Below, one piece after another: positions 1-64,000 of a stretch of 64,000 bases of DNA. The DNA is taken from assembly GCA_964495015.1 (NCBI GenBank), contig CAZBUD010000007.1, positions 21,462-85,461 of the forward strand, read 5' to 3'. The position numbers were made by a program, and so were the translations under genes. This DNA comes from an uncultured Enterobacteriaceae bacterium. GTDB lineage: Bacteria; Desulfobacterota; Binatia; Bin18. The notes under the pieces are model-generated. The model was not told where the DNA came from, did no database searches, and was given only the letters and a program-made list of their open reading frames with translations. Within the stretch, counting starts at the first letter, position 1, and each line of letters opens with the position of its first letter.

Positions 1-234
1 CAAAAGGCAAAAGCCCACCGGCAATTGCTCGACGATCTCAAGCGGAATGATGAAGTCGTTACCGCCGGTGGTATTCACGGGCGGGTTATGGAATTGAGCG
101 AAAAAGTCATTACTCTTGAACTTACCCAGAACGTTCGCATTCGAGTCGAACGCTCCAAGATCGAGTCTGTGGTTGCGGGCGTGAGCGTGAGCAAAGCAGG
201 CGGCTCAGATAAGAAAAAGGGAAAGGATAAGTAA
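1..234 (+). CDS. yajC: Preprotein translocase subunit YajC, 5'-truncated by the window edge
   Basis: Frame 1 is open from nt 1. The C-terminal sequence LKRNDEVVTAGGIHGRV..I.LEL...V.I.V.RS.I is typical of YajC, followed by a Lys-rich tail. The TAATG stop/start overlaps secD. Confidence 0.85.
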   Translation, partial: QKAKAHRQLLDDLKRNDEVVTAGGIHGRVMELSEKVITLELTQNVRIRVERSKIESVVAGVSVSKAGGSDKKKGKDK

Positions 235-1799
235 TGCCTCAAGGTCTGCGTTATCGCCTCCTTTTAATTCTTGGGCTGGCCCTCTGGGGGAGTGTCTATC
301 TCACTCCTTCATTTACGGCCGCGTTGCCTGGCTGGTGGCCGTCCTTTCTGCCCTCGCACCAGATTCGGTTAGGCCTAGACCTGCGGGGGGGGACCTATTT
401 GCTGCTCACCGTCGATCTGGAAAAAGCGGTCGAGAATAGCTTAGATCGGTATGCTGAGGAGCTGCGCCGTGCGCTGCGCGAGGCTGAAGTGTCGAGTGTC
501 ACGATCGAACGCCGGGGGAAGACGCTGTATATCTCTACTCTTTCAGCCGCAGACCGAGAAACCACGCAAGACATTCTGGCCGAGCAATTTACCATCCTGG
601 AACCCCGAGTCGGTGCGGGATCGGGTAGTGAAATTATTGTCGATCTCGGCCGCCGTCAAATTGACGCGCTCGAGCAGTATGCGGTAGACCAATCGCTCGA
701 AACCATTCGTAACCGCATTGATCAATTTGGTGTGGCTGAGCCTGTTATTCAGCGCCAGGGCGACCGGGATATTTTGGTCCAGCTGCCTGGCATCCAGGAC
801 CCGGAACGCGCAAAAGCTCTGATCGGAAAGACCGCCTTGCTGGAATTCAAGCTGGTGGCCCTAGAGGGGAGCAGCGTCGATACCGAGACGCTGAATGGAC
901 AAACCCTCGAGCCGCTAAGTGGGGAGATGACTAAGACCACGTATACACTGGAAAAAACGACCCTGATGACCGGAGATGGGATATCGGATGCGCGCGTACG
1001 ACCTAGTGTAGACATCGAGGGGCCGTATGTCGAGCTTATTTTGACTGACCGCGGGGCGAAGACTTTTGGGGATGTGACGGGTGAAAACGTTGGTCGGCGT
1101 ATGGCCATTGTGCTCGATAATACGGTGTATTCGGCTCCGACCATACGTGAGCGCATAGGCGGTGGGCATGCCTCAATCCACGGAACTTTTGACATTAAAG
1201 AAGCCCGAGATCTCGCTATTATTCTGCGTGCTGGAGCCCTGCCTGCTCCGGTGACGATTGCAGAAGAGCGGACCGTTGGGCCGTCGCTCGGACGGGATTC
1301 CATAGATCAGGGAGCCATGTCCTTTATTATTGGTGGAGCGGCCGTCATCATCTTCATGGTGATCTATTACAATCTGGCCGGGGTCCTCGCCGATCTGGCC
1401 CTGGTCTTAAACATCTTGCTGCTGCTGGCCGCATTAGCCGCCTTTGACGCAACCCTCACCTTGCCGGGTATCGCCGGTATTGTTCTCACAGTTGGTATGG
1501 CGGTGGATGCCAATGTGTTGATCAATGAACGTATTCGAGAAGAGGTCCGCATGGGAAAGGGCGTTCGCGCTGCCGTCAATGCCGGTTATGAGCGTGCCCT
1601 ACCGGCCATTTTTGACTCGAATATTACGACGTTTTTATCAGGTCTGATTATGTTCCAATTCGGATCCGGTCCGATTAAAGGTTTTGCCGTGACTCTGTGC
1701 ATCGGTATTATCAGCACAGTGTTCACCACCGTGTTTTGTACGCGGGCGGTGTATGATTATTTTCTTTTTCGGCGGCGCATCATCACGCTGAGCGTGTAA
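234..1799 (+). CDS. secD: Protein translocase subunit SecD
   Basis: 521 aa with an N-terminal TM, a large periplasmic domain and a C-terminal 5-TM block (GIAGIVLTVGMAVDANVLINERIREE). Sits in the yajC-secD-secF order. Confidence 0.95.
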   Translation: MPQGLRYRLLLILGLALWGSVYLTPSFTAALPGWWPSFLPSHQIRLGLDLRGGTYLLLTVDLEKAVENSLDRYAEELRRALREAEVSSVTIERRGKTLYISTLSAADRETTQDILAEQFTILEPRVGAGSGSEIIVDLGRRQIDALEQYAVDQSLETIRNRIDQFGVAEPVIQRQGDRDILVQLPGIQDPERAKALIGKTALLEFKLVALEGSSVDTETLNGQTLEPLSGEMTKTTYTLEKTTLMTGDGISDARVRPSVDIEGPYVELILTDRGAKTFGDVTGENVGRRMAIVLDNTVYSAPTIRERIGGGHASIHGTFDIKEARDLAIILRAGALPAPVTIAEERTVGPSLGRDSIDQGAMSFIIGGAAVIIFMVIYYNLAGVLADLALVLNILLLLAALAAFDATLTLPGIAGIVLTVGMAVDANVLINERIREEVRMGKGVRAAVNAGYERALPAIFDSNITTFLSGLIMFQFGSGPIKGFAVTLCIGIISTVFTTVFCTRAVYDYFLFRRRIITLSV

Positions 1800-1832
1800 G
1801 GAAAAACGTTTCAAGTCGAATAGTGAAGCACT

Positions 1833-2735
1833 ATGGAATTTATTAAAGCTGGTACGACGATTGATTTTCTGCATTATGTCAAAAGCGCATATATATTTTC
1901 GGCCGCCCTCATCTTGATTGGGGCCGTGGTCTTTTTGTATCGTGGTGGACTGAACTACGGCGTGGACTTTGCGGGCGGCACGATCGTGCATGTCAAGTTC
2001 AGCCAGCGCACCGATACTGCCAGTATTCGTGCAGTTGTCTCGCAGACCGATATTGCCGACATCACTGTTCAGGACTTTGGTCAGGCCGGCGATGAATTTA
2101 TGATCCGGATACCCAAGTCGGAAACAGGCGCTGAGAACTTCTCTAACCGCATCCGATTCAGCTTAGCCGATGGATTTGGGGAAGAGGCCTACGATGTGCG
2201 GCGCGTGGAAAGCGTGGGACCCAAAGTGGGCAAAGATCTACGCCGCAAGGGAATTTTGGCCGTGGTCTTCGCGACGATCATGATGGGCGCCTATCTTTCG
2301 TTTCGGTTTGAGCCTCGTTTCGGGCTAGGAGCGGCGATTGCGCTCATCCATGACGTGTTGATTACCACCACTGCGCTCCTCGTGGCAGACGTGGAGTTCG
2401 ATCTGACCGTAGTTGCCGCGCTGCTGACCGTCATCGGGTATTCGGTCAATGACACGGTCATTGTGTGTGACCGGGTGCGAGAAAATATGCGCAAACTACG
2501 CCGTGAAACGCTCCACGTTATTATTAATCGCAGCATCAACGAAACCTTGAGTCGGACGGTGATCACCACCGGGACAGTGCTGCTGGTCATCCTGGCCCTC
2601 TTTTTCTTAGGCGGCTCTGTGCTGCATGCCTTTGCTCTGGTACTCTTGGTCGGCATGACGATTGGGACGTATTCCTCCATTTACGTCGCCAGTCCCATTG
2701 TGTTGTTGTGGGAAAAGGAGCAACCCCGTCGGTGA
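1833..2735 (+). CDS. secF: Protein translocase subunit SecF
   Basis: 300 aa with DFAGGT and GYSVNDTVIVCDRVREN motifs, directly after secD. Confidence 0.95.
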   Translation: MEFIKAGTTIDFLHYVKSAYIFSAALILIGAVVFLYRGGLNYGVDFAGGTIVHVKFSQRTDTASIRAVVSQTDIADITVQDFGQAGDEFMIRIPKSETGAENFSNRIRFSLADGFGEEAYDVRRVESVGPKVGKDLRRKGILAVVFATIMMGAYLSFRFEPRFGLGAAIALIHDVLITTTALLVADVEFDLTVVAALLTVIGYSVNDTVIVCDRVRENMRKLRRETLHVIINRSINETLSRTVITTGTVLLVILALFFLGGSVLHAFALVLLVGMTIGTYSSIYVASPIVLLWEKEQPRR

Positions 2736-4525
2736 GCGGGCCAGGCCACAGATTCGAAAAGCGCTGGACTGTTCGCTCGGCTGATCCTGACCGTATTCGT
2801 ACGCTTCTTGCAGAAACACATAACTATCCGGAACCGCTTACGCCCATTGCGGCCCGGCTACTTGTGAGTCGTGGTATTAATACCCCGCAGAAAGTAACGG
2901 CGTTTTTGTCGCCCTTGCTGCGTACGGGGCTGCGTTCGCCCATGCTCTTTCCGGATATGCAACGTGCAACGGACCGGCTACTCCGTGCCAAAGATCAAGG
3001 CGAGCAAGTGTGCATATGGGGAGATTATGATGTTGATGGGGTGACGGGCAGCTCTCAGCTTGTGCTCTTTCTGCGTGAAATAGGGATGGACCCCGTGCTC
3101 TATATTCCCCACCGGATTCACGAGGGTTATGGGCTCAATACACCTGCTATCGAGAAGCTGGCGGCTGACGGGACGAAAGTGATGGTGACAGCCGACTGCG
3201 GGGCCAGCGGCCATACTGAGATTGCCCGTGCGCAGCAGCTCGGTATCGATGTGATCGTGTGTGACCACCACCTTGTGCCGGATGAAAAACTCCCCGCCTA
3301 TGCTGTACTGAATCCTCTGGAAAAAGACTGTCCGTTTTCTTTTTCCGGCCTGTCTGGTGCCGGGGTTGTATTCTATTTGCTCATGGGCCTACGCATGCGA
3401 CTGCGCAAAAGGGGCATGCAGCCAGTTCCGGATCTACGCCGGTATTTGGATCTTGTGTGTCTGGGCACAGTTGCGGATTTAGTACCCTTGGTCGAAGAGA
3501 ACCGGGTGCTGGTGACGCATGGACTCAAGCAAATCGAAAACAGTCAGCGACCGGGAATTTGCGCTTTAAAGGCGGTGAGTGGCGATTCCGACGTGACGGC
3601 AAGCTATATTGGCTTTCGTCTCGGTCCGCGCATCAATGCTGGTGGACGCTTAGCCGAAGCTCAAAAAGCCGTTGAGCTGCTGACGACGACGGATGCCGAA
3701 CGCGCACGATTCATTGCTGCTGAGCTGGACGAGGAAAATATCGCTCGTAGAGCCATTGAAGAGAAAATCCTGACGCAGGCCATAGGCATGGCTGAGGCGC
3801 AGCTTGATCAGGGTGGACAGGGTGAGCAAGGTGGAAAAAATGGGCAAAGTGAGCGATATAGCCTGGTGCTCGCCTCATCAGATTGGCACCCCGGCGTCAT
3901 TGGCATTGTTGCCTCACGTTTGGTGGAACGATTCGGGCGGCCGACCATTCTCATTGCCATAGATGGCGATATGGGAAAAGGCTCTGGACGAAGCCCAAAA
4001 CCCTTCCATTTGTATGAGGGGCTTAAGGCGTGTGGCGATCTCTTGGCAGGCTATGGGGGGCATCGCCCGGCGGCAGGATTATCCATTCCGGCTGAAGCTA
4101 TCCCTGTCTTTGCGGATCAGTTTGAAGCGGTTGCTCGCCAACGACTGACATCGGATGACCTCGTTCCCGTGGTGGAGTATGACACTGAACTGGATGTCGG
4201 AAGGTTAAGGCCGGAAGTCCTGGCGGAACTCCGTCGCCTCGAACCGTATGGACAGGGTAACCCGGAACCGGTTTTTCGCGCTTCTCAGGCCGAGGTCGTG
4301 ACCTGTGGGGTTGTCGGTGATCAGTCGCAGGGTAAGGCCGGACATCTCAAACTCGTACTTCGTTCACCAGACGGGGGAAGCCCGGTTGACGCCATTGGCT
4401 TTGGTATGGGTGATCGTGACATTACTGCCCGACAACGTGTCGACGTGCTCTATACGCCGGGCATTAACGTTTGGAATGGCAATGCCAGCCTGCAACTCCG
4501 TCTGCGCGATATAAAGGGATACTAA
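2732..4525 (+). CDS. recJ: Single-stranded-DNA-specific exonuclease RecJ
   Basis: DHH-family motifs (GDYDVDGVT, DCGA, VCDHH) and a DHHA1-like GGHRPAAG. GTG at 2732 overlaps the secF stop (GTGA). The maximal ORF starts at 2708, so the start is uncertain. Confidence 0.9.
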   Translation: MSGPGHRFEKRWTVRSADPDRIRTLLAETHNYPEPLTPIAARLLVSRGINTPQKVTAFLSPLLRTGLRSPMLFPDMQRATDRLLRAKDQGEQVCIWGDYDVDGVTGSSQLVLFLREIGMDPVLYIPHRIHEGYGLNTPAIEKLAADGTKVMVTADCGASGHTEIARAQQLGIDVIVCDHHLVPDEKLPAYAVLNPLEKDCPFSFSGLSGAGVVFYLLMGLRMRLRKRGMQPVPDLRRYLDLVCLGTVADLVPLVEENRVLVTHGLKQIENSQRPGICALKAVSGDSDVTASYIGFRLGPRINAGGRLAEAQKAVELLTTTDAERARFIAAELDEENIARRAIEEKILTQAIGMAEAQLDQGGQGEQGGKNGQSERYSLVLASSDWHPGVIGIVASRLVERFGRPTILIAIDGDMGKGSGRSPKPFHLYEGLKACGDLLAGYGGHRPAAGLSIPAEAIPVFADQFEAVARQRLTSDDLVPVVEYDTELDVGRLRPEVLAELRRLEPYGQGNPEPVFRASQAEVVTCGVVGDQSQGKAGHLKLVLRSPDGGSPVDAIGFGMGDRDITARQRVDVLYTPGINVWNGNASLQLRLRDIKGY

Positions 4526-4611
4526 CCCTTCGAAATTATAAAGACATTGACCAATTTTTAGCGTTGTGGTATCCCTACCAACTGTTCTGCTTACGCGAGA
4601 AATGCAACGCG

Positions 4612-4803
4612 GTGGAAGAGAACGAGGAAGTTTTACTCAACAGCCGGCAGGCAGCCGCGCTTCTTGAGGTTAGTCCGGATAAGGTCAACGAGCTTGCTCG
4701 GAAAAACGTACTGCCTGGGGTAAAACGAGGCAGACAGTGGCGGTTTCGTGACCAGGACGTGACGCTCTTTAAGAAGCTGCGACAGAAGCAAGTAGCGGCC
4801 TGA
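4612..4803 (+). CDS. Small helix-turn-helix DNA-binding protein (excisionase/MerR-like HTH family)
   Basis: LLNSRQAAALLEVSPDKVNELARKNVLPGVKRGRQWRFRDQDV matches the excisionase-family HTH pattern. The maximal ORF starts at ATG 4471, overlapping recJ by 55 nt. An in-frame GTG at 4612 gives a family-typical 63 aa. Confidence 0.6.
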   Translation: MEENEEVLLNSRQAAALLEVSPDKVNELARKNVLPGVKRGRQWRFRDQDVTLFKKLRQKQVAA

Positions 4804-4822
4804 ACTTCGAGGGGGATGACGC

Positions 4823-5503
4823 GTGTTGGCTGGGCACAATGAGAGGGAGATTCCGAACCCTCACGAGAGTAAACTTTATTCCGAGTTTTCTCATCTATAC
4901 GATAAGATCTTCTCTCGTTTCTTTAGTGATCGCATTACCGCTGTTGTTCGTAGTCTCAATATTCAGCGTGACGCAAAGGTGCTCGAAGTCGGGGTGGGCA
5001 CCGGCCTGTCCATGGATGCCTATCCGGCTCACTGTGAGGTGACGGGCATAGACCTCGCTCCTGAGATGTTAGTGCGGGCGCAGGAGCGTGCGGATGAGAG
5101 TGGTTGGCGCCATTTTCGCCTGCTCAGCATGGACGCGCTAAATCTCGACTTCCCGGACAATACGTTTGACTACGTGACCTCGTTTCACGTTATCAGCGTG
5201 GTGCCTGATCCCGTTGGTATGATGAAAGAGATTAACCGGGTCTGTAAACCAGGCGGGAAAATTGCGATCATCAACCATTTTAGAACAACAAAACCGATTC
5301 TCGGCCCCATCGTCGGCGCCCTTGATCCTCTCACCCGGCGCTTAGGTTGGAGTGCCTCCTTGCGTCTCAAACAGGCGTTTAACGGTGTCCCTGTCCGTAT
5401 TGAGAAGAGTTTCAAGACCCATCCTCTGTCCCTGTTTACCGTAGTGCTGGCCGAGAATCTCAAAAACGGCGCGGTAAACGGGAACGGACGCCGCGTGTCC
5501 TGA
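4823..5503 (+). CDS. Class I SAM-dependent methyltransferase (UbiE/PmtA-like)
   Basis: Motif I VLEVGVGTGL, then VTGIDLAPEML and a post-I acidic residue. GTG start, 226 aa. Confidence 0.8.
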   Translation: MLAGHNEREIPNPHESKLYSEFSHLYDKIFSRFFSDRITAVVRSLNIQRDAKVLEVGVGTGLSMDAYPAHCEVTGIDLAPEMLVRAQERADESGWRHFRLLSMDALNLDFPDNTFDYVTSFHVISVVPDPVGMMKEINRVCKPGGKIAIINHFRTTKPILGPIVGALDPLTRRLGWSASLRLKQAFNGVPVRIEKSFKTHPLSLFTVVLAENLKNGAVNGNGRRVS

Positions 5504-5825
5504 CCTTGCCGTTCATGCTCCCTAGAAAATAAGCCCTGCTCGCAGTTCGGGAACTCTCCCGTGTGGAGTCGCGTTCATTTGCGGGTCTATTGGCATCTAT
5601 TGGATAGCGCTATTTTTACCTTGATACTCGGCCTCTTCTCGTGTATTCCCAAAGCTCGTCCAGAGGGAGCCCGCGTGAGATAGGGTAAGCAAGAGTAAGA
5701 AGGATGGGCGAACGCCGCCACTCGATCAGACCGGCTTTTAGCTACAGGCCATCGGCTGGACTATGCCGGAGGAGAGCCAGGAAGCAGAAGAAGAGAGACA
5801 AGAGTGAGAGTGTGTTTGCCCGTAC

Positions 5826-6479
5826 ATGCATAGTCTGGATTCCAACTGCCCTCTGTGTCTGCATGCCGGCGGAAGCCTGTTTCATCAAGACCGGTTCCGA
5901 GTTTATTGGTCCTGTCCGCGCTGTTATTTGATATACGTACCTGCTCGCTACCATATCTCGCCCGAGGCTGCCCGGCAGCGTTACGATACTCACCGCAATA
6001 GTCCGGACGACCCAGGCCATGCTGGATACCGAGCCTTTTTAAACCGACTGCTTGATGTTCTGGTGCCGCTTCTCCAGCCAGGCAGTACCGGCTTGGATTT
6101 TGGCTCAGGGCCCGAGCCCGTCCTCTCGCTACTCATGGCTGAGCAGGGTTTTCAGATTAAGAACTATGACCGGTTGTATGCCAACCAGCCAAGTCTCCTT
6201 GAACAGACGTACGATTTTGTGACGTGTGCTGAAACCATGGAGCACTTTGCCCAGCCGAGAGCAGACTGGGAGTGCTTGCTCGGACTGCTAAAGCATGGCG
6301 GCTGGCTTGGCATTATGACCCAGCTCGTCACCGATCGGAGTCGGTTTCCAAACTGGTATTACAAACGCGATCTAACCCATGTGTGTTTCTACTCCAGGGT
6401 AACCATCGAGTGGTTAGCTCAGGAATATGCGCTCAGCGTCCGGTTCCATGAGAGGTCTGTTGCTGTCTTTCAACGCTAA
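5826..6479 (+). CDS. Class I SAM-dependent methyltransferase with an N-terminal Cys4 zinc ribbon
   Basis: CPLC...CPRC ribbon followed by GLDFGSGPEP (motif I) and a methyltransferase-fold C-terminus. Confidence 0.75.
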   Translation: MHSLDSNCPLCLHAGGSLFHQDRFRVYWSCPRCYLIYVPARYHISPEAARQRYDTHRNSPDDPGHAGYRAFLNRLLDVLVPLLQPGSTGLDFGSGPEPVLSLLMAEQGFQIKNYDRLYANQPSLLEQTYDFVTCAETMEHFAQPRADWECLLGLLKHGGWLGIMTQLVTDRSRFPNWYYKRDLTHVCFYSRVTIEWLAQEYALSVRFHERSVAVFQR

Positions 6480-6499
6480 ATGAGAGTAATTGTGAGCGG

Positions 6500-7201
6500 C
6501 TATCTGCCGAGCGCTTTTAGCAGCAAATGCGGGAAATCTACCGTCATGCCGTCGACGTCAGCCTCGATGGCTGATTGCATGAGATCAGTGTCTTTGATCC
6601 CCCAGGCTCGGACTTCGAGCCCCGAGGCTTTCCAGTCTGCAACTAACTCTGGAGACAGAAAAGGTGCGGGAGGGCAGATCTGATCGAGCTTGGCGTGCAG
6701 CACCTTTTGAGTTGTTTCCGGTTTGGCATCAGTCGTCAGCGAGCCAACCTTGGCGTCGGGTGCCTGTGCTTTTAGATTCTGGACAATCGAGAAATAAAAC
6801 GAGGAGAACGTGACGGCATTGAGCAGGCCCATTTCCCGCACCATTGCGAGTACGCGCAGCTCAAGATCGGGTTGCTTGATCTCTAGTACAATATGGGTGC
6901 GTTGCCCGTAGCGCTCGAGGACATCACGCAGTAAGGGGACGCGCGCGCCGGCGTGTTCGACGCTAAACGATGAACCCGCGTCTAAGTCTCTGAGGACCGA
7001 CCACGGCGTTTCATACACCAGACCGCCTCCATTTGTGGTTCGACTCAGGTTTTTATCGTGAATCAGGACGAGTTCGCCGTCGCTGGTCGAGTGGACATCG
7101 GTCTCGATCGCATCGACGCCGAGTGACAGCGCCAGCTCAAAACCTTCTAGCGTATTCTCTGGAGCGAGAGCTGCTGCGCCGCGATGGCCAATGACTTGCA
7201 T
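6500..7201 (-). CDS. Glycerophosphodiester phosphodiesterase (GlpQ/UgpQ family)
   Basis: N-terminal VIGHRGAAALAPENTLEGF....G.D.IETDVH.T.DGELVLIHD is the GDPD signature. Confidence 0.9.
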   Translation of the reverse strand: MQVIGHRGAAALAPENTLEGFELALSLGVDAIETDVHSTSDGELVLIHDKNLSRTTNGGGLVYETPWSVLRDLDAGSSFSVEHAGARVPLLRDVLERYGQRTHIVLEIKQPDLELRVLAMVREMGLLNAVTFSSFYFSIVQNLKAQAPDAKVGSLTTDAKPETTQKVLHAKLDQICPPAPFLSPELVADWKASGLEVRAWGIKDTDLMQSAIEADVDGMTVDFPHLLLKALGR

Positions 7202-7228
7202 GAGAAAATGATTATTGAGGCGGACTTT

Positions 7229-8464
7229 CTAATTCAGATCCTTACTCGAATAGCCCAAGATACGCCGGGCAATAATTAGCAAATTAATCTGTTGCGTACC
7301 CTCGTAAATATCGCTGACCTTGGCGTCGCGCATCCATTTTTCCAATAGGATTTTCCGTGAGTAACCAAGCGGACCCAGTAACTCGACGGCTTTCTGTGTG
7401 ACCTGAGTGACTACGCTGCCGGCCTTGGCCTTGGCCATAGAGGCCTCCAGACTGTTGCGTATACCTTGATCCAGCATCCAGGCCGCCCGCCAGGTCAGAA
7501 GCCGGGCCGCCTGCAGGCTGGCTTCCATGTCCATAAAGTCACGCTCACGCGTGCTGAGTTTCGTGGGCGGGGTGGTGTAGCGGATGGTGATGCCTTCCTG
7601 CTTGAAAATGTCACGGACATAATCTACAGCAGCTCGGGCGATGCCAAGAGCGCTGGCGGCCACGAGCGGGCGGGTCGCATCAAACGTTGCCATTACGCCC
7701 TTAAAGCCCTGGGTGGATTGTTTGACTTCCGCACTCCCCAAAAGATTGTCTACAGGAATGCGACAGTCTTCAAACATCAGCATGGCTGTGTCCGAGACCC
7801 GGATGCCCATCTTGTCTTCAATCTTAGCGACGGTCATACCAGGCGTGTGGTGGTCAACGACAAAGGCTTTGATACCGCCTCGCCCGGCAGACTTATCCAC
7901 CGTGGCCCATACAACGATGAAGCCCTCCGATTTCTCTGCGGCCATGAGACCGCTGGTGCAGAAAATCTTCGTCCCGCTTAAGACCCACTGGTCTCCATCT
8001 TGGACCGCTGTGGTTGCGACTGCGGCCGAGTCTGAACCACAGCCCGGTTCGGTGATGGCCATGGCTCCCCACTTGGGTGCGCCGTCACGGAAGCGTGCCA
8101 AAAAGCGTTCTTTCTGCTCTGGCGTGCCGGTGGCGGCGACCGCAGCACCACCCAGCCCCGGATGCGGAATACTGAGATACAGACCCACGTCGCCCCAGGA
8201 TAATTCCTCAACAAGGATGGCCGAGCGAACGTTGCGCTCCGACGGAGGTCGGTCAGTCTTCTCTTGCTGCTCTTGCTTTTGTTTTCCATCTCCAAAGCTG
8301 ACTATGTTTTTTGAGGCGTTCCACATCATGTTCAGCCATTCGGTGGGCTTTTCATGCTCACGCTCGTCATACTCGCGCGAGATGGGTCGCATAGTGCCGT
8401 CCGCCACCGAGTGCATCATATCCCGGTTCTTTTGAACGGCTGCGGACAGGGAGAAGTCTATCAT
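7229..8464 (-). CDS. Acyl-CoA dehydrogenase family protein carrying a low-complexity insertion
   Basis: ACAD middle and C-terminal domains, with the catalytic-base region DIYEGTQQINLLIIARRILG. There is a Gln/Glu/Lys-rich insertion (GDGKQKQEQQEKTDRPPSE) near the N-terminus. Confidence 0.9.
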   Translation of the reverse strand: MIDFSLSAAVQKNRDMMHSVADGTMRPISREYDEREHEKPTEWLNMMWNASKNIVSFGDGKQKQEQQEKTDRPPSERNVRSAILVEELSWGDVGLYLSIPHPGLGGAAVAATGTPEQKERFLARFRDGAPKWGAMAITEPGCGSDSAAVATTAVQDGDQWVLSGTKIFCTSGLMAAEKSEGFIVVWATVDKSAGRGGIKAFVVDHHTPGMTVAKIEDKMGIRVSDTAMLMFEDCRIPVDNLLGSAEVKQSTQGFKGVMATFDATRPLVAASALGIARAAVDYVRDIFKQEGITIRYTTPPTKLSTRERDFMDMEASLQAARLLTWRAAWMLDQGIRNSLEASMAKAKAGSVVTQVTQKAVELLGPLGYSRKILLEKWMRDAKVSDIYEGTQQINLLIIARRILGYSSKDLN

Positions 8465-8530
8465 GCTCTGCCTCCAATACTCTCGATTCGGTACTCTTCT
8501 TCGACCCTAGATCGTTAGACTATCTCAACC

Positions 8531-9613
8531 TTAGATCATGGCCAGCCCTTCGAAAGTGGCAAAGCCGCGACCGTTGCGCAGCCATAGTTCAACCGGATGG
8601 TCCCGAATATAGCCATGACCACCTAGTATTTGGAGGGCATTGTCTGTCACTTTGAGAACCATGTCTGCCGCGTAGTTCTTGGCTAAACAGGATTCGCGCG
8701 TGGCATCTTCACCCGCATCGAGTTTCCACGCTGCTTCCCAGGAAAGCAAACGGGTCGCATCAATTTCCATGGCCATCTCGGCCAACACAAAGGCTATGGC
8801 TTGTTTTTGCGCAATGGCGACGCCAAACGCTTTACGCTCTTTGGCGTACTCACGCGCATATTCGTAGGCGGCTTTGGCCACGCCAACTGCCATGGTGGCC
8901 AGGGCAACACGTGAGCGATTCAAAATCGGCTGCAGATCACCTTGCAGTTGCGATGAGCCTGGGACACGGCAATCGTCCAGACTGAGTTCATACGTGGTGA
9001 CTGCTTGGAGGCCCATGTTTTTTTCACGTCCGGTGATGTTGAGCCCCGGCGTCTCGGGTGGAACCAGGAAGGCGCTCAAACCATTCCCGGTGCGAGCATA
9101 AACCAGCGTTTGGGCGGCATCAGCTGCTAAAGGCACAAAACACTTGGTGCCGTTAATGACAAAGTCTCCATTTTGTTGCTCGGCCGTTGTGGCCAGTTCA
9201 TTTACGTCAAAGCCAAAGCGTGGTTCCATGAGAGCTGCTGTACCAGCTGTGAAATCCGGTCCGATATAGCTGCTGAGAATCTGCTGTTTTTGTTCGTCCG
9301 TACCGAGTCTCATAACCGGATAGGTTATAAGCTGGGGTGAGAGCATATGCAGGGCAATGGACAAGTCGCCCCAAGCCAGTTCTTCACAGATTAACGTGCC
9401 AGTGACAGCCGAGGAGGGCGTCCCGGCGCCGCCGTAGGCTTCGGGGATTGTGCTCTGGACGAGACCCAGTTCCCAGGCCTGTTGCACAACTGCCCCAGGA
9501 ATTTCGCCGCTCTCATCTGCATCGTGGGCGATGGGACGGATCTGTTCTCGGGCAAACTCAGAGACTGTGTCTCGAATCAGCTGTTGTTCTTCGTTTGGCT
9601 GAAAGCCAAGCAT
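8531..9613 (-). CDS. Acyl-CoA dehydrogenase family protein (short, 360 aa)
   Basis: ACAD N-terminal, beta and C-terminal domain pattern. It ends right after ..ATFEGLAMI, so the usual C-terminal helix is missing. Lies 66 bp upstream of and co-oriented with the 411-aa ACAD. Confidence 0.9.
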   Translation of the reverse strand: MLGFQPNEEQQLIRDTVSEFAREQIRPIAHDADESGEIPGAVVQQAWELGLVQSTIPEAYGGAGTPSSAVTGTLICEELAWGDLSIALHMLSPQLITYPVMRLGTDEQKQQILSSYIGPDFTAGTAALMEPRFGFDVNELATTAEQQNGDFVINGTKCFVPLAADAAQTLVYARTGNGLSAFLVPPETPGLNITGREKNMGLQAVTTYELSLDDCRVPGSSQLQGDLQPILNRSRVALATMAVGVAKAAYEYAREYAKERKAFGVAIAQKQAIAFVLAEMAMEIDATRLLSWEAAWKLDAGEDATRESCLAKNYAADMVLKVTDNALQILGGHGYIRDHPVELWLRNGRGFATFEGLAMI

Positions 9614-9994
9614 AGGTACGGTCTCCTTGATGCGTCTGCAGCAGAATTTGAATCGATTAAATTCTGAAAGCAGTCTATCATAGACAACGGCCTGGGAAAC
9701 GGAGGTGTGGGTAGCGGTGTGTGTCGGGTTACACTGCGCTAAGTCGACCTACGGGATCTGCTGTTGAGAAACTCCTTGGTCCTGTTCTACCCGACCGTAA
9801 ACGATCGAGTTCAGTCTACAACGCCTGCTAAAGAGGGCTCCCCAATCCCGCCTCAGGGGGCTTCAGCCTCCCGGGTAGATTGAGCAGGGCGCTTGAGCGC
9901 CCTGAGGCGATAGTCGCCCGGAAAAACATCTGCACGTATCAACACCGCCACCTCGTGGCCGGGGGGGTGTCTTGGCGTCTTCATATCCCTACTC

Positions 9995-10348
9995 ATGATC
10001 CTCATTAGAAATTCTCAGCGGTGGTCAGTTGGTCTGAATCTCGGTATCCCCGGACTCCGTCACCTGCCCGAGAGGATTGGGCACTTGACGAATTTACGGC
10101 GGCTCAAAATAGAGAACAATCAGCTTAGGAGCCTTCCCGACAGTATTGGGCAGCTGAGGAATTTACGGTGGCTCAGCATCAGGGGTAACGCGCTTGCGAG
10201 CCTGCCAAACAGCATTGGCCAGTTGACGAATTTGCAGCTCCTCAGCGTCTCCGACAACCAGTTCACCAGCCTGCCGGAGAGCCTCGGGCAGTTAACACGA
10301 TTGCAGCGGCGCAACGTCTGTGCCAGTCAGCTCACGAGTCAATGCTGA
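9995..10348 (+). CDS. Small leucine-rich repeat (LRR) protein
   Basis: Four 23-aa units of the form LP.SIGQL.NL..L.....N.L.SLP. The last unit decays (NVCASQLTSQC*), so this may be a fragment. Confidence 0.6.
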   Translation: MILIRNSQRWSVGLNLGIPGLRHLPERIGHLTNLRRLKIENNQLRSLPDSIGQLRNLRWLSIRGNALASLPNSIGQLTNLQLLSVSDNQFTSLPESLGQLTRLQRRNVCASQLTSQC

Positions 10349-10694
10349 AGCGGCAACTTCTGTTTCCGGATACGTTTTCGTGCGGATGCATAACAATGAG
10401 GACGAGGCGTTCTTCAGCAAGTATGGTGCAGCCCTGGGGCCGACGATCCAGGCCCATCAAGGGCGCGCTATAGTTGCTTCCGCAAGCCCAGAGATCCTTG
10501 AAGGACTATGGGGGAACAACTGGACTGTCGTGCTTAAATTCCCTTCTGTTGAAGAGGCCGCAGCTTCGTATAAATCAGCAGAGTATCAAAAGGTCATTCC
10601 GTTCAGGCATACGGCCTCAGAGTACACCAATATAGTCGTCCTCGAAGGGTATTCCGGCCTGCCGCCAACGCCAGGCTGGAAGAAGAGCAAATAG
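10320..10694 (+). CDS. DUF1330 domain protein
   Basis: GRAIVASASPEILEGLWGNNWTVVLKFPSVEEAAASYKSAEYQKVIPFRH matches the DUF1330 pattern (..lEG.w....vviEFPS.e.A..wy.S.eYq...). GTG start overlaps the LRR ORF by 29 nt in another frame. Confidence 0.75.
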   Translation: MPVSSRVNAEAATSVSGYVFVRMHNNEDEAFFSKYGAALGPTIQAHQGRAIVASASPEILEGLWGNNWTVVLKFPSVEEAAASYKSAEYQKVIPFRHTASEYTNIVVLEGYSGLPPTPGWKKSK

Positions 10695-11039
10695 GAAAAT
10701 GGGGAGCTTTTAGATACAACCAGAGCCGAATCTTCTGACGAGGCTCAGGCACGCCTTCAACGGGGCTCGGGACAGGTCTCCCGGTGGAAGAAGTAAAGAA
10801 TGGTGGGGTACGTGTCCAGGTTAAAAGTGTGCGCTTTCCTCACCGAGTGATAAATTTCCCGGCTACATAACAACGCCCCATAAAGGGGCTGAAAGCTGGC
10901 GTCAGCCGGCGCTGTACAAGTAGCTTGGATTCATGTGCGGGGGAGAACGACGGCGTAATCAACGCATGATTTTAGAGTAAACACAATGACGCGGTGTTTC
11001 CCGCGCACCACGGAGGAGGTAAACGCGGTCTACCTTATA

Positions 11040-12218
11040 TCACGACCACGGCGTGCCATTCACCGGATCGCGCAGCAAACGCCGGGCGGCGGTCATGCGA
11101 TGGCCTTCGTCGGGGCCATCATAAATTCTGGCGTAACGCGCTTCGCGGTACATGAACTCTAACGGTGTATCGCCAGTCACGCCGAGTGCGCCGTGGACCT
11201 GGATCGCCCGGTCGACCACGTTGTGGAGCATACGAGCGCCCCAGAACTTGATGAGCGCAATTTCAACGCGCGCTTCACCCCCGGCATCAATAGCCTGTGC
11301 GGCATCTAAGGTCATCAAGCGCGCAGCCTGGATCTCCGCGGCGGACTCAGCGATATAACGCTGAATCTCGCCTTTTTCTGACAGCATTGAGCCATGGGAA
11401 AAGCGACACTTGGCTCGCTCGCACATGAGTTCAAACGCCCGCTGGGCCTGCCCCAGCCAGCGCATACTGTGAAAAATACGCCCCGGCCCCAAACGTTTTT
11501 GGGCAATCAGAAAGCCTTTACCACGCTCTCCTAATAAATTTTGTCGCGGCACGTGAACATCAGTGAGGCGAACCTCACAATGCCCTCCACCAGTATGGCC
11601 CATGGTCGGGACGATACGTTCGATGTTGTATCCTGGTGTGTCGGTCGGCACGATGATGGCCGAAAACTTGGCGTGCCGGTCGGCGTCCGGGTCGGTCTGA
11701 CAAAAGATGGTGGTAAAAGCGGCTTTGCTCGCATTCGAGGTGAACCACTTGTGACCATTAATCACCCAGACATCGCCGTCAAGTTCGGCTTTAGTTTGCA
11801 TGAGGGTCGGGTCAGAGCCGGCCACCTCCGGTTCGGTGAGTCCTACTGAAGGCAGAATTAGTCCGGCAACCAAGGGCTTGAGCCAGCGCTCTTTCTGCGG
11901 CTCGGTGCCGTATAAATTTAACATGATGGAGTCTTGCATGGTGAGCGAGCCTACGGCCGCTTGGCCCCAATGCGAGCGGCCAATAATTTCGTTGAGATAC
12001 ACAAACGACATAAACGGTAGGCCGCCGCCGCCAATGTCTTTGGGATGCCCAAGGGCCCAAATGCCCTCGTCTTTGGCTTGCTGTTTCAGACTTTCGAGGA
12101 CCTGGACCGATTCCTCATCATCTTGGTGTAGAATAGGCTCAACCGGGACGACCTTTTCATTGATAAATGCCCTGATATGGTCGCGGTTTTCGCGGACTTC
12201 TGCTGGGATGCTTGCCAT
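11040..12218 (-). CDS. Acyl-CoA dehydrogenase family protein
   Basis: 392 aa with the full three-domain ACAD pattern, ending in ..RIYDGPDEGHR. Confidence 0.9.
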   Translation of the reverse strand: MASIPAEVRENRDHIRAFINEKVVPVEPILHQDDEESVQVLESLKQQAKDEGIWALGHPKDIGGGGLPFMSFVYLNEIIGRSHWGQAAVGSLTMQDSIMLNLYGTEPQKERWLKPLVAGLILPSVGLTEPEVAGSDPTLMQTKAELDGDVWVINGHKWFTSNASKAAFTTIFCQTDPDADRHAKFSAIIVPTDTPGYNIERIVPTMGHTGGGHCEVRLTDVHVPRQNLLGERGKGFLIAQKRLGPGRIFHSMRWLGQAQRAFELMCERAKCRFSHGSMLSEKGEIQRYIAESAAEIQAARLMTLDAAQAIDAGGEARVEIALIKFWGARMLHNVVDRAIQVHGALGVTGDTPLEFMYREARYARIYDGPDEGHRMTAARRLLRDPVNGTPWS

Positions 12219-12302
12219 GTCTTTCCTCCCTCATTGAACACGGACTGACATAATGGAACAACTATAGACTGTCAGGTACAAGAGTCTACAAAGGAGCCAG
12301 CT

Positions 12303-13172
12303 ATGAGTGTGTTAGAGGGTGAATGGGAAGAATGGCGGCGAATTCTGCACCACGGGGATGAGGAATGGGTGCGGCCGGATCACGACCAACTCGTTTTGGC
12401 TGACGGTCGTACTATTGCAGAGACCGAAGCGATTTATCTGCCCCCGTGCAACCCAACTAAGATCATTTGTATACACCTCAACTACGACTCTCGCCGAGCG
12501 GAGTTCGGTGTACCCACACCGCAAACACCAACCTATTTCCAGAAACCACTCAGCGCTCTGAATACCCATAAGGGACGACTGCACCGCCCGGCGAATTGCC
12601 GGTAGCTCAACTACGAAGGGGAAATCGCCGCAATCGTGGGTAAGCCGATGCGTAATGTCCCACAAGAAGAGACCTGGTCGTATCTGGCCGGATTCGCTGC
12701 GGCCAATGACGTCGGCTGTCACGACTACCGTGATACTGATGCCGGCTCTATGTTGCGGGTGAAGGGTATGGACGGCTTTTGTCCGATTGGACCGGGCATT
12801 GTGAGCGGAGTGGATGTTCGGGAATCACTCATCCGGACGTATCTGAATGGGGGAGTCGTTCAAGATGCCCTCGTGTCGGACATGATTTTTGGCATTGATT
12901 ACCAGCTGGCTGATCTGTCTCGGCATATGACCCTGATGCCGGGCGATCTCATTCTGACAGGCACCCCGGCCAATTCACGGCCTATGCAGCCAGGAGACGT
13001 CATTGAAGTTGAGGTTTCCGGTTTGGGACGGCTGATGAATACGGTTGCCGAACGGCCGACTCCAACTGAAGCTGTCGGACATCAACCCACTCGCTCGGAG
13101 GCCGTTCGCCGGGTGGCGCTGGGTTCGGACTTGGATGCCAGCCCTGCCAGCCGTGCTAGTATTGACGACTGA
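12303..13172 (+). pseudogene. Fumarylacetoacetate hydrolase (FAH/HpaG-like) family gene interrupted by an in-frame TAG at 12603-12605
   Basis: ORFs 12303-12605 and 12636-13172 share one frame. The read-through gives ..HRPANCR*LNYEGEIAAIVGK.., and the family signature (l)DYEGElavvIGK starts directly after the stop. A good AAGGAG RBS precedes 12303. Confidence 0.8.
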
Positions 13173-13251
13173 TACGTATTTTCCACTTGACTCATTAGAA
13201 CTCAAGTGGGATGCTGCAGACATCACAGTAATTTGAGAGGGAGGGCAGGCT

Positions 13252-13941
13252 ATGGGCTTACCAAATGGCGTTCATCATCTGGCGATTTGCACCAAGGATA
13301 TGAAGGGACAAATCGAGTTTTTTACACAAGTTGTCGGTATGGAGCTGGTTGCACTGTATTGGATGCACGGGGTGAAAAACACCTTTCACGGCTTTGTGAA
13401 GATGGGTGACAGTTCGTCGATCGCCTTTGTCCAAGGACCCGAGAGCGGTGAGATCCAACCCCAAATGGGCGTATCCCACCCTAGCTGGACAGCGGGCCTC
13501 GTGGCGCCCGGTACGGCGCAACATTTGGCGATGAATGTCGACACCGAAGAGGACTTGCTGGCCATGCGCGATCGCGTTCGTTCGCACGGACACTGGGTCA
13601 TGGGCCCGCTGGATCATGGCTTTTGCAAGTCGATCTATTTTGCCGGGCTAGAAGGTATGATGCTCGAATTCGCGACTTCCGAGGGGGAAGCGATTGATGC
13701 CGAAGCTTGGATTGATCCTGAAGTGGTCAAACTCAACGGCATTAACTTAGAAGAGTTAGCAACGTATAAAAGTCCGCCGGCATTCGAATCACAACGTGGT
13801 AAGGTTGCAAACCCCGAGGTGGATTTGAATAACCCGCCGATGCAGTTCCCGCCGGGAGGGGAAGTCGTGTATAGCATGTCGGATGAGGAAGTGACTTTGA
13901 AGATGAGTGAGACCACGCCACCGGTCCAACCGAATTCCTGA
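13252..13941 (+). CDS. VOC (glyoxalase/bleomycin-resistance/extradiol dioxygenase) family protein
   Basis: N-terminal VHHLAICTKDMKGQIEFFTQVVGMEL is typical of the VOC beta-alpha-beta-beta-beta module. RBS GAGGGAGG. Confidence 0.85.
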   Translation: MGLPNGVHHLAICTKDMKGQIEFFTQVVGMELVALYWMHGVKNTFHGFVKMGDSSSIAFVQGPESGEIQPQMGVSHPSWTAGLVAPGTAQHLAMNVDTEEDLLAMRDRVRSHGHWVMGPLDHGFCKSIYFAGLEGMMLEFATSEGEAIDAEAWIDPEVVKLNGINLEELATYKSPPAFESQRGKVANPEVDLNNPPMQFPPGGEVVYSMSDEEVTLKMSETTPPVQPNS

Positions 13942-13982
13942 CGAATCGCTCGTTACCCGTTCTCACTGAATAGAAAATCTCA

Positions 13983-14017
13983 GTCCGGTGCAGAGTCGTT
14001 TCGGCTCTGCACCGGAC
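13983..14017 (+). terminator. 13-bp perfect stem-loop downstream of the VOC gene (no U-tract)
   Basis: GTCCGGTGCAGAG-tcgtttcgg-CTCTGCACCGGAC, 42 nt after the stop. Confidence 0.35.
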
Positions 14018-14090
14018 ATAGTGAGATCCACTTGTATGCCTGTTCACGTGCTTATTCAGGCGTACCCTCGTCTTTGCCACAGGAGGGCAT

Positions 14091-14771
14091 ATGGCAGCAC
14101 CGCACGATGGTCCACAATCACGGCTAATTGCCGTCAATGACTTTGAATGGCAGGAACGACAGCCAGGCGTGCAGGCACGCAACCTGTGGGCCGACGGAGA
14201 AAACAAGAGGCTGGCGATTATGACGCGGATAGCGCCTGGCCTGCAAATGCCCACCCACAAGCACGCTGGTGATGAGTTGGTCTACATCATCGAAGGGTCC
14301 TTGTCAGACGAGTTTGGGACGATAACCGCAGGGAATATGGGCTATCGACCAAACGGCTGCGTGCATACCGTTTCCAGTACCACCGGGGCAACTGCCATTG
14401 CGGTCCTGACCGGTGGCACAGAACCGGCGACAGAACGTGGCGATGCTCCAGCGTCCCAGGTCTTTACACTTAGTGAGCTGGAGTGGGTCGAAGCGCGTCC
14501 GGGCATTCGCCTCAAACACATTTGGGAAGATAAGGCAGCCGAGCGTCGAGTGTCGCTCGCCCGATTTGAGCCGGGTGCAGTCTTACCGCTGCATCGGCAT
14601 AATGGCGATGAACTCATTTTCTTAATTGAAGGCGAAAACGCAGATGAGTCCGGAGCTGTACCAACCGGCAACCTGAGCTATCGTCCCAGCGGGTGTACGC
14701 ATACGGTCACAACCACAAACGGAGCCACCGCTCTGAATTTTTCGTGGGGTGGTGCCGAGATGCTGGAGTAG
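14091..14771 (+). CDS. Bicupin protein (ChrR-like cupin domains)
   Basis: Two tandem cupin halves, each with P.H.H.G.E...I.EG...DE....G....RP.G..H. RBS AGGAGG. Confidence 0.7.
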   Translation: MAAPHDGPQSRLIAVNDFEWQERQPGVQARNLWADGENKRLAIMTRIAPGLQMPTHKHAGDELVYIIEGSLSDEFGTITAGNMGYRPNGCVHTVSSTTGATAIAVLTGGTEPATERGDAPASQVFTLSELEWVEARPGIRLKHIWEDKAAERRVSLARFEPGAVLPLHRHNGDELIFLIEGENADESGAVPTGNLSYRPSGCTHTVTTTNGATALNFSWGGAEMLE

Positions 14772-14796
14772 AGGATCGAGTAGTCATCCGTCGCTC

Positions 14797-15537
14797 TTAT
14801 AGCCCGAGACTCATTCCTCCATCAGCGATCAGCATTTGGCCTGTTAGATAGGACGCCAGCGGGGATGCCAAAAATAGCGCGATGCCGCCCATATCTTCAG
14901 GCGTTCCCCAGCGCTTCATAGGAATAGATTCGAGTGAATCCTCGTATCTGCGAGGATGTCCCCAGGTCACTTTAGTGATTTTCGTTGCAATGAGACCGGG
15001 AGCAATGCCGTTGACGCGAATACCATCCCCAGCCCAGGCCTCTGCGAGCGTCTTTGTTAATGTCACCAAAGCGCCCTTGCTGGCGCTATAGGCGGGATTA
15101 CCCAGCACGGAAAAAAAGCTGGCTCCAGAGCCGAGCATAATAATCGATCCGTGCGTTTTTGCCAGCATGTGGTGGAACTTGGTGCAGCTGCTCATAACGC
15201 TCATCAAATTGACATCCAGGACACGCCGGAACGTTGGCATTTGAAACTCGGCCCGCTTGTATTCCACAGTACCCTGTGACGCGACGAGGACGTCCAGCGA
15301 ATCAAATGGCGGCTGTAGCGATTGTACGCTACTATCGCTCGATATATCCCACTGAAAATAGGTTAAGCCTGTGAGGTCCGACCCTTCCTCGTCTGCATAG
15401 TCTGCAGCAGACGGTCGTGTGCCGCACACAAAAACCTGTGCACCGTGATCGCGAAACTGCCGGGCAATGCCGTTTCCAATACCGCTCGATCCGCCGATAA
15501 CTAGAACGGTTTTGTTGCTAAAATCAACTTCGTTCAT
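14797..15537 (-). CDS. SDR family oxidoreductase
   Basis: TGxxxGIG cofactor motif (VIGGSSGIGNGIA) and YxxxK (YSASKGAL). Confidence 0.9.
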   Translation of the reverse strand: MNEVDFSNKTVLVIGGSSGIGNGIARQFRDHGAQVFVCGTRPSAADYADEEGSDLTGLTYFQWDISSDSSVQSLQPPFDSLDVLVASQGTVEYKRAEFQMPTFRRVLDVNLMSVMSSCTKFHHMLAKTHGSIIMLGSGASFFSVLGNPAYSASKGALVTLTKTLAEAWAGDGIRVNGIAPGLIATKITKVTWGHPRRYEDSLESIPMKRWGTPEDMGGIALFLASPLASYLTGQMLIADGGMSLGL

Positions 15538-15697
15538 TGCTGTTGTCCCCTCTCCTGATAATCGGCCCAGCCTATCGGGAGTTGCTATACCGGAAAAGGG
15601 TAGGGGCTCGACTCGTTGAAAGGTTGCATCACAGCTGAGATACAGGCATTTAGGATGGCGCAGGGTGCAAAAGCCAAATTCTCAAAAGGAGGCCAGT

Positions 15698-16225
15698 ATG
15701 GCATTACCGCAGGATATTCGGCCGATTAATAGCGAATTGATGGATTCAATAACCCAGTCTTCGGATCAAGATTGGATCCCGGACCCGGGCGACCCCGACC
15801 GAGCGTTTATGAAGGTCCTCTGGACCGGAGAAGAAAGCGGCCGTTGGCTGGTGCATTTCCGCTGGCTGAAGGGCTATGTTGCACCCCCGCACAAGCATCT
15901 GAGCGCTGCGCATACGTATATTCTTTCTGGCAAGCTCAAAGTGCGAGGCGGCACTTTCAACGCTGGGGACTATGTCCATGAAGCAAACGGTATGGTCCAC
16001 GGAGCCACGACAGCGCTGGAAGATACAGAATACTTGTTTATGTGCGACGGGCCGGTCATCTTCTTCGGGAAAGACGAGTTTACCGGCTATCTTGGTTGGG
16101 AAGAGATTCGTCGCATGCAACAAGAGCATGAAGCCTCGAAGAAGAAGGCTGCAGCACGGAAAAGAATAGCCTCAAAGAAGAGGGTCACTGCGAGAAAGCG
16201 GACGGCTAAGAGGAAAGCGGCATAA
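15698..16225 (+). CDS. ChrR-like cupin protein with a Lys/Arg/Ala-rich histone-H1-like C-terminal tail
   Basis: Cupin core (PPHKHLSAAHTYILSGKL...HEANGMVHG). The last 30 aa are ASKKKAAARKRIASKKRVTARKRTAKRKAA. ATG at 15698 follows AAGGAGG. The maximal ORF starts at 15665. Confidence 0.7.
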   Translation: MALPQDIRPINSELMDSITQSSDQDWIPDPGDPDRAFMKVLWTGEESGRWLVHFRWLKGYVAPPHKHLSAAHTYILSGKLKVRGGTFNAGDYVHEANGMVHGATTALEDTEYLFMCDGPVIFFGKDEFTGYLGWEEIRRMQQEHEASKKKAAARKRIASKKRVTARKRTAKRKAA

Positions 16226-16248
16226 TTTGACAGACTGAGAGAGGAAAA

Positions 16249-16290
16249 GGCCCAGAAATCGTTCAACGGTATTCTGGGCCGTTTTATTTG
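16249..16290 (+). terminator. Rho-independent terminator
   Basis: GGCCCAGAA-14 nt loop-TTCTGGGCC followed by GTTTTATTTGG, 24 nt after the cupin stop. Confidence 0.7.
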
Positions 16291-16596
16291 GTTTCTTAAT
16301 GGTACCTATTGATTCAGTGGTCGGTCATGTATCTGGTCTCTGTTGAGGAAGCGCAAACGCTCCTAAATCAGCTGATTACCGAAGATTTGGCTTGTGAAGG
16401 GATCGTTATATCGTGGAAGGGGACCGAATTTTGGTCAAGATCGTTGTCGTGCCTGAGGGTCGTAGACAGCGACGCTTGGGAGGGGCGAAGGGGGTAATTC
16501 GGTACATGGCCGATGAATTTGACGGCCCACTCGAAGGTATCTTGGACTAGGGATAGCAACCTATCGAGGTCACCTGAATCGAGATACATTCGGTCC

Positions 16597-17283
16597 ATGT
16601 CAGAACATGTGACTCCTCCGCCGGCGGCACCCTCTGCCACGGTTATTGTCCTCCGAGATGTAGACAGCGGCATGGAGGCGCTCTTATTACGGCGTAACTC
16701 GAGAATAGCCTTTCACGGTGGAGCCTGGGTCTTCCCTGGTGGGCATATTGATCCGGAAGATCAGTCGCCCGATGCTCCTAACCACATGCTCGCGGCAGCG
16801 CGGCAGGCTGCTGTCCGAGAGGCGTATGAAGAAGCCGGCTTGACACTGTCCAAAGAGAAACTGTTGTATTTTTCGCATTGGACGACGCCTCTGAGCAGGC
16901 CGAAGCGCTTCTCGACTTGGTTTTTTATTGCCCAAGCCGGCGACGAGGCCGTTCAGGTAGATGGCGGAGAGATTCATGACCACGAATGGATGCGACTTGA
17001 CGATGCTCTTGCGGCGCGGCAGGCTGGAACGATCGAGCTGCCTCCCCCGACGTTTGTCTCTCTGACAAAACTCGCGCCGTTTACTAGCGTCAGCTCCGCG
17101 CTGGATCATGTGCGCATATGTGAACCTGAGATGTTTTTTCCCAAGCTTGAAAAAATAGACGACGGCTATTGCTCCATCTACCAAGGTGACGCCGGATACG
17201 AATCTGCGAATGTGAACGAACCAGGCGCGCGTCACCGCTTGTGGATGCTCAAAAGCGGCTGGCGGTATGAGCGCGGAGAGTGA
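16597..17283 (+). CDS. NUDIX hydrolase
   Basis: Nudix box: GGAWVFPGGHIDPED...AAVREAYEEAGL. The maximal ORF starts at 16513. The internal ATG at 16597 gives an MSEHV.. N-terminus. Confidence 0.85.
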   Translation: MSEHVTPPPAAPSATVIVLRDVDSGMEALLLRRNSRIAFHGGAWVFPGGHIDPEDQSPDAPNHMLAAARQAAVREAYEEAGLTLSKEKLLYFSHWTTPLSRPKRFSTWFFIAQAGDEAVQVDGGEIHDHEWMRLDDALAARQAGTIELPPPTFVSLTKLAPFTSVSSALDHVRICEPEMFFPKLEKIDDGYCSIYQGDAGYESANVNEPGARHRLWMLKSGWRYERGE

Positions 17284-17763
17284 CGGGGAAGCGAAACATA
17301 ACTCTAAGAAGCATGCAAAAATTCATCCGATAGTTATCTTGAAAGAAGGTCGGACCAGTCTGTCCGAAGCCTGAGCACGAAGCCATAATAATTTTCGCAT
17401 TGCGCTTGGTCAGACTTTCACAGTCGAGGCCGAGACGGCCCATCACACCTGGAGCGAAGTTTTCGACGACCACGTATACTTTAGCAATCAAGCCCTTGGC
17501 GATTTTCATCGCGTCCGGCTTCTTGAGGTCAACACACAGACTTTTTTTCCCGCACAGGTGTAAAGAACCATGGAACCTGGACCATCTGCGACAGGAAATA
17601 TGCTCCGGCCGAATTCACCCCTCGGGGCAGGCTCAAGCTTAATGACCTTAGCTCCGAGATCGTTCAAAATGCGTGTACAGGTTGGTTTGGCTAAGGCAGG
17701 TGAAAAAACAGGGACAGTGAGGCCTTTAAGTAGTTTTGAACGGTCTGTCGTCGCTTCTGCCAT
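17249..17763 (-). pseudogene. Family III CoA-transferase (CaiB/BaiF-like) remnant, frameshifted and 3'-truncated
   Basis: ORF 17506-17763 encodes LKGL.V..F....A.P.CT.IL.DLGA.VIK.EP. After a run of 7 A (T7 on the plus strand, 17542-17548) the family sequence continues in another frame: GKKSLCVDLKKPDAMKIAKGLIAKVYVVVENFAPGVMGRLGL...SGFGQTGP. Similarity ends after about 125 aa of an expected ~400. Confidence 0.75.
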
Positions 17764-17862
17764 GTAAATTCCGCCTTTGACCGATTGGACGACCCGCGTC
17801 TTTCTCTATATAGCTCGTGTGGACGTGTCAAAAGTAAGGTCCAACGCAAAAAGGACAAAGCT

Positions 17863-18774
17863 ATGCGTATTGGTATGATGATAGGTGAGGGGGCGGGCGA
17901 GTCGCCCAACATGGATGAAGTGATTCGACGTGCTCAGCGGGCTGAGGAGGTGGGACTCGATACAGGCTGGCTGGCGCAAATTTTTTCACACGATGCCATT
18001 AATTTGCTTGCCTTAGTCGGTCGAGAGACCAAACGCATTGAACTCGGGACTGCGGTCGTACCGACGTATCCGCGCCATCCTGCGGTGATGGCCCAAGCCG
18101 CGCTGACTACGCAAGCTGCCTGTCAGGGGCGTTTTACCCTCGGTATCGGACTCTCGCATAAGATGGTGATCGAGGGCATGTATGGCCTGCCGTACAAACG
18201 CCATATGGCGCATATGCGGGATTATTTGAATGTATTGAAACCGATGCTGCGCGGCGAGGCGGTGAAATATAAAGGTGAAGAATACCGGGCTAATATGGAA
18301 GTTGCGGTAGCAGGCGCTGTCCCTGTCCCGCTCGTACTTGCCGCGCTTGGGCCGAAAATGCTTGACTTGTGTGGGCGTGAGGCAACTGGAACCGTTACCT
18401 GGATGGCGGGTCAAAAAGCGCTGAAAGAACATGTCGTGCCGCGTATTGCAGTGGCAGCTAAAGAGGCCGGTGCCCCTGCGCCACGCGTCATTGCCGGGGT
18501 GCCCATGGCCATTACCAATGACCGAGATAAAGCCCTCGAAGTTGCGGCGCGGGTATTTGCCATTTACGGCCAGCTGCCCGCCTATAGAAATATGCTGGAC
18601 CGGGGCGGAGCAAAGGATCCGGTTGAAATGATTCTGGTGGGAGAACCGGGTGGCGTACAGGACGAGGTCAAACGCCTAGAGGATATCGGGGTCACAGATC
18701 TGTGCGCGTTCGTATTTCATGCTGATGATAGTGCGTATGAGCGAACGATCGATTTCTTGGGCTCACTGAACTGA
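17863..18774 (+). CDS. LLM-class (luciferase-like) oxidoreductase, probably F420-dependent
   Basis: MRIGMMIGEG...EEVGLDTGWLAQIFSHDA...ELGTAVVPTYPRHP fits the LLM TIM-barrel pattern. ATG at 17863 is preferred over the maximal ORF start at 17785. Confidence 0.85.
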   Translation: MRIGMMIGEGAGESPNMDEVIRRAQRAEEVGLDTGWLAQIFSHDAINLLALVGRETKRIELGTAVVPTYPRHPAVMAQAALTTQAACQGRFTLGIGLSHKMVIEGMYGLPYKRHMAHMRDYLNVLKPMLRGEAVKYKGEEYRANMEVAVAGAVPVPLVLAALGPKMLDLCGREATGTVTWMAGQKALKEHVVPRIAVAAKEAGAPAPRVIAGVPMAITNDRDKALEVAARVFAIYGQLPAYRNMLDRGGAKDPVEMILVGEPGGVQDEVKRLEDIGVTDLCAFVFHADDSAYERTIDFLGSLN

Positions 18775-18816
18775 GTGTGGATTGGTTTCTGTTTCTTATG
18801 TGGTAGGACGAGCATC

Positions 18817-20256
18817 GTGAAAATTATTACCCGCAGCTTCCTCTTCTTATCCTTGCTTGTTGCGGCATACGCCGGGACATACGCCTCTGTCCTGGCGCGT
18901 CACGAGCGGGCTGTCCATCTTGCAGCGCTCAAACAGGCAACGTTCTTCTCTCTGGCCGCGTCGGGGAACAAAGGGTCGCTTGAAACTGCGATGCAGATGT
19001 TCCATTCCGTTCGTACAATGCAGTTCCACGCAGAACCTCATTTTGCGGATTTCCTATGGCGGGATCGAGAAATTGAGATACCGAACGCGAGTGCCTTGGA
19101 AAGCTGGGCCGGTCGCTTCTTTCCCACGTGTAAGGACTCCCTATGCCAAGGTTTGTCTTTGCACGGACTGGATCTCCATGGCCTCAGTCTGAGCAAGGCG
19201 CAGTTGTCCCATGCTGATCTGAGCGAAGCAGATTTGCGTGGAAGTGATCTCTCCGAGGCGGATCTGAGCGAGGCAGATTTGCGCGGGGCGAAACTGACAC
19301 AGGCGCTGCTGACGGGCGCTCGCTTACGCTATGCAAACTTGACGAATGCCGAATTATCCAAGGCCGATCTGAAAAATGCAGACCTGTCTGACGCGGAGCT
19401 GCCAGGAGTGAATCTGCAACAAGTGAAACTACAATGGGCAAAGCTCAATCGGACGAATCTCTCCGAGGCGAACCTGGCCGAGGCCAATTTGTACGGGGCC
19501 GATCTGCGCGGAGCCAAGCTCGAAGGCGTGAGGCTACCTGGAGCAATCCTGGTCGGCGTAGATTTAATCGGTGCTGGCCTTGTCGAGGCTGACTTGCGTG
19601 GCGCGAACCTTGAAGATGCAGATCTCATTCAGGCCGAGCTGCGTGGGGCCATGCTGGCCGGAGCGAATCTTAAGGATGCTGATCTGCACCAAGCCAATTT
19701 GTTTCAAGCTGATCTGACCCAGACAAAACTGGGGAGCGCCGACCTGTTCCAAGCGAATTTGGTGGGAGCAAAATTGGCAGGCGCTGATCTCAATGGTGCA
19801 GATTTGGAGCACGCTGACTTCAGCGGAGCAAACCTAAAGGGCGCAGATTTGACTGGGGCCAACCTTGCCGGGGCCGAGTTGTCCGGCGCTGTCATTGATG
19901 AACACACCCGGCTCGATGAGAAATGGCGGCTGGTGTGGGACATTGTAAACGAGCAAGGTAAAGTTGTCAGACTGGCTGGAGTGAACTTGCGGGATGCTGC
20001 GCTGGCTGGGGTGATGTTGGAAGGGGCGAATCTGCAGGGCGCCGATCTGAGTGGGGCCAATCTGCGTTATGCTATCCTCAGCGGGGCGGACATGACCGAC
20101 ATCTCTCTGCAACGGGCGGATTTGCACGAAGCTGACCTGGAAGGGGCGAACCTGGCCGGCGCCGATTTAAGCGATGTTCAAGGGCTGACCAAAGGGCAGC
20201 TCGAATCAGCCAAGACCTATAAGGCCGCGAGGTTGCCTGACTATCTAAACTGGTAG
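18817..20256 (+). CDS. Membrane-anchored pentapeptide-repeat protein
   Basis: N-terminal TM (IITRSFLFLSLLVAAYAG), a ~110-aa unique domain, then two long blocks of A(D/N)LxX pentapeptides (ADLSEADLRGSDLSEADL...). GTG at 18817 or 18775. Confidence 0.9.
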   Translation: MKIITRSFLFLSLLVAAYAGTYASVLARHERAVHLAALKQATFFSLAASGNKGSLETAMQMFHSVRTMQFHAEPHFADFLWRDREIEIPNASALESWAGRFFPTCKDSLCQGLSLHGLDLHGLSLSKAQLSHADLSEADLRGSDLSEADLSEADLRGAKLTQALLTGARLRYANLTNAELSKADLKNADLSDAELPGVNLQQVKLQWAKLNRTNLSEANLAEANLYGADLRGAKLEGVRLPGAILVGVDLIGAGLVEADLRGANLEDADLIQAELRGAMLAGANLKDADLHQANLFQADLTQTKLGSADLFQANLVGAKLAGADLNGADLEHADFSGANLKGADLTGANLAGAELSGAVIDEHTRLDEKWRLVWDIVNEQGKVVRLAGVNLRDAALAGVMLEGANLQGADLSGANLRYAILSGADMTDISLQRADLHEADLEGANLAGADLSDVQGLTKGQLESAKTYKAARLPDYLNW

Positions 20257-20270
20257 AGTAGATCCTAGCG

Positions 20271-20298
20271 GCAGGGGCAATTCATGAATTGCCCCTGC
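20271..20298. terminator. Perfect 28-bp palindrome between convergent genes (bidirectional terminator candidate)
   Basis: GCAGGGGCAATTC-AT-GAATTGCCCCTGC, located between the stops at 20256 (+) and 20319 (-). Confidence 0.6.
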
Positions 20299-20318
20299 AA
20301 ATCAATCGCTCGAAGGGC

Positions 20319-21290
20319 TCACGCGAACTCCTTCAAAAAGCCTAACAATGCCTCATTTACTTCTTTGGGTCGTTCCATCTGCACCCAATGGCCGGCACCT
20401 TCGATATATACTTTTCCCCGTAAGTCGGTTGTAAAGTGATCCATGAGATCAACCCAACCGCCTCCACCAAAAGACAGGACCGGATCCTTCTTGCCGGCAA
20501 TAAAGATAGCCGGACGTTCGATTTTGACGTCCGCCAATTGTGGGGTGAGGTCGAGGTTGCGGTCGATATTGCGATACCAATTGATAGGGCCACGAAAACC
20601 ACTTTGCTCATACTGAGCGACGTAGTAATCCAGATCCTCTTCCGTGAGCCACGCGGGAAGAGTTTCAGGATCAGTCATACCGTCAAGAAAGTTTGCAGTT
20701 TTTGATTTCTGTATCTGCATAGCGTCTTCTGAAGCATTACCCGACACGGAGTAATACGTTGTGCGCAAGGTTTTTCGGATATCCTTTTCAAACTCTGCTT
20801 CTGCGACGCCAGGAGTTTGGAAGTAGACAATGTACCAGAATTTGTCACCAAAGTTTTCTTGCTTGGTCATCACGCCGGCCGGACCACGCACGTACGGGAC
20901 GCTGAGGCCAGCAACCGCTTTGACGCGATCAGCGTGGAGCAAGGATGTATGCCAGGCCACAGGTGCGCCCCAATCGTGGCCAACGACAAGAAATTTTTCA
21001 TGACCAAGGGCATCCGCGATACCAGCCACATCATTGCTAAGATCAACAATATTATATGCTTCTATAGCCTCCGGCTTATCGCTCCCACCGTAGCCGCGCT
21101 GGTCCGGGACCGCGACTTGAAACCCAACGTCAACCAACGGGTCGATTTGATGCCGCCACAGATACCAGCACTGTGGAAAGCCATGCAGAAGAATGACGAG
21201 CGGGCCGTTGCCTTCGACAACCGTACGTAAACGGATGCCATTAGTTTCAATCATCTGAAAATTTCGGTTTTGCATGGGTGTAATACTCAT
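20319..21290 (-). CDS. Alpha/beta hydrolase, epoxide-hydrolase-like
   Basis: HGFPQCWYLWRHQI and the nucleophile elbow GHDWGAPVAW. Confidence 0.9.
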   Translation of the reverse strand: MSITPMQNRNFQMIETNGIRLRTVVEGNGPLVILLHGFPQCWYLWRHQIDPLVDVGFQVAVPDQRGYGGSDKPEAIEAYNIVDLSNDVAGIADALGHEKFLVVGHDWGAPVAWHTSLLHADRVKAVAGLSVPYVRGPAGVMTKQENFGDKFWYIVYFQTPGVAEAEFEKDIRKTLRTTYYSVSGNASEDAMQIQKSKTANFLDGMTDPETLPAWLTEEDLDYYVAQYEQSGFRGPINWYRNIDRNLDLTPQLADVKIERPAIFIAGKKDPVLSFGGGGWVDLMDHFTTDLRGKVYIEGAGHWVQMERPKEVNEALLGFLKEFA

Positions 21291-21319
21291 GTCGCTTAGG
21301 ATGCCCCGCTCGTCTTCGT

Positions 21320-21421
21320 GTCATTCTGAGGAGCTATGCGACGAAGAAACTCTCCGTACGCTGCCTCTGATAGATTCTTCGGGGAATTTATCCTGAGTGT
21401 AGTCGAAGGGTTCAGAATGAC
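21320..21421. repeat. Palindromic MITE/REP-like element, copy A (GTCATTCTGA ... TCAGAATGAC termini)
   Basis: The left arm GTCATTCTGAGGAGCTATGCGACGAAGAAAC is near-identical (29/31) to the reverse complement of 49713-49743. The 10-bp terminal inverted repeats are perfect. Intergenic. Confidence 0.6.
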
Positions 21422-21426
21422 AGCTA

Positions 21427-21456
21427 CCTCGTATTCTGTTCTAACAGAATACGAGG
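21427..21456 (-). terminator. 12-bp perfect stem-loop 17 nt downstream of the LLM gene stop
   Basis: CCTCGTATTCTG-ttctaa-CAGAATACGAGG, with no clear U-tract. Confidence 0.35.
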
Positions 21457-21472
21457 AGTTGAGGCGCTCTGC

Positions 21473-22678
21473 TTACTTCGCGTTTCCCCGACCCTGGGCT
21501 GCATCGGCAATGGCGAGCCGGTAGCCGGTGTCCTTTTCGTAGCGATCAATTTCTTGGATCACGGCATTCATGGCGCCACCGATGAGGATGTCATGATCGT
21601 CGCGGCACCAGTCTCGCGAAGCCACGGCACGGTCGGCAGAGCCTTGGAAGTGCGGGAAGACTTCCTTGGCCAGCAGTTCGTAAGAATTCAGCGAGGCCTG
21701 TCGCTCGACCCAATCATTGGCCATGATCATGAAACAGCCAAATCCCCCCGCCTGCTTTTTGAGACGTTCGAGCTGCGTAATGGCATCGTCTGGCGTGCCT
21801 ATCACGGCGGTGCCAGAATCAACAAGCGCCTGGGGCCATTTACGCGGATCCGTTTCCTCTGGCGCGAGGGGCAGGGCAACGACATTCTGGAAGTAATCAA
21901 CCCAGTCATAAATGCCGTATTCGATTTCTTTGAACGCTTGTTCGCGTGTCGGAGCGATATGCATCGGGCCAACCAAGCGCCAGGCGGAACGGTCAACCGT
22001 ATGGCCGTGTTCTTGCGCTTGGTCGTTCCAGACCTTCCAGTGATCGCCAAGTACGGCAAAGCCACCCATGCTGGTAGCACCCAGCGAGAGCAGGCCCACG
22101 CCGTAACGCCCCGCTGTACGAGGTCCTGAGGGAGAAACCGTGGCGGCGACGGTAATCTCAAAATGGGGATACGTGTATGGACGGAGCTGGAGTCGCGCAT
22201 CTTTCAGCGTGAACCAGTCGGTTTCTATGCTGACCGGCTCCTCCGAGGTGAGGAGCTGCATGATCGCACCCAGAGACTCTTCCATGCGTATGCGCTGGCT
22301 GGCCGGATCTATGCCCATCATGTGGGCGTCGGACGGTAAGGCGCCTGGTCCGACGCCAAACATTGTGCGTCCGCGTGTCATATGGTCGAGCTGGACGATG
22401 CGGTCCGCCAGAATTAAGGGATGGTGGTAGGGCAGGGAGCTGACGCCTGTGCCTAAGCGGATGTGGCGCGTACGCTGGGCTGCCGCAGCAATAATAAGCT
22501 CAGGTGAAGCAATGATTTCCAAGCCGGCAGAGTGGTGTTCGCCGATCCAGGCTTCGTCATAACCCAGTTCATCTAAGCGGACTATCAGCTCGAGATCACG
22601 CTCAAGGGCGAGCGTCGGGTTTTGGCCCACAGGATGAAACGGAGCCATGAAAATACCAAACCGTAACGGGCGTTCCAT
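21473..22678 (-). CDS. LLM-class flavin-dependent monooxygenase/oxidoreductase
   Basis: MERPLRFGIFMAPFHP...LDELGYDEAWIGEHHS. ATG at 22678 is preceded by GGAGG. The maximal ORF starts at 22690. Confidence 0.9.
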   Translation of the reverse strand: MERPLRFGIFMAPFHPVGQNPTLALERDLELIVRLDELGYDEAWIGEHHSAGLEIIASPELIIAAAAQRTRHIRLGTGVSSLPYHHPLILADRIVQLDHMTRGRTMFGVGPGALPSDAHMMGIDPASQRIRMEESLGAIMQLLTSEEPVSIETDWFTLKDARLQLRPYTYPHFEITVAATVSPSGPRTAGRYGVGLLSLGATSMGGFAVLGDHWKVWNDQAQEHGHTVDRSAWRLVGPMHIAPTREQAFKEIEYGIYDWVDYFQNVVALPLAPEETDPRKWPQALVDSGTAVIGTPDDAITQLERLKKQAGGFGCFMIMANDWVERQASLNSYELLAKEVFPHFQGSADRAVASRDWCRDDHDILIGGAMNAVIQEIDRYEKDTGYRLAIADAAQGRGNAK

Positions 22679-22739
22679 AATGTCCTCCAATTCTTGTCGC
22701 GTAAAGTGAGCGACTAGCTGACCGTCCGGAACCTTAGGT

Positions 22740-23903
22740 CTATCCTAACGTGCCGTAAGTGGCTTTCTCAAACTGTTCGTATACGGGAATAGCTTTGATA
22801 TCAAAGAAAGGCAGAATTTGCATCATGATGACGCCCGCCACACGTTTGGTGGGATCAATCCAATAATACGAGTTAAAGATGCCGGCCCACCCCAGGCTCC
22901 CAGCAGAACGCGCTTCGGGAATGGCGCTGGTGTTGATAAGAAACCCTAAGCCGTGTTTATGCACAACACCGGGAAAGAATTGTACATCGTTAGAAAGAGG
23001 GGGAATAGCTGTTTTCATATCTCCTGCGGCAAGCTCTCCAATATGATTTTCCGCCATTAGAGAGACTGTTGCCGATTTGAGGATGTGCGCGCCATTATGG
23101 CTGCCGCCTTTGAGTATCATCTGCACGAAGGCGAGATAGTCTTTTACCGTAGAGTTGAGCCCATGGCCGCCGCTGTTGTATTCCGCATCGTCCGGAACCA
23201 GTTCAATCTCACTTGGTTTTAAGGTTCCGTCTTTGCCGCGCTGATGGATGCTCGCTGTGCGCGCATTTTGTTCTGTCGAACGCACAAAGCCGGTATCCGT
23301 CATGCAGAGCGGTTCAAAAATATGCTGCTTGAGATACGCGTCCAAGGTTTGGCCACTAGCTGCTTCAACCAATTGGCCGACCCAGTCGGTATTAATGCCG
23401 TATTCCCAACGTTCGCCGGGATCAAAGGCCAGCGGCATCTTGAGCGCAGCTTTCTTCCCGCTAGAAATGCCGGGCGTGAATGTCGCCTCTTGGTATTGGC
23501 CCAGAGATGGGTTCCAAATCTCATACCCAAAACCTGCGGTATGGGTAAGAATCTGTCGAGCCGTGACCGGTCGTGTTGCCGGTCGCAGTTTAGGTTTTCC
23601 ATCTGGATCGAAGCCTTCCAGGACTTCAAGGGCGGCTAGCTCGGGGACCACTTCTCCCAAAGGCTGGTCGAGTCCGAACTTGCCCTGCTCATGCAATTGC
23701 ATAGCCGCCGTAGACGTGACGGCCTTGGTCATGGACGCGATGCGAAAGACCGTGTCCAGAGTCATGGCAGGACCGTCGTTTAGTTTGCGCGTGCCAAACG
23801 CGCCTTCGTACACAAGACCCGAGTCCGTGGCAACCATGGCGACGACACCAGGAATGTCCCCGGACTCAACGGCTTGATTCAGGACGTTATCTATTTGCTG
23901 CAT
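22740..23903 (-). CDS. Serine hydrolase of the beta-lactamase/esterase (class C-like) family
   Basis: SxxK motif in FRIASMTKAVTS, 387 aa. Confidence 0.9.
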   Translation of the reverse strand: MQQIDNVLNQAVESGDIPGVVAMVATDSGLVYEGAFGTRKLNDGPAMTLDTVFRIASMTKAVTSTAAMQLHEQGKFGLDQPLGEVVPELAALEVLEGFDPDGKPKLRPATRPVTARQILTHTAGFGYEIWNPSLGQYQEATFTPGISSGKKAALKMPLAFDPGERWEYGINTDWVGQLVEAASGQTLDAYLKQHIFEPLCMTDTGFVRSTEQNARTASIHQRGKDGTLKPSEIELVPDDAEYNSGGHGLNSTVKDYLAFVQMILKGGSHNGAHILKSATVSLMAENHIGELAAGDMKTAIPPLSNDVQFFPGVVHKHGLGFLINTSAIPEARSAGSLGWAGIFNSYYWIDPTKRVAGVIMMQILPFFDIKAIPVYEQFEKATYGTLG

Positions 23904-23921
23904 GCTTAGGGCTTCCTTTCG

Positions 23922-24383
23922 TTACTCGGTAGCATCCGGGATTACTTTGACGGCAATCGTCTTACCCGATTCAACCCGGCCCACACGCGGCCTCGCGAAT
24001 CCAAACCATGCCAGCCAGTATTTCTTTTTGTAGGCTTCGCCCATGCGATCCACCATAGTCGAGTTGGTGAAAATTTCCGCTTTGCCGCCAAACATCGGCC
24101 CGTCTTTGCTGCCGACCCAAATGCGGACGGCATTGCGACCACTCTTGATCCTTTTGGCTTTATACGATGTTGGGCCGACGGTAAAATACACCACGTCATC
24201 GGCATACATAAACCAAATGGGGGCTGCAGTACTCCATTCGCCATTCTTGCGCTGGGTGGCAACATAGATTTCTTTTGCGGATTGGAGCTGGGTCTTGGCG
24301 TCGTTGCTGAGGGCGTGGGCGTTATGGGCCATACCCACGATGCAGAGCCCGGCAGTAATGAGCAGACCGACAAAGATATTCAT
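23922..24383 (-). CDS. Secreted split-barrel (pyridoxamine 5'-phosphate oxidase-like) family protein
   Basis: Signal peptide MNIFVGLLITAGLCIVGMAHNAHA. The pattern ..VATQRKNGEWSTAAPIWFMYADDVVYFTVGPTSYKAKRIK.. resembles the PNPOx/GSP26-like fold. ATG at 24383 follows GGAGG. Confidence 0.5.
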   Translation of the reverse strand: MNIFVGLLITAGLCIVGMAHNAHALSNDAKTQLQSAKEIYVATQRKNGEWSTAAPIWFMYADDVVYFTVGPTSYKAKRIKSGRNAVRIWVGSKDGPMFGGKAEIFTNSTMVDRMGEAYKKKYWLAWFGFARPRVGRVESGKTIAVKVIPDATE

Positions 24384-24432
24384 TGCTTCCTCCACGCTAG
24401 AGTTTTTTTCGTTATTGGATACTAGTTAACCT

Positions 24433-24861
24433 TCAATCCCCAGCCGTCACAATCCGAGCAACGCGCGACAGCGGGTGGCCCTTGGCATCTATCTGCAAGG
24501 TGTTGAACCAGCCAAACGGCGTGCGGGTGCTATCGAGTTTTGCTACGATCAGACATTGGTGTGTTCGATCTAAAATATCGATTGCATCTTGTGGCGAGCC
24601 GAGCGTGGCAAACAGATGCGCGAATGGGTGGAGCACGATGGTGGTGACTTTAAGCTGATTCGCCAGCTTGGCGATTTCGCCACTCGCGCGCCGCGCGACG
24701 CGGTCAGGATTCTCTTCATCGCCTTGTTCGACACTGGCCAGTACAACGAGTGCGTTGTCCACTTTCGTCACGGGATCGTCGTAGTCTTCGTAGACCGTGG
24801 AACGACCTTTTTTTGTGATGGTGCAGCAGAAGGCGTTGACGTGCAGGATGAGGAAACGCAT
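24433..24861 (-). CDS. Stand-alone archaeal-type threonyl-tRNA synthetase editing domain / DTD2-like protein (tRNA-Thr_ED-like)
   Basis: Similar by eye along its full length to the N-terminal editing domain of archaeal ThrRS: MRFLILH, ALVVLASVEQGDEENP, IVLHPFAHL, TPFGWFNTLQIDAKGHPLS. No synthetase core is attached. Confidence 0.75.
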   Translation of the reverse strand: MRFLILHVNAFCCTITKKGRSTVYEDYDDPVTKVDNALVVLASVEQGDEENPDRVARRASGEIAKLANQLKVTTIVLHPFAHLFATLGSPQDAIDILDRTHQCLIVAKLDSTRTPFGWFNTLQIDAKGHPLSRVARIVTAGD

Positions 24862-24927
24862 GGGGTCTATGTCTGATGTTCTGGGATGCGTAGGGCCGGC
24901 GGGCCTGTGGGCGGGATGACCTCGCCG

Positions 24928-25290
24928 CTACGATTTGTTTTTCTCAAAATTACGTAGAAACTCGATATTCAGCTCAAGCATCTCTCCCAGCCATAACGCC
25001 CGGCCGGTGTGATCCGCGACATCCTCACCAGCGCGGGGATGAATGAGGACGCTGAGTCCTGAATGATTCAACATCAACCAGGGTACGACCTTGTCAAACT
25101 GCTCTGGATTAAAGGCGACTTGATACATGGCCTGCGGGTGGGGGCCCACGGGCTCTTCTCGCCAACGGCCAAGCTCGACATCGAACTGATCGCCTAATGC
25201 TTCGCGAATACCCTCGGCCGTAGAACGGCTGGATTCATCGTAATATACATGGGCATGAAAGCCTTTAATCTCGCTGTTGTCTTGTTCCAT
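24928..25290 (-). CDS. DOPA 4,5-dioxygenase (DodA-like) family protein
   Basis: 120 aa with FHAHVYYDE...GPHP..MYQVAF.......V.WLMLN..GLSVLIHP, characteristic of the small DOPA-dioxygenase family. Confidence 0.8.
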   Translation of the reverse strand: MEQDNSEIKGFHAHVYYDESSRSTAEGIREALGDQFDVELGRWREEPVGPHPQAMYQVAFNPEQFDKVVPWLMLNHSGLSVLIHPRAGEDVADHTGRALWLGEMLELNIEFLRNFEKNKS

Positions 25291-25315
25291 ATGACCTCGT
25301 TGTTCTGCGTAACGT

Positions 25316-25936
25316 TCACTCTCGAACGCCGCGCGTGTTATCTCCTACCGATTCTCCCGGCTGTTGTTGCCACCCAAAGCCGACTTGTCGCCACAGATCT
25401 CGGTAGTCGTAGTCTGTATCGAGCGCCAGGTTGAGACGATTATACGAGGCAAAATCACTGACGAGATGGATGAGTTGCACGACGCCTTTGTCGGTCAGCC
25501 CGACTTCTCGGAGTTGGGCAACGTCTTTGTCCGTCACATCCTTGGGGCTGAGGTTCACCTTGAGGGCGAACTCGACAAAGGTTTTTAGGCGTGGGTCCGA
25601 GAGAGCCGCCGTCCCTTCTTCAAGGAATTGTTTGGTATATTCTTCGTCGGTCTGTAGGCCGTAGTTCAGAATCGTGCAGAATGCGGCCGTACAGTACGGA
25701 CAGCCGTTGGCTTTGGAAACGGCAATGCCGACGTGCTGGATCTCGGGCATAGAGAGTTCCCCCAGCTGCCACAGGACTTTGGTTGTTCCCAACTTGGCCT
25801 TCAGCAATTCGGGGAAATTCATCTCTATATAGAAATGATTCGGTACCTCGCCTTCCATATCGGTCACCCAACTGAAGATCTCTCGGATGAGCGGATCGTC
25901 AAGCGTCTCTGGTTTTTTGATTGCTAAGCGCGCCAT
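25316..25936 (-). CDS. Carboxymuconolactone decarboxylase (AhpD-like) family protein
   Basis: AhpD-like CxxC within VSKANGCPYCTAAFCTIL. Confidence 0.85.
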   Translation of the reverse strand: MARLAIKKPETLDDPLIREIFSWVTDMEGEVPNHFYIEMNFPELLKAKLGTTKVLWQLGELSMPEIQHVGIAVSKANGCPYCTAAFCTILNYGLQTDEEYTKQFLEEGTAALSDPRLKTFVEFALKVNLSPKDVTDKDVAQLREVGLTDKGVVQLIHLVSDFASYNRLNLALDTDYDYRDLWRQVGFGWQQQPGESVGDNTRGVRE

Positions 25937-25969
25937 AGTGCTCTCCCTGCTTGTACTGTCGGACTGATA

Positions 25970-26987
25970 TTACAGCCGTACCCAGTTCGGGCCGTCGTCT
26001 GTTGTTTTGAACAGACCACTATAGATGCCCACATACAAAGTCTGCGGATTATGTGGATCTAAAGCAAGCACCTCAACGTTTGTATCAGGCAGGCCGGTAT
26101 TACTGGCTGTCCAGCTCGCGCCCGCCGTTGTCGTTCTGAAGACGCCTTGATCAGTCCCGGCATATAACGTCTTCGGCTCAGTTGGATCAACGTTGAGTGA
26201 TCCAACAACGGCTCCGGCTGGAATCATGGTATTTGCAGCCGGCCAGCGCGTCCCCGCGTCGTGGCGGTTAAAGATGCTGGCGCCGGTCGCGGCATACAGT
26301 AGTGCCGGATTGGTGGGATCGACCGTCAACGCAGGGATAAACATATCCAGCAAGCCCGTGCTCTTTGGGGTCCTGGACTGCCGGGCATTCGTACTCTGGA
26401 ACACTCCATTCTTTAAGGTGCCGATATAGAGCGTCAGGGGTTGTGTCGGCACGCTGGCCACCGCGTTAATTTTTTCCCGCCAGACCGGTATTACGAGCGC
26501 CCCACTGCCTGCCTCGATTCGTGCTTTCGAATATGCCGTCCCCGCTGGCAGCATACACATGGACTGATTGTTTAGGATTCAGAGCAAAAAGATATGGATG
26601 CGTATTCGGAGGAAGGCTGGTGTCCGCAGGGGCCCAATTTTCTCCGCTTGTAGTACTCTTGAACAGCCCGCCGTACGCCTCCGCATATAAAATGCTGGTA
26701 TCGGGAGGGTCAATTGCAACGGCTTCAATGTTTCGATCCGTCAAGCCCTTTTTCAACGCACGCCAGGTTTTCCCACCGTCCGAACATGTAAAAATGCCAT
26801 CGCATGTTGCGGCGTACAGGGTATTAGGGGCACTGGGATTAAACGCAAAGCCGAGTTTAGATACGTCTCCGAGCTTTCTGGGGACCGTGGTCTGCGCATC
26901 CAAAAGGGGCGTATAGCCAAAGTGGATTGGGTGAATTGCTACTGCCATGAGAAGACAGAATCCGCGACAGAGACGTACAGGCCACAT
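25970..26987 (-). pseudogene. Secreted BNR/Ycf48-like beta-propeller protein split by a frameshift at an A6 run
   Basis: Both ORFs (26466-26987 and 25970-26560) carry repeats of the type GIF.S.DGG.TW / GVFRTTTAGASW. Removing one A from GGGAAAAAATT (26468-26475 region) joins ..NTGLAGK|INAVASVPTQPLTLY.. in one frame. Signal peptide at the 26987 end. Confidence 0.7.
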
Positions 26988-26996
26988 ACTGGCGGC

Positions 26997-27803
26997 CTAT
27001 ATACTGTTTTGTGACAAGAACTCTTTGAAGCGTAAGGTAAACGGCTCGCGTGCTGAGGAGACGAAACCGTGTCCGGCGTTGTCAAATATGGCTAATTGAG
27101 AATTCGGGATTTCCCTGGCTAAGATTTCCGAATTCGCCGCTGGAATAAGCACGTCCTCACGGCCAGTAGCGATCAAGGTTGGGGCGATAATCTCCTTGAG
27201 CCGCTTGTACACGCGGAGCGTCATGGTCGCTTCGAAGTGACGGTTGTAGGCAAAGTAAGGTGTGGAATATTGGAGCACGCGGCGCATGGTGGCTTCGAGT
27301 TCATCTCGGTGGGTGGTAATATAGTCTTCCGAATAGGACAAATTCCAACCATCTCGAATGGCGTCTTCAGGCGTCTGTCCGGGCCGCCCTTTCAGCGCCT
27401 TCATGGATTCGGGTGGGGCAGGGACGGAGTGCTTGCCGCCTGGGGTGGTACAGCCGAGCGCCAAACTCGCCACATGTTGTGGATGGTGAATGCCTATTTC
27501 CTGGGCTATCATGCCGCCCATCGAAATGCCAAAAACATGCGCACGTGGGATATCGAGTGCGCTCAGCAAGCCCACTGCGTCACTGGCAAAGAGTGCAATC
27601 GAGTAGGGTTTGTCGGGTTTGTCTGACTGCCCAGTACCACGATTGTCATAGATAATGACCTGATAGTCGGCAGCCATGTTTTGCACAAATTCGAGATCCC
27701 AGGCCGCGGCTGGTCCGCCCAATCCCATGATGAGTAACAGCGGCTGGCCCTGACCTTTAATGGTATAGTGAATATTCAGCTCATTAACCTGTGTGTGTGG
27801 CAT
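26997..27803 (-). CDS. Alpha/beta hydrolase
   Basis: Nucleophile elbow GISMGGMIAQ and the HG oxyanion region (LLLIMGLGG). Confidence 0.9.
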   Translation of the reverse strand: MPHTQVNELNIHYTIKGQGQPLLLIMGLGGPAAAWDLEFVQNMAADYQVIIYDNRGTGQSDKPDKPYSIALFASDAVGLLSALDIPRAHVFGISMGGMIAQEIGIHHPQHVASLALGCTTPGGKHSVPAPPESMKALKGRPGQTPEDAIRDGWNLSYSEDYITTHRDELEATMRRVLQYSTPYFAYNRHFEATMTLRVYKRLKEIIAPTLIATGREDVLIPAANSEILAREIPNSQLAIFDNAGHGFVSSAREPFTLRFKEFLSQNSI

Positions 27804-27925
27804 GCTCTCTCCTCTCGTTTGATGATACGGACACGTCTCCTCAGCAAGGGTCAGCGCTTCCCTGGGGTTTTAGCAAGCGGGCGCAGGAATTGCCAGGAAG
27901 AGTATGTCTGGTATAATTCAGAGCT

Positions 27926-28909
27926 GTGCAAACAGCCGAAGCACCAAGCCTGAAGAATACGCCAGACGTGGGGCAGGTGGTCAAAACACTCTCTCGGGTC
28001 AGCACCCGGACTGCGCTCTACCACCTGGCTGAAATCTGGCTGATGGTAGCTGCAGCCATTTACCTGAGTGCTGTCCTGTTCCCGCTTACGTCGGGCATTA
28101 TAGGGATTCTCGTCTACCTTTTCAGCGTGCCAATTGTGGCTTCACGCCAACATGCACTTACGGTGCTGGTGCACGAGGGCATCCATAAACGGCTATCACG
28201 CACCCTCTGGATGAATGACTGGCTGGCTCGGCTCACTGCGGGCTGCCCGGTCTTTATTTCGCTGGCTAAATGGCGCTATATTCATCTCGCGCACCATCAA
28301 TATACCAACACGCCGGATGATCCCGACCGCGCCATTTATGCCCGCTATCCGCTGGCCAGCAAGCAATTCTTTGGACTCTTAGTGCGCGATGTGTGTGGGC
28401 TTAACGTCATCTCTACGCTTAAATACTTTATTGATGTTCCACTGCTGACCTCGGCCTTTAACCGTCGTTTTCTGGGGGAAGTGCGTGAAGCCCAATATCG
28501 CCAAGCGGCCGATATGTGGGTCTTTTACTTGTTTTGGAGTGTTGTAGGAATTGGCGGGCTGTGGCTGTTCGGGAGCCAGGCTGCGGTCCTGTTTTTGCTG
28601 TATTGGCTGGTGCCGTACTGTACGTGGACCCAAGTCTTTTTTCGGATCCGGGGTGCTATCGAACACGGGAATGTGCCTGATCCACACAACTCATATCAAC
28701 AAACCCGAACCTATTTTATTCCGGCCTGGCTCGGCTTCTTTTTTGCGCCCAAGCATGTGAACTATCACCTTGAGCATCATCTGTATCCCTCTATCCCGTT
28801 CTACAACCTGCCCCGCATGCATGCGGTACTTAAGCGAGGCGTGTATCCACGTGAGTCCGGCTATTGTGAACCGTTTGGGGTCAGCCTACAGAAGTTGGCC
28901 GAGGGATAA
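27926..28909 (+). CDS. Membrane fatty-acid desaturase family protein
   Basis: Three His boxes (HEGIH, HLAHHQY, HLEHHLY) and multiple TM segments. Confidence 0.9.
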   Translation: MQTAEAPSLKNTPDVGQVVKTLSRVSTRTALYHLAEIWLMVAAAIYLSAVLFPLTSGIIGILVYLFSVPIVASRQHALTVLVHEGIHKRLSRTLWMNDWLARLTAGCPVFISLAKWRYIHLAHHQYTNTPDDPDRAIYARYPLASKQFFGLLVRDVCGLNVISTLKYFIDVPLLTSAFNRRFLGEVREAQYRQAADMWVFYLFWSVVGIGGLWLFGSQAAVLFLLYWLVPYCTWTQVFFRIRGAIEHGNVPDPHNSYQQTRTYFIPAWLGFFFAPKHVNYHLEHHLYPSIPFYNLPRMHAVLKRGVYPRESGYCEPFGVSLQKLAEG

Positions 28910-28941
28910 ATGTACCTCTCCCTGAATGGCAAGAGCGCAAC

Positions 28942-28970
28942 AAAAAGGGCAGCCACACGGCTGCCCTTTT
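28942..28970. terminator. Bidirectional rho-independent terminator
   Basis: AAAAA-GGGCAGCC-acac-GGCTGCCC-TTTT between convergent genes. Confidence 0.7.
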
Positions 28971-29011
28971 GCGATACGATCAGGTTTGCAAATACCCTAC
29001 CGGCGATAGGT

Positions 29012-30133
29012 CTACAGGCTGTAAGCCCGAGTGGCATTGTCGCCTAAAATATTTTGCTGGTCGGGCGGCGGAAGTTCTTTGATGCCATTCTTCAGGGTGT
29101 TGAGTGCATCCGGGAAGCCATCAAAGTGCGGGAAGTCCGTGGACCAGAAAAATTTGTCCGAGCCCCAACGAGCTGCCGCTGGTGCAATCATACTTTCATC
29201 CACATCCGCCCCGACCCACACCTGACGACGAAAGTACTCACTCGGCGGCCGCCTACAGGCCGTCATAAAACCACTGTGTTCCCACTTGCTATCCATACGT
29301 TCGATAAAGTGCGGAACCCAGCCGGCGCCGACTTCCAGGACGAGCAGCTTGAGGCGGGGAAAACGTTCCAGGGTACCGCCCTCAAACATGCTGACAAAGG
29401 AGGCTTGGATATCGAAGCCCAAGGTGACCGACAGGAAATAGAAGGGCGAACCGTGGAAAGTTGTATGATCATACCATTTGCTGCCGTGAAAGTCGGGTCG
29501 AACGACGACATGCAGGCCAACCGGAATCTGGAGATCTTGGGCGACCGTCCAGAACGGATCGTAATACGTATCTCCGTAGGCTTTGCCGTTGGTAGGGAAG
29601 GGCGTCATCATAACGGTCTTGAGGCCGAGCCTGGTAATGCGTTTCAGCTCAAGGATAGCGGCATCGACATCTATGAGCGAGATGTGCGCAGCGCCATATA
29701 AGCGGTCCGGATAGTGACTACAGAAGTCAGCAATCCAGTCGTTATAGACCCGGTTATAGGCCAGGGCGAGGCCCGGATCGTTGACTTCACCTTCCCACAG
29801 CAGGCCGAGTGTGGGATACAGCACGGCCGCATCGAGGCCATCGGCATCTAACTGCTTGATCCGTTCGTGCGGGTCATACGCTCCCTGAGGACCATCCATA
29901 TAATGAAACTCTTTCGAAAATGCGACTTCGCCGGGTTTTCCAAAGCCGGAGGCAACGCCCAGCCCTCTGATCGTCGGAGAAATCTGGCCATCAATGACAA
30001 GCGACTCCCAGCCTTCCTCATCCTTAGTGATGTAAAGCGCTCGCTCTTTGTATTTTGACTCAAGGTTTTCTTTCCACAGATTAGGTGGTTCAAGGACGTG
30101 ACCATCCGCATCAATAATTCTCCCCAATTGCAT
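29012..30133 (-). CDS. Amidohydrolase-2 (ACMSD-like metal-dependent hydrolase/decarboxylase) family protein
   Basis: MQLGRIIDADGHVLEPP N-terminus and ..FWSTDFPHFD near the C-terminus. ATG at 30133 is preceded by GGAGGG. The maximal ORF starts at 30199. Confidence 0.9.
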   Translation of the reverse strand: MQLGRIIDADGHVLEPPNLWKENLESKYKERALYITKDEEGWESLVIDGQISPTIRGLGVASGFGKPGEVAFSKEFHYMDGPQGAYDPHERIKQLDADGLDAAVLYPTLGLLWEGEVNDPGLALAYNRVYNDWIADFCSHYPDRLYGAAHISLIDVDAAILELKRITRLGLKTVMMTPFPTNGKAYGDTYYDPFWTVAQDLQIPVGLHVVVRPDFHGSKWYDHTTFHGSPFYFLSVTLGFDIQASFVSMFEGGTLERFPRLKLLVLEVGAGWVPHFIERMDSKWEHSGFMTACRRPPSEYFRRQVWVGADVDESMIAPAAARWGSDKFFWSTDFPHFDGFPDALNTLKNGIKELPPPDQQNILGDNATRAYSL

Positions 30134-30358
30134 GACGTATCCCTCCCTGTTGGTCTGGCTATTCGTGCTGCTTGTACTCTTTCCGGGACAAGAACACAAA
30201 CGGACAAAAAAATGTCTACTAGCTGTGCAGGCAGATGAGAGCGATTGCGTACTGTGGTGAGTGCTGGCTTAAACGTGCAGAAGGTATTTGCCTGAGGGGT
30301 TTTGTGTGCAGACTGCACGTTGAGCAGCGCTTTTGTCTTCACATGCGTGGTTCGCTTT

Positions 30359-30541
30359 TTAACGGATTCGGTGTACGTGCTCGGTAGACGTGTCGGGAGC
30401 GTCCTGGACTATGAGATCGAGAGCTTCTTGTCCGTGGCCGGCCTCCCTGATCTTGAAGTCTCCGATCTTGCGTAGTCGATAGACGAGGATATGGCGATTG
30501 TTTTCGTTATCTTCCACTATCAGAATCCTTTTCCAGCCCAT
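30359..30541 (-). pseudogene. Truncated response-regulator receiver domain (first ~55 aa only)
   Basis: MGWKRILIVEDNENNRHILVYRLRKIGDFKIREAGHGQEALDLI...PD, then a stop before the phospho-acceptor Asp region. A good GGGAGG RBS is present, so a short product is possible. Confidence 0.55.
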
Positions 30542-30622
30542 CACTGCCTCCCGAACCTGCGCCCGATGAAATGTCTCATTTTTCGGCATGCGATGAATTT
30601 TTCACGCCTGAGTAAGGAGTAT

Positions 30623-30694
30623 TGCCCTCGCCGGGAATCGAACCCGGACCCCAGGTTTCGGAGACCTGTGTGATATCCATTTCACTACGAGGAC
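30623..30694 (-). tRNA. tRNA-Arg (anticodon CCG)
   Basis: Hand-folded cloverleaf: acceptor GTCCTCG/CGAGGGC (one G-U pair), D arm GTGA-AATGGATA-TCAC, anticodon arm CAGGT-CTCCGAA-ACCTG, T arm CCGGG-TTCGATT-CCCGG, discriminator A. CCA is not encoded. Confidence 0.9.
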
Positions 30695-30773
30695 ACGAAA
30701 GGTGAAATATCATACCACGGCAGAAGGGGCAATGTTTTCGGGCGTGAGATGGGAGCGCGAGGGGGCGGGCGAG

Positions 30774-31151
30774 TTACTCTGCTCGTCCCGAGCCTTCAAT
30801 TGATAAGAGTTGTCCGTCATCAAATAACTTGTCGTTGAGATAAAGCTCAGGGTAGCGCGTTTGCATGTCGAGCCGTTCTTCCGCACCGCTTATGGTATCG
30901 CTGGCCGCATCCTCCGCGCTGGCTCCGGCTGCAAGATTTCCCCCGTATAGTTGCGGATACCGCAGGCGCATATCGAGGCGTTCCTCCAACCTATCCCCCG
31001 TGTTGCCTACTGCCTCTTCTTGGCTCTCTATTTCAGGACTTCCACTCAGCAATGAACCTGAAGATCCTGGGCGAATAGAATAGGAAGACTGGGCAGCAAG
31101 ATGCGGAGTGAGGAAGAGTGTAAGCAGCATGGCGCTTAATAGGATTTTCAT
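30774..31151 (-). CDS. Secreted hypothetical protein with an internal repeat
   Basis: Signal peptide MKILLSAMLLTLFLTPHLAAQ after an AAGGAGG RBS. Duplicated motif EERLDMRLRYPQLYGG / EERLDMQTRYPELYLN. The maximal ORF (to 31376) looks like a spurious extension. Confidence 0.6.
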   Translation of the reverse strand: MKILLSAMLLTLFLTPHLAAQSSYSIRPGSSGSLLSGSPEIESQEEAVGNTGDRLEERLDMRLRYPQLYGGNLAAGASAEDAASDTISGAEERLDMQTRYPELYLNDKLFDDGQLLSIEGSGRAE

Positions 31152-31210
31152 GGCTGAGACCTCCTTGTTTCTCAGTGGACAGATTACCCGGTCAGGGCGT
31201 GTTTCGCCAG

Positions 31211-31651
31211 TCACGTGGGATCTATATCTCTGGAGGAGACATGGGCGGAATGGACGAGGAGGCAGCCTTTGAGACGCACATGAATCGTTTTTCCGGCTCC
31301 ATAGCCTTTGACGATGATCTGTTGGCCTGCCCGGAGTTGTTGTGCTTCCTGCATCTGCGTCCGGTTCATCTGACACTCAATACCACTGAGCCTTGACTGA
31401 GCCCCTTGTAGAATGACGGCAATTTGCCCCGAGCCGTCTTGTTCCACACGCATGACCGCGCCGGACACCTGGAGTACTTTGTCTCGGTACTTTTGTTCAG
31501 CGGCCTGCCAGTCGTTGTCATATTCTTGGTACAGTGCTGATGCCGACGTTCTGACCTGAGGTTTTTGTCTCAGTTCGACAGCTCCTTCGTCAGATGTCCG
31601 AAAAAACAAGACTATACCGAGACAGAGAAGCGGGATGGCCACAAATCGCAT
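31211..31651 (-). CDS. OB-fold (tRNA_anti-like family) membrane-anchored protein
   Basis: N-terminal TM, then SASALYQEYDNDWQAAEQKYRDKVLQVSGAV..V........I.L.......IECQM.......QLRAGQQIIVKG, matching the tRNA_anti-like pattern. Confidence 0.6.
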   Translation of the reverse strand: MRFVAIPLLCLGIVLFFRTSDEGAVELRQKPQVRTSASALYQEYDNDWQAAEQKYRDKVLQVSGAVMRVEQDGSGQIAVILQGAQSRLSGIECQMNRTQMQEAQQLRAGQQIIVKGYGAGKTIHVRLKGCLLVHSAHVSSRDIDPT

Positions 31652-31743
31652 CGTATTTGCCCTATGCCCCTAAAAAATTAAGCCATTCTTCGTAGCGAGG
31701 TCAAGGGAGGGCTCGCTAAAAAAAGCACTGCAGCTAGAAATGG

Positions 31744-32253
31744 TTGGGAATCTTTGCCGACCGCACCGGGGTATGTGGATATGGTTTCGGATGCTTGTAC
31801 TGTTCTCTTTGTTGCTATGGCACCAATCGGGTAAAACGCAGGTGCTCGCTCCGCAATGAATGGATCCCTTTAGTGTCCCTTTCGAGAGACTCGGACAAGG
31901 AATGGGCGAGGATAAAAAAATATGTCCGCCCTGCGGATCCATCTACTATTGCGATAGTGAAGGAAAATAAGCAAAATAATGCGCGTCGTCTTTTACAACA
32001 GATTGATGCAGGGGCTGATATCAACGCAGGGACAGCGGATGGAATGACGGCACGTGCGGCTATCTACGGTCATGCGAATATGGTCAGATTCTTTCTTGAG
32101 CGAGGCGCATATGTCGAAGCGAAGACGGCGTCTGGAGGAACCGCTCTGAGCGGTGCCCGTGACCGCCGGCTGTGGAATATGGGTGGTAAGCAGCACGTCG
32201 AGGTTGTAGCCCTTCCTACGCAGGTCGGAGCCGCGCAGCGGGCAGTGCGTTAA
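31744..32253 (+). CDS. Ankyrin-repeat protein (start uncertain)
   Basis: ..LLQQIDAGADINAGTADGMTARAAIYGHANMVRFFLERGAYVEAKTASGGTALSGA.. gives about 2.5 ankyrin units. The maximal ORF starts at a TTG, and the N-terminal 60 aa are not convincing. Confidence 0.55.
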   Translation: MGIFADRTGVCGYGFGCLYCSLCCYGTNRVKRRCSLRNEWIPLVSLSRDSDKEWARIKKYVRPADPSTIAIVKENKQNNARRLLQQIDAGADINAGTADGMTARAAIYGHANMVRFFLERGAYVEAKTASGGTALSGARDRRLWNMGGKQHVEVVALPTQVGAAQRAVR

Positions 32254-32281
32254 GGAGTTGCGTATTGTTATTCCGGCTTGG

Positions 32282-32935
32282 CTATTCCTGCTTGAGCATC
32301 TCAATATCCCGAAGCAGTTGTCCCATTGATGCAGCATCATCTTCATGGTAATAGCCCCTGATGCGGAGTTGACCGTCTATTAATACAAAACGGTTACTGT
32401 GCACGATCGGCTCATTTGTGGTCAGACGCGGGTCATTCGGCTCTAAGGCTTCAACGCTGAGCTGAAACCCGTGTTGAATGAGGGAATACATCTGGCTGCG
32501 CTTGCCGGTCAGAAAGAGCCAGCGCTGTGCATCCGCGTGGTAGCGCTGGGCATAATGCTGTAAGACCTGCGGTGTGTCTCGTTCAGGGTCAACACTAAAA
32601 GAAAGCAAGCGGACGGGTTCGTTGCGCAGAGTCGTCTGCAATCGTGACATGCGCTGACTCAACATTGGGCACATGCCTGGACAATGGGTAAAGATAAAGT
32701 CGGCGATCCAGATTGAACCAAGCAGGTGGGTGTGTGTAAAGGGTTGTTCGCTACGCTCAATGAGCGAGAATTCGGGGACTTCCCCGTAGATAGGAAGCTT
32801 ACCTGGTAGAGCTGAGTCTGAAGGCGCTGAGAGGCTAGACCACGCGCCGTATCCAATAACGCCAGCCAGGACAAGCCCAAGGGCTCCCCAGATGAGCTGC
32901 TGGGATCGAAGCTCTTGAACCTGGGGAGCTGACAT
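32282..32935 (-). CDS. SCO1/SenC family copper chaperone
   Basis: Thioredoxin-fold CxxxC motif FTHCPGMCP with an N-terminal TM. Last gene of the oxidase operon. Confidence 0.9.
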   Translation of the reverse strand: MSAPQVQELRSQQLIWGALGLVLAGVIGYGAWSSLSAPSDSALPGKLPIYGEVPEFSLIERSEQPFTHTHLLGSIWIADFIFTHCPGMCPMLSQRMSRLQTTLRNEPVRLLSFSVDPERDTPQVLQHYAQRYHADAQRWLFLTGKRSQMYSLIQHGFQLSVEALEPNDPRLTTNEPIVHSNRFVLIDGQLRIRGYYHEDDAASMGQLLRDIEMLKQE

Positions 32936-32944
32936 GCGCGAGAG

Positions 32945-33295
32945 TTAGTTGTGAACCGTTTCGCTGACGACGGGTTGCTCAGCTGGTGTGTAGGTTTTCG
33001 TACTTGCAGTTATGTCTGGCAGTAACATCACAATGAGAAAGATACAGATCGCCATTGGAGTCATTGCAATGACTCCAAGAAGTGTTCGTTCGAACCGTAG
33101 ATGCATGAAATATAGCGCGACGATGACGGCTTTCACAACTGCCAGAGAAACAAGTAGCGTCCCGGCAGTCAGTTTTGCCGAAATGAGTTGGGGAATGATG
33201 ATTTCAATAATCGTCAGAATGGTGAGTACCACCATAATGGCGAAATAGTTCGGTTCTGCATGCTCTGCATGTTCGCTTGCCATCATATCTCCCAT
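32945..33295 (-). CDS. Cytochrome c oxidase subunit IV (prokaryotic COX4 family)
   Basis: 116 aa with three TM segments and ..VKAVIVALYFMHLRFE.. typical of bacterial subunit IV. Abuts the ctaE stop. Confidence 0.7.
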   Translation of the reverse strand: MGDMMASEHAEHAEPNYFAIMVVLTILTIIEIIIPQLISAKLTAGTLLVSLAVVKAVIVALYFMHLRFERTLLGVIAMTPMAICIFLIVMLLPDITASTKTYTPAEQPVVSETVHN

Positions 33296-33919
33296 CTACA
33301 GCAGGTACACAAAGGTAAAGACCAAGATCCAGACCAGATCCACAAAGTGCCAATACAGGCCGACAATTTCGACTGGGCTAGCATTGTCCCCAGTGAATCT
33401 GCCTCCGATGCCTGTCCACAGAACGCAGGATAGGTAGACGACCCCGCTAAAGACGTGTAAGCCATGAAAGCCGGTCAGGACGTAAAAGGTCGTACCAAAT
33501 AAGGAAGCTCCCCAGGGGTTCCCGCTCATGGTCATGCCTTCGTGGGTCAGATGCGTCCATTCATAGGCCTGCAGTCCCAAAAAGACTGTTCCACCGAGAA
33601 TGGTCAGCAGCATGAATTTGCGGAATCCGGCAAGGTTGTTGTGTTTCGCTGCGGATAGAGCTTTGACCATAGTAAAGCTGGTGACAATCAGTAGGAAGGT
33701 CATGAAAGCGGTGAGCTGGATTCCCAGTGTCTGAAGTGGATTGGGCCAGTCCGGACTACCAGCGCGGATCGCGCCGTAACCGGCCAAAAGTCCACCAAAG
33801 GACATGGCGTCGCCTGCTAGGAAAACCCACATTCCCAGCTTGCCCCAGCTCTCTGGGGTGACGGGTGATTCTGCCTGCTGCCGCACATCGGCCTGGGAGT
33901 CTATAACAGCTTCGCTCAA
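33296..33919 (-). CDS. ctaE: Cytochrome c oxidase subunit III
   Basis: WVFLAGDAMSFGGL, TGFHGLHVFSGV and YWHFVDLVWI motifs. A likely TTG start at 33919 is preceded by GGAGG and overlaps the upstream ORF stop (TTGA). The maximal ORF runs to 34000. Confidence 0.9.
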   Translation of the reverse strand: MSEAVIDSQADVRQQAESPVTPESWGKLGMWVFLAGDAMSFGGLLAGYGAIRAGSPDWPNPLQTLGIQLTAFMTFLLIVTSFTMVKALSAAKHNNLAGFRKFMLLTILGGTVFLGLQAYEWTHLTHEGMTMSGNPWGASLFGTTFYVLTGFHGLHVFSGVVYLSCVLWTGIGGRFTGDNASPVEIVGLYWHFVDLVWILVFTFVYLL

Positions 33920-34260
33920 GATTGTTCCTCCTTCGGTGTCGACAATACCTCGAAAGGTAATATCGTCCCTTCTGCTCGTGATGAGCGATTCATTTTCCAA
34001 TGTCGGAAAAGGATACAGCTGGCTATGGAACCGAATACGACAAACGGCATGGCCATTAAAAAGAAGGCGCTGCGTAACATGCCTTGAACCAAAGTTGCAT
34101 TTTCACTGGGAAAAAGAGTCTGGCACATTGCGCATCCTTGCGCTAGGGCGTCTTGGCTTGCGCCTAATGTTAGCATGCTCAACACGAGCAGATATGCAAT
34201 CGTCATGTATGCAGTCGTATAGAAGCGGGCGGGCCATCGAGGCGTGAGACGTATACGCAT
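33916..34260 (-). CDS. Hypothetical small membrane protein with a CxxC motif inside the oxidase operon
   Basis: Signal/TM segment, GCAMCQ, then a second TM (AFFLMAMPFVVFGSIASCILF). Translationally coupled to ctaE. I recognise no family. Confidence 0.4.
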   Translation of the reverse strand: MRIRLTPRWPARFYTTAYMTIAYLLVLSMLTLGASQDALAQGCAMCQTLFPSENATLVQGMLRSAFFLMAMPFVVFGSIASCILFRHWKMNRSSRAEGTILPFEVLSTPKEEQS

Positions 34261-34270
34261 AGGCCCTGTT

Positions 34271-34930
34271 TTAATTTAAATAGATGAGGGGAAAAAGTAC
34301 CAGCCACAAAGCGCCGACGTAGTACCAATACATACTGCACGTCTCGACGCCGATATGGCTGCGGTGCGAAAACCTGCCACGTCGGGCTTGCATCAATACA
34401 ATACTCAGCCAGAGGACAGCCGCAAGCACATGCAAGCCGTGACAACCAATCAGAGTATAGAAAGTCGCGCCATACATGCCCGTGGAGATTGTCAGACCAT
34501 CACGGACGAGTTGGACCCACTCATAGCCTTGCACGCTCAGAAAAATGCCGCCCAGCAGCGCCGTGATGGTGAGCCATCTGACAAACGGCTGCTGATTTGC
34601 CCGGCCAGACCGGATAGCCCTGAGAGCCCGGTGCATGGTGTAGCAACTGAACAGGAGAAAACATGTATTCACCCAGGTCACTCCGACCGGCAAGTATAAA
34701 TGGCCTGAGGGCCAGACTCGACTGCCAAACCGGAAAACCACATAGGCGCCAATTAAACCGGAGAAAAACATAGTTTCTGCACCGATCAACATGAGCATGC
34801 CCATGCGGGCGTTACTCATGGGTGGTTGTGAAACGTGTGGCGGGCGAGGGGGACCGAAACTCGGCACAGCGGTCAATACATCGCTCGGGGGGGAAATCGG
34901 AGCGGGTGCGGCGGTTGATGCGTGCGACAT
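34271..34930 (-). CDS. Second cytochrome c oxidase subunit III-like protein
   Basis: MLMLIGAETMFFSGLIGAY, IGCHGLHVLAAV and YWYYVGALWLVLF. A start at ATG 34930 (MSHAS..) is preferred over 34990. Confidence 0.85.
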   Translation of the reverse strand: MSHASTAAPAPISPPSDVLTAVPSFGPPRPPHVSQPPMSNARMGMLMLIGAETMFFSGLIGAYVVFRFGSRVWPSGHLYLPVGVTWVNTCFLLFSCYTMHRALRAIRSGRANQQPFVRWLTITALLGGIFLSVQGYEWVQLVRDGLTISTGMYGATFYTLIGCHGLHVLAAVLWLSIVLMQARRGRFSHRSHIGVETCSMYWYYVGALWLVLFPLIYLN

Positions 34931-34955
34931 ACTCGAGGTGCTTCTCTCAGCTTGA

Positions 34956-35072
34956 CTAGACGAAAATGATAAAACAGGTCGTTGCCGCAATATACAGCAC
35001 GATGAAGAATGCGAGCTTGCGGCCTAAGGAGTAATTCTTGTCCTGCCATTCGATCCGGGTTACAAACTTCAT
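34956..35072 (-). CDS. Candidate 38-aa single-TM micro-protein between ctaB and the subunit III paralog
   Basis: ATG AAG TTT... encodes MKFVTRIEWQDKNYSLGRKLAFFIVLYIAATTCFIIFV*. It is below the ORF-track size cutoff, fills an otherwise empty operon gap, and has a weak AAAGGGG upstream. Confidence 0.3.
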   Translation of the reverse strand: MKFVTRIEWQDKNYSLGRKLAFFIVLYIAATTCFIIFV

Positions 35073-35087
35073 GAAACACCCCTTTGC

Positions 35088-35993
35088 TCAGAGTGGAATC
35101 TTATCCAGGGCCATAGCGGTCAGCAAGACCGGCAAATAGACAAGCGAGACCAACATGAGCTGTCGTGCGGACTCACGCGAACGCGTTCGGGCCAAGATAG
35201 TACCGTACCACAGCAACAGACAGCCTAGGCAAAACGCCACAACAAAATAACGTGGTCCGGCTAGGCCGACAAGAGTCGGTAGGAGGCCAACGGCTAAGAG
35301 GGCAAGACAGTTGGTGATAACCTGCCGCCCGGTACTGCGGCCGTCCGGTTCAATAACCGGTAGGAGCTGAAAGCCGGCGCGTGCATAGTCTTCCCGGTAC
35401 AGCCAGGCGATAGCCAGGGAGTGTGGCATCTGCCACAAAAACATAATCGAGAACAAAATCCCGGCTTCTATGCTGAGCGTGTCATTGATGGCTACCCAGC
35501 CAATGACGGGAGGAAGTGCGCCGGGGACTGCCCCAACGATGCTACACAGTGCAGTCTTCTTTTTTAAGGGGGTATATGCAAATAAATAGCTCACCGTGAT
35601 AAGCGCGGTAACCAAAGCGCTCAATGGATTCACCACCAGCATTAGGTAGACCAACCCAACCGAGGTCAGCAGCGCCCCAAATATGAGCGCGTCCATCGGT
35701 TGCAGCCGGCCATCCGGCAACGGGCGTGTTTTTGTACGATCCATGAGGGCATCCTCCTCACGCTCGATGAGTTGATTGAGGGCGAGGGTACCGCCACCGG
35801 CGAGTCCAGTGCCGATCAGGGTGTGCAACAGGAGTCCATAGTCAACGCTGAGCCAAGAGCCGAGATAAAAGCCGACGGCCGTGGTCACCAGGATCATACT
35901 CACCAAGCGTGGCTTGGTGAGTTCGACGAAGGCGGCCAAGCGACGGCGGGTGCGCGCCAAGTCCAGCCCCATAGCCTGTGTTTGCTGTATCAT
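35088..35993 (-). CDS. ctaB: Protoheme IX farnesyltransferase (heme O synthase)
   Basis: FVELTKPRLVSM.., a UbiA-family polytopic membrane protein. ATG at 35993 overlaps the ctaA stop (ATGA). The 460-aa maximal ORF is an out-of-frame read-through of ctaA. Confidence 0.9.
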   Translation of the reverse strand: MIQQTQAMGLDLARTRRRLAAFVELTKPRLVSMILVTTAVGFYLGSWLSVDYGLLLHTLIGTGLAGGGTLALNQLIEREEDALMDRTKTRPLPDGRLQPMDALIFGALLTSVGLVYLMLVVNPLSALVTALITVSYLFAYTPLKKKTALCSIVGAVPGALPPVIGWVAINDTLSIEAGILFSIMFLWQMPHSLAIAWLYREDYARAGFQLLPVIEPDGRSTGRQVITNCLALLAVGLLPTLVGLAGPRYFVVAFCLGCLLLWYGTILARTRSRESARQLMLVSLVYLPVLLTAMALDKIPL

Positions 35994-36922
35994 GCGCTGA
36001 CCTTCTCCGAGAAAATGGTTTGTGACGTTGGCGGCTGAGGCTCGACAAGAATGTGGTAGGCGCGCAGGGTGAAACGGACGCTGGTAACCAGCATGAGCGC
36101 GCCGATAATGACATGACTCGTTGCGAAGAGGACGGCCTGTGACGTTAAAGGGCCATCTAGGGCAAGATATTTGACGACGTAAGTAACAAATCCGAGACCG
36201 ACTTGTACCAAAAGTAGCCTGCGTAGGACAAGGGCTGAACGCATCAGAAATGGCTGGCCCGTATGGTATTGTTGCATGTGATCGACGAGGAGAAAGATGC
36301 CGATGAATACGACAACGGCCCCTAGAATATGCAGACTCAGGCCGGCGCCGGTGTGGCGAAAAATTGCTCCCAGTATGAGCTGGGCATAGATCACCCCAGT
36401 TGCCAATAGGCCGAGTTGTTTTGTTTTTCTTGTCGCTCTTGAGGGCGTCTGCTGTGTAGGCGACTTCCATTCTCTAGAAGTGAAAAGGGCGAGGCTTGTG
36501 ATCAGTGCAAAGAATGCCTGTGCAACGCAGGCGTGAATAATGGCAATCTTGTGCTGCACAAGAATCACCCGCAGTCCGCCAAGACCTCCTTGAAGAATGA
36601 CTGCGCCAAGCGCAATGACTCCAAGCCAGCGCAGCCATTGACGGGATTCTTTGAACCAGAGCACACCCGCAAGAAGGATGGTGAGCAGGCCGACGGCCGA
36701 TGCAAGTAAACGGTGACTATGTTCGTAGAAAATGCCGCCTATCATCTTCGTCCATGGGTAGAGGAACATATTGTAACCAAAAGTTGTTGGCCAATCGGGG
36801 ACAACCATACCGACCTTGAGACTGGTCACTAAGCCACCCACAAAAAGCAGGGGCAGGGTCATGATTGCTGTGAGTACGGCAAAACGATGAGGCCAGGGCG
36901 AGTCGTGATCAAGAGAGGCCAA
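35990..36922 (-). CDS. ctaA: Heme A synthase (COX15/CtaA)
   Basis: Eight-TM protein with conserved His residues (YEHSHRLLA, FRHTGAGL). Confidence 0.85.
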   Translation of the reverse strand: MASLDHDSPWPHRFAVLTAIMTLPLLFVGGLVTSLKVGMVVPDWPTTFGYNMFLYPWTKMIGGIFYEHSHRLLASAVGLLTILLAGVLWFKESRQWLRWLGVIALGAVILQGGLGGLRVILVQHKIAIIHACVAQAFFALITSLALFTSREWKSPTQQTPSRATRKTKQLGLLATGVIYAQLILGAIFRHTGAGLSLHILGAVVVFIGIFLLVDHMQQYHTGQPFLMRSALVLRRLLLVQVGLGFVTYVVKYLALDGPLTSQAVLFATSHVIIGALMLVTSVRFTLRAYHILVEPQPPTSQTIFSEKVSA

Positions 36923-36994
36923 TGCGATCTCCTCTTTTGACTATAGCAGAGAACGACCGGGCAATGTGCATGCCTTCCGGCGTATCTTGCGTAC

Positions 36995-38767
36995 TTAGTG
37001 TGAGGCGCTAGCCGCTGCCGGGCCGAGTTGTCGATTCTGTGGTAACCAGTCTTCTTTCACCAGAGGAGAGCTATACTCGTATGGACCTCGATACACGGTC
37101 GGCGTTGTTTCGAAGTTTCCGTGCCCCGGAGGAGACGGTGCCGTCCATTCTAAGGTGTTGGCTTCCCACGGGTTCTTTTCCGCTTTCTTTCCGGCAAACA
37201 AACTCCAGACAAGGTTCACGAAAAAGACGATCTGGGAGGCGGCAAGACATAACGCACTCATGGTGATAAAGACGTTCCACCACTGCATATCGTGCAGAAA
37301 CTCATACTGCATGGGGTTGTAGATACGACGCATATGGCCGGCCACGCCCAAGAAATGCATAGGAAAGAAGGCGCAGTTGAAGAAGATATACGTCAGGAAG
37401 AAATGCGTCTTGGCTAGCGTTTCGTTCATCATGCGGCCAAAGATCTTCGGGAACCAATAGTAGAGTGCCGCAAACATGCCAAAGATGATGCCAGCCACGA
37501 CATAGTGGAAGTGGGCGACAATGAAATAGGTGTCATGCATGAAGATGTCGACCGGGGTTGAGGCCATATAAATGCCGCTCAGTCCACCAATCACAAAATT
37601 GGACACAAAACCTAGGGCAAACAGCATAGGGCTGGTAAAACGAATATTGCCACCCCATAAGGTGCCGAGCCAATTAAATGTTTTAATAGCTGAAGGGACG
37701 GCTATGACCATCGTGGTGAGCATGAAGGCCGTCCCCAGAACCGGGTTCATGCCACTGACAAACATATGATGGCCCCACACAATCCAGGAGAGAAAGGCCA
37801 AAGAGACCATAGAGAAGGCCATGGCCTTGTAGCCAAAAATGGGTTTACGCGAGAAGGTGGCGAGAATATCTGAGGTGACACCCATGGCGGGCAGCACCAG
37901 GACATACACTTCCGGATGACCGAAGAACCAGAACAGGTGCTGCCACAGGATCGGTTCTCCACCGCCACCCGGTAAGAAGAAACTCGTGCCCATAGTCCGA
38001 TCGAACAGCAACATGCCGAGCGCGGCAGTCAGCACCGGCAGCGCCAGTAGTAACAAAATCGCGGTGACAAACAAGGACCAGACAACCAACGGCATACGGA
38101 ACCAGGTCATCCCCGGCGCCCGCATATTGATGATCGTAGTGATATAGTTGATCGCACCCATCAGGGAGGAAACACCCAGGACAAGCAGGCTGATGATCCA
38201 CAGGTTCACACCGGTATCCACACCGCTTAGGGTGGGATCTGCCGATAAGGTGGCGTACATGGTCCAACCGCCGGCTGCGGCGCCGCCTTCCACGAAGAAG
38301 CTGTACAGTATGAGACCAATAGCCGGCACAGCCGTCCAGAATGAAAGCAGGTTCAACAGCGGAAAGGCCATGTCGCCAGCGCCGATCATGAGTGGAATCA
38401 GGAAATTGCCGAACCCGCCTATCAGAAACGGCATCACGACAAAAAAGATCATGATCGTGGCATGCATGGTGAACAGCGAGTTGTAAAAGGCCGGGTCCAT
38501 ATACGCGCCGTACAGACCATGCTCTGGCTCGGCGTACATGAAAGGCTCGGAGATCCAACTAGTAAAAGGGACCGGCGTCTCAGGCCAGGCCAGTTCCCAG
38601 CGCATCATCATCGCCATGAGGCCACCAAAGATAAGCATGACGATGGCTGACAACAAAAACTGGCGGCCGATCATTTTGTGATCAGTCGAAAAAATATACG
38701 TGCGGATAAATCCTAGCTCGTGGTGCTCTTCATGTGTCGCGGTGGCTGCGGCTCCGGCGTCACTCAT
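36995..38767 (-). CDS. ctaD: Cytochrome c oxidase subunit I
   Basis: STDHKMIG, GGGEPILWQHLFWFFGHPEVY and HHMF motifs, 590 aa. Confidence 0.97.
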   Translation of the reverse strand: MSDAGAAATATHEEHHELGFIRTYIFSTDHKMIGRQFLLSAIVMLIFGGLMAMMMRWELAWPETPVPFTSWISEPFMYAEPEHGLYGAYMDPAFYNSLFTMHATIMIFFVVMPFLIGGFGNFLIPLMIGAGDMAFPLLNLLSFWTAVPAIGLILYSFFVEGGAAAGGWTMYATLSADPTLSGVDTGVNLWIISLLVLGVSSLMGAINYITTIINMRAPGMTWFRMPLVVWSLFVTAILLLLALPVLTAALGMLLFDRTMGTSFFLPGGGGEPILWQHLFWFFGHPEVYVLVLPAMGVTSDILATFSRKPIFGYKAMAFSMVSLAFLSWIVWGHHMFVSGMNPVLGTAFMLTTMVIAVPSAIKTFNWLGTLWGGNIRFTSPMLFALGFVSNFVIGGLSGIYMASTPVDIFMHDTYFIVAHFHYVVAGIIFGMFAALYYWFPKIFGRMMNETLAKTHFFLTYIFFNCAFFPMHFLGVAGHMRRIYNPMQYEFLHDMQWWNVFITMSALCLAASQIVFFVNLVWSLFAGKKAEKNPWEANTLEWTAPSPPGHGNFETTPTVYRGPYEYSSPLVKEDWLPQNRQLGPAAASASH

Positions 38768-38820
38768 TGACTCTCTCCTGTCTTGATACGCTTGCGGGCT
38801 GGTTCAATCTTGTTGGCTGT

Positions 38821-39678
38821 TTATTCAGCCGCTTCTTCGACAGCACCCTCAACGCTAGCAACGGCAGCGTCCCCATCCCCTTGCTTCTGTTCGGTTGCAG
38901 CTTCCACTGTTTCCGCGGCCACTTCAGTTGTTTCTTGTGCTGCTTTCTCTAAGTTAGACTCGGCCGCTGGTGCTGCTGCAACTTCTTCAGGAGCCATTAA
39001 AGCCGGGGCTCCGTTTAGAGCTGCGTCTGGCCAACGCTTCTTGAACCACGCGGCATAGTCTTCAGGCGTGTCGGCATACAGCCAACCTGTCATGCCCGAA
39101 TGGCCGAACCCACACAGTTCAGCACACGGCATTTCGTACTTGCCGGGTTTATTCGCCTGAAACCACGCCCCGATCGTTCGGCCTGGCATTGTATCCTGTT
39201 TGAAGCGCAGGTTTGGAAGAAATAGGCTATGGATGACATCCTTGGACTGCAGGACGACACGAATGGGTTTGCCGACCGGCACGTGGATATCGTTATCGAC
39301 TTGATAATCGTCTCCAGTCTCAAATTCGCCGTCTGGGCCGGGATAGAGGATTTCCCAGTTGAACTGTTTGCCGGTGATTTGAACGACCTCGTCGGTTTCC
39401 GGGGTGGTGAGTTTGATCTCTTCCCAGAGGGACTTACTTGCGAGGCCGAGCCCTATAAAGACCAAGGCGGGAATGATGGTCCACGTCAACTCCAGGCTAG
39501 AGCTGCCATGGGTGTATATTGCCCGGCGGTTGTCATCGCGGCGATACTGGTACAAGAAGATGATCATAAGCGCGGTAACCAGAATGAAAGCCGCCGCTGT
39601 GATGTAGTAGATAAGATAGAAGAGCGAATCGATGCCTGCCCCGTATGGGGATACGTCTTCCGGAAGCCATCGTAGCAT
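38821..39678 (-). CDS. ctaC: Cytochrome c oxidase subunit II (CuA) with an acidic Ala/Glu-rich tail and no cytochrome c domain
   Basis: CuA motif CAELCGFGHSGM and two N-terminal TM segments. The C-terminal ~57 aa are low-complexity (APEEVAAAPAAES...EGAVEEAAE), and there is no CxxCH. Confidence 0.95.
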   Translation of the reverse strand: MLRWLPEDVSPYGAGIDSLFYLIYYITAAAFILVTALMIIFLYQYRRDDNRRAIYTHGSSSLELTWTIIPALVFIGLGLASKSLWEEIKLTTPETDEVVQITGKQFNWEILYPGPDGEFETGDDYQVDNDIHVPVGKPIRVVLQSKDVIHSLFLPNLRFKQDTMPGRTIGAWFQANKPGKYEMPCAELCGFGHSGMTGWLYADTPEDYAAWFKKRWPDAALNGAPALMAPEEVAAAPAAESNLEKAAQETTEVAAETVEAATEQKQGDGDAAVASVEGAVEEAAE

Positions 39679-39892
39679 GGATTTCTTTGCCCCTTATTCT
39701 GTAAAAGATCGCTCCCCTTTATACCGGAAAGCGTGACCTCCGCAAGGGGAGGGGAGGATGGCCGAAGGCTTGCATGCAAGAGAAAATATGGTGTATTAAT
39801 CATACTGAGTACACAGATGAGAAAGCACATCCTCTGATGTACGGTTCGATATTGACAACACCCCCAGGACTCGATTATCCTCTGGCTTAATT

Positions 39893-40075
39893 ATGCATAA
39901 AACAGGTTGGGATCAGTTTTTAGAAATTATGTTCAAGCCTGATAATATACCCATTGTCGGCCTCATGTTTTTGATCTTTTACTTCACCTGGCTTGCCTTT
40001 CGCGAGGGACGTAAGAATGACCAGTTGATCGAAGAAGGTCGAGCCGACGAAGTCTTAAAAAAGATGCAGGAATAG
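39893..40075 (+). CDS. Hypothetical small membrane protein
   Basis: 60 aa with one TM (IPIVGLMFLIFYFTWLAF). Lies 13 nt upstream of the ferredoxin gene and divergent from ctaC. Confidence 0.5.
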   Translation: MHKTGWDQFLEIMFKPDNIPIVGLMFLIFYFTWLAFREGRKNDQLIEEGRADEVLKKMQE

Positions 40076-40088
40076 GGAGGCGGGCCTT

Positions 40089-40559
40089 ATGCCGTTTACG
40101 ATAATCGCCGAAAACTGTACCGGTTGCAGCGCGTGTGAACAACGCTGCCCGACCAAAGCCATTAGCGGCGATCCGAAAAAAGCCTATCTTATTGAAGCGA
40201 CCATGTGCGTGGATTGCGGTGCGTGCGGAGTGATTTGCCCAGACGACGCCATCCTCGATAACTTTGGGAATCTCACCCACGTGCTCAAACGAGTAGAACG
40301 TCCCATTGCCATCGTCCACCAGGATAACTGCAACGGCTGCGGCGTGTGTATCGATGTGTGTCCTTTCGATTGCATCTACCCGTCCGCGAACAATGGCCCC
40401 CAGTATCTCGGACGCGTCGAAGTGGAAGAAAAGACGTGTGTAGGATGCAAGCTGTGCGAAGAAGTGTGTGGCTGGGAAGGCATTTATATTATGCCAGGCA
40501 GAGAGAAAGAAGTCTTTCTCACCTCGATTGGATCGGAAGTCGAAGAGGCCATCCCGTAG
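40089..40559 (+). CDS. Ferredoxin-like protein with four [4Fe-4S]-type Cys motifs
   Basis: CTGCSACEQRCP, CVDCGACGVICP, CNGCGVCIDVCP, CVGCKLCEEVCG. Confidence 0.85.
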   Translation: MPFTIIAENCTGCSACEQRCPTKAISGDPKKAYLIEATMCVDCGACGVICPDDAILDNFGNLTHVLKRVERPIAIVHQDNCNGCGVCIDVCPFDCIYPSANNGPQYLGRVEVEEKTCVGCKLCEEVCGWEGIYIMPGREKEVFLTSIGSEVEEAIP

Positions 40560-40586
40560 GCCGGAAAACCCGAGACAACGAGAATG

Positions 40587-40615
40587 AAAAGGGAGCCAAG
40601 AGGCTCCCTTTTTTG
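40587..40615. terminator. Bidirectional rho-independent terminator
   Basis: AAAA-GGGAGCC-aaga-GGCTCCC-TTTTTT between the convergent ferredoxin and hisG genes. Confidence 0.75.
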
Positions 40616-40618
40616 TCG

Positions 40619-41491
40619 CTAAATTATTTTATTCAGGGGGTATTCGACGATGCCGACCGCCCCGTTCCTGATAAGCTTCGGAATCAGCTCGCGGACGACG
40701 TCTTCACTGATCACACTCTCTACAGCGAACCAGTCTTTTTGATACAGCGGCGAGACGGTCGGGGCGGTGAGACTGGGGAGCATTTTGACGATGGGATCAA
40801 GTTGTTCTTTGGAGACGTTCATCTTGATACCGACTTTTGCCTCCGCAGCCAGGGCACCTTTGAGCAGCAGAGAAATTTGATCGATCTTTTCCCGCTTGCG
40901 TTGGTCCTGCAGGGCCTGCTTATTGGCGATGAGCTGGGGGTTCGAGCTAAACAGCTCATGGATGATCTTGAGCCCGTGGGCGCGTATCGTCGAGCCTGAC
41001 TCCGTCACCTCAACGATAGCATCAACCAGTCCGTCGGCAGCCTTTGCTTCTGTTGCCCCCCAGGAGAACTCGACCTCGACCTGGACCTGGCGTTCAGCAA
41101 AATATCGTTTGGTATAGTTGACCAGCTCGGTGGCTATTCTTTTCCCGTTGAGATCCTCCAGACCTTTGATCGGCGAGTCCTGCGGAACCGCAAGGACCCA
41201 ACGCGTAGGCTGAAAACTAGCCTTGGAGTAGACGAGATCAATAATTGGTTCGACATCGGAGTTGTTCTCCATGATCCAGTCTTTGCCGGTTATGCCGGCA
41301 TCGAGCGTCCCAGACTCTACATAGCGCGCCATTTCCTGAGCTCGGATAAGCGCACAGCGCAGAGTAGGGTCATCGATACTCGGGAAATAGCTGCGTGAGC
41401 TGGTTGAGACTTTCCAGCCCGACTTCTTGAATAACTCAATTGTTGTGGCCTCAAGACTCCCTTTGGGCAGTCCAAGTCTGAGAATTTCCAT
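40619..41491 (-). CDS. hisG: ATP phosphoribosyltransferase, long form
   Basis: [13 protein letters not shown]....G and a C-terminal regulatory domain, 290 aa. Confidence 0.95.
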
Positions 41492-42026
41492 AAGATCCTT
41501 TTATGACTCCGTGATATTTAAATTTTCCAGATTTTCGCACTGCGTTTTACTGTCTGCGTGACTTGTGTAGGCTTCCACGCGTGCGTCTGGAGGCAAGCGA
41601 AACTCCTACCATAGGTGGCAAAGGGCGGCAAGCGAGCATCTCATCTTCCAAGTCTTCATGCGAAAAAAATAAAGTTGGGTTGGCGGCTCCCTTGCAAACG
41701 CTGCTCTAGAACTTCAACGTATTTTGCCAACTGCGATCACGCTCCTTGCGTGCTTCAAGCGCAGCCTGGGTCAAGCCGACCACCGCCTTGGGGTCGCTTG
41801 GTTCAACGTAGTGAACCGCACGGAGGGATGGCCGCGGGCGAGCAGGGGCGCGAGCCGTCCACTGTGAGCACTCCGAGAGCCACGCGGCTACCAACCACCA
41901 CCACCCGCAATGTCGGAGTGTGAAGCAACGCATAGGCGTTCTCTTACGTCTTTGCTACATATGGCACCATATCGTGTTTGACAGGCCGGCGCCTCTCAAA
42001 ACGAAGGGCACAGGAGGAGTAGGACC

Positions 42027-43031
42027 ATGAAACTGTCTGAAATCGCAGCACGCTTGGAATGTGAGCTGCAGGGGGATGGAGACCTTCCCATTGCAGGAGT
42101 GAAGACTATAGATGAAGCCGGGCCCGAAGATCTGACGTTTGTCGCTAATAAAAAATACTTTGCAAAATTATCCGCGACTAAAGCGGCCGCCGTTATTCTG
42201 CCGACAGATGCACGTGCTGTATCATTGCCGTCTCTCCGGACGGAAAATCCAAACCTCGCTGTCGCGCAAGTGCTGGGTTGGTTCCATCCCCCCGACGTCC
42301 CGCCGGAAGGTGTCCATCCCACAGCCGTCATTGCACCGTCCGCACGCATCGGTGATCATGCCTCGATTGGCCCGTATGTGGTGATTGGCGACGATGTGGT
42401 GATTGGCGATCACGTCCGGCTCTTCGCCCACGTCGTGATTTATCCTCTGGTACAGATTGGGAACAATTTTATCGCTCATGCCGGGGCAGTGGTGCGTGAG
42501 CGTGTACTGATGGGTAACGACGTCGTACTGCAAAGCGGCGCGGTCATCGGTGGGGAGGGCTTTGGCTACGTCCCCTTGCCTGATGGATCCATCATGTCTA
42601 AGCCGCAAGCGGGTACGGTTGAGCTTCAAGACGGAGTCGAGATCGGGGCAAACACGACCATTGACCGAGCGACCATTGGAACAACGCGAGTACGCAAGGG
42701 GGCGAAAATCGATAATCTGGTCCAGATTGGTCATGGATCTGATGTCGGCGAGTTTGCCTTTTTAGCTGCACAGGTAGGCCTCGCCGGCAGCACGACGCTG
42801 GAAGAACGCGTACAACTCGGCGGCCAGGTCGGCGTGGCAGGCCATCTCACGGTAGGAAAGAATTCCAGGGCGGCATCCCAAAGCGGGATTCCAAATGACG
42901 TAGCCGCCAATAGCACTATCGCTGGCTACCCTGCGGTGAATGTCCTCTCCTGGCGACGTTACTCTGTCGCTCTTCCCAAGTTGCCGGAGCTATTGCGCCG
43001 GATGCGTAAACTTGAGCAGGATATAGGGTAG
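42027..43031 (+). CDS. lpxD: UDP-3-O-acylglucosamine N-acyltransferase
   Basis: MKLSEIAARL..., hexapeptide left-handed beta-helix repeats, QIGHG. RBS AGGAGGAG. Confidence 0.95.
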   Translation: MKLSEIAARLECELQGDGDLPIAGVKTIDEAGPEDLTFVANKKYFAKLSATKAAAVILPTDARAVSLPSLRTENPNLAVAQVLGWFHPPDVPPEGVHPTAVIAPSARIGDHASIGPYVVIGDDVVIGDHVRLFAHVVIYPLVQIGNNFIAHAGAVVRERVLMGNDVVLQSGAVIGGEGFGYVPLPDGSIMSKPQAGTVELQDGVEIGANTTIDRATIGTTRVRKGAKIDNLVQIGHGSDVGEFAFLAAQVGLAGSTTLEERVQLGGQVGVAGHLTVGKNSRAASQSGIPNDVAANSTIAGYPAVNVLSWRRYSVALPKLPELLRRMRKLEQDIG

Positions 43032-43191
43032 TTAAAGAAAGCGAGTGAATAGCACTATTTGGTTGGCCCTCTCGCACGAGCGGTCTGAGGGGCGCGTGCT
43101 TAGTTTCGGCTTAGGTTCAGCCTGGAACTGGTCCTCTAATGGTACTCTGAGGAGAACGGACTTGCCTACTGAAGTTCTACCTCAGTTCATT

Positions 43192-43766
43192 TCACTGCTG
43201 AGAATGGGCCACTGAGGGAAATGGAGTCAGGCAAGAAGACGAGGCCTCCCGCCTGGCATCCGTACTGGACAAGCGGGAGGATAATGGAGCGAATCCATAA
43301 GACTCAAGCGGAGGGTAATCCATACCGGGCACGTGCCATTTGCCGTCAACCTTGACGTAAGTAAAGATATACCGACCGTGGGTATAGGTCAGTCTGCCGT
43401 CTTGCGGCGTGGCCGCAAGTTGATAATAACCCCAGGTAGACCTGTAGCGCAGACAGTGCGGAACTGGGGTGTGACCGGAGAAAGGTCCGACGCTTCATAT
43501 TGTCCGAAATATGCCTGGACTGCTTTTTTGGAGTCGGCTTTCCCGGTCAGCGGGAAAGGAGAGAAAATGCCATACAGGAAGATATCAGAATGGGCGGAGA
43601 CCACGGATGCTTCAAGTGCTCTCTTGTTGAACGCCACGATTTGCGGGTTGAATTCAGCTTTGAGCGCGTCCATATCCTCATTAGCGAAAGCTCCCGAAGA
43701 AAAGAGAAGAAAGCCCAGAGTGAAGGAAATGAGTCTGAGTTGTGGGCGAAACTCCAGCATCAGCAC
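43192..43766 (-). pseudogene. Secreted SnoaL-like/DUF4440 (NTF2-fold) protein gene with a frameshift
   Basis: ORF 43389-43766 has a signal peptide and the N-terminal half. The family-typical C-terminus WGYYQLAATPQDGRLTYTHGRYIFTYVKVDGKWHV is in another frame starting at 43434. A 1-nt deletion near 43432-43440 explains the break. Confidence 0.6.
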
Positions 43767-44923
43767 TATACCTCCAGAACATGACGATAAAGCTGCAGTA
43801 TCACTTTGCCTGACGACAAAAAGCTAATACTTTGTATTTGCAAGCGGAAAGCTTAACAGGCAGGGGACGGCAATAGGTTGAGGGGACCCTCAAGATGGTG
43901 GTTTCTCTCAGATACAACCGTCCCAACGACCGGGGGAGAAGTTCTTACCGATGTGCATGGCAGTGGGCACGGTGTGAGCACAAGTAGTGCTAGGATGTGT
44001 ATGCTGCTTGGCGTGAAGAATTTTAGCGCTGCGAAGCGACTGGGGCGAGGGGAACAGATAACCGAGGCTTTAAGAGGAAAGCCGGTGGTCGCCTCCGCAG
44101 CAACCCGCGACAAAGTCCCGGATTCGTTTGCTTGTGTTAGCCAGCGAGGACACAATACTGCGTGAAGTTCGGAGTGACAACAAAAAGTTCGTCACATAGG
44201 TGACGGAAAACGGAGTTTGCATTGAGTATTGTTTTGATTGTATCGCCTAGGCGACACAAATGAATGCATACATCAGGTTAAGGGGGCAACTCTCTATGCT
44301 GCTTGGCGGAGCGGTGTGGTGGGGGCTGACATACTGCTGGTACGGATATCCGCAGTGTTAATCTTGGTCTTGACCTGCGTCCCGTCTTGGACAATTTCGA
44401 AATAGTAATGCAGCAAGTAGCGGTTGGTAGATGTGTGAGTATGGGGATTGGTGAGCTGGCAGGGGAGTTTTAGCGCAGTGCTTCGTCGATAAACGGCAGC
44501 TGGTGTCGACAGCCCCCACGAACGCAGCTCGCTCGGGTCCGTATCTTGGGAACAAGAGGGCCCGAGGACAATTGGCATGCTCTGAAAGTGCCTGGCTCTA
44601 GCCCGTTCTGGACTAGCTGCATGCACAGCGTATGCATTGTGGATAAATACCGCTTCGATGTTATCTGTATAGTCGTAGAAATCTTTTACTCGAAATTGCT
44701 GGGCAGTAGACTCGTCTGCTGATTCATTCTCCTCACAGCCTCATGGCCTAATGAGTAGGGCGCAAAGGGAAAGATCTTTCCCCTATTAAACCAAAACTGG
44801 AGCCCTAAAATAAAATCGTTTTAGAAAACGTTTTATGAATGGCCGATGTAGGGTATTGAAAGCCCCTTTAGGGTTATTCTCTACTTCGGTTGATGACGCC
44901 CCTTCTTTGGGAGTATTGAAATC

Positions 44924-47683
44924 CTAACGTCCAAACAGAGAGTCGAGCCCTTTCTGTAAAAGCTGTTCTTCGAGACTCTTTTCTTTCTCTTGAGCCGCGT
45001 CGCCCGTCTGGCCGACGCCTGAGTCTTTTTGCTGCGGGGAGTCTTCTTTTTTCGTAGGCAGAAATTTATCGAGCAGCCTTTCCTGTAGCGCGTTGGTTGC
45101 GGCTCGTTGAAGAAGCGTGCCGAGGTAAGCAGCGTCAGGGGCCGGTGTGACATCCGGCATTATTCCGCGCAAGGCAAAGGGGAGTTCCAAGCGGTTTTCT
45201 TCATTCGCAATATATTTTATTTCCTTGGCACCTTTGATGATGTCGGCAGAAAGGGCTTTGGAGAGTGCCAGTGTGGCGCTTAGGTCGACTTGCCGGCCAA
45301 AATCCATCCAGCCTGTCCCCTGCATCGTGAAATCACGTGCCGCAATGCGTAGACTGTCAAGCTTGATTTTACTATCGTTGAGGGAGAAGCGGCTACTTAA
45401 TTCATCAAATTCAGTATGGGACGAAGTGAAAATCGCCGGATATTTGTCGCGGACCGTCGGGGAGATTGCGAGCGACAGGCCGGAAATGCCTGTTAAGGCG
45501 GACAGTACGCCTTCTGCCATATTGAGATCTAACATCGCGCCGTCCACAATTTCGGCCTCTCCCTGGCCTTGTAACGTGGGCTTGATGTCGTCCCACGTCT
45601 GGCCATTCCCTGACAGGCTGAGGTCTAGCGAAGCGATTCCTTGGACCATTTGATCGCTGAGAGGGAGGGCTGCACGAAAGAGTTGAGTGAGATTGAGAGC
45701 CTCCACCTGGGAAGTCACGGAAAACTGTGCTTGATCCGCCCCAAAGGCGTATTGCCCATTCACTAAAACCGTACCCTGAAAAGCTAGGACTTTAAGGCTG
45801 TCAACCTTGGCTATCTGGTTGACCAACGAGGAATCCAGCTGGAAGTCAGTATAGGCAATCTGTGCGACGCTGCCCTGTTTCGATGTCAGTTTCCCTTCGT
45901 GCCGTAGCTCGCCTCCTTGCATCCAGGCACGTCCCGTCGCATGGATATCCTGTAGCGCATCTTCCGAATCCGCAGATCGGAGATCCGCCATTCTGAGCAA
46001 CGGTGCATTCAATTCATATTGCAGTTTGAGTGGGTTGAATTGTTCTAGGTGTACATCGAGTTGGACTTGAGATTGTCCGATACGTGTAGAGGTGTTAGTG
46101 AGCTCAGCGCCCTCTCCGGTAAAGCTGATGGACGTCTGCATGTCAGTGACAGGCTGAGGGAGCTGGGCAATCGTCGCGCCGCCGTTCTGGAGACTGATTG
46201 TGCCGTTAATCTGAGGGAAAGTGTGAGCGTTCAGCGGCCCCGCAATCCTCATATGGGTTTCGAAGTTCCCGCTGAGCCCATACGTCTGGAGGAGCGGCAG
46301 TAGCGGCTGGAGGTCCGCGAGTTCGACTTGATTCGAGTCGAGAGTGATATCTACTGCCGGAGGATTGTCCAGTCCAATGGTGCCTCTTGCAGTCAGCTCA
46401 AGCGTGTGGAAGTTCAGTTTTACCTCCTGCAAGCTCACTGCCTCTGGAGTCACGTGGGCATGGGTGGTGAGTGCAAGGATGTCGCCACTCGGCTTGGCCA
46501 ATAGCTCACCAAAACGAATGGCACTACTGCTGGCTTCGAGTAGACTGGTCACGGCCAAATTATTGAGCGTGCCGCTTGCATGGGCAGTGACTGATATAGG
46601 TCCCTCGATGCTGAGATCTGGAGGAAACTGGCCGGCGAGTGGCCCGAACTGTTGTAGACGCTCAAATGCAACCGGCCCGAAGGAAACGTCTGCATCCACG
46701 TTACTCTCTTCGAGCGGATTCGCCACATCCGCGCCGATCGGTCCAAAGCTGCCGCTCACTCGAATACTCGGCTCGTTCGCATCAAAGACCGTTGCCTGCA
46801 GGTCTATATTCGAGAGATCGACCGCTCCCACTCGACCAGCAAAGTCTGTTTTGATATTGAGCGGGCCTGAGATGCCTAGTCCTGGCGGTATTTGCTGCGC
46901 GATTAGGGGCAGCGCTTCTTGCAGCGTCTCAAGGTCAAGCTGGCTGAGTGCGGCCGTTCCTCGAAGCGGGATCTGATTGGCATTCCCAAGCACGGCACCG
47001 ACCGGGCCGGCTTGGATCTCAATAGCCACATTTTGCTGTTCAGCCAGAACGGCCGCGACGAGTTCGATAAAAACGGGTTGATCGAGACTCAAGTCATTTG
47101 CTCGGAGATCAAGCTGGGTGACGCGAAAATCAGATCCGTGCTGTTTGTCGATATAGCGTACGTCCCCGCCTTCGATATCGACCAATGCTATGAGCAGGGG
47201 AATGGCAGCAGCAGACGATGGGTCGGAGGACGATGTGTACCACGATTCTGTCCTGTCAGGCAGAGCCGACTCCTGGGCGGCCTGATCTCCTTGCGCGAGG
47301 CTGGCGAAGTTAAACCGGCCCTGTTCGTCCCGAATAATCTGAATGTGCGGCTTGTGTAGGATGATGCGCGTGACCTGAATTTCTTGTGATAGCAGCGGCA
47401 AGAGGGCAACGTTGACCTGGAGATCGTTGGCAGTGATAAAGTCGTCGGGAGAAAATACGGGATCGTCTGCGATACGGAACTGAGTCAGCCGTGCTCCAAT
47501 CCCGCCCCACACCATGACACCGATTTCTTGAATTGCGACCTCTCGGCCTAAGGCCTGTTCGATTTGCTGCAGAATTTGGTCTTTATTGCTGGTGATCAGG
47601 CTGTTGAGGTTGCTAACAGCAAAGACAATCAATCCGGCTATAACTAGAAGAACCGCGCTGATAATCAGCAGCTTCCGCATCAC
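44924..47683 (-). CDS. asmA: AsmA family outer-membrane biogenesis protein
   Basis: 919 aa with an N-terminal anchor MMRKLLIISAVLLVIAGLIVF, a long beta-rich body typical of AsmA/TamB-like proteins, and a disordered charged C-terminus. Confidence 0.85.
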   Translation of the reverse strand: MMRKLLIISAVLLVIAGLIVFAVSNLNSLITSNKDQILQQIEQALGREVAIQEIGVMVWGGIGARLTQFRIADDPVFSPDDFITANDLQVNVALLPLLSQEIQVTRIILHKPHIQIIRDEQGRFNFASLAQGDQAAQESALPDRTESWYTSSSDPSSAAAIPLLIALVDIEGGDVRYIDKQHGSDFRVTQLDLRANDLSLDQPVFIELVAAVLAEQQNVAIEIQAGPVGAVLGNANQIPLRGTAALSQLDLETLQEALPLIAQQIPPGLGISGPLNIKTDFAGRVGAVDLSNIDLQATVFDANEPSIRVSGSFGPIGADVANPLEESNVDADVSFGPVAFERLQQFGPLAGQFPPDLSIEGPISVTAHASGTLNNLAVTSLLEASSSAIRFGELLAKPSGDILALTTHAHVTPEAVSLQEVKLNFHTLELTARGTIGLDNPPAVDITLDSNQVELADLQPLLPLLQTYGLSGNFETHMRIAGPLNAHTFPQINGTISLQNGGATIAQLPQPVTDMQTSISFTGEGAELTNTSTRIGQSQVQLDVHLEQFNPLKLQYELNAPLLRMADLRSADSEDALQDIHATGRAWMQGGELRHEGKLTSKQGSVAQIAYTDFQLDSSLVNQIAKVDSLKVLAFQGTVLVNGQYAFGADQAQFSVTSQVEALNLTQLFRAALPLSDQMVQGIASLDLSLSGNGQTWDDIKPTLQGQGEAEIVDGAMLDLNMAEGVLSALTGISGLSLAISPTVRDKYPAIFTSSHTEFDELSSRFSLNDSKIKLDSLRIAARDFTMQGTGWMDFGRQVDLSATLALSKALSADIIKGAKEIKYIANEENRLELPFALRGIMPDVTPAPDAAYLGTLLQRAATNALQERLLDKFLPTKKEDSPQQKDSGVGQTGDAAQEKEKSLEEQLLQKGLDSLFGR

Positions 47684-47700
47684 AACGTCCCCCTCTTCTT

Positions 47701-48417
47701 CTAGGCTACTATATCTAAGAGTTCCGGAATATGTCGAATGACATGCTGGGGTTTTGCATGAGTATCGGGCGGGTTTCTATTCAACTGCGACCAAATCAGC
47801 ACCGAATTCATACCCGCACGATTGGCTCCAACGATATCTTGTTGCAAAGAATCCCCGACAAAAAAGACTTCCTGAGGTAAACATCTCGCACGTCTTAATG
47901 CCTCCGCAAAGATAGCTTGATCCGGCTTGCATGATTGCGCATCTTCGCTCGTTAGAAGCGAGTCAAAATACGGTTCAAGCGCGGCCAGCTCCATCATGTG
48001 CGAAAACTGCTCGTTATCAACATTACTGACAATACCGAGATGCAGCCTGTGCTGACGTAAAGCCAATAAGGTTTCCGTCACACCCTCCCGTAACCGAAAG
48101 TCGCGCTTGCGCTGCCGCCATTGATTTGTCCGATAGCGCTCAAGCTGTTCTGCGGTGAATGTGACTCCGAAATGTACAGCGGTTTCCAGTAATGCATCCC
48201 GAAACATATCCCGATGGAGATAATATGGTTGGGGCAGATATTCATAGAAGACGTGTTTAAGCGACGCGCGATAGGCGCGTCGAATGTCCTTGGCCTCGGC
48301 TGTAATTCCGGCCTCATGTGCCAGTTCAATTAAACAGGCCCGCTCGCCTGGCGCGGTTGTCTCATAGTCAAAAAGGGTTCCGCCAAAATCGAACAGCACA
48401 GCCCTGGCTTGTGGCAT
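47701..48417 (-). CDS. HAD-superfamily hydrolase (subfamily IA)
   Basis: Motif I VLFDFGGTL and motif IV FVGDSLQQDIVGA. Confidence 0.85.
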   Translation of the reverse strand: MPQARAVLFDFGGTLFDYETTAPGERACLIELAHEAGITAEAKDIRRAYRASLKHVFYEYLPQPYYLHRDMFRDALLETAVHFGVTFTAEQLERYRTNQWRQRKRDFRLREGVTETLLALRQHRLHLGIVSNVDNEQFSHMMELAALEPYFDSLLTSEDAQSCKPDQAIFAEALRRARCLPQEVFFVGDSLQQDIVGANRAGMNSVLIWSQLNRNPPDTHAKPQHVIRHIPELLDIVA

Positions 48418-48568
48418 GCTTTTTCCTTATCTCGGAGTAACCGTTGCTGGCGGATTCCGGTGTGTTTGCTCTGGATACCGTTGTCGGCCCAGTCTGTGTT
48501 CGTGACCTGTGGGGTTTTCGGTGCGGGCGTTCGAAGGAGCGCTCTGCTTGGTGCCTATCATCTGCTGC

Positions 48569-49540
48569 TTACTGCTCGTCTTCAATCGCCTCGTTGGCGA
48601 GTGCACGGATCTCCGGGTCGTTATGGGCTTGGGCTATACCGCGCAGAATGTCCCAGTCTTCGACATCGGCAAGGATGTCCATGGCGCGCATACGGATGTC
48701 TTGTTCCGAGTCATGAATGGAGAGACTTGCTGCACGTCGTTGAAAGGCCTGATCTTCAAAGTCGGCAATAGACTCCAGGGCGGCTTCACGCACGTCGGAG
48801 TTCTCGTCTTTCCGGAGTACTTCAGTTAAGACGTTGGCCGCTTCTGCCTCATTATCCAGATTGGCCAGTTCCTCGACCGCCTCTAAGCGTACGTTTTCAT
48901 CAAGACTCCCGAGCGCTTGAGCAGAAAGCAGGGCTACGTCCGGCTCATCTGGATCAATAGCCTGTGGGTGCTGAACGGGTTGACGCCGTAACGACGGTAT
49001 TAGAGCCCTGCTCGTTTTTCTGGCATACACTGCGACCGTACTGAGACTACCGTTTTCCCCGCTGTAACGGAACATATGATCCCTTCCCTTGAGCAACTCT
49101 TGAAGTCCCTTTCTGAGAGGGAGGTCTGCGAACGTGAGGTTAATCCGGTCTTGGGCGGGGTCAAGAAAAAGTACCCGAAATTCCCCTTTCTGGGCTACGG
49201 TTGTGAGGACTTGGTTGAGCGGAACGTCTTGAACATCAACGGTCAGCAATCCCTTTTTGAGTTTAATAAAAACATCAAGAACATGGTCTCCAAAGTTGTC
49301 TGTAAACAGCTCTCCCTGTTCAGTGTCCGGTTCGGTGGACTGCTTTGGTGGGAGGACCGGCATGATTTGTCCAGCATCTGCATCGGAGGTGTTGTCAGTC
49401 GTGACTGCCTGCGCCTTAGCCTGCATTTCAAAGCGCATTTTTTCTGAAACCTCAGCATCCGCCCATGCCTGGAGCGGCAGACCCATGCACGTCGCTACCA
49501 ATAGGGCCGCCCACCAGTAACGCCCTTCGTCTCTGTTCAT
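48569..49540 (-). CDS. Secreted protein with an STN-like domain and C-terminal HEAT repeats
   Basis: Signal peptide, an LTVDVQDVPLNQVLTTVAQKGEFRVLF segment (secretin/TonB short N-terminal-like), then repeats of the type D.NVRLEAVEELANL / DVREAALESIADF / DPEIRALANEAI. Confidence 0.7.
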   Translation of the reverse strand: MNRDEGRYWWAALLVATCMGLPLQAWADAEVSEKMRFEMQAKAQAVTTDNTSDADAGQIMPVLPPKQSTEPDTEQGELFTDNFGDHVLDVFIKLKKGLLTVDVQDVPLNQVLTTVAQKGEFRVLFLDPAQDRINLTFADLPLRKGLQELLKGRDHMFRYSGENGSLSTVAVYARKTSRALIPSLRRQPVQHPQAIDPDEPDVALLSAQALGSLDENVRLEAVEELANLDNEAEAANVLTEVLRKDENSDVREAALESIADFEDQAFQRRAASLSIHDSEQDIRMRAMDILADVEDWDILRGIAQAHNDPEIRALANEAIEDEQ

Positions 49541-49654
49541 GCCGCGAGCATACCATGTCTTTTATCTTGAGGAGAAGAGTCCCGGTTGAAGCTCTTTGGG
49601 CACTACGCTCACGCTACTGTGCTAGTACTTTGAAAGGGCTGAAGTGAGAGGCCT

Positions 49655-49743
49655 GTCATTCTGCACCGAAGCAGCGCGAAGGTGAAGAATCCCTCAGGCG
49701 CATAAACGAAAAGATTCTTCGTCGTATAGCTCCTCAGAATGAC
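49655..49743. repeat. Palindromic MITE/REP-like element, copy B
   Basis: GTCATTCTGCACCGAAGCAGCGCGAAGGTGAAGAATC ... GATTCTTCGTCGTATAGCTCCTCAGAATGAC. The right arm is the reverse complement of the left arm of copy A with 2 mismatches. Intergenic, just downstream of pyk. Confidence 0.6.
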
Positions 49744-49770
49744 ACTCCTCGGATGCTTATTGACAAAATA

Positions 49771-51228
49771 CTAGAGGATGTCTGTTGTTAATACGTTGCG
49801 GTCAGCTGAAATACTTGAAGCAATAATCACGCGTTTTCCCTGCCATCCATGTTGACGCAAAAAGTGCCGGGTCAGCTCGATCATCTCGCCTCGGTTTGTG
49901 GCTATGTCTGGAAGCAGCAGAGGCGAGACTCCTCTGACTAAGGCGAGTTGTCGGTAGGTTTCCAGTTTAGGAGTTGCGGCAATAATGGGCTGGAGTGGGC
50001 GGAATTTGGCCACAAAGCGCGCAGTCAAGCCGGAAAGCGTCACGGTCACTAACGCATCGATGCCAAGGTGGGTGGCCATATGGCAGGCAGCCTGGGCGAT
50101 GGCTTCTATTCCTGTCGAGTCGGTGCTATCGTCCGGCTCCTGTGTATCAGGGGAGAATAATCGGAGCCACGCGCGTTCCGTATCGGTTGCAATGGCTTCC
50201 ATCGTCTGCACCGCGCGAATAGGGTGCTGTCCAATAGCGGTTTCTTCGGAAAGCATCACGGCATCACTACCATCTATAATGGCATTGGCTACATCCGCGA
50301 CTTCGGCTCTAGTCGGGCGCGGAGTATGAACCATAGACCACAGCATCTGGGTCGCTGTAATCACGGGCTTTGCTTGCTGGTTGGCGCGATGAATTAGTTG
50401 TTTTTGGATCATCGGAACGTGGGAAAACGGGGTTTCTATGGCAAGGTCACCACGGGCTACCATGATCCCATCCGCCTCAGTCAATATGTCATCAAAAGCG
50501 GCGAGGGCAGCGTGCGTCTCGATTTTTGCAATAATCGGAGTAAATCCTCCGCGTTGGGCAATTTCCTGCTTAGCTGCCCTTACGTCTTCAGCCGTGCGGA
50601 CAAACGAGAGGCCAATATAGTCGACACCCTGGTCAAGCCCAAACTGAAGGTCGCGGACGTCTTTCTCACCCAAAATAGGCAGTCCAAGCAGTCCGGAAGG
50701 GCAGTTGACGCCCTTATGGGAGCTGAGTGTTTCCCCGACAACGACCTGACAGTGGATCTCTTCCTCTGTTACCTGTTGAACGGCCAGTTCCAGTGCACCG
50801 TCCGACAGGAGGAGGACATCACCGACTTTCACCTCGCGGGGCAGGTCAAGATACGAGACCGATACCTTATGAGATGTCCCTTCAACACTGCGGGTCGTCA
50901 GGGTGAACCGGTCACCCGCCCGAAGCTCAACCGATCCGGCCTGAAATGATCCCACCCGGACTTTCGGTCCGGCGAGATCCAGGAGAATGGCAACCGGTGT
51001 CTGCGCCTCATCGGCCAGTTCTCGAATGCGAGAAATTCGTTCGCCATGCTCGGCGTGGGTGCCGTGGGAGCAGTTCAAACGAGCGACATTCATCCCGGCT
51101 TGCAGCAGATCCCGGAGTGTAGCTTCTGATTCTGTCGCCGGACCTAAGGTACACACAATTTTCGTTTTGCGTGAAAGGGCTGAAAATCCACTGCTCGTAG
51201 GTATACGTTCAGCTTTATTTGGCGGCAT
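49771..51228 (-). CDS. pyk: Pyruvate kinase
   Basis: KTKIVCTLGPA..., NVARLNCSHG, MVARGDL, 485 aa. Confidence 0.95.
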   Translation of the reverse strand: MPPNKAERIPTSSGFSALSRKTKIVCTLGPATESEATLRDLLQAGMNVARLNCSHGTHAEHGERISRIRELADEAQTPVAILLDLAGPKVRVGSFQAGSVELRAGDRFTLTTRSVEGTSHKVSVSYLDLPREVKVGDVLLLSDGALELAVQQVTEEEIHCQVVVGETLSSHKGVNCPSGLLGLPILGEKDVRDLQFGLDQGVDYIGLSFVRTAEDVRAAKQEIAQRGGFTPIIAKIETHAALAAFDDILTEADGIMVARGDLAIETPFSHVPMIQKQLIHRANQQAKPVITATQMLWSMVHTPRPTRAEVADVANAIIDGSDAVMLSEETAIGQHPIRAVQTMEAIATDTERAWLRLFSPDTQEPDDSTDSTGIEAIAQAACHMATHLGIDALVTVTLSGLTARFVAKFRPLQPIIAATPKLETYRQLALVRGVSPLLLPDIATNRGEMIELTRHFLRQHGWQGKRVIIASSISADRNVLTTDIL

Positions 51229-52237
51229 GGATATGGCCTTTGACCTGCCGGACGGCTGCCCCGTTGGCCAGGCCGTCTTTCAGCCGTGTGAACGCGACGC
51301 TGGCTTGGGCCAGGGGAAATACTTCCGTGTGGGTATGCAGTGGGATGTCTTGAGCTAGACTGAACAATTCGCGCCCATCCTGACGCGTATTGGCGGTGAT
51401 ACTACACAGAGTTCGCTCGTAGAACAGGGTATCTTCGTAGTCGAGGGCTGGAATCTGGGTCATACACACGCCGGCCAACGCCAAGCTGCTTCCTCGGTCA
51501 AGCGCTGCGAGAGCGAGTGGAACAGGTGTTCTCGCTGGGGAAAAGATAATGGCGGCATGCAGCTTTTCTGGCATTGGGTCTTGTGCCTTTTCCACCCACG
51601 TTGCCCCTAAGTGCTTGGCAAGTGCGCGGTGTTTCTCTGTGCGCGTGACAAGGTAGACCTCACAGTCCCAATAGCGGGCAATTGGGATCACGATATGCGC
51701 GGAGCCTCCAAGGCCGTATAACCCCAGGCGCTGCTTTGGTTGTACGCCGCAGCGTCGTAGCGCCCGGTATCCGATAATACCGGCATACAGAAAAGGGGTA
51801 GGCTCAACTGATGAGAGATCAGAGGGTAGTGGATACACAAATGCTTCTAGGGCGGCCATATAATCAGCATAGCCGCCATGCCCATCGTAGCCGGTGAATC
51901 GCGACATCGCGCACAAGTTCTCTTCTCCTCGCTGGCAATACCGGCAGTACATGCAGGCGGCACACAGCCACGCCACTCCAACCCGGTCGCCTTCTTTGGG
52001 TGGCTGGACTCCTTGCCCGCATCGTACCACAGTCCCCACCGCCTCATGACCAGGAACAATAGGGTTGCAGTGTAGCGGCAGGTCACCCTCAGCTATGTGT
52101 AGATCGGTTCGACACACCCCACACACGTCAATACAAATGCGCACTTGACGTTGTGCTGGGTGAGGAGTCGGCAAATCCCATGGATGCAGAGGGTGGCTTT
52201 CTATCGGACCCGGGGTGACGACTGCCATGGTGTTCAT
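51215..52237 (-). CDS. Zinc-dependent alcohol dehydrogenase family protein
   Basis: CGVCRTDLH, GHEAVG and the structural-zinc Cys cluster CAACMYCRYC..G..NLC. Candidate starts are at 52228, 52237 and 52249. The 449-aa maximal ORF (to 52564) has a non-homologous N-terminal extension. Confidence 0.85.
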   Translation of the reverse strand: MNTMAVVTPGPIESHPLHPWDLPTPHPAQRQVRICIDVCGVCRTDLHIAEGDLPLHCNPIVPGHEAVGTVVRCGQGVQPPKEGDRVGVAWLCAACMYCRYCQRGEENLCAMSRFTGYDGHGGYADYMAALEAFVYPLPSDLSSVEPTPFLYAGIIGYRALRRCGVQPKQRLGLYGLGGSAHIVIPIARYWDCEVYLVTRTEKHRALAKHLGATWVEKAQDPMPEKLHAAIIFSPARTPVPLALAALDRGSSLALAGVCMTQIPALDYEDTLFYERTLCSITANTRQDGRELFSLAQDIPLHTHTEVFPLAQASVAFTRLKDGLANGAAVRQVKGHIHAAK

Positions 52238-53109
52238 ACGCGTTTCCATGCACGTTTTCGTGCGCATTTCCCGGCACGCAAACGTGCGCGCTCTCATGGG
52301 CCTACGTAACGTTCTGGGAGGCTTACTCGGACATGTCGACCAGTTGGTCGACGGTATCGGAAAAGTGGAGGTACAAGAAGAGCAGCGCATTTGATCGACT
52401 TGACCGTTACAGCATGCGCAGCCGATGCCTTTTTTGACACGAATGCTGTGATTGAAATAGGGAAAGTCGGCCAGCGCATGGACCCGTGTCCATGCGAGGA
52501 TGCTGCCTGTCACCTGATGTTTATGGTCAAAAGGGGACGGGCTGTTCACGTGCCACGCCAACACCCGTGAAATAGGAAGATCGCATCAGGGCAGTACCGA
52601 CCCAGCCTAGGGCGAGGAGAAAGAACACCGTCCCGAAACTACTCAGATTTGAGAGGGTATTGTTGCCCGGATGGAATCAGCGGCATACAGTGACTTTCTG
52701 GTACGTATCCTATTCGCCTATTCGGTTAGAAGAATCGCCGAGTGCCCATCCACCGTTCCAGAGACAGCAAGCCGCTTTGGCCCCCCTGCGGAGCTTGCAG
52801 ATTCTGCATGTCTGGTCACGTCAAGCACAAGAAACCACCACCTATTTCTGGATTCCTCACTCACTGAGAGGAGCTATATCGAGATCACGATAAGTCGGCG
52901 TACCATACTGGCTGTACGCGGAACAAATTCTGGTCCGGTCTTTTAGCTACTTTCTTTCCTAACGCTAGAGGCGCGGGTTCGGGGCGCCATTTCAAACAGT
53001 GACGTGGTTCCCCAGATTGATTGTGCCCAGCGCCTGAAGTTGATACGACCGGTAAACCTGTGTTTCTCTCGCTACGGAGAACGTGCAGATTATGGGTAAG
53101 GAGGACAGT

Positions 53110-53916
53110 ATGGGATATGAAACTTTTCGTGTGGATCGATCCGGTCAGATCGCGACGGTGTTGTTCAATCGTCCGGAAAAACTCAACCCGATCAACGAAC
53201 AAGTAATGCAAGAGTTTCTGGATATCGCTCGGACCTTTCAAGCAGACGAGGAAACCCGCGTAGTAGTGCTCACGGGGCAGGGCAAATCGTTCTGTGTCGG
53301 GGCTGACATGCAAATTCTGTCTGCTGGGAGTGAACCTAGCGCGCCGGCGCAGACGGGCGACGCCGCCCGCCTGTGTCTATCCAAAACCGGCTGGCGTATT
53401 ATGGACGAATGGGAGCGTTTGGATCAGATTACGATAGCGGCAGTCAACGGCTTTGCCGTCGGGGGCGGGGTGTCGTTAGCCATGGCCTGCGACTTTCGGA
53501 TTGTAGCGTCCGAGGCCCGGATGTGGATCCCGGAAGTGCGCCTTGGGGTGCCGTATATGTGGGGTTCCATTACCCGTCTGATCAATCTTGTGGGTATGGC
53601 CAAAGCCAAAGAACTCGTCATGACGTGTGATGAACTCAATGCCGAAGAGGCCCTAGACGTGGGACTCGTGAACCAAGTGGTGCGGCTCGACCAGCTTGAG
53701 TCAACCGCACGGGCATTGGCCCAAAAACTCATCGCTCGACCACCCATGGCGCTGCGGCGTACTAAAGATTTTTTCCGTGCGCTCCAGATGAATCGATCCG
53801 GTGATATTACTTATGCAGATGCCTATCTTGGCCTGTCCTGCTTCGGCAGCGAAGATATGCGTGAAGCAGTCAGTGCGTTTCGGGAAAAGCGGGACGGGGT
53901 GTATCAGGACCGCTGA
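53110..53916 (+). CDS. Enoyl-CoA hydratase/isomerase (crotonase) family protein
   Basis: IATVLFNRPEKLNPI..., FCVGADM, AAVNGFAVGGG. ATG at 53110 follows AAGGAGG. Confidence 0.9.
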   Translation: MGYETFRVDRSGQIATVLFNRPEKLNPINEQVMQEFLDIARTFQADEETRVVVLTGQGKSFCVGADMQILSAGSEPSAPAQTGDAARLCLSKTGWRIMDEWERLDQITIAAVNGFAVGGGVSLAMACDFRIVASEARMWIPEVRLGVPYMWGSITRLINLVGMAKAKELVMTCDELNAEEALDVGLVNQVVRLDQLESTARALAQKLIARPPMALRRTKDFFRALQMNRSGDITYADAYLGLSCFGSEDMREAVSAFREKRDGVYQDR

Positions 53917-55217
53917 GCGAGCTGTGGCGTAGCGAGCTGAAAATACCGAAAGCCGCCGCCGCCTTGCCACTGAAGATTCTTACTAATGCCGGTCTGATCC
54001 GAGCCGTCGATGACGGCTCGAAGACGCGGCAGCAAATGTGTGTGGCAGTGCTGTCCGTGTTCGATCATGATCCAGCGCCGTCCCATCTTATGCGCAACCG
54101 CACCTGTGGTCCCGGAGCCGGCAAAAGCATCTAATACCCAATCCCCCGGTTGGGTGGCCATCCCAATGATGCGTTTTAAGAGCGCCTCGGGCTTCTTGCC
54201 TTTGGTGAAAGTCACCTGTCCTTCATCACCCAAACCCGTTGTTTTAATGTCTGCCCAAAAGTCTCCCGGATGGACGCTGAGATAGTCAGCGGCAAACAGG
54301 ATGCGTATGCGGGGTTGCGCCCGGTCTGGATTGTAGCGGCTGGTCATGACGTAGAGTTTGCGTCGGGCTGTCTCGATGGTGAACGCGCCCGCTTCTGGAT
54401 CGAGCGCTGTGCGCTTGCGATCTGCGCGCTGCTTTGCGGTGGTACTGGTCGAGCACGTTCGGACAATACGCCAGGCGTTGGCCTGCAGCCATTCCGAGCT
54501 GAGGCAGGCGTGGGTTTCTCGTTGACAGACGGCATCAAGTGGTTCAAGCGAGAAATGATGACAGATAGTGTCCGCCTGGCGCAGGTCTTCCGAAGTACGT
54601 GCCGGATTCTCAATAATAGCCCTTAGGGTGCATATCGCATCGGCACTTGTCTGGCTGACGACCCATCTATACTCCGGATCCCAGGTATCTTTGCCGATCC
54701 GTTCCGGGTGTAGACCACGAACGCCCGACTTGCCTGCTAAGAGGAGATATTCTTTCAGTTTGGGGATGCTGCCATGTGCTCTGACGTGTGCCATTTTGAC
54801 ACCGGTTGGCTCCGCCATTTTCACGCAAATCGTTTTGAGATTGTGTTCCCCCCACATGTCGGCCAGCAAGAGATACAGGCGCGCAAATTCATTGTCATCG
54901 ATTTGTATGACCAGCAGTCCGTCTTCACGCAGCAAAGACCAGAGCAATGTGAGTCGAGGTTTCAGGTCCGTAAGCCATTGCTCGTGGGCTCTGCCATCAT
55001 CGTAATGGGGAAATGTGTTGCCGGTGTTATACGGCGGATCTAGGTAGATGCATTTGATGCTGTTGGTGAATTCCAAGCACAAGGCTTGCAAGATTGGTAA
55101 ATTGTCTCCATAGATAATACGGTTTTGAGAGGAAGCCCGGCCTGGCTGCGACTGGCCGAGGGCATGACTATAGTATGGATTTTCAAGGAGGCGGAATGTG
55201 GTACTGGCCGCGTGCAT
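53904..55217 (-). CDS. Beta-class (motif IV before motif I) N6-adenine/N4-cytosine DNA methyltransferase, Type III Mod-like, with no partner nuclease
   Basis: IYLDPPYNTG near the N-terminus, a ~250-aa variable middle, and FAGSGTTGAVA near the C-terminus. 437 aa. Confidence 0.85.
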   Translation of the reverse strand: MHAASTTFRLLENPYYSHALGQSQPGRASSQNRIIYGDNLPILQALCLEFTNSIKCIYLDPPYNTGNTFPHYDDGRAHEQWLTDLKPRLTLLWSLLREDGLLVIQIDDNEFARLYLLLADMWGEHNLKTICVKMAEPTGVKMAHVRAHGSIPKLKEYLLLAGKSGVRGLHPERIGKDTWDPEYRWVVSQTSADAICTLRAIIENPARTSEDLRQADTICHHFSLEPLDAVCQRETHACLSSEWLQANAWRIVRTCSTSTTAKQRADRKRTALDPEAGAFTIETARRKLYVMTSRYNPDRAQPRIRILFAADYLSVHPGDFWADIKTTGLGDEGQVTFTKGKKPEALLKRIIGMATQPGDWVLDAFAGSGTTGAVAHKMGRRWIMIEHGQHCHTHLLPRLRAVIDGSDQTGISKNLQWQGGGGFRYFQLATPQLAQRS

Positions 55218-55349
55218 GAGTGTAGCTCATGAGTATAGCTGTTGAAGGGCATTGCCCTGCTTTCAGTGCATAGCGTTTTGTCCAGCTAGGGCGCAATGGC
55301 GGTCAGCGATGGTCAGATAGATGTGCGTGTCAAGGATCGCTGCAAAAGC

Positions 55350-57779
55350 TCAGATCTCAGGTTGCAGCGAAAATTCGAGCGTCTCACCCTGCTGGACTTC
55401 GTGGATCCGACCACCGACGCCAATTTTTGCTTTGGATTGCCGACCAGAGTCAAACGTCACGCGGATGGTCTGCCGGGTTGCGCGAATGGAGAACCAGCAC
55501 CGGCGATACTGAAAGCGGAAAGACACACCCTGCGCTAGCGCTTGTGGTAAACACGGATTAAACCAGAGAGCCTCATCTCGCATTTCCATACCCATATAGC
55601 AGCGTTGGATCAGGTCGAGCGTTCCGGCCATGACTCCGGTGTGGATACCTTCTGCCGTCGTACCTTCTTGAATATCATTAAAATCACTTTCTAACGCTTC
55701 GACAAAAAGCTGCCAGGAGAGCTGAGGATCAAGCCGTGCCAAAATCCAGGCATGCACCACCCGGCTTAGGGTCGAGCCGTGCGAAGTGCGGCGGTAGTAG
55801 TAGTTGATGTTCTTCTGAACCGTGTCCTGATCCAGGGGATAGCCAAGCCGCTGGAAGAGCTGGGCAATTTCGTCCACAGGAAGGAGATAGAACAGCATTA
55901 AGGTATCGGCTTGTTTGGCGGCCTGGTAGTGATCGACACTTTCTCCTTCGGCTTCAAGGATACGGTCGAGCCGGTAAATATTCTCGTATTTGTGTTGATA
56001 CCCGTCCCAATCGAACTCGCGCAGCGTTTCAAAACCTTCAAACTGACTGATGATGCCATCAGCCTGGAAAACGACCCGCATCTTGCGCGTGATGTCCTTC
56101 CAGTGCGCACAGTCATCCTGGCTCATGTCGAGTTGAGCCTGGAGGGCCTCGGCCTTGTCTGAAGGTAAAAGATCCAGAACGTCGAGTGCACGCTGGAGAG
56201 TCCAGACCGTCATGACATTCGTGTAGGCGTTATTATTAAGTCCGGGCTTGTCCATATCCGGGTAGTGTTCATGATATTCGTCCGGGCCCATCACGCCGAG
56301 GATCTCGTATCGTCCAAGGTCTTGATTATAGATCGTCAGACTGGCACAAAAGCGTGCAATCTCGAGGAACATTTCCGCACCGTAGTCGGTCAAAAACTCC
56401 TGATCACAAGTGGCTTGGTAGTACTGCCAAATATTGTACGCAATAGCGATGCTGATATGTCGCTGCAACGAGCTGTGGTCAGGAATCCAGCGTCCAGAAC
56501 TCGGGTTAAGATGGACCACCTGGCTTTCTTCACGCCCATCGCTGCTGCTTTGCCATGGATACATCGCGCCTTGATACCCAGACTGACGGGCGGCCCGTCG
56601 AGCTTGCGGCAGGCGTCGGTAGCGGTAGAGCAACAGACTACGGGTCAGCGCAGGTGTACGTGGGGTGAAAAAAGGGAGGATGAACAGTTCATCCCAAAAG
56701 ATGTGTCCACGATAGGCCTCGCCGTGCAGGCCGCGGGCGGGAATGCTCACATCAAGGCCCAGCGTATGGGAAGACGCCGTTTGGAGTAGGTGGAATGCAT
56801 GGAGCCGAAGTAGAAGCTGGATTCTCGGTCTGCCCTCTACAACTATGTCATAGGTCTTCCAGAGTTCCAGCCAGGCGCGGGTGTGGTAGTCTAACAACGT
56901 GGGGAAACGGCTCGCCTGACCCATGGTCTGTTTGGCGGTAGCGCTGCATTCCGTAATCTCCGGATCCCGCGAAGTAAACAGCGTCACAACCTTTTCGATC
57001 GTGACCGCTTGCCCGGATTCGACTTCGAGAGACAGCTCTTGGGCGATATGGCCGGGCTCCTCTCGCGTCTGCCTGTCGGGGGAGACTGGCTCGTTGTGCT
57101 GAAAGACCTGGGTACGTGCCGCTTGGGCAACGAGCAGCTGGGACTGGTTTGTCTTGACGAGAAGCGCGATTCCGTCTTCGCCCACAATCTCAGTTTCTAG
57201 CGGCACAAGGTGCTGGCTGTTTAGTTGTTGGTAGCGTTTGACCCCGGCATTGATGATGCGTCCGTCCAGTGCCGTACGAATCTGCATCGGTCCAGACCAG
57301 TTCCGTGCCGTTAGCGTCATTTCTATACTGGCTAGGTGTGGATCTGCCATGCTGACCAGGCGGCGACTGCTTATCGTTGTTTCCCGTCCTTGGTGATCGC
57401 GCACGTAAAAAGTACGCACAAGGATGCCGTGCTGGAGGTTAAGCTGACGCTCATAACTCAGCAGTTCATAGTTGGCTGGACTGAACCACTCGCCGTCTTC
57501 CGGTCGAAAGGACAGGCACAGCCAGTTCGGCATGTTGACAAAGTCTTCGCTTTCAATGCTACGCCCGGCGATCTCGGTTTTCAGACGATTGTAGCCTCCG
57601 GCGAGATAGGTGCCGGGATAGTGGGTTGCGTCTGCCTGTGCCTCTTCTGCCGCTCCGCGGGTGGCGAAATACCCATTGCCGAGGGTGCACAGCGCTTCAC
57701 GCAGGCGTTCTTGTTCTGGATCGAAGCCACCAAAACACACAACCCAATCAGCCCCAGTCGTGCCAGCCATGTCCGTCAT
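55350..57779 (-). CDS. Glycoside hydrolase family 65 protein (disaccharide phosphorylase: kojibiose/trehalose/maltose type)
   Basis: 809 aa with N-terminal LGNGYFATRG.., a central (alpha/alpha)6 domain and ..GIHTGVMAGT... Confidence 0.9.
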   Translation of the reverse strand: MTDMAGTTGADWVVCFGGFDPEQERLREALCTLGNGYFATRGAAEEAQADATHYPGTYLAGGYNRLKTEIAGRSIESEDFVNMPNWLCLSFRPEDGEWFSPANYELLSYERQLNLQHGILVRTFYVRDHQGRETTISSRRLVSMADPHLASIEMTLTARNWSGPMQIRTALDGRIINAGVKRYQQLNSQHLVPLETEIVGEDGIALLVKTNQSQLLVAQAARTQVFQHNEPVSPDRQTREEPGHIAQELSLEVESGQAVTIEKVVTLFTSRDPEITECSATAKQTMGQASRFPTLLDYHTRAWLELWKTYDIVVEGRPRIQLLLRLHAFHLLQTASSHTLGLDVSIPARGLHGEAYRGHIFWDELFILPFFTPRTPALTRSLLLYRYRRLPQARRAARQSGYQGAMYPWQSSSDGREESQVVHLNPSSGRWIPDHSSLQRHISIAIAYNIWQYYQATCDQEFLTDYGAEMFLEIARFCASLTIYNQDLGRYEILGVMGPDEYHEHYPDMDKPGLNNNAYTNVMTVWTLQRALDVLDLLPSDKAEALQAQLDMSQDDCAHWKDITRKMRVVFQADGIISQFEGFETLREFDWDGYQHKYENIYRLDRILEAEGESVDHYQAAKQADTLMLFYLLPVDEIAQLFQRLGYPLDQDTVQKNINYYYRRTSHGSTLSRVVHAWILARLDPQLSWQLFVEALESDFNDIQEGTTAEGIHTGVMAGTLDLIQRCYMGMEMRDEALWFNPCLPQALAQGVSFRFQYRRCWFSIRATRQTIRVTFDSGRQSKAKIGVGGRIHEVQQGETLEFSLQPEI

Positions 57780-57785
57780 GATGGT

Positions 57786-59357
57786 CTAAGCGGAGAGAGA
57801 AGCGGTAAGCCCTCGGAGAAAAGTTTGCACTTGAGCGGTATCCTGAACGACATAGCGCGCGGCTGAACGTCGGGCAGTCTCGGCAACGACAATCGTGATG
57901 CCGCCCTCAGCCAGCGCACGAAAGGCATCTTCATCGGTGACATCGTCCCCAATATAGAGAGGTAAGACATCCGTAGTATTGAGCCCGAGCGCGTCAAGTA
58001 GCCAGAGGACGGCTTTACCTTTATGCCAGTCGATCCGGGGCTGTAACTCGAATACCTTTTTCCCCCAGCCTTTGCGGAGCTGAGACTGGGCCACAAGGAC
58101 GGCATCCACAACAGATTCAATCTGTTCTGTATGCTGAGGCGCAACATTGCGAAAATGGACAGCAATTGAGAATTTTTTGCGCTCAATAAAAGCAGCGGGA
58201 ATCATCTTCAGTTTTTGCTGGAGCAAGACTTCTGCCTGATCGAGTATGGGCAGAAAGGATCCTCCCTGCTGGTGCTGCATTTGGAGTGCCTCAGGGCCTG
58301 AGATGTCAAACCCATGACTCCCGGCATAAAATACCGTGTCGAGCTGAACGAGGCTACGGACATCAGCTCGATCCCGCCCGCTGACGATGGCGACCGGGCA
58401 GCGTGCGGCCAGCGCCGCGACTGTCTCCCGCATCCCTTCGGACAACGTTGCCAGAGCTGGCCGACTTACTATTGGTGTGAGGGTGCCGTCGTAATCCAAA
58501 AAGACGACGGGCCGTTGCGCTTTGAGGCGCTGGAAAAGTGCTGTATCGCGGTCGAGTGCCGAGGGAAGGTTCAGCACATTCCGGGTGCGCGGGATCTCGG
58601 GGCTAGTGCCAACGCCAATCTCTTCAAGGTCGGTCACGACTACGTCTGCGCCATTCTGTTCGAGGGCGGTATGGTTGCCCTGGCGAGCGACGCCGAGCAC
58701 CAGGCCAAAGCCTCCTCTATGGCCGGCCTCAACTCCCGAATTGGCATCTTCGACAATGGCGGCGCGTTCCGGTTTGACGCCAAGCCGTCTTGCGGCTTCG
58801 AGATAGGTGTCTGGGGCGGGTTTGCCAGGCAGCTTGAGCCTCGCACACTCCACGCCGTCAACACGGGTATCAAACAGGGGTGCGATCTCAGCCTGTTCTA
58901 AGACGATGCGACAATTTTTACTCGACGAGACAATGGCGATTTTGATACTGTGTTGCCGCAGAGCTTTGATCAGCACGATAGTCGAGCTAAAGACTTCGAT
59001 GCCGGTATCAGTCAGGCATTCAAGAAAGGCGGCATTCTTTTTATTCCCCAGTCCGCAAATCGTCTCTTCCTCAACGCTATCCTCTGGATCACCGTAGGGA
59101 AGAGCGATATCGCGTGCAGCCAGAAAACTGGCCACTCCATCGTAGCGCTGCTTTCCATCCACATACTGCAAGTAGTCTGCCTCAGCATCGAACGGGGTGA
59201 AGGGGGTTTTGTTCTGCTGTGTCCGTCGTGCCAGAAAATCGTCAAAGAGCGTTTTCCAAGCAATCGCATGTAATTTCTCTGTCTGCGTCACAACGCCATC
59301 GAGATCAAACAGCACGGCGTCAAAGTCTACGATTGAAAGCGTAAAATGTAGCGACAT
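57786..59357 (-). CDS. Fusion of a beta-phosphoglucomutase-like HAD domain and a trehalose-phosphatase (OtsB-like) domain
   Basis: N-terminal FDAVLFDLDGVVTQTEKLH (beta-PGM type). The C-terminal half has VVFLDYDGTLTPIV...AIVSGR...GSHG...YIGDDVTDEDAF (T6PP type). Confidence 0.85.
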   Translation of the reverse strand: MSLHFTLSIVDFDAVLFDLDGVVTQTEKLHAIAWKTLFDDFLARRTQQNKTPFTPFDAEADYLQYVDGKQRYDGVASFLAARDIALPYGDPEDSVEEETICGLGNKKNAAFLECLTDTGIEVFSSTIVLIKALRQHSIKIAIVSSSKNCRIVLEQAEIAPLFDTRVDGVECARLKLPGKPAPDTYLEAARRLGVKPERAAIVEDANSGVEAGHRGGFGLVLGVARQGNHTALEQNGADVVVTDLEEIGVGTSPEIPRTRNVLNLPSALDRDTALFQRLKAQRPVVFLDYDGTLTPIVSRPALATLSEGMRETVAALAARCPVAIVSGRDRADVRSLVQLDTVFYAGSHGFDISGPEALQMQHQQGGSFLPILDQAEVLLQQKLKMIPAAFIERKKFSIAVHFRNVAPQHTEQIESVVDAVLVAQSQLRKGWGKKVFELQPRIDWHKGKAVLWLLDALGLNTTDVLPLYIGDDVTDEDAFRALAEGGITIVVAETARRSAARYVVQDTAQVQTFLRGLTASLSA

Positions 59358-59447
59358 CTGTAATAGCTGATGAAAGCGGCTTAGCCGTCACCATGAGTTA
59401 TGTGTGTACAGGCAATGGCGCGCATGAATGACACACGCGAACCCTGG

Positions 59448-60104
59448 TTAGGAAGCGGCGGGCGCTGCTGAGAGCTGCCTCAGTTTTGCCTGTAGCTTCT
59501 GAACCAGTTCTTCGTAAGAAGTCTTGCCGATAATGCGGTAAAACTGCGTCCGAAAGTTGCGAATCATGCTGACGTTCTCTATGACTACGTCATAAATAAG
59601 CCAGCCTGCGTCGCCTTTGAGAAAGCGATAGTTGATCGAGAAATACTTATTCAGGGCAGGGTTGTGAATACGCGTATTCACTTCAGCGAAATTGTCATCG
59701 ATTGTCTCGCGATCATAAAAAAACTCGACCTGATCCTGATATTTCTGGTAGAGCTTGTCGAACGTTTCGCCGTACGATTTTTCGACCAAACTTGTAAAGA
59801 GAAAGATGAATTCTTCTCGCTGCTGCTCAGTTCGCTCCTGCCAATACACCCCTAGAGTGCGCTTCGCGACCTCCCGCCTATTGAACCTAGGCCGGACAAC
59901 CGCGCTCACTTGCTCGAGACGCTTGGCACGCAGGTCAGGGCCCTGATTGGCTGGATCCTTGAAAATCTGGATCACTTGATCAACGGTTGAACGCACTGTC
60001 TCCAGAGGTGAATTCGCTGTCTGGCCTGTCCGTGCAAGCACCAGCAATAAAGTTAGGAAAAACGCGCCCAGCGTTGTCAGTAAGAAAACAGGGCGCTGCT
60101 TCAT
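59448..60104 (-). CDS. mlaC: Phospholipid-binding periplasmic protein MlaC (Ttg2D family)
   Basis: Signal peptide and the Ttg2D-like pattern (..RRTLGVYWQ.....Q..EF...F..L). Confidence 0.85.
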   Translation of the reverse strand: MKQRPVFLLTTLGAFFLTLLLVLARTGQTANSPLETVRSTVDQVIQIFKDPANQGPDLRAKRLEQVSAVVRPRFNRREVAKRTLGVYWQERTEQQREEFIFLFTSLVEKSYGETFDKLYQKYQDQVEFFYDRETIDDNFAEVNTRIHNPALNKYFSINYRFLKGDAGWLIYDVVIENVSMIRNFRTQFYRIIGKTSYEELVQKLQAKLRQLSAAPAAS

Positions 60105-60146
60105 GAACTGATCCTACCCCTGTCCAATTGCTGTCCTTGTCCCATC

Positions 60147-60893
60147 CTATTTCTGCAGCGTTTCTTGAATGACTTGTTCGCGTTGCTGCAGGTAGCCGTC
60201 TTGGACCGCACCATAGAGATCAAGCGAAATCCGATCGACGCTTTCGAATAATTCCAGATTGAGCGAACGGGCATTGATGGTGCTGCCCGCGACCCAGCCA
60301 CCACGCGCGGCAATGAGCTCTGGAAAGGTCGGCAGGAAGTAGTTCATAGGTTGCATGGCGCCATCGACGCCAAAGCCCACGGCATCGCGGACTGTTGAAG
60401 GACCGAAAAAGGGGAGAACGAGGTACGGGCCTGACGACACGCCGTATTGGGCCAAGGTTTGTCCGAAGTCTGCATGGCTTGCCTCGAGTCCGAGCCAACT
60501 GTCGGCGACATCGAAAAATCCCAGGCCACCGATCGTCGTATTAATTAAGAAACGACTCAGCTCTTTCCCCGCGCCAATGGGCTTCATTTGGAGGAGCTTA
60601 TTGCCCAAGCGCGGGGCAATATTGATATTATCAAAAAAACGGCCGATCCTTTGGCGCACCCCAGTTGGGAGAACGGTGGCATATCCGGTTGCGACCGGAC
60701 GGAGAACATATTCGTCCAGCTTCAGGTTGAAGCTGAACATAGCCTGGTTAAATGGCTCAAATGGGTCAGAGATAGGTACAGAAGCAGCCGCGTCAAGCGC
60801 GAGACCCCCCACCTGGGCGTTAGCCACAGCAAGGGTGAGTCCAACCTGAAGCGTTGCTAACAGACTTATCGCCAGCACCAGTTTTCTCGGCAT
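60147..60893 (-). CDS. mlaA: MlaA/VacJ family lipoprotein
   Basis: DPFEPFNQAMFSFN..LD..VLRPVA.GY...P. ATG at 60893 follows GAGGGGGTGG. The maximal ORF extends to 61046. Confidence 0.85.
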   Translation of the reverse strand: MPRKLVLAISLLATLQVGLTLAVANAQVGGLALDAAASVPISDPFEPFNQAMFSFNLKLDEYVLRPVATGYATVLPTGVRQRIGRFFDNINIAPRLGNKLLQMKPIGAGKELSRFLINTTIGGLGFFDVADSWLGLEASHADFGQTLAQYGVSSGPYLVLPFFGPSTVRDAVGFGVDGAMQPMNYFLPTFPELIAARGGWVAGSTINARSLNLELFESVDRISLDLYGAVQDGYLQQREQVIQETLQK

Positions 60894-61115
60894 GTTCCAC
60901 CCCCTCATCGTGAGTACGGTAGCTCCTCTTAACGAATCGGTACTCGTTTCCTCCGCGCTGAACACTCGCTCGACATCCGCCGTGTCAATATCTCTATCCT
61001 CAGTATGCTCCAGTGCGTCCAGTATATGCCAGCGTATCCAGCACATCTTGGAACATCACGTCCTCACATCTATCATATCCATCATAATTCTGCCCTTCGC
61101 CGCTTTGCCGTGATG

Positions 61116-61616
61116 CTAATCTAGGTCAAGCGAAAAGGGATCCGCACTATCCGCTGGCGTCTTCTCCGATGCTGTTGTATCTCCCACGTTACCGAAGATA
61201 AATTCTCCTAATAACTGCTGAATGTCGACCGACTCTTCGGTCTTGTCAATAGTCCCTCCCGGCGGCAGGACGGTCGAGGAGTGGCCTGGGGTAATTCTCA
61301 CATAACGTTCGCCTATCAGCCCCTTCGTTTTGATCGCGGCCTGTGCATCTTCTTGCAGCGGGATATCGCCTCGAATTTTGAGGGTGACGCGCGCTTTATA
61401 GTCGGCCAGGGTCACGGTTTCGACCCGTCCGATCTCCACTCCGGCCAGCTCGATGACTGCCCCGTCTTGCAGACCGCCAGCGTTTATAAAGTCTGCATAC
61501 ACGGGATAACTTCCCGAGCCAAGTTGGATTTGTCCTAACTGGATCGATATATAGCCGAGACCAGCTACAATCCCAAGCAACAGCACTCCGACTAATAGTT
61601 CTCCATCAATTTTCAT
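61116..61616 (-). CDS. mlaD: MCE-domain protein MlaD
   Basis: N-terminal TM then an MCE domain (YPVYADFINAGGLQDGAVIELAGVEIGRV). ATG at 61616. The maximal ORF is an out-of-frame extension into mlaF. Confidence 0.85.
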   Translation of the reverse strand: MKIDGELLVGVLLLGIVAGLGYISIQLGQIQLGSGSYPVYADFINAGGLQDGAVIELAGVEIGRVETVTLADYKARVTLKIRGDIPLQEDAQAAIKTKGLIGERYVRITPGHSSTVLPPGGTIDKTEESVDIQQLLGEFIFGNVGDTTASEKTPADSADPFSLDLD

Positions 61617-61623
61617 ATGCGCT

Positions 61624-62370
61624 TTAGGACACCTCAATCGGGCCTTCGATCTGACCGTGAATGAACTGCTGGACGACCGGATTGTTTGACGCCTGGATGT
61701 CCGCCGGTGAGCCAGACTCGATGATGACGCCTTGGTGCAACATAGCGAGGTGGGTGGCGAGAGAAAAGACCTCCGGAATCTCATGACTGACGATAACCGC
61801 AGTGAAGCCCAGCATGTGATGCAAGTCGAGAATGAGCTGGTGAATGGCATTCACACGAATGGGGTCAAGACCTGTCGTTGGTTCATCAAAGAGCAGGATT
61901 TCAGGGTCGGAAACAAGCGCCCGGGCCAAGGCCGCACGTTTTTGCATCCCACCGGACAGCTCGGACGGAAATTTGTTATCCACACCGGCTAATCCGACCT
62001 GTGCGAGCCGCTCGTGAACTTTCGCTCGGATTTCCGCGTCACTTTTGTGTGTCTTCTCTCGCAGGGGAAAGGCCATATTGTCGTACACAGACATCGAGTC
62101 GAAGAGTGCGCCTCCCTGGAAGAGCATGCCGAATCGATTGCGAATACGATTGAGGGCCCGCCGTCCGAGGGCGGTAATCTCTACATCATCCACCCAGACC
62201 TGGCCGTTATCTGGACGCATCAAGCCAATCAGATGTTTGAGCAGGCAGCTTTTCCCCACTCCGCTGCCGCCAACAATAACGTAGATCGCGTGATCCGGGA
62301 TCTCTAGGTTGACTCCGGTCAGAACGTTTTGTCTCCCAAAAGACTTATGTAAATTGACAACGCGAATCAT
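61624..62370 (-). CDS. mlaF: ABC transporter ATP-binding protein MlaF
   Basis: Walker A GGSGVGKS, signature LSGGMQKR, Walker B LLFDEPT. Confidence 0.95.
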   Translation of the reverse strand: MIRVVNLHKSFGRQNVLTGVNLEIPDHAIYVIVGGSGVGKSCLLKHLIGLMRPDNGQVWVDDVEITALGRRALNRIRNRFGMLFQGGALFDSMSVYDNMAFPLREKTHKSDAEIRAKVHERLAQVGLAGVDNKFPSELSGGMQKRAALARALVSDPEILLFDEPTTGLDPIRVNAIHQLILDLHHMLGFTAVIVSHEIPEVFSLATHLAMLHQGVIIESGSPADIQASNNPVVQQFIHGQIEGPIEVS

Positions 62371-62373
62371 ACG

Positions 62374-63144
62374 CTAAATGAGAATGGATCCAATAAAATA
62401 ATCCCAGACCAAGATCAATACGGCACACATTACAACAGCCTGAGTGGTCGCTTGGCTGACTCCTTCTGCGCCGCGATCAGCGTAAAAGCCTTTAAAGCAG
62501 CTTACCCAGGCAACAATCGCCCCAAAAGCGAGTGATTTATAGACACCCATCCAGATATCGTCAGAACCTGCTGCACTGCTCATTTGGGTAAAATACGCAC
62601 CCGAACTGCCACCGAGCAGTTTGACTCCAACCATATAACCGCCATAAATACCAACAGTCACAAAGACGCCATTTAAGAGGGGAAAGGCAATCAGTGCAGC
62701 CAGAAAAATCGGGACAACCAGATATTTGATGGGATTGAGAGCCATAACTTCTAGAGCGTCAATCTGCTCGGTAATCCGCATAATGCCGAGCTCAGCAGTC
62801 AGCGCCGAGCCTGCTCGGGCGGTAATCATCAATGCTGACAGGACAGGTCCCAGCTCGCGAATCAGGCTCAAACCCACCATGGGGCCGAGTGCTTCCTCCC
62901 CTCCAAAACGGCGCAGCGCGACATACCCCTGGAGCGCGATTACCATGCCGGTAAAGGCACCGGTAAAGATGATCAAGAGCAGCGAGCGACTTCCGATGAA
63001 AGAAATACGGCGGATAAGCTGTTTTGCCTGAAGCGGCGGGACGAAGATGTCGAGTAGCACTGTCCCGAGGAAAATCCCCATGCGGCCCGTTTCGTGAAGC
63101 GTATTCAGTGTGTGGCGTCCACACCAGCGTACAAAACTGAGCAC
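62374..63144 (-). CDS. mlaE: ABC transporter permease MlaE
   Basis: 256-aa polytopic protein with the MlaE-family pattern (..ELGPVLSALMITARAGSALTAELG.M...EQIDAL). Confidence 0.95.
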   Translation of the reverse strand: MLSFVRWCGRHTLNTLHETGRMGIFLGTVLLDIFVPPLQAKQLIRRISFIGSRSLLLIIFTGAFTGMVIALQGYVALRRFGGEEALGPMVGLSLIRELGPVLSALMITARAGSALTAELGIMRITEQIDALEVMALNPIKYLVVPIFLAALIAFPLLNGVFVTVGIYGGYMVGVKLLGGSSGAYFTQMSSAAGSDDIWMGVYKSLAFGAIVAWVSCFKGFYADRGAEGVSQATTQAVVMCAVLILVWDYFIGSILI

Positions 63145-63312
63145 CGCTTTTCCTTCTTTTTTTTACAGTAAGCGGAGTGAGACCATTGTCTGCTCTGGGC
63201 AGGGTCTGCTGGGGTTGCGTTTTGATTTAATTCTCTCTAACAGTGGCGAATCACCTACCATAGGCGCAATGCTTACTCAAGGGAGCAGGTGCACTAGGGT
63301 GAGGAAAAAGGC

Positions 63313-63358
63313 CAGGATTCTGCTTGTTGCACTCTCAGGATTCTGCTTGTTGCACTCT
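63313..63358. repeat. Perfect 23-bp tandem direct duplication (CAGGATTCTGCTTGTTGCACTCT x2)
   Basis: Read directly from the sequence. It lies in the divergent intergenic region between mlaE and the DHH gene, 53 nt upstream of the ATG at 63411. Confidence 0.9.
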
Positions 63359-63410
63359 ATGGAGCGAGGAGTACGATTCCTTCATTTTTTACACCACGTG
63401 GAGAAAAACT

Positions 63411-64000
63411 ATGGCAAACACGGCTCAATTCGCAGCAGTGGAAGAACCCGCGCTACGGGTTATTGAAACCGAAACCGTTCTCGAAGAAGATCCCCCAAAA
63501 AAACAGTGGAAAAAGCTTCGCGAGGTACTCGCACGTCATCGCGGGGAGAAGATTCTCTTGGTCCTGGTGGGGTATCCTGACCCTGACAATATTGCCTCCG
63601 GTCTCGCCCATCAGTTTTTGGCTAAAGAATTCGATATTGAAGCAACACTGCTGTGTTTTCACGAGGTTAGCCATCAGGAGAACCGTGCCCTAGTGAAGCG
63701 GCTTGAGATCGACCTGCAACTGTATGACGAGAAGTTCGACCTTGAGCCCTACACAGCCTTTGCCCTGGTTGATACCCAAAACCCGGAAACTCCCATCGCA
63801 GATAAGCTTGAAGGCAAAACCCTGCTCTCTTTTGTCGACCACCATCGGCGTCTCGGAGATGTCCAAGCCGAATTTGTTGATATCCGAGAAGATGCCGCAT
63901 CCACCTGTGCGATTTACACGGAATATTTGCGTACCCAATATCCCACTGGCCTCAACCCTGGGGAGACTGACCAAGTCCGGCTAGCCACAGCCCTGATGCA
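63411..64000 (+). CDS. DHH-family phosphoesterase (NrnA/bifunctional oligoribonuclease-PAP phosphatase-like), 3'-truncated by the window edge
   Basis: Open frame from ATG 63411 to the window end, absent from the ORF track because it has no stop. Motifs GYPDPDNIASGLA, ALVDTQN and FVDHHR (DHH). Confidence 0.75.
   Translation, partial: MANTAQFAAVEEPALRVIETETVLEEDPPKKQWKKLREVLARHRGEKILLVLVGYPDPDNIASGLAHQFLAKEFDIEATLLCFHEVSHQENRALVKRLEIDLQLYDEKFDLEPYTAFALVDTQNPETPIADKLEGKTLLSFVDHHRRLGDVQAEFVDIREDAASTCAIYTEYLRTQYPTGLNPGETDQVRLATALM

Follow-up and report, generated by a model that had tools for sequence, protein, structure and literature searches.

The 64,000-nucleotide stretch of bacterial DNA analysed here, hereafter called the window, carries a complete gene for a small, free-standing homologue of the archaeal threonyl-tRNA synthetase (ThrRS) N-terminal editing domain (NTD). 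The fold and the scaffold residues of this domain are conserved in the 142-aa product, and several residues of its pocket are altered in a manner shared by a group of bacterial and archaeal proteins designated below as clade C. The best reading, to which we give a probability of about 0.5, is that of a trans-acting aminoacyl-tRNA deacylase with a specificity other than Ser-tRNA(Thr).

A complete single-domain gene in a Binatia genome

The gene lies on the minus strand, with its ATG start codon at 24859-24861 and its TGA stop codon at 24433-24435. It is listed here with the motifs considered in the following sections:

24433..24861, minus strand: complete gene for a free-standing tRNA-Thr_ED homologue of clade C, 142 aa
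24799..24807, minus strand: Gly19-Arg20-Ser21, a clade-specific motif past the first beta-hairpin
24610..24630, minus strand: His78-Pro-Phe-Ala-His82-Leu-Phe84, active-site strand/loop, from the alignment with the P. abyssi NTD
24502..24519, minus strand: Pro115-Phe-Gly-Trp-Phe119-Asn120, adenosine/aminoacyl-binding loop, from the alignment with NTDs
24463..24483, minus strand: Lys127-Gly-His129-Pro-Leu-Ser-Arg133, cross-subunit loop, from the alignment with NTDs

The initial annotation described this ORF as collinear with the archaeal ThrRS editing domain and anticipated a strong match to PF08915 (tRNA-Thr_ED). Both expectations were borne out by the Pfam search, which gave an E-value of 1.4e-34 (119.5 bits against a cut-off of 30.2) and aligned residues 1-136 with positions 1-135 of the 137-position profile; nothing besides PF08915 was retrieved from the protein at E<=1. 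The Pyrococcus sequence blocks given in that annotation were essentially correct ('evlvafisvekvdeknp', 'nvfvypfahl', 'apfgyykafkisckghpla'), except that the last residue is Ala, not Ser, in P. abyssi.

Neither a synthetase core nor an anticodon-binding domain is attached, as had been noticed from the ORF itself. The flanking ORFs belong to other families (a DOPA-dioxygenase-family protein and a PNPOx-like protein), and in tblastn searches with five full-length archaeal ThrRS, neither the window nor 41 related loci yielded a ThrRS core or anticodon-binding domain in addition to the editing domain, which rules out a linked ThrRS, anticodon-binding domain or other aminoacyl-tRNA synthetase there. 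The only tRNA of the window, Arg(CCG), is 5.8 kb from the gene. A scan for promoters and terminators round the gene gave no signal beyond shuffled expectation, and no obvious Shine-Dalgarno sequence was seen 5' of the ATG. An anti-phage defence role was discarded, PADLOC having returned no match.

The bacterial nature of the host is supported by Candidatus Binatia metagenome-assembled genomes that match the window at a protein identity of 95-96% and share its neighbouring genes, and an AsmA-family protein encoded in the window agrees with the diderm envelope that had been assumed. The window further encodes a heme-copper oxidase, and the host therefore looks aerobic. Among Binatia orthologues, dN/dS ranged from 0.03 to 0.13 (median 0.085; 51 pairs with unsaturated dS), denoting strong purifying selection and thus arguing for a functional gene.

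Fold and relationship to known editing factors

The AF2 model of the protein (pLDDT 94.4, pTM 0.89) was compared by Foldseek with known structures, a check that the initial annotation had suggested and that agreed with its proposal of an archaeal ThrRS editing domain. The NTD crystal structures of P. abyssi, M. jannaschii and A. pernix matched with TM scores of 0.89-0.97 and rmsd values of 1.0-1.4 Å at 33-36% identity; individually, the model gave TM 0.96 and rmsd 1.0 Å with P. abyssi 3pd5_A, TM 0.92-0.97 with M. jannaschii 4rrf and TM 0.89 with A. pernix 4rr6. Sequence searches of the PDB led to the same domains, namely M. jannaschii 4rrf (E 1.2e-24), P. abyssi 1y2q (E 2.5e-22) and the A. pernix ThrRS-2 NTD 4rr6 (E 5.8e-16). 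The Foldseek matches consisted of ThrRS NTDs only, followed at greater distance by DTD1.

Full-length archaeal ThrRS (PRK03991) combine the editing domain with a class II core and an anticodon-binding domain in about 610-640 aa. The 142-aa window protein, in contrast, aligns only with positions 1-140 of this 613-position profile and scores 110.9 bits against a cut-off of 484. It shares with the archaeal NTD its Pfam family over the full length, its fold and, presumably, a dimeric, RNA-assisted mode of hydrolysis. The trans-acting relative ThrRS-ed (PRK14938) carries the same editing domain, and the window protein aligns with positions 1-134 of its 387-position profile at 78.4 bits, the cut-off being 362. 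However, ThrRS-ed proteins are about 390-410 aa long, have a ThrRS anticodon-binding domain and retain the Tyr-Lys and Glu signature. Their partner is the editing-less ThrRS-cat. Crenarchaeal ThrRS-ed is reportedly a Ser-tRNA(Thr) hydrolase, a finding attributed to Korencic et al. 2004.

The designation as DTD2-like did not survive the analysis. DTD2 (PF04414, GEK1) of archaea and plants resembles the window protein in its general role only, as a free-standing aminoacyl-tRNA deacylase found in archaea; it belongs to another Pfam family, and PF04414 was not matched at E<=1, and the structures matched by Foldseek at E<=0.001 include none of DTD2. DTD1 and its animal paralogue ATD are closer in kind, being small, presumably dimeric, free-standing trans-editing factors with a DTD-like fold, but no match to the Pfam family Tyr_Deacylase was found at E<=1, identity with DTDs is 8-16% at TM scores of about 0.6-0.7 (E. 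coli DTD 1jke, TM 0.69, E 2e-6), and the Gly-Pro dipeptide, which defines DTD chiral selectivity, is missing. Membership of either DTD or DTD2 was thus ruled out.

The stand-alone relatives listed in the initial annotation, crenarchaeal ThrRS-ed and DTD2, were incomplete, since single-domain prokaryotic copies had already been catalogued. Free-standing 'tRNA-Thr-ED' proteins with 'a wide distribution among prokaryotes', including bacteria, were defined by Mukai et al. 2017 (mBio, PMC5424206, Text S1, Fig. S4, Data Set S1). With PF08915 as its only domain, no anticodon-binding domain, a length in their range of about 130-145 aa, and Arg at the position of Glu135 (M. jannaschii numbering), where free-standing tRNA-Thr-ED lack conservation (Mukai et al. 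2017, PMC5424206), the window protein falls within this definition, and one member of their data set, ARMAN-2 EET89716, groups with it in neighbour-joining (NJ) analysis. These authors proposed that tRNA-Thr-ED hydrolyse other aminoacyl- or hydroxyacyl-tRNAs (Mukai et al. 2017, PMC5424206). Their attention was directed to a SepCysS-linked MSBL1/methanogen clade and to SepRS fusions (Mukai et al. 2017, PMC5424206; Mukai et al. 2022, PMC8762117); that clade, unlike the window protein, retains the ThrRS-type Tyr-Lys pocket. Clade C was not singled out in these papers, Binatia are absent from them, and they measured no activity for any tRNA-Thr-ED clade (PMC5424206, PMC8762117). The literature found on the family, consisting of these two papers and reviews, contained no biochemically characterised member of clade C.

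A conserved scaffold with a remodelled pocket

Seven residues, H7, D48, H82, L83, G117, G128 and H129, are invariant in 38 diverse family members, in which P130 is at least 90% conserved. Pro79, Phe80, Ala81 and His82 of the window protein correspond to P. abyssi Pro80, Phe81, Ala82 and His83, all no more than 6 Å away from the scissile bond (Ahmad et al. 2015, PMC4491819). Also common to the window protein and the NTDs are the Phe117-Gly118 loop (P. abyssi numbering) and the cross-subunit motif Gly128-His129-Pro130, equivalent to Gly129-His130-Pro131.

In this conserved framework, four positions of the ThrRS-linked domains are changed in clade C. Ser85 is replaced by Phe84 and Glu134 by Arg133; Phe84 and Arg133 served to define the clade, so that their occurrence in 22/22 members is by definition, the ThrRS-type sequences having Ser in 43/50 and Glu in 42/50. 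Tyr120 is replaced by Phe119 (Phe in 22/22 members, against Tyr in 44/50 ThrRS-type sequences). Lys121, found in 49/50 ThrRS-type sequences, is Asn120 in the window protein and Lys in none of the 22 clade members, the four commonest residues being Asn (15), Tyr (3), His (1) and Thr (1). The clade has also gained the Gly-Arg-Ser motif, in which G19 and R20 are invariant and S21 is at least 90% conserved (20 members); R20 occurs in 22/22 clade C proteins and 0/50 of the ThrRS-type group A. At these sites, ThrRS-linked domains have Ala or Thr, then Ile, Leu or a gap, then Lys. The motif may provide an additional phosphate or anion contact, and homology predicts where Arg20 and Arg133 lie with respect to the pocket.

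Judging from these alignments, every polar side chain that touches the aminoacyl moiety appears to be swapped in clade C. In the NTDs, Lys121 positions the catalytic water, K-to-M mutants of three of them are severely impaired, and Glu134, provided by the other monomer, holds the alpha-amino group of the substrate in P. abyssi (Ahmad et al. 2015, PMC4491819). Together with the gain of Gly-Arg-Ser, these exchanges suggest that the preferred substrate is probably not Ser-tRNA(Thr). NTD activity and Ser/Thr discrimination nevertheless survive without the Tyr120 and Glu134 side chains, and substrate recognition relies mostly on the main chain and RNA (Ahmad et al. 2015, PMC4491819), so that side-chain swaps need not alter specificity. 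With these side chains dispensable in vitro, the Arg133 and Phe119 replacements count more against membership of the NTD group than against a similar mechanism.

Distribution and evolutionary history of clade C

Clade C proteins are consistently free-standing. All 16 C-type representatives are 132-179 aa long, and among the 62 representatives of at least 200 aa, 61 are ThrRS-type and none is C-type; as far as these sequences tell, the clade is never fused to ThrRS. By its own criterion, the initial annotation would have been refuted had this proved a common, already characterised bacterial family unrelated to tRNA editing. The tRNA-Thr_ED family is indeed common, with 1460 clusters at 90% identity and 389 confirmed matches in one metagenome scan, yet it is not characterised.

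The clade spans archaea, including Bathyarchaeia and Heimdallarchaeota, and bacteria, whose members are 51-62% identical to the archaeal ones. In NJ trees, a core clade of Binatia, Bacillota, Bathyarchaeia and Heimdallarchaeota had a bootstrap value of 100%, which decreased to 97% without the seven signature columns; for the whole of clade C, the corresponding values were 75% and 18.5%. ARMAN-2 EET89716, which falls inside clade C, bears the GRS / PFAHLFG / AKGHxLAR signature.

Because archaea and bacteria are mixed in this clade, the horizontal acquisition proposed in the initial annotation is plausible as an event between the two domains. A recent acquisition by the host genome was, however, ruled out by the similar GC content of the gene (55.5%) and the window (53.9%), by orthologues in at least 17 species-level Binatia genomes, and by saturated dS between species. 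Together, these features identify the gene as an old resident in Binatia. Complete or near-complete Binatia assemblies with the gene include OZ252051.1, OZ246887.1, CBDBEO010000004.1 and CBDEVZ010000008.1.

Gene neighbourhoods

In Binatia, the gene was found in at least four unrelated arrangements, which differ between species and include no translation-related genes: CMD / DOPA-dioxygenase / PNPOx-like; PNPOx / CoA-transferase; TldD-PmbA / acyl-CoA ligase / ABC transporter; and MFS / RidA / amidohydrolase. They offer no lead to function. The neighbours in the window are CMD-like, DOPA-dioxygenase-like, PNPOx-like and beta-lactamase-fold proteins, with no adjacent SepCysS, tRNA-Cys or sulfur gene, and DsrE, ArsR or OsmC neighbours were found in 0/19 Binatia-type lineages.

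Outside Binatia, a DsrE-family gene occurs within three genes of the editing-domain gene in 9/26 dereplicated lineages, mostly adjoining it on the same strand, and a two-Cys ArsR-type regulator is found upstream in six of the nine. BigR was the second-best NCBIfam match of this regulator, at 62 bits, far under the cut-off of 155. SQR-like genes were seen at five loci, and genes for OsmC-like peroxidases lie near the editing-domain genes of some relatives. One archaeal locus, L111, has the gene adjacency of tRNA-Thr-ED associated with SepCysS, an arrangement lacking in the window: a bona fide SepCysS (TIGR02539, scoring 365.7 bits where the cut-off is 365.25) and a tRNA-Cys(GCA) are encoded 2.3-2.8 kb downstream. 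Among the loci examined, SepCysS was found at this one only. At another locus, L108, the operon is flanked by ThiI, tRNA-Cys and a MoeB/UbaA-like E1. In a Bacillota subgroup, a TtcA-family PP-loop ATPase (best NCBIfam match TtcA, 196 bits, under the 272-bit cut-off) is encoded directly upstream, as confirmed in three loci, and the same cluster was present in two more loci without a called editing-domain ORF. An in-frame TAG was noted at two loci, L091 and L112. The SepCysS and tRNA-Cys genes of the archaeal locus hint at a sulfur or cysteine link of clade C.

Proposed function and alternative explanations

According to the preferred reading, the window protein would be a small enzyme whose fold resembles that of D-aminoacyl-tRNA deacylase, most likely a homodimer, and a free-standing paralogue of the archaeal ThrRS NTD that most likely acts in trans on charged tRNA at its 3' end. 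A three-loop pocket would hold the terminal adenosine together with the esterified acyl group, with loops 78-HPFAHLF-84 and 115-PFGWFN-120 contributed by the same subunit and loop 127-KGHPLSR-133 by its partner. Ester cleavage would proceed as it does in the characterised domains, by a positioned water assisted by the 2'-OH of A76 and with no protein nucleophile. More likely substrates are acyl-tRNAs in which the alpha-substituent or the side chain can accept, or depends on, a positive charge, and anionic, alpha-hydroxy or N-blocked acyl groups are candidates. Against this reading, tRNA affinity and selectivity lack an explanation in a protein with no anticodon-binding module, and the Binatia neighbours are non-translational and variable between species.

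The initial annotation considered trans-editing in general terms. In its simple form, a classical Ser-tRNA(Thr) factor would serve as a backup or substitute for editing by the bacterial ThrRS, for instance in hosts whose ThrRS has no N2 domain or whose oxidation-sensitive editing cysteine has been inactivated. All closest characterised homologues hydrolyse Ser-tRNA(Thr), and conservation includes the equivalent of His83, the backbone loop at 117-120 and the cross-subunit motif Gly-His-Pro; furthermore, NTDs recognise the Ser beta-OH through the main-chain N at position 121, and their Y120A and E134A mutants retain activity and specificity (PMC4491819). Editing by bacterial ThrRS makes use of Cys182, a residue inactivated by H2O2 (PMC4041444), so that a cysteine-independent backup could be useful, and the OsmC-like peroxidase genes close to some relatives would fit. 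The replacement of Lys121, Glu134 and Tyr120 in the clade weakens this proposal, however, as the loss of Lys121 from 22/22 members recalls the severely impaired K-to-M mutants and the change of Glu134 to Arg flips the charge at the alpha-amino contact. Moreover, clade C is never fused to ThrRS, thrS is absent from the window and the 41 loci searched, and the archaeal-type domain of M. mazei is inactive on bacterial Ser-tRNA(Thr), U73 having been implicated. Bathyarchaeia and Heimdallarchaeota, which have a full-length ThrRS with its own NTD, likewise carry members of the clade. Classical Ser-tRNA(Thr) editing is therefore rather unlikely. A chiral proofreader functionally akin to DTD or DTD2, also suggested at the outset, is extremely improbable: the DTD-like fold is shared and the protein is free-standing and close to DTD in size, but the absence of DTD and DTD2 Pfam matches and the low identity to DTDs argue against it, as does the segment bearing the DTD-hallmark Gly-cisPro, which here reads Lys-Gly-His-Pro, as in the L-Ser-specific NTDs.

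The neighbourhoods of relatives outside Binatia would be explained if the protein cleared a wrong or damaged acyl group (Ser, O-phosphoserine, persulfidated or oxidised Cys) from tRNA(Cys) or another U73 tRNA, with Arg133 and Arg20 binding the anion. The DsrE, ArsR-type and SQR-like neighbours, the two loci with tRNA-Cys and the TtcA-family ATPase of Bacillota all speak for such a cysteine/sulfur quality-control deacylase, and a like theme is seen in another tRNA-Thr-ED clade and in SepRS fusions, for which Ser-tRNA(Cys) editing has been suggested (Mukai et al.). In its most elaborate form, clade C would represent an unrecognised aminoacyl-tRNA quality control wired to sulfur/redox stress: anaerobic bacteria and archaea would express the editing domain from a sulfide- or persulfide-responsive ArsR/BigR-like -> ED -> DsrE operon, adjoining SQR and, at a single archaeal locus, the genes for tRNA-Cys and SepCysS; tRNA(Cys) would be stripped of an acyl group that is anionic or sulfur-modified (O-phosphoserine, Cys-persulfide or oxidised Cys), with the clade-specific Arg133 and Arg20 doing the binding; and Binatia would have retained the enzyme as a stand-alone housekeeping gene. 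The absence of DsrE, ArsR and OsmC neighbours from Binatia, the apparently aerobic host, the single SepCysS locus and a substrate idea drawn purely from two arginines make the deacylase itself quite unlikely, and the operon-based scheme is likewise of low probability. It is very unlikely that the protein no longer acts on tRNA and has become a hydrolase or binder of a small adenosine-linked ester (free aminoacyl- or acyl-adenosine, or a nucleoside metabolite) or a catalytically inert adaptor. The missing tRNA-body-binding domain, the loss of the water-positioning Lys and the catabolic or redox enzymes, rather than translation genes, encoded nearby in Binatia would be in line with this view, and the characterised domain touches chiefly the terminal adenosine and the acyl group (PMC4491819). 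Nonetheless, isolated P. abyssi and A. pernix domains are active with whole tRNA and tell tRNAs apart, no variation is seen in His82 or the residues of the adenosine pocket, free-standing DTD acts on tRNA without an additional domain, and variable neighbours are expected of a housekeeping gene.

Implications

The protein is labelled 'threonyl-tRNA synthetase' at JGI. Neither this label nor DTD2 is correct, and the annotation should read 'threonyl-tRNA synthetase editing domain-containing protein, free-standing', in keeping with the name 'threonyl-tRNA synthetase editing domain-containing protein' that its relatives already bear at NCBI. The window protein is thus an addition to a family whose stand-alone bacterial copies have been catalogued since 2017.

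A cell's tolerance of particular mischarged tRNAs is set by its trans-editing factors. To our knowledge, every tested trans-editing family (DTD, ATD, DTD2, AlaX, YbaK/ProX, ThrRS-ed and CtdA) guards against a specific chemical threat. Clade C is abundant and strongly conserved between bacteria and archaea, and the positions that distinguish its pocket are precisely those in contact with the amino acid in solved homologues. The recurring DsrE, ArsR, SQR and, at one locus, SepCysS neighbours of its members provide a concrete, testable lead. Its substrate, if identified, would represent a new error class for translational quality control and would test the claim that the main chain and RNA carry the specificity of the DTD fold.

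A free-standing editing domain in Candidatus Binatia

The protein and its neighbours are encoded in the window as follows:

24861 down to 24433, minus strand: ED gene, 142 aa (ATG 24859-24861, TGA 24433-24435)
24928-25290, minus strand: DOPA 4,5-dioxygenase-family protein (PF08883, E 5e-36), 66 bp upstream of the ED gene
23922-24395, minus strand: PNPOx-like protein, 37 bp downstream of the ED gene, with an apparent N-terminal signal peptide, judged by eye
near the ED gene, minus strand: weak CMD-like protein
near the ED gene, minus strand: beta-lactamase-fold protein
near the ED gene, minus strand: luciferase-like monooxygenase

The ORF proposed in the initial annotation is real, and its product gave the expected strong match to PF08915 (tRNA-Thr_ED; E 1.4e-34, 119.5 bits for a gathering cut-off of 30.2 bits), residues 1-136 covering positions 1-135 of the 137 in the Pfam profile. 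Since NCBIfam alignments with PRK03991 for archaeal ThrRS (111 bits; cut-off 484) and PRK14938 for Ser-tRNA(Thr) hydrolase (78 bits; cut-off 362) span just the N-terminal 134-140 positions of these models, the product is the editing domain alone. As had been stated, no synthetase core or anticodon-binding domain is attached, and tblastn with five full-length archaeal ThrRS queries detected neither in the window or related loci. A PDB sequence search retrieved the editing domains of M. jannaschii (4rrf, E 1.2e-24), P. abyssi (1y2q, E 2.5e-22), and A. pernix (4rr6, E 5.8e-16); the Pyrococcus motifs quoted in the initial annotation agree with this alignment except for the last residue, P. abyssi having HPLA and not HPLS. 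An AlphaFold2 model made from a 38-sequence alignment (pLDDT 94.4, pTM 0.89) overlays the editing domain 3pd5_A (TM 0.96, rmsd 1.0 Å), as anticipated, the next structural matches being DTD1 (TM about 0.6-0.7). The label "DTD2-like" has to be dropped, as the structure search with this model returned no DTD2 structure and the Pfam scan no second family, even at E<=1.

Candidatus Binatia MAGs provide the closest genome matches (95-96% identity) and share the genes around ED, and an identical protein occurs beside the same neighbours on marine-metagenome contigs; the window is ordinary chromosomal DNA. It also encodes SecD/F, RecJ, acyl-CoA dehydrogenases, heme-copper oxidase subunit I, an AsmA-family protein, pyruvate kinase, and a GH65 enzyme. 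These matches bear out the bacterial host initially assumed; the AsmA-family protein fits a diderm envelope, and the oxidase subunit fits an aerobe. No translation gene lies among the immediate neighbours of the ED gene in the window. This gene is functional and long resident in Binatia, with dN/dS values of 0.03-0.13 against Binatia orthologues (median 0.085 in the 51 pairs whose dS is not saturated; median pS 0.76) and a GC content of 55.5% vs 53.9% for the window.

Elsewhere in the window, two overlapping minus-strand ORFs (25970-26987; 196 and 173 aa) belong to one homology cluster with weak BNR/Sortilin-Vps10 repeat matches; because the related contig L002 has a single 339-aa ORF at this place, the window copy may be frameshifted or split. 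At 18775-20256 (plus strand), pentapeptide repeats (PF00805, E 1e-88) make up nearly the whole of a 493-aa protein that has an N-terminal hydrophobic segment.

Clade C, a subgroup of unfused domains

A search of 5.8 billion proteins matched 1460 clusters, the best 120 of which were all 141-181 aa long, carried PF08915 only, and were 72-95% identical. An exhaustive search of 50%-identity representatives gave 601 matches. Alignment of the matches delineated a sharply bounded subgroup, named clade C, with the signature (window numbering) K/R-G19-R20-S21, H78-P-F-A-H82-L-F84, P-F-G-W-F119-N120, and A-K-G-H129-P-L-S-R133-V-A-R; the counterparts in ThrRS-linked domains are YPYAHLS, PFGWYK, and CKGHPLSELSR. 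All 22 clade C members of the tree set carry F119 and R20, and also F84 and R133, both of which had served to define the set; position 120 was never Lys (the four commonest residues being Asn in 15, Tyr in 3, His in 1, and Thr in 1). At the positions matching 119, 120, 84, and 133, the ThrRS-type group (n=50) had Tyr in 44, Lys in 49, Ser in 43, and Glu in 42. Clade C is never fused in this sample, since 16/16 C-type representatives are 132-179 aa long and none of the 62 representatives of at least 200 aa is C-type (61 are ThrRS-type).

In a neighbour-joining tree, clade C adjoins a second free-standing group (Prolixibacter, Desulfovibrio sp. X2, Methanosphaerula) with an HSFAHLS...SLAKVFK signature; members of this group likewise have no Lys121 and carry Lys or Arg at position 134. 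The clade C core (Binatia, Bacillota, Bathyarchaeia, Heimdallarchaeota) has 100% bootstrap support, and 97% without the seven signature columns. Support for the extended clade, including ARMAN-2 and DPANN-like members, falls from 75% to 18.5% on this removal, so that the wider grouping depends on the signature. Among species-representative genomes, clade C occurs in at least 17 Binatia-type MAGs (71-96% identity), in Bacillota (56-62%), including the cultured Desulfocucumis palustris NAW-5 and Peptococcaceae BRH_c8a, in one Thermodesulfobacteriota MAG, and in Bathyarchaeia, Thermoproteota, and Heimdallarchaeota (55-59%). The interspersion of archaeal and bacterial members in the tree makes horizontal transfer between the two domains, in either direction, plausible.

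Several copies show local peculiarities. The closest Binatia genome copy (L001 8001-8426, 96% identical) reads HPFPHLF: Pro takes the place of the almost invariant Ala81 (Ala82 in P. abyssi, less than 6 Å from the scissile bond). This may be a true variant or a sequencing error. Most Binatia-type copies have a vicinal Cys12-Cys13 pair (SFCCTIT; codons at window 24823-24828) in the first beta-hairpin, which could be a redox-sensitive site; a few have Arg-Cys, most other clade members have Ser-Ser or Lys-Ser, and Cys13 turns up sporadically outside Binatia-type copies. Two independent contigs (L112 6001-6420, SDBU01002125.1; L091 3404-3823, SDBS01005228.1) carry an in-frame TAG at ED codon 106 followed by a perfectly conserved last third of the protein, which suggests read-through, pyrrolysine or other TAG reassignment, or else a very recent pseudogene.

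The acyl pocket

In P. abyssi, seven side chains lie less than 6 Å from the scissile bond: Pro80, Phe81, Ala82, His83, Tyr120, Lys121, and, from the partner monomer, Glu134, which reaches over the dimer interface to hold the alpha-amino group of the substrate (Ahmad et al. 2015, PMC4491819). The proposed catalytic group is the 2'-OH of A76; Lys121 places the water used in catalysis, and its replacement by Met severely impairs the domains of three species; His83 touches the carbonyl, and the P. abyssi mutant H83A has no activity; Tyr120 or Glu134 can be changed to Ala with activity and Ser/Thr discrimination both kept (PMC4491819). Of these residues, Pro, Phe, Ala, and His are retained in the window protein, and all three remaining polar ones are changed (Tyr to Phe, Lys to Asn, Glu to Arg). 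Judged from the published structures, this pattern would preserve the scaffold and RNA-assisted hydrolysis and remodel the acyl-group pocket, reversing the charge at the alpha-substituent contact. By homology, Arg20 and Arg133 would lie at the pocket.

Gene context in relatives

With the clade C alignment (389 confirmed matches), 80 metagenomic loci were added, and 89 loci dereplicated at 85% protein identity gave 45 lineages. Among the 19 Binatia-type lineages, the ED gene lies in at least four unrelated settings, with no translation or sulfur gene beside it; in a second Binatia arrangement (L004, L007, L058), PNPOx-fold proteins of another cluster adjoin the ED gene. A DsrE-family gene (PF02635 YchN/TusD-like, about 116-127 aa with a CGTC motif, or PF13686) lies within three genes of ED in 9/26 non-Binatia lineages vs 0/19 Binatia-type lineages, usually directly adjoining it on the same strand. 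Nine of the 21 non-Binatia lineages with both flanks visible have this gene; as a genome holds few DsrE genes, we estimate, rather than compute, this proportion to be far above chance. The link is real in the non-Binatia branch and missing from Binatia. The recurrent order is an ArsR-type regulator, ED, and a DsrE/YchN-like gene, often with DsrE2, OsmC-like (3/26 lineages), and SQR-like genes (five loci) nearby. The regulator, directly upstream of ED in 6/26 lineages, has two cysteines about 70 residues apart and BigR as second-best NCBIfam match (62 bits, well under the cut-off of 155). No published description of this cluster was found. Representative features of the related loci are:

L108 5655-6812: ArsR/ED/DsrE cluster (also in L103, L105, L111, L099, L101, L091, L112, L033, L032, L114, L117, L118, L026, and L027)
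L108 3801-5027, minus strand: ThiI
L108 7670-8857: SQR-like protein, type III
L108 8872-8945, minus strand: tRNA-Cys
L108 9842-10960, minus strand: MoeB/UbaA-like E1
L111 (archaeal locus) 8773-8851, minus strand: tRNA-Cys (GCA)
L111 9217-10515, minus strand: SepCysS (TIGR02539, 365.7 bits, cut-off 365.25; PRK09331, 405.6 bits, cut-off 301)
L018 7158-8000, L019 7065-7823, and L029 7196-7957, plus strand: TtcA-family PP-loop ATPase, directly upstream of ED

In an archaeal lineage, the clade C operon sits within a sulfur island: ThiI, the SQR-like protein, tRNA-Cys, and the E1-like adenylyltransferase ring it in L108, and in L111 the region 2.3-2.8 kb downstream of ED holds tRNA-Cys(GCA) and a bona fide SepCysS. 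This repeats the SepCysS/tRNA-Cys/sulfur-gene theme reported for a different, ThrRS-like clade of tRNA-Thr-ED (Mukai et al. 2017, PMC5424206). The PP-loop ATPase of the Bacillota/Desulfocucumis subgroup has TtcA (tRNA 2-thiocytidine synthetase) as best NCBIfam match (196 bits, below the cut-off of 272). Two further genes, labelled by eye, follow nearby, one resembling an ADP-forming acyl-CoA synthetase and the other simply conserved, and the same cluster occurs in L020 and L031, where no ED ORF was called.

Possible function and relation to known homologues

We put at about 50% the reading that the window protein is a trans-acting acyl-tRNA deacylase with a preferred substrate other than Ser-tRNA(Thr). 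Classical trans-editing of Ser-tRNA(Thr) would suit the retained His and the tolerance of Ala at Tyr120 and Glu134, and suits the replaced Lys121 poorly; we consider it rather unlikely. A sulfur- or Cys-linked quality-control role, suggested by the DsrE and SepCysS settings and at odds with the Binatia neighbourhoods, is unlikely. A non-tRNA role, favoured by the catabolic or redox gene neighbours in Binatia and disfavoured by the retained pocket His, seems improbable, and D-aminoacyl-tRNA deacylation, with DTD1 a distant structural match, very improbable.

The initial annotation had named crenarchaeal ThrRS-ed and DTD2 as the stand-alone relatives, a list that proved too short: Mukai et al. 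(2017) defined single-domain "tRNA-Thr-ED" proteins with "a wide distribution among prokaryotes", including bacterial ones (Magasanikbacteria, Roizmanbacteria, Prolixibacter, Desulfovibrio sp. X2), noted that Glu135 (M. jannaschii numbering) is the only residue contacting the substrate that varies among them, and suggested aminoacyl- or hydroxyacyl-tRNA hydrolysis (PMC5424206). Their data set contains ARMAN-2 EET89716, which bears the clade C signature like the window protein, and the same authors later described SepRS enzymes fused to a tRNA-Thr-ED-type domain (PMC8762117). In the passages covered here, a 2024 review on editing factors leaves the single-domain proteins unmentioned, and literature searches found no biochemical study of clade members; databases name the relatives "threonyl-tRNA synthetase editing domain-containing protein", "hypothetical protein", or, wrongly, "threonyl-tRNA synthetase". 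Because single-domain bacterial homologues with a variable Glu135 position are known from sequence, the window gene is a further member of an already described but uncharacterised kind; the clade to which it belongs is conserved and never fused, and its acyl pocket is probably remodelled.
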